DNA from: Octopus sinensis
Lineage: Eukaryota
Length of the DNA stretch: 12,558 nucleotides
NCBI RefSeq assembly: GCF_006345805.1
Contig: NW_021826540.1
Coordinates: forward strand, 1 to 12,558
Reading direction: 5' to 3'
The stretch's first letter is position 1. The number at the start of each line of letters is the position of its first letter. Shown here piece by piece: positions 1 to 12,558 of the stretch. The notes beneath the pieces are model-generated. The model had not been told where the DNA came from, did no database searches, and saw nothing but the letters and a program-made list of their open reading frames with translations. Made by a program: the position numbers and the translations under genes.

Positions 1-52
1 GGTTACGAGTTACGGCGAAGACGACGACGATAGTGGTGGTGGTAGTGGTGGC

Positions 53-68
53 AGATAGAAAGACAGAC

Positions 69-100
<32 letters not shown>

Positions 101-132
101 TGATAGGTAGATAGATAGACAGACAGACAGAC

Positions 133-186
<54 letters not shown>

Positions 187-196
187 GCAGACAGAC

Positions 197-230
<34 letters not shown>

Positions 231-330
231 GTAGACAGAATGAGAGAGAGGGAGAGAGCGAGAGAGAGAGAGTGAGAGAGGGAAAAAGAGAGAGAGAGAG
301 AGAAAGAGAAAGAGAAAGATGAGATAGATT
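53..330. repeat. Compound (GATA)n/(GACA)n then (GA)n-rich microsatellite
   Basis: Directly visible tetranucleotide tract at about 53-239, then a GA-rich tract to about 330. It explains the LSIY-repeat ORFs 3..338 and 10..345. Confidence 0.97.
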
Positions 331-387
331 TCTGTCACTCACCAATCACTGACATATGAATGAGACACAATATATCCAGAGGCATTC

Positions 388-655
388 AGAGAGGGAGAGA
401 GAGACAGAGACAGAGAGAGAGAGAGACAGACAGAGAGAGAGAGAGAGGAAGAGCGAAAGAAAGAGAGAGTGAGAGAGTGAGGAAAAAGAGAGAGAGAGAG
501 ACGGAGCCAAAGACAGTGTCAGCTAAACACCAGACGCCCATATGTATGACAGCACCACGCATACACACACACACACATGCAAGCACGCACGCTTACACAT
601 ACACAAACACACATACATATACCCACCCATATAGTCAGACATAGTCACACACACC
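388..655. repeat. Degenerate (GA)n tract followed by (CA)n-rich tract
   Basis: GA-rich at about 388-501 and CA-rich at about 559-655. Confidence 0.9.
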
Positions 656-839
656 CGCCTAGACAGCCAGACATACCTGTATTTGAAGGAGTTAGAAAAC
701 GTTGTGACGAATGTCAACTGGCTTTACCTGTTGTATAACCCGACATAATGGAGCGCCAGTGGTGTGGTGGTGCGTAAGCATTGTGATTGTATGGGCAGTA
801 GTTGTGGTGACGATTGTGGAGGGTGGGAAGTAGTACAAG

Positions 840-905
840 TAACAGTAGTTGAACCAGCAGAAGTGGTGGTGATGATAGTTGTAGTGGTGGAAGAAATGTA
901 GTAGC

Positions 906-938
<33 letters not shown>

Positions 939-965
939 TGCTGTTGTTGTTGCTGTTATTGTTGT
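840..965. repeat. Trinucleotide microsatellite (TAG)n with (GTT)/(GTG) flanks
   Basis: Pure (TAG)n core at about 906-937 with degenerate triplets on both sides. Confidence 0.92.
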
Positions 966-1026
966 AACGCCCGGGCGCCAACCACGCATTCGTCTGCCCA
1001 ACTGACCCCAAGACACTTCCGCCCAG

Positions 1027-1095
1027 CACTTGTGACTCTTTATTGCACGGACCCTCCGAAGCTATTGGCGGGGAGGAGGGCAAGAGAGGGCAAAG
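1027..1095 (+). CDS. Candidate internal coding exon (69 nt, phase 1 to phase 1): xLVTLYCTDPPKLLAGRRAREGK(G)
   Basis: Branch-like CTGAC at 1002-1006, acceptor cacttccgccCAG ending at 1026, strong donor AAG|GTGAGC at 1095/1096. The frame is open, the segment is GC-rich and unique, and the end phase matches exon 4860. Confidence 0.55.
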
Positions 1096-1397
1096 GTGAG
1101 CAGAACTGATCGTTTGGCATCAGAGTGCAGCCCATCAAAAGACACCCATGAAAGCCTAATGGCCGTGTTGAACCAGGCGCAACGTTTCAAGTCTCCAAAC
1201 CCAAGAATATAAAATGCAAAGCGACGCAAGGAACAGCACGAGGCATCTTGAGCCGAACCTTTAACAATTCCGACATTCTGCCAAACTTAAAATATATTTA
1301 GTAAAAACATTTCAACCAAGAAATAATATAGTTTTTAGAATTTAATTACACCGATAGGCACATCCCAGCCTCGGGGCCGCAGCCGGACTGGATCCTT

Positions 1398-1480
1398 GCT
1401 CTCTATCTGTCTGTTTGGCTCTTTTCTCTCTCTCTCTCTGTTCCTCCCCCTCTCTCTCTGTTCCCCCTCTCTCTCTGATT
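1398..1480. repeat. (CT)n-rich pyrimidine tract
   Basis: Visible CT and CCCCCT repeats. Confidence 0.85.
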
Positions 1481-1601
1481 CTTTCTATAGCTGTCACAGT
1501 GGCCTCTGCTCATCAGAGGTAGCTGGTCATGTACATCACCTGACCTCAGGTCCTTACCACCGTCTTACTCGTCTCTTCACTTCTTATCACCTGTGTTGCG
1601 T

Positions 1602-1602
1602 T

Positions 1603-1636
<34 letters not shown>

Positions 1637-1671
1637 TACATCTCTCTGTATATATATGTACATATATATAT
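1602..1671. repeat. (TA)n/(CA)n compound microsatellite
   Basis: Directly visible. Confidence 0.92.
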
Positions 1672-1952
1672 AAAGTTAATCCAAACAAGAAAACAAAAAA
1701 GACAACAACACAAAGAGGTGGAACAATTAAAGTATTATTAGGCGCCCAGGAAAAAATGGAAGAAGGAGGGTATGACGTTTCGAGCGGAGCTCTTCGTCGG
1801 AAACATAAGAGAAAGAAAGATCCCGAGGTGGGAGGACAGAGGGGAAAAAACGCGAGTGGTCTTCACGAGGTAAACATACTGAAAAGCAGGAAGTCGTAGA
1901 CGAGAGGGGACAGGTTTTCAAAGACAGGAGAGCGGAAAAAGAAGGAAGGTAA
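1672..1952 (-). mobile_element. (TA)n-flanked interspersed repeat, possibly a Penelope-like element terminal-repeat relic with a minimal hammerhead-like motif
   Basis: Bounded by TA microsatellites on both sides. The - strand reads CCGACGA-AGAGCTCCGCTC-GAAAC-GTC (plus 1774-1800), resembling minimal hammerheads of Penelope-like elements. Repeat status is from recollection of octopus repeats and is unverified. Confidence 0.45.
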
Positions 1953-1990
1953 ATACATATATATATGTACACCCCACATATATATATATA

Positions 1991-2462
1991 ATTCAAGGCG
2001 AATTAGGGGTTGTGAATCAACCCAACTAAGGGATAGTATCTATCCAATATACTGCTGGTAATATACCCAATTATTACTACACAACTGTTGAGTATTGCGT
2101 GGCAATCACACTATTGAGCGTAGTAAATGAGCGAGGGTAAAAAGTGGTTTACCCTTAATTTATACGGCAAGAAGAAAATGGAGGGGATCCAGAGGTAGTA
2201 TGCATCAACTGTTAGACATTACATCATGTCTGTATATTGATTTTAAACAATTACGAGAATATATATATACATATGTAAAGATTGTGTTTTGCATACGTAA
2301 GTACCGTTAGCTTCTAGAATAGAGAAAGAAGAGCAGTTTCTTACAGCTGTTTCAGCCAAGAGGTCACGGTACCCCACATGTTATTTACATCTTTTCTGTG
2401 TACTGTAGTGATCGGTAGATAAAATTAGGGTACTTTGGTGTGCCTCTACGCTTCATCAGGGT
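1991..2462. mobile_element. (TA)n-flanked non-coding interspersed repeat of unknown class
   Basis: Sharp boundaries at TA tracts, several short hairpins, and a terminal CTTCATCAG (CTGATGAAG on - strand). No TIRs or ORF seen. Confidence 0.35.
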
Positions 2463-2618
<156 letters not shown>

Positions 2619-2683
2619 GTATTTTATAATTACGAGTATAATTATAATTAGGGTTCAGCAATTTTACCTTTATTATTATTGAT

Positions 2684-2693
2684 TATATATATA

Positions 2694-2742
<49 letters not shown>

Positions 2743-2893
2743 ACACCCCCACATATATATATCCATATACATATATGTATATAAATATATATATATATAC
2801 ACACACACACAACACATTATAATATATATATGTGTGTGTATGTATGTATGTATGTATGTATGTATGTATGTATGTATGTATATGTACATATAT
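2684..2893. repeat. (TA)n/(CA)n/(TATG)n compound microsatellite
   Basis: Directly visible. Confidence 0.95.
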
Positions 2894-3115
2894 TGAGAGA
2901 GGAGACTGAAACGTGCGACAGGTAAACACAGACGGGACGCGTCCTTGGTTTACACATTGCACTCCAATCTTCAGAGTGGTGCGACGCGGGGGATCGACCT
3001 CGCAATAGGCTAGCGTGCGAATTACGAGAAACAATAAGACATAGAAAAATAAGAGAAAAAAAATGACACGCAGAAAACAGGTGTGGTGTGAAGCACTGAA
3101 TACATTACCTGTTTT

Positions 3116-3212
3116 CTGTGTATGTATGTATGTAATCATGTATGTATGTATATGTGTGTATGTATGTATGTGTGTTTGTGTATGAATAGCTGCCTTATTT
3201 AATTATTTATAT

Positions 3213-3247
<35 letters not shown>

Positions 3248-3258
3248 ATATATATATA
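3116..3258. repeat. (TATG)n and (TA)n microsatellites
   Basis: Directly visible. Confidence 0.88.
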
Positions 3259-3744
3259 GACAAATGAGGAAATGTATACTGAATGTAAAATAAACTGGAG
3301 ACAAACAGAAGGTCCATAATTCTTCATCAGTTATCGACCAACGATACTTTTTCAGTTTCGCATCTTTAACGATAAGTTGAACGCTTCCCAATTGGCGGTG
3401 CCCGCAAGAAAGAGTTTTTTTGCGTAGAAATAGAGACAAGAGCAACCAAAACGAAAAAAAAAACAAGCAAAATGACACAGAGTGTGATTTAGGGCGGTGG
3501 ACGAGGACAAACAGTCGAACAAAATACGGCCTTGGGGGCCAATAAGACGAGAATAGTGGGTAACGCTTATGAAATGTTTTGAGCGATGTAGAACGGAGAG
3601 AGAGAATTTGCGACAGGTCAGGTTAGGGACCAATCTAAGAAAGGAAGAAAAGGAGGAACTGGCCGCTGGTCACGTGACAGTAGCAGGCAGAAGAGAAGGA
3701 CAGCAAGGAATATATATGTGCATATATGTATGTGTGTATATATT

Positions 3745-4097
3745 AGGGTAAACGGTAGAGACTCCTTTTCGTCATGAATGACCATGGGATTGTATCTAAA
3801 AAGTTCACCTCCGAGGCACAAGTCTAGGCAATGATGCTTTTTATGGAAGGCCAGCAGTTGCCCATTGATACCAGCCTCCCCTCTCTACACCACCGATGTT
3901 GCCCATGGGAAGGGCAAAGGTCGATACAGCTTGGCACCAGTGACGTCAAAACTCACCTCTACAGCTGAGGGAACTGGAGTAACGAGGAATAAAGTGTCTT
4001 GTTCAAGAACACAACACACAACCCGGGCCGCGAATTGATCTCAATACCTCTTGATTATGAGCCCGATGTTCTAACCACTGTGCCGTGCGCCTTCACA
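3745..4097 (-). mobile_element. tRNA-derived CORE-type SINE, full length, tail type 1
   Basis: The - strand has an A-box-like CGGCACAGTGG and B-box-like GATCAATTC, then GTGTTCTTGAACAAGACACTTTATTCCTCGTTACTCCAGTTCCCTCAGCTGTAGA resembling the CORE domain (MIR-like CCTTGGGCAAGTCACTT...CTCATCTGTAAAATG). The tail ends GGAGTCTCTACCGTTTACCCT, and the same tail recurs at 10230-10282. Confidence 0.85.
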
Positions 4098-4120
4098 CAC
4101 ACACACACACACACATATAT

Positions 4121-4356
4121 TCACGTGATCGATATACATTGCTGGTTACAATGTGCTTTCGAATGATGACACCTCGCTGATTAGGCGAGGACAACATTTC
4201 TCTTGCCGTCGTAGGGGTCAGCCAGACAGGAGCAACGTGAAATGAAGTGTTTGGCTAAAGAACCCAACGAACCGCCTGGTCCTGGGCCGGGAATTGACCC
4301 AACGATGTAGCGATCGTGAGTGCAACGCATTAAGCACCTGGCCACGCGCCTTCACA
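4121..4356 (-). mobile_element. tRNA-derived CORE-type SINE, tail type 2, internally deleted
   Basis: The - strand reads GTGAAGGCGCGTGGCCAGGTGC...CTCACGATC...GGGTCAATTCCC, then a CORE-like segment, then a tail ending TCGATCACGTG, homologous to 6399-6714. Confidence 0.85.
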
Positions 4357-4859
4357 CATACACACACACATAGCTGAAGCTAACACAGAACTTTTGAATT
4401 TGAGGAATATTCAGCAACTTTGGCAGTCACAGCAAATTACGTGGATCTTGTTCTTCTGGGAATGATGTTCGTCTCGCCCCTATATACAATACATCGTGTT
4501 TTTAACACGCGTCCATGAAGAGGTTTTGTTTCAGTCAAAATCTACCGCATCATACCTTGCATATACGTTAAGTATGATACGCAGAAAGCTATTTTATTTT
4601 AATGCTGTTTGAATTGCGGACACCGAGTTTTATTCAGCGTGGCCGCTTTATGCAACATCAGTGAATATATTATTCACTCTTCCCTATGTGTCAAGGGAGA
4701 CATGTTTCGTAGCGACTACACGTTATTAATAAGGCTCAAGGAAGTCGACAAACGTCTGATGTTCTCGTGGCCTACTGTTGGCATGATTTTTGCCTCGCTC
4801 TGTTGTTTATTGTGTTTGTAACACGACATGTCTACGAAAAGATTTCCTTTTTTTCCCAG

Positions 4860-4920
4860 GCAAAGACCACAGCATATATGTTGATGCACTGTCGGCCATT
4901 CTGATTTCATACTGTTACAA
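4860..4920 (+). CDS. Internal coding exon (61 nt, phase 1 to phase 2): (G)KDHSIYVDALSAILISYCY(K)
   Basis: Strong acceptor gatttcctttttttccCAG ending at 4859, branch-like TGTAAC about 38 nt upstream, donor AA|GTGGGT. Only this one of the three frames is open, and its phase matches the next exon. Confidence 0.75.
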
Positions 4921-5090
4921 GTGGGTGTACCGAGAATGAACTGGTTGTTTATAAACGTCTTCATTTAAAAACAGACACGGAGTCTGTTAACATAGCAACT
5001 TGAGTGACATATTAAGAAACCTTACAATGTTATATCATTACTAAAAATAGACAAGCATTTACATCAAGTTGCATTATTAACTAGACGGAA

Positions 5091-5316
5091 GGCAGCGAGG
5101 TGGCAGAATCATTACAACGCTGGGGAAAAGGCTTAGCAGCATTTTGTCGGTCTTTACGTTCTGAGTTCAAATTCCGCCGACGTCGACTTTGCCTTTCATC
5201 CTTTCAGGATCGATAAGTTAAGTACCAGTGAAACACTGGGTTCGATGTAATCGACTAGTCACCCCCCCCCCCAAAAAAAATTTCAGGCCTTGTGCCTATT
5301 GTAGAAAGGTTTATTA
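5091..5316 (+). mobile_element. tRNA-derived SINE with GCCTTTCATCCTTTC...GTCGATAA...AGTACCAG central domain, tail b
   Basis: A-box TGGCAGAATCATTA and B-box GAGTTCAAATTCC (5163-5175). Homologous to the three copies at 8400-9050. The tail CCCC..AAATTTCAGGCCTTGTGCCT is shared with the 8636 copy. Confidence 0.9.
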
Positions 5317-5342
5317 AATAAACGGATATTAGTTTTCCTTGA

Positions 5343-5762
5343 GCGCAGGCGTGGCTGTGTGGTAAGAAGTTTGCTTCCCAACGACGTAGTTTGGGTTCAG
5401 ACCCACTGTGTGGTACCTTGGGCAAGGGTCTTCTATAGTTTCGGGCCGACCAAAGCCTTGTGAACGGATTTGGTCGAAAGAAGCCCGTCGTGTTTGTGTA
5501 CACACACGCACACGCGCGCGCACGCACATACACACACTCACACACACAAACAAATGTACATGTATGTGTGGGTGTTCTCCACTACCGCTTGAAAACCGGT
5601 GTTGGGATGTGTCCCCGAAACTTAGCAGGTCGGCAAACTCGACCGATAGAATAAATACCAGGCTTTAAAAAAAGTATTGGGGTCGATAAGTTTCGACTAA
5701 ATTTCTTCAAGGCGGTGCCCCAGCATGGCCACAGTCTCATGACAAAAACAAGTAAAAGAATA
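5343..5762 (+). mobile_element. Bipartite tRNA-derived SINE with internal microsatellite, full length
   Basis: A-box TGGCTGTGTGGT and B-box GGGTTCAGACCC, then CCTTGGGCAAG, a CA-rich linker at about 5491-5572, and a 3' module ending CCAGCATGGCCACAG...ACAAGTAAAAGAATAA. Degenerate TSD-like flanks ATTAGTTTTCCT (5328) and ATTAGCTTTTCT (5763). Confidence 0.9.
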
Positions 5763-5973
5763 ATTAGCTTTTCTGATCAGAGTTTAATTTTAGGCTGTAA
5801 TATTTTGTGTCTTGAGAGGAATGATAACAAGAAGCAGAACGTTGGTCTTGGGGATGTCTCAAAATTCCGGAATTAGTCAGTTGGGCGTGGCTGTTTGGAT
5901 GCTGGCGATATGGCATGGCTCACTGGACACTGAATCTGTTTTGGTGAAAGTACTTTGTGCCGCGGGAGGCAAA

Positions 5974-6085
5974 CTCACACACACACACACGAAACCTCCT
6001 CCACACACACAGATGCAGACACACAAACATACTCATGCGAAAGAATATACACATACAAATAGAAAAAGAGAGAAAGGTGGGAGAA

Positions 6086-6130
<45 letters not shown>
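5974..6130. repeat. (CA)n-rich then (GA)n microsatellite
   Basis: Directly visible. Confidence 0.9.
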
Positions 6131-6133
<3 letters not shown>

Positions 6134-6398
6134 CAATTTATTTATTGAACACAATTGACATAAACCCTTTCCTTATCCTCACGCGCACAAACACGTGGAC
6201 AGGTAGGGTCAGAACGAGAGAAACATTAAAACGTATAATATCAGATAAGTCAGCGCCAAACTGACAACGACAAACCGGCAGCGCCACAACGACTGTGCCA
6301 AAATGTCTCAAACCTTCTATACTCCGTGTACTATTCAAACTAGCAAGGAGAAAGAATAGACAAAATAGACCACTAATTAACAACACTATATGTAGATG

Positions 6399-6714
6399 TG
6401 TGAAAGCTCGTGGTCTAGTGGTTAGGGTGTTGCACTCACGATCGTTAGATAGTCGGTTCGATTCCCGGGTCGGGCCGGGCTGGGCCGCGTGTTGTGTTCT
6501 TGAGCAAAACACTTAATTTCACGTTACCCCAGTCCACTCAGATGTAAATGGGCCATCCTACGACAGACTATCCTTCCGATCGGGGGTAGGAATGTTGGTC
6601 TGCTCGCCTAGTCAACCGGGTGGCATTAATCGAACGATAAAGCAATGCAAAGCGCATTGTGACCAGCGTTGTATAACAACAGCTAATAGTCTGGTCGATC
6701 ACGTGGTCCCGTGG
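6399..6714 (+). mobile_element. tRNA-derived CORE-type SINE, tail type 2, full length with 10-bp target-site duplication
   Basis: A-box TGGTCTAGTGG, CTCACGATC loop, B-box GGTTCGATTCC, CORE-like CTTGAGCAAAACACTTAATTTCAC...CTCAGATGTAAATGGG. Perfect TSD TATGTAGATG at 6389-6398 and 6715-6724. Confidence 0.92.
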
Positions 6715-7354
6715 TATGTAGATGCAGGCGTAAATTTTTTTCAAGGTGAGCAATGAAGTTACTAAAAGTTTGCGCAGAGGAACACTTCGAGGAAGAAACC
6801 ACGGCTAAAATTTCAGCTAAAATATTAACGAAATATCGCATGTCAGAAATACAACCTAAAGATTTACCACAATAATCTTGTACCAAGGTTTTCCATCGTC
6901 TTGTAAGCCTATGGTGGTACTTTAAAGTAAGACAGTAGAAAAAGAAGGAATACAGCTAACATATTTTGTTTATAACTAATGAAGGAAAAAGTGAGAAAAC
7001 ACGACAGCTACAGGACACTAAAATGGCTTCACTGTTGGGTTTTATGATAAAATGAGAAGCCAACACACCAGGCAGTAAAATATGTGATCGCAATTAATAA
7101 TAACGGTGAATCAATGACACCAGAATGAGTTAGAGAAGACTAGAACAGTAACTTGGCAAAGATGGCAGCAGGAAGGGTGGTGTTAGAGATGGTGTTGGCG
7201 TTAAATGACGCATTTTAATGAAGGTAATGTTTTATACTGGTTGGACAATTGGAAAAGAAAAGAAAAAGACTGGTTTTATTGCAGTTGGTCTTTATGGGAA
7301 ACGATGGAACGTAGAAAGACGGAAGGGAAACATATCTATATGGTATCAAGCATT

Positions 7355-7741
7355 GGCGTATTCTTAAGAAATTCGCTTTGCAACGATAGGGTGACACCTT
7401 GCGTTGTATCTTCTATTACAACTCTCAGCCGACCAAAGCCTTGAGTAAATCTCTGAGACGGAAACTACGTGGAAGCCCACCGTATGTGTATGAATGTATC
7501 TGCGCGTGTGTGTGTGTGTGAGTCGTATCTGTGTTAGTCACCCACCACTGCTTGACGATTTGGTGTTCGTGTATTTATGCTCTCGTAACTTAGCGGACCG
7601 ACAAAAGAGAACCGATAGAATAAGTACCAGGCTATGAAACAAATAGGTACTGGGACCGATTTATTTGACTAAAAATTCCTCAAGGTGGTGCCGCCCCAGC
7701 ATGGCCGCAGACTAATGACTGAAACAAGTAAACGGAAGAAG

Positions 7742-7742
<1 letters not shown>
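7355..7742 (+). mobile_element. Bipartite SINE with internal microsatellite, degraded 5' head
   Basis: Contains GCCGACCAAAGCCTTG, GACGGAAAC, a TG-rich linker, and a 3' module GATAGAATAAGTACCAGGC...CCCCAGCATGGCCGCAG...TGACTGAAACAAGTAAA, all matching 5343-5762. Confidence 0.85.
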
Positions 7743-7773
<31 letters not shown>

Positions 7774-7820
7774 TATATAATATACACATACAAGTATTTA
7801 TATTTATGTATGTGTGTGCG
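7743..7820. repeat. (TA)n-rich microsatellite
   Basis: Directly visible. Confidence 0.85.
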
Positions 7821-7837
7821 AGCGCGTGTTTGTTTCT

Positions 7838-8008
7838 ATGTCGCTTGACTACCGGTGTTGGCTTGTTTACGTCCTCATAATATGAGCGGTTCGGCAGAAA
7901 GGGTCCGATAGACTTACAATAAATGCTCCGTGACGGGTTGATTTGTTCGACTAACCCTACAACGCTTTCCTCCAGCATGGCCGCGATCTGTTGATTGAAA
8001 CGAACAAC
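7838..8008 (+). mobile_element. Isolated 3' module of the bipartite SINE
   Basis: TCGCTTGACTACCGGTGTTGG...GCGGTTCGGCA...CCAGCATGGCCGC matches the 3' modules at about 5580-5760 and 7545-7742, with no tRNA head. Confidence 0.8.
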
Positions 8009-8339
8009 ACAGTTGCAAAGCGAAGAAGCAACTTTTAGTCCCAAAGAAATCTCCCATGCACGGTTCGCATCAGCCGATTTCAGGTTAACCAGACTAATAG
8101 AGAACCCACGAGCGACAAATTAGTGAGGAACGCCACGGAAGGAAATTCATCAAGACAAACCAAAAAAGCGTGATTTCTGCTAAAGTAAAAAACCACGAAC
8201 AGGGTATGTACGGGGTGATTGTGATTTAAAAATTAAATTCTGCTAATCTTGTATATGACTTCTGGGAGCTGATGCAATACGCGGCCTTGGCTAGGCGCGA
8301 TTCAACCATGGAGTTTATAGAAACATGTGATATTGGTTA

Positions 8340-8378
8340 TTGCTGTTTGTTGCTGTTGTTGTTGTTGTTGTTGTTGCT
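8340..8378. repeat. (GTT)n microsatellite
   Basis: Directly visible. Confidence 0.85.
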
Positions 8379-8399
8379 GGTTTTTAATATATCCTTGAA

Positions 8400-8637
8400 G
8401 GCGGCGAGCTGACAGAAGTGTTAGCACGCCGGGCGAAATGCGTAGCCGTATTTTGTCTGCCGTTACGTTCTGAGTTCAAATTCCGCCGAGGTCGACTTTG
8501 CCTTTCATCTTTCGGGGTCGGATTAAGTAAATTACAGTACCAGTTACGCACTGGGGCGATGTAATCGACTTAATCCCTTTGTCTGTCCTTGTTTGTCCCC
8601 TCTATGTTAAGCCCCTTGTGGGCAATAAAGAAATAAG
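8400..8637 (+). mobile_element. tRNA-derived SINE (5091 family), tail a
   Basis: GGCGGCGAGCTGACAGAAGTGTTAGC head, B-box GAGTTCAAATTCC, central domain, and tail TAATCCCTTTGTCTGTCC...GGGCAATAAAGAAATAAG. Confidence 0.92.
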
Positions 8638-8831
8638 AATTGTTAGCATGCCGGGTGAAATACTTAGCGGCATTTCGCTTGTCTCTACGTTCTGAGTTCA
8701 AATTCCGTTGGGGTCGACTTTGCTTTTCATCCTTTTGGGGTCGATAAACTAAGTACCAGTCAAATACTGGGGTCAGTGTGATCGACTTTCCCATTCCACC
8801 AAACTTCGGGCCTTGTATCTTTAGTAGAAAA

Positions 8832-8832
<1 letters not shown>
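8636..8832 (+). mobile_element. tRNA-derived SINE (5091 family), 5'-clipped, tail b, fused head-to-tail to the previous copy
   Basis: Starts at AGAATTGTTAGC in the middle of the A-box, B-box intact, tail CCATTCCACCAAACTTCGGGCCTTGTATCTTTAGTAGAAA. Confidence 0.9.
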
Positions 8833-8872
<40 letters not shown>

Positions 8873-8921
8873 TACTACTACTACTACTACTACTACTACT
8901 ATTATTATTATTATTATTATT
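8833..8921. repeat. (CTA)n then (TTA)n microsatellite
   Basis: Directly visible. It lies at the 3' end of the SINE and probably derives from the SINE tail. Confidence 0.96.
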
Positions 8922-9050
8922 GGTGAGCTGGCAGAATCGTTAGCACGCCGAGCGAAATGCTTACCGGCATTTCGTTTCTCTCTACGTTCTGAGTTCAAAT
9001 TCCGCATAGGCCGGCTTTGCCTTTTATCGTTTCGGGTTCGATACAATAAG
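8922..9050 (+). mobile_element. tRNA-derived SINE (5091 family), 3'-truncated
   Basis: GGTGAGCTGGCAGAATCGTTAGC head, GAGTTCAAATTCC, and a degenerate central domain ending near 9050. Confidence 0.88.
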
Positions 9051-9377
9051 TTCGAAACAATAATTTTTTTTAGGAAATTCGGACATCGTTCTTACTGCTA
9101 AGCATTCAACTTCAAATTACATTTGTTAATTGTTGGAAGTCAAATAGACTCTGATGTACATATAGTGTTATCGTTTTGAGTGGAGGTTCAATACGAAGTT
9201 TTGAACTCATTATCTTGTGGTTAGTAATCCATTACTTTAAATTTGAAGCCATTAAGTCTTCAAACATTTTTACTGGGTTTAGTCTTTCGACTGTCGCCAC
9301 GATGAAGTATCACCTTCAAAAAGTTAATTGATCATACTGACCTCAGCACATATTTCAATCTGGCATTTATTTTATAG

Positions 9378-9441
9378 ATCTCTGCTTGATGAACTGCTAA
9401 CTTTGAGACAGTGGGACACAATACACGAGTTAACAATAAAT
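9378..9441 (+). CDS. Internal coding exon (64 nt, phase 2 to phase 0): (K)SLLDELLTLRQWDTIHELTIN
   Basis: Branch site TACTGAC at 9335-9341, acceptor atttattttaTAG ending at 9377, strong donor AT|GTAAGC. The phase completes the AA|A Lys codon from exon 4860-4920, and the peptide looks like an amphipathic helix. Confidence 0.8.
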
Positions 9442-9494
9442 GTAAGCACACACTCATACACACGCGCGCGCGAGGGCGCACACACATATTAGGT

Positions 9495-9645
9495 GTAAGA
9501 ATGAGTGTGTGGGTAGGAAGTTTGCTTTCCAACCACATGGTTCTACGTTCAGTCCGTCTGCATGGTACGTTGGGCAAGTGTTTTCTACTATAGCCCTCGG
9601 CTAACCACAGACTTGTGGCTGAATTTGATAGACGGAAAATGACCG
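9495..9645 (+). mobile_element. 5' half (tRNA head and middle) of the bipartite SINE
   Basis: GGTAGGAAGTTTGCTTTCCAACCACATGG...GTTCAGTCC...TTGGGCAAGTGTTTTCTACTATAGCC...GATAGACGGAAA, with no 3' module following. Confidence 0.82.
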
Positions 9646-9747
9646 GAAGACATGTTTATAAAGAGGAGCTGTTTGCTTCATATTCCTCGTCTGCCGATTC
9701 TGCACATAACATAGGAACAAATAATACAATGTAGCTGTAGGTCATAA

Positions 9748-9778
9748 CACCCGGGCAACGCCGGGGTGCATTGCCATT
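9748..9778 (+). mobile_element. Helitron-like 3' terminal hairpin relic
   Basis: CCCGGGCAACGCCGGG GC-rich hairpin of the type seen at invertebrate Helitron 3' ends. The expected downstream CTAG is not intact (GCCATT instead). Confidence 0.4.
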
Positions 9779-9780
9779 AT

Positions 9781-9971
9781 TTTTCTTTCATTTCTTTTAC
9801 TTGTTTCGGTCATTTGACTGCGGCCATGCTGGAGCACCACCTTTAGTCGTGCAAATCGACACCAGGACTTATTCTTTGTAAGCCAAGTACTTATTTTATT
9901 GGTCTCTTTAAGCCAAACCGCTAAGTTACAGGGACGTAAACACCTCAATGTCGGATGTCAAGCGATGGTGG

Positions 9972-10043
<72 letters not shown>

Positions 10044-10185
10044 CGACGAGCTTCTTTCAGTTTCCGTCTACCAAATCCACTCACAGGTCTTTAATTGGCC
10101 CGAGGTAAAAGAAGAAGACACTTGCCCAAGGTGCCACGCGAAACCATGTAGTTGGGGGGAAAGCTTCTTACCACATAGCCTCTCT

Positions 10186-10187
<2 letters not shown>
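9781..10187 (-). mobile_element. Bipartite SINE with internal microsatellite, B-box deleted
   Basis: The - strand reads GGCTATGTGGTAAGAAGCTT...CATGGTTTC[deletion]GCGTGGCACCTTGGGCAAGTGTC, then a (TA)n(TG)n(CG)n linker at 9972-10042 and a complete 3' module. Confidence 0.9.
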
Positions 10188-10231
<44 letters not shown>

Positions 10232-10301
10232 GTAAATTGGGAATGGAGTAAAGACTCCCTTCGGTCCTCGAATGACCAAAGATATATATATATATAGAAT
10301 G

Positions 10302-10356
<55 letters not shown>

Positions 10357-10460
10357 CAGATAGATAGACAGATACACACACACACATGTATGTATGTATG
10401 GATCCCTATGCATATATAAATGTGTGTGTGTATGTGTGTGTGTGTGTGTGTGTGTGTATT
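10188..10460. repeat. (TA)n, (GATA)n and (TG)n microsatellites interrupted by a SINE tail fragment
   Basis: Directly visible. Confidence 0.9.
10230..10282 (-). mobile_element. 3' tail fragment of CORE-type SINE, tail type 1
   Basis: The - strand TGGTCATTCGAGGACCGAAGGGAGTCTTTAC...TTTACCC matches the 3' end of 3745-4097. Confidence 0.75.
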
Positions 10461-10552
10461 TGTAAGTGAGCATGCGATCGTGTGCATGTGTGTAGAAGTG
10501 CGTGTGTATGCAAGTGACAGTATGTTTGTGCGCATGTGTTAGTGTTTGTACC

Positions 10553-10677
10553 TTCGCCAATAAAAAAAAAGTACCATACTTAAAATTCCGGGTATCATTT
10601 ATTCGTTTTAACTCTAGAAGGTGGTGCTCCAGCATGGTCTCAGTCCAATGACTGAAACAAGCAAAAGAATAAAAAGT
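10553..10677 (+). mobile_element. Isolated, partly deleted 3' module of the bipartite SINE
   Basis: GAAGGTGGTGCTCCAGCATGGTCTCAGTCCAATGACTGAAACAAGCAAAAGAATAAAA. Confidence 0.8.
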
Positions 10678-10767
10678 GTACAAATATGTTTGCTTCTGTT
10701 GCAAAATCAGCGACTGTACATCGCTTGAAATTGTAAATATTGCGAGCAGACGCGAGCTACTGCTATC

Positions 10768-10847
10768 TCTAGCAGACGAGGTGTCCAGTGCTGAAGAGAG
10801 GCAGAAATAGCTCGAAACCAGGCCGGTCTACTGGTCCCGTCGCTAGA
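10768..10847 (+). ncRNA. Type I hammerhead ribozyme with canonical core and extended stem I
   Basis: Stem I CCAGUG (10785-90) pairs with UACUGG (10829-34). Core CUGAAGA at 10791-97. Stem II GAG/CUC with loop GCAGAAAUAG. GAAA at 10814-17. Stem III AC-C/G-GU with loop AGGCC. Cleavage triplet GUC, predicted cut after 10828. Distal stem I pairs: GG/CC, GACG/CGUC, UCUAGC/GCUAGA. Confidence 0.88.
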
Positions 10848-11048
10848 AGGTGGTAGGGGTTCCCTCCCCTGCTCGCAATACCTCGGATGCAGCTGTGCAT
10901 CGTTAACCAGCTGGAGGGGATGTCCTCTTGGGGGTTAAAAAATCGCAGTAAAGTCCGTTGGGGTTGAAGAGGCTACGAACATTACTTGTTAGTACAACTA
11001 CTGCGTTGATCTCTTAGAGACATTTTAGAACTAGCATTTTGCTTGTTG

Positions 11049-11063
11049 CATACATACATACAT

Positions 11064-11152
<89 letters not shown>

Positions 11153-11233
11153 TGACAGACAGACAGAGAAAGAAAAAGAGAGATGGACTGATATGTAAGA
11201 GTGTGTGTGTGAATGTGTGGGTGGCTGGCTGTA

Positions 11234-11305
<72 letters not shown>
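11049..11305. repeat. (TACA)n/(CA)n/(TA)n and long (CA)n microsatellites
   Basis: Directly visible. The pure (CA)n tract is at about 11238-11304. Confidence 0.96.
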
Positions 11306-11308
<3 letters not shown>

Positions 11309-11347
11309 CAATCCCTAGCCCAAAGTATTTCTGTTGTTCCTTATCAG

Positions 11348-11485
11348 AGTAATAATGTGATTGATGATGTAGAAAAATGGCGACTGTTTTCACAAAGCTT
11401 GTTCCAATGTTTTCGTGTTTTATCCACCAATCCCTGCAAGATCCGGGTTGACGAATCTGAGAAACAGGAAGAAGAAAAAAATTGA
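11348..11485 (+). CDS. Probable terminal coding exon (phase 0): SNNVIDDVEKWRLFSQSLFQCFRVLSTNPCKIRVDESEKQEEEKN*
   Basis: Acceptor atttctgttgttccttatCAG ending at 11347. Phase 0 matches exon 9378-9441. 45 sense codons then TGA at 11483-85. This is the non-repetitive end of ORF 11213..11485. Confidence 0.75.
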   Translation, partial: SNNVIDDVEKWRLFSQSLFQCFRVLSTNPCKIRVDESEKQEEEKN

Positions 11486-11599
11486 AAATTCGTTTGGTTT
11501 AAAATGTTTGACACACACCATCTTCTGGTTTTTAGTTTTACAAACAATGACATAGCAAGGGAGATGGTTGGGGTGGGGGGCGTTGACACTTTGTGCATA

Positions 11600-12225
11600 T
11601 GTCGCATGAGATTGAGAGAGGGGGAGGGAGACGGATGATGACAAACAAAGACTGTATGAGTGAGGGACAATGAAGAGGAAGGGACACATTAAAGAAGCGA
11701 GAAAGAATGAGATGGAGAGAGAAAGAAGAAAGAGAGAGAGGGGGGGGATAAAAGAAGAATGTGAAAAAGAAAGAATGAATGAAAGAGATTGTATGGAGAG
11801 ACAGAGACAATGAAAAGAAGGGGTAAAGATAGTAAGAGAAAGAGAGAGAGAGGGAGAGACAGAGACAGACAGACAGGGAAAGTAAGAGACGCGTGTTGGT
11901 TGTATGAGAGAGAGAAAGAGAGGGAGAGACATCATGAGAAAGATAGAAAGGGAGAGAGTCTAAAAGCGAGGAAAGAGAAAGAAAGAGAGAGAGAGAGAGA
12001 GGAAATAAGAAAGACAGAATGAATAAATGAATGAAGGCGAGGGAGAAAAAGAGAGAGAATTAGAAAGAAAGACGGATACATAATGAGAGAGAGAAAAAGA
12101 AAAAAGTGAAAGAAGCAGAGACAGGCAGAGATTGTATAAGAGAGACCGTCACATAGAGACAGAAAGAGAGAGAGAGAGAGACAGAGACAGACAGAAAGAG
12201 AGAGAGAGAAAGAGAAAGAGAGAGC
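11600..12225. repeat. Long purine-rich (GA/GAAA) low-complexity tract
   Basis: About 600 bp strongly skewed to A and G on the + strand. Confidence 0.9.
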
Positions 12226-12419
12226 TCGTTGTGCATTGGTAGTAATCTTAATGTATCGGTGCAATTTCCACACGAGTTTTTCAGTAAGGATTGTTTCAAC
12301 TCAATTCTTTTATTTTTTGAGAAAAAAATGCCAATGATCAAAGTGAAGGCCTCCAGTGAATAAAAAACCTGAAATATCAAACAGCAGAAGACATTGCAAA
12401 CAAAATGACTGAAGCAGAA

Positions 12420-12558
12420 GACACATACACGTTCACATACACACATGCACACATGCACGCACACACACGCCTACACCCACACCCAAAGAGGCGCGTTCAC
12501 ATTCACGCATTCGTACACGCACGTACATACACAGAAGCCTGTTTACATACATACGTAC
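12420..12558. repeat. Degenerate (CA)n-rich tract
   Basis: Directly visible. Confidence 0.8.

What the first reader, a model, noticed from the sequence alone, without database searches (positions are those of the whole stretch)
10768..10847. Apparently intact canonical type I hammerhead ribozyme
Seen in sequence: every conserved core nucleotide is present (CUGAAGA, GAAA, GUC). All three stems form, and stem I extends about 18 bp with a UGU/U internal loop. Established knowledge: natural hammerheads such as Schistosoma Sm-alpha use a loop II to stem I bulge tertiary contact. Loop II here ends in AAAUAG as in Sm-alpha, and the stem I loop supplies a U. The short stem III with near-palindromic CCAGGCCGG resembles hammerheads that can act as dimers (newt satellite 2, Penelope-like elements, retrozymes). 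Inference: it may be catalytically active, cutting after position 10828.
Basis: partly seen in the sequence, partly recalled or inferred. Interest (0 to 1): 0.85.

Follow-up and report, generated by a model that had tools for sequence, protein, structure and literature searches.

The report
Solitary type I hammerhead ribozyme motif
The window contains one complete-looking copy of the small self-cutting "hammerhead" RNA motif, of the kind animal genomes carry in mobile repeats; it is a real but ordinary example, and whether it actually cuts has not been tested.

Summary
At 10768-10847 (+) every invariant hammerhead core base is present (CUGAAGA 10791-10797, GAA 10814-10816, A15.1-U16.1 10817/10827, C17 10828). 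Three helices form in the type I topology, which puts cleavage between 10828 and 10829. A descriptor scan finds this site alone in the window and none in 2000 shuffles. Three points need qualifying. (1) Rfam does not call it: no hit at gathering, and Hammerhead_HH9 scores 20.8 bits against a cut-off of 52. (2) Helix II has only 3 clean pairs, followed by a G.G mismatch or bulge. The base pair of helix I is G.U. Loop 1 (UGU/U) lacks the UAC of Schistosoma and HH9, although loop 2 shares AAAUA. (3) The palindrome in helix III is out of register, so a newt-style active dimer is not favoured. A new finding is that helix I continues for about 44 bp, which puts the ribozyme at the tip of a 143-nt hairpin (10738-10880). 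A competing fold 2.9 kcal/mol lower sequesters helix II. Only one copy is present, with no RT or GIY-YIG ORF, in SINE- and microsatellite-rich non-coding DNA. It is most likely a solo monomer or fragment of a Penelope-dependent hammerhead repeat (non-LTR retrozyme or pLTR). It is a new member of a known kind, of modest interest.

The parts
10738..10880 (+). 143-nt imperfect hairpin with the hammerhead at its tip. In the hammerhead-compatible fold, helix I extends to about 44 bp.
   Evidence: Constrained folds and the helix list. The helices are: 12 perfect bp 10738-10749/10869-10880; 5 bp 10754-10758/10858-10862; 9 bp 10760-10768/10848-10856; 5 bp 10769-10773/10842-10846; 4 bp; 2 bp; 6 bp. Fold z-score is -3.77 on the + strand and -3.52 on the - strand.
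10768..10790 (+). It includes the loop 1 bases UGU (10782-10784) and the bulged A10774 and A10779.
10791..10797 (+). Catalytic core C3-A9, CUGAAGA (N7 = A)
   Evidence: Sequence. Aligned to the HH9 core.
10798..10813 (+). Helix II (GAG/CUC, plus G.G or a bulged G with C-G) and loop 2 ending in AAAUA
   Evidence: Compared with Sm1/N79 loop 2, CAAAUA.
10814..10816 (+). Core G12 A13 A14
10817..10827 (+). Helix III: A15.1-U16.1, C-G, C-G, with the 5-nt loop AGGCC
   Evidence: The isolated hairpin is -1.5 kcal/mol.
10828..10829 (+). C17 and N1.1. The predicted scissile bond lies between 10828 and 10829.
   Evidence: Position follows from the standard hammerhead numbering applied to the sequence. 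Cleavage itself is inferred, not shown.
10829..10847 (+).
10755..10764 (+). Upstream segment GAGCUACUGC. In the minimum-energy fold it pairs with GCAG..UAGCUC (10801-10813) and so competes with helix II.
   Evidence: MFE structures of the 134-321-nt contexts
10673..11045 (+). Candidate repeat unit carrying the hammerhead (about 360-370 nt, GC 0.48). It is bounded by the end of a SINE copy upstream and a (CATA)n(CA)n(TA)n microsatellite downstream. The boundaries are uncertain.
   Evidence: SINE mapping, sequence, GC content. There is no second copy in the window and no target-site duplication of 8 nt or more.

Best explanation
This is a genuine, sequence-intact type I hammerhead ribozyme motif. 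It is carried by a single (solo) copy of a short non-coding repeat of the class that Penelope-like elements mobilise in animal genomes. That means either a monomer of a non-LTR retrozyme or a fragment of a PLE pseudo-LTR.

If the + strand is transcribed, the flanks 10768-10790 and 10829-10847 pair as helix I, and further out to 10738/10880. Helices II and III close locally. The CUGAAGA and GAA core then positions the 2'-OH of C10828 to attack the next phosphate. The products would be a 2',3'-cyclic phosphate on C10828 and a 5'-OH on U10829.

Only one ribozyme is present, so the locus can cut a transcript in two but cannot release a unit-length RNA for circularisation. It is therefore most likely a dead-end insertion rather than an active retrozyme locus. 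An alternative, slightly more stable fold of the same hairpin probably limits cleavage to a folding window during transcription.

Shown: the motif, the helices, their non-randomness, the solitary state, and the absence of coding capacity. Inferred: homology to retrozyme or PLE hammerheads, catalytic activity, and the kinetic switch.
For: The core is complete and the three helices form in type I topology. The descriptor hit is unique in the window and absent from 2000 shuffles. Helix I extends to about 44 bp, and the 143-nt hairpin folds with z = -3.8.

The architecture matches the published description of canonical metazoan type I hammerheads: helix I 6 bp then a loop, helix II about 4 bp, and a short helix III (PMC4209133). 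It also matches the short helix III reported as efficient in monomers of invertebrate retrozymes (PMC7229834). Loop 2 AAAUA is shared with Schistosoma Sm1/N79.

The unit has properties reported for animal retrozymes. It is about 360 nt against a reported 170-400 nt. Its GC is 0.48 against a reported <50%. It has no ORF, LTR, PBS or PPT (PMC7229834). Monomeric, dispersed copies of such families are described (preprint 10.64898/2026.07.22.740005). The flanking microsatellites fit the microsatellite insertion bias reported for PLEs (PMC8557442). The hammerhead fold lies only 2.7-2.9 kcal/mol above the MFE, without counting tertiary contacts.
Against: No relatives could be retrieved, so there is no copy number, consensus or covariation. 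The word-index protein search on an ORF across the motif, and exact look-ups of two window ORFs, found nothing. Metagenome, viral and prokaryote-genome pattern scans gave only an unrelated bacterial coding region.

Rfam hammerhead models score it below threshold. There is no tandem partner, target-site duplication or PLE ORF in the 12.5 kb.

Helix II has only three uninterrupted pairs, 1.1-2.1 is G.U, and loop 1 lacks the conserved UAC. Activity could therefore be low. The thermodynamically preferred fold in context is not the hammerhead.
Confidence: 0.65

Rival explanations
1. It is a host-retained (domesticated) single-copy hammerhead, analogous to the intronic HH9/HH10 ribozymes of amniotes. 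It would cut a host pre-mRNA or lncRNA in cis as a regulatory device. The long helix I and the alternative fold would act as a switch.
For: The best Rfam alignment is to HH9, full length. The copy is solitary and its core is intact, although a neighbouring SINE copy is only about 70-80% identical to its relatives. The competing fold lies within 3 kcal/mol.
Against: The HH9 score is 20.8 against a cut-off of 52. No exon or gene is detectable in the window. Nothing shows conservation across species. The setting is repeat-rich non-coding DNA.
Confidence: 0.08
2. It is a chance hammerhead-like core at the apex of a hairpin that exists for another reason, such as an inverted-repeat element or foldback DNA. 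In that case there is no ribozyme ancestry or activity.
For: The bare 6/3/3 motif is expected tens of times per Gb-scale genome (my estimate, consistent). Both strands fold equally well, as any DNA inverted repeat would. Rfam is below threshold. Helix II is imperfect.
Against: Given a pre-existing hairpin, the chance that its apex carries CUGANGA, helix II, GAAA, helix III and UH in the right order and spacing is about 1e-6 by my estimate. The motif also has the canonical 6-bp helix I followed by an internal loop, and a Schistosoma-like loop 2.
Confidence: 0.08
3. It is an Sm-alpha-type SINE: a Pol III-transcribed, tRNA-derived short retroposon that carries a hammerhead, as in Schistosoma.
For: It is a type I hammerhead with Sm-like loop 2 in a short non-coding unit. 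The window is full of SINEs.
Against: ARAGORN finds no tRNA-like sequence anywhere in the window. The abundant SINE of the window ends about 100 nt upstream, and its other copies carry no hammerhead downstream. No A-rich tail follows the unit.
Confidence: 0.04

Closest known systems
Non-LTR retrozymes of animals (type I hammerhead repeats; Cervera & de la Pena 2020, PMC7229834)
   Same: It has a type I hammerhead with a 6-bp helix I followed by a loop, and a short helix III. The unit is non-coding, a few hundred nt long and below 50% GC, with no LTR, PBS or PPT. The RNA is highly self-paired. Dispersed monomers are described for such families.
   Different: Only one unit is present, with no tandem array, so no unit-length or circular RNA can be released from this locus. 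Family membership by sequence could not be tested. Loop 1 lacks the archetypal UAC. No cephalopod example was found in the searchable literature.
Schistosoma mansoni Sm-alpha / Sm1 hammerhead (N79 derivative sequence in PMC12550524)
   Same: It has the same topology, a 6-bp proximal helix I, a helix II of about 4 positions, loop 2 ending in AAAUA, and a GUC cleavage triplet.
   Different: Loop 1 is UGU/U rather than GUAC/UCCA. Helix II is GAG(G)C/GCUC with a mismatch or bulge rather than GUCC/GGAC. N7 is A rather than U. The 1.1-2.1 pair is U.G. No tRNA-like SINE head is present.
Penelope-like element pLTR hammerheads (Cervera & de la Pena 2014, PMC4209133)
   Same: It is a hammerhead in a retroelement-type repeat flanked by microsatellites. 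The 2026 preprint derives retrozymes from PLE pLTRs.
   Different: PLE min-HHRs have a long helix II (7-8 bp), a short helix I (4-5 bp) and essentially no helix III. This motif is the opposite. No RT or GIY-YIG ORF is detectable in the window.
Rfam Hammerhead_HH9 (RF02275), the amniote intronic hammerhead
   Same: It is the best-scoring Rfam model, with a full-length alignment and an identical core and helix layout.
   Different: It scores 20.8 bits against a gathering score of 52. Sequence similarity outside the core is low.
Newt satellite 2 / axolotl hammerheads acting as dimers
   Same: Helix III is short and contains a GC-rich self-complementary stretch.
   Different: The palindrome is out of register with helix III. 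The active double-hammerhead pairing is unfavourable at +1.7 kcal/mol, and the favoured homodimer would bury C17. No second copy lies nearby.

Membership tests
Hammerhead ribozyme (any type) | Invariant core C3 U4 G5 A6 N7 G8 A9 / G12 A13 A14 / A15.1-U16.1 / H17 | tested here: met
   CUGAAGA 10791-10797, GAA 10814-10816, A10817-U10827, C10828
Hammerhead ribozyme (any type) | Three helices radiating from the core | tested here: met
   Helix I has 6 bp proximal and about 44 bp in all. Helix II has 3 bp plus 1. Helix III has 3 bp.
Hammerhead ribozyme (any type) | Reaches the curated score of an Rfam hammerhead model | tested here: not met
   No hit at gathering. The best is HH9 at 20.8 bits against 52.
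Hammerhead ribozyme (any type) | Site-specific self-cleavage giving a 2',3'-cyclic phosphate and a 5'-OH | not testable with these tools
   This needs in vitro transcription or RNA-end mapping.
Canonical metazoan type I hammerhead (as described in PMC4209133) | Helix I open, helices II and III capped by loops | tested here: met
Canonical metazoan type I hammerhead (as described in PMC4209133) | Helix I of 6 bp followed by loop 1, and helix II of 4 bp | tested here: inconclusive
   Helix I is exactly 6 bp followed by UGU/U. Position 4 of helix II is G.G, or a bulged G followed by C-G.
Canonical metazoan type I hammerhead (as described in PMC4209133) | Conserved loop 1 and loop 2 nucleotides for the tertiary contact | tested here: inconclusive
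   Loop 2 AAAUA is shared with Sm1/N79. Loop 1 is UGU/U, against GUAC/UCCA in Sm1 and UUAC/UAC in HH9.
Canonical metazoan type I hammerhead (as described in PMC4209133) | Short helix III (1-2 bp) capped by a small palindromic loop that allows an active dimer | tested here: not met
   Helix III has 3 pairs including 15.1-16.1 and a 5-nt loop. The in-register dimer helix costs +1.7 kcal/mol, and the palindrome is out of register.
Non-LTR retrozyme | Tandem repeats, each unit carrying a type I hammerhead | tested here: not met
   The window holds a single motif and a single copy of the unit. A monomeric derivative remains possible.
Non-LTR retrozyme | Unit of about 170-400 nt, GC below 50%, non-coding, no LTR/PBS/PPT | tested here: met
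   The unit is about 360-370 nt with GC 0.48-0.49. There are no Pfam domains. The boundaries are approximate.
Non-LTR retrozyme | Sequence relatives in the same genome; expression as linear and circular RNA | not testable with these tools
   No eukaryotic genome or transcriptome collection is available. Indirect searches were negative.
Penelope-like element (pLTR hammerhead) | Adjacent ORF with telomerase-like RT and GIY-YIG endonuclease | tested here: not met
   Pfam finds nothing on 68 of the stop-free segments >=50 aa, those passing an entropy filter against microsatellite-coded sequence and trimmed in places. The longest ORFs are microsatellite-coded.
Penelope-like element (pLTR hammerhead) | min-HHR architecture (helix II 7-8 bp, helix I 4-5 bp, helix III absent or minimal) | tested here: not met
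   Helix II has 3-4 bp, helix I has 6 or more bp, and helix III is present.
Sm-alpha-type SINE | tRNA-like Pol III promoter region upstream of the hammerhead | tested here: not met
   ARAGORN finds no tRNA-like gene in the window.

The most novel reading that the evidence does not exclude
The motif is the founding example of a cephalopod (or at least previously unsampled) retrozyme family. In this family the hammerhead is built into the tip of a ~44-bp double-stranded rod and is gated by an alternative pairing (10755-10764 with 10801-13). Under this reading it is a viroid-like conformational switch in an animal genome. Its long dsRNA stem could also make it a substrate for dsRNA-processing or editing enzymes.
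Probability: 0.1. Interest if true: 0.55.

Novelty: new member of a known kind. Interest (0 to 1): 0.3.

Why it matters
Type I hammerheads are already known to be scattered through animal genomes by retrozymes and Penelope-like elements, so one more copy changes little. It would matter modestly in three ways. It may extend the catalogue to a lineage for which I found no published report. It gives a concrete, easily assayed construct (10730-10890) in which an intact core coexists with an imperfect helix II, a G.U closing pair and a non-canonical loop 1. That makes it useful for asking how much peripheral deviation a natural hammerhead tolerates. Finally, the unusually long helix I with a near-isoenergetic competing fold is a natural test case for co-transcriptional gating of self-cleavage.

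Tried and rejected
(1) Rfam at gathering gave nothing. In E-value mode only HH9 appeared, sub-threshold. The many 'miRNA' matches lie at microsatellite-rich coordinates and are far below threshold, so I take them to be microsatellite artefacts.

(2) I looked for relatives through spurious ORFs. The search for homologous proteins with the 75-aa frame across the motif found nothing. The look-up of encoding contigs with two window ORFs found nothing on record.

(3) I ran DNA pattern scans. A specific pattern found nothing in metagenome or viral contigs. The looser pattern CCAGTGCTGANGAGN{10,16}CTCGAAAC gave 5 hits. All 5 hits share extended flanking similarity, three of them in Acidobacteria MAGs; I take them to be one conserved, probably coding, bacterial region, and I rejected them. 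A 17-mer from the window's SINE gave 11 viral-contig hits, which is about the number I expect by chance, so I did not pursue them.

(4) I looked for a second hammerhead, a tandem partner or another copy of the unit in the window. There is none.

(5) A Pfam scan of 68 stop-free segments >=50 aa (entropy-filtered) for PLE RT or GIY-YIG found none.

(6) I looked for a tRNA-like head, which would indicate an Sm-alpha-type SINE. There is none.

(7) I looked for target-site duplications around the unit. There are none of 8 nt or more.

(8) I tested the double-hammerhead (dimer) model. It is rejected on register and energy.

(9) The 12-nt direct match CTAGAAGGTGGT (10614 and 10843) might have marked a tandem-repeat junction. 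I rejected this because the first copy lies inside the SINE and a match of that length is within chance.

(10) I searched the literature for the exact sequence and for hammerheads in cephalopods. Nothing was found. The supplement of PMC7229834 holds no matching sequence.

Full report
WHAT IS THERE

Reading 10600-11000 and applying standard hammerhead numbering gives the following.
- The helix I 5' strand ends at G10790.
- The core C3-A9 is CUGAAGA, 10791-10797.
- Helix II is GAG/CUC (10798-10800 / 10811-10813). Its fourth position is either a G10801.G10810 mismatch or a bulged G10801 followed by C10802-G10810.
- Loop 2 ends in AAAUA.
- G12-A14 is GAA, 10814-10816.
- Helix III is A10817-U10827, C-G, C-G, with the loop AGGCC.
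- C17 is C10828.
- The helix I 3' strand starts at U10829.

The description is accurate apart from three unmentioned details: the A bulges, the wobble pair and the helix II irregularity.

IS IT MORE THAN CHANCE?

I wrote a descriptor requiring CUGANGA, helix II >=3 bp, GAAA, helix III >=3 bp, UH and helix I >=5 bp.
- It finds only this site on either strand of the window, and none in 2000 dinucleotide-preserving shuffles.
- A relaxed 4/2/2 version gives 0.0055 hits per shuffled window. That agrees with my analytic estimate of 9.5 expected against 11 observed over 50 Mb.
- The same arithmetic gives about 4e-9 per position for the bare 6/3/3 motif. That is roughly 1e-4 per window, but tens of hits per Gb-scale genome, so the bare motif alone would not be conclusive at genome scale.

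What settles it is the periphery.
- 9 bp, 10760-10768 / 10848-10856
- 5 bp, 10754-10758 / 10858-10862
- 12 perfect bp, 10738-10749 / 10869-10880

That makes about 44 bp in all, which puts the ribozyme at the tip of a 143-nt hairpin. The hairpin folds with z = -3.77, and no shuffle out of 200 folds as well.

THE RFAM CHECK

- There are no matches at gathering thresholds in the window.
- In E-value mode the only hammerhead-clan match is Hammerhead_HH9. It aligns full length (model 1-77, window 10774-10851) at 20.8 bits against a gathering score of 52.
- Its E-value is 0.0077 for a 301-nt search and 0.32 for the whole window.

The alignment shows an exact core and the same helix layout but little other similarity. 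I read this as a divergent hammerhead that narrow Rfam seeds do not reach, and I record it as a membership criterion that was not met.

ENERGETICS

For the 80-nt motif the hammerhead fold is -23.7 kcal/mol against an MFE of -26.4.

In 201-321 nt of context the MFE is a different structure. GAGCUACUGC (10755-10764) pairs with GCAG...UAGCUC (10801-10813) and so takes away the 3' strand of helix II. The best hammerhead-compatible structure is only 2.9 kcal/mol higher. Tertiary contacts are not modelled.

So there is a real competitor, but not a dominant one. This is the situation described for viroid and retrozyme hammerheads, which cleave during a transient folding window. That parallel rests on general knowledge and is not tested here.

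PERIPHERAL ELEMENTS

I checked the Sm1/N79 Schistosoma sequence in PMC12550524: GCAG-GUAC-AUCCAG-CUGAUGA-GUCC-CAAAUA-GGAC-GAAAC ... GUC-CUGGAU-UCCA-CUGC.
- The window's motif shares the 6-bp proximal helix I and the AAAUA of loop 2.
- Its loop 1 is UGU/U instead of GUAC/UCCA. The HH9 consensus has UUAC/UAC.

The loop-loop contact is therefore plausible but only half conserved. PMC7229834 notes that mussel retrozyme hammerheads lack most of the archetypal contact nucleotides.

THE DIMER SUGGESTION

AGGCCGGUCU (10820-10829) is self-complementary if G.U pairs are allowed. Its homodimer is -16.7 kcal/mol, but its centre lies between C10824 and G10825, whereas the axis of helix III is at G10822. 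That pairing would bury C17 and U16.1.

The in-register extended helix III needed for an active double hammerhead has three mismatches and evaluates to +1.7 kcal/mol. The monomer hairpin is -1.5. With three pairs and a pentaloop, helix III resembles the invertebrate type, which PMC7229834 reports as cleaving efficiently as a monomer. I therefore favour monomeric action, if there is any.

SURROUNDINGS

The window is eukaryote-like non-coding DNA.
- GC is 0.41, with dense microsatellites.
- There are no tRNA genes.
- There is no Pfam domain in 68 of the stop-free segments >=50 aa, filtered to exclude microsatellite-coded sequence.
- A SINE-like repeat occurs at least six times: 5560-5770, 7525-7745, 7842-8001, 9268-9404(-), 9791-9989(-) and 10557-10672.

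The last SINE copy ends about 100 nt upstream of the hammerhead. The other copies have no hammerhead downstream of them, so the ribozyme is not part of that SINE.

The hammerhead-bearing unit is at most about 10673-11045, which is about 370 nt at GC 0.48. A (CATA)n(CA)n(TA)n tract follows it. The unit has no second copy, partial tandem repeat or hammerhead partner in the window. It has no target-site duplication of 8 nt or more.

RELATIVES ELSEWHERE

None could be obtained.
- The collections at hand hold no eukaryotic genomes that can be searched by DNA.
- Protein-level tricks found nothing.
- Pattern scans of metagenome, viral and prokaryotic contigs gave either nothing or what looks like an unrelated conserved bacterial region.
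- Literature searches found no report of hammerheads in cephalopods and no occurrence of this sequence.

INTERPRETATION

The published framework has three parts.
- Most canonical type I hammerheads of animals sit in short tandem non-coding repeats, the non-LTR retrozymes. [quoted passage not shown]
- Penelope-like elements carry hammerheads in their pseudo-LTRs, usually as minimal variants (PMC4209133), and insert preferentially into microsatellites (PMC8557442).
- A 2026 preprint (10.64898/2026.07.22.740005) derives retrozymes from PLE pLTRs. It describes dispersed monomeric copies as probable non-transposing offspring.

The present motif has the canonical architecture, not the PLE-minimal one. 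It sits in a unit of the right size and composition next to microsatellites, and it is solitary. The best-supported reading is a solo monomer or fragment of such a family. It would be able to cut its own transcript after C10828 if transcribed and correctly folded, but it cannot yield a unit-length circular RNA.

My confidence that this is a bona fide hammerhead by descent is about 0.85. My confidence in the full statement, including the mobile-repeat origin, is about 0.65.

Rivals:
- A domesticated host ribozyme, 0.08.
- A chance core on an unrelated hairpin, 0.08.
- An Sm-alpha-type SINE, 0.04.

NOVELTY AND SCORE

This is a new member of a known kind. A specialist would not be surprised by a type I hammerhead in an invertebrate-like repeat landscape. 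The mildly unusual points are the very long helix I with a near-isoenergetic competitor fold, the imperfect helix II, and the possible taxonomic extension. Interest is 0.3. The decisive work is a genome-wide copy search with covariation analysis, plus a simple in vitro cleavage assay. Neither can be done with the tools available here.

Noticed in passing
window 5346-5770(+), 7332-7748(+), 7842-8001(+), 9268-9404(-), 9778-10201(-), 10557-10672(+): There are at least six copies (60-80% identical) of a SINE-like repeat. Its conserved 3' part reads ...GGTGCCCCAGCATGGCCGCAGTCTAATGACTGAAACAAGTAAA. Some alignments extend to about 420-450 nt. The copy at 10557-10672 is 5'-truncated and abuts the hammerhead unit.
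   Followed up: partly
window 5088-5307, 8397-8570, 8636-8830, 8922-9060: A second repeat family shows 74-80% identity. Three of its copies are nearly tandem (spacing 222 and 297 nt) and one is dispersed. Its identity is unknown.
   Followed up: no
window 3960-4099, 4225-4364 (+) and 6391-6546 (-): A third dispersed repeat family shows 69-75% identity. The two + strand copies are each followed by a (CA)n tract.
   Followed up: no
window 10820-10829: AGGCCGGUCU is a G.U-tolerant palindrome whose homodimer (-16.7 kcal/mol) would bury the cleavage site. It is out of register with helix III, so it would oppose rather than promote a double-hammerhead.
   Followed up: yes
window 10381-10474 and 11061-11154: The microsatellites on the two sides of the SINE-plus-hammerhead block are reverse complements of each other, (TGTA)n(TG)n against (CATA)n(CA)n, at 72-78% over about 90 nt. 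An 11-nt inverted match (10656-10666 / 11037-11047) lies just inside them. This could be coincidence in a microsatellite-rich region or a trace of an inverted duplication.
   Followed up: partly
window 2460-2900, 10360-10460, 11040-11280 and others: Microsatellite hairpins give many sub-threshold Rfam 'miRNA' matches (mir-3149, mir-297, mir-466, mir-1277) in E-value mode. All are far below gathering scores and appear on both strands, so they are artefacts.
   Followed up: yes
L001, L002, L014-L016: The pattern CCAGTGCTGANGAGN{10,16}CTCGAAAC hits one region conserved across Acidobacteria MAGs (Bryobacterales, Terriglobales) and two metagenome contigs. It looks like a coding sequence that contains CUGAUGAG...CUCGAAAC by chance. 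It is not a hammerhead fold and is unrelated to the window.
   Followed up: partly
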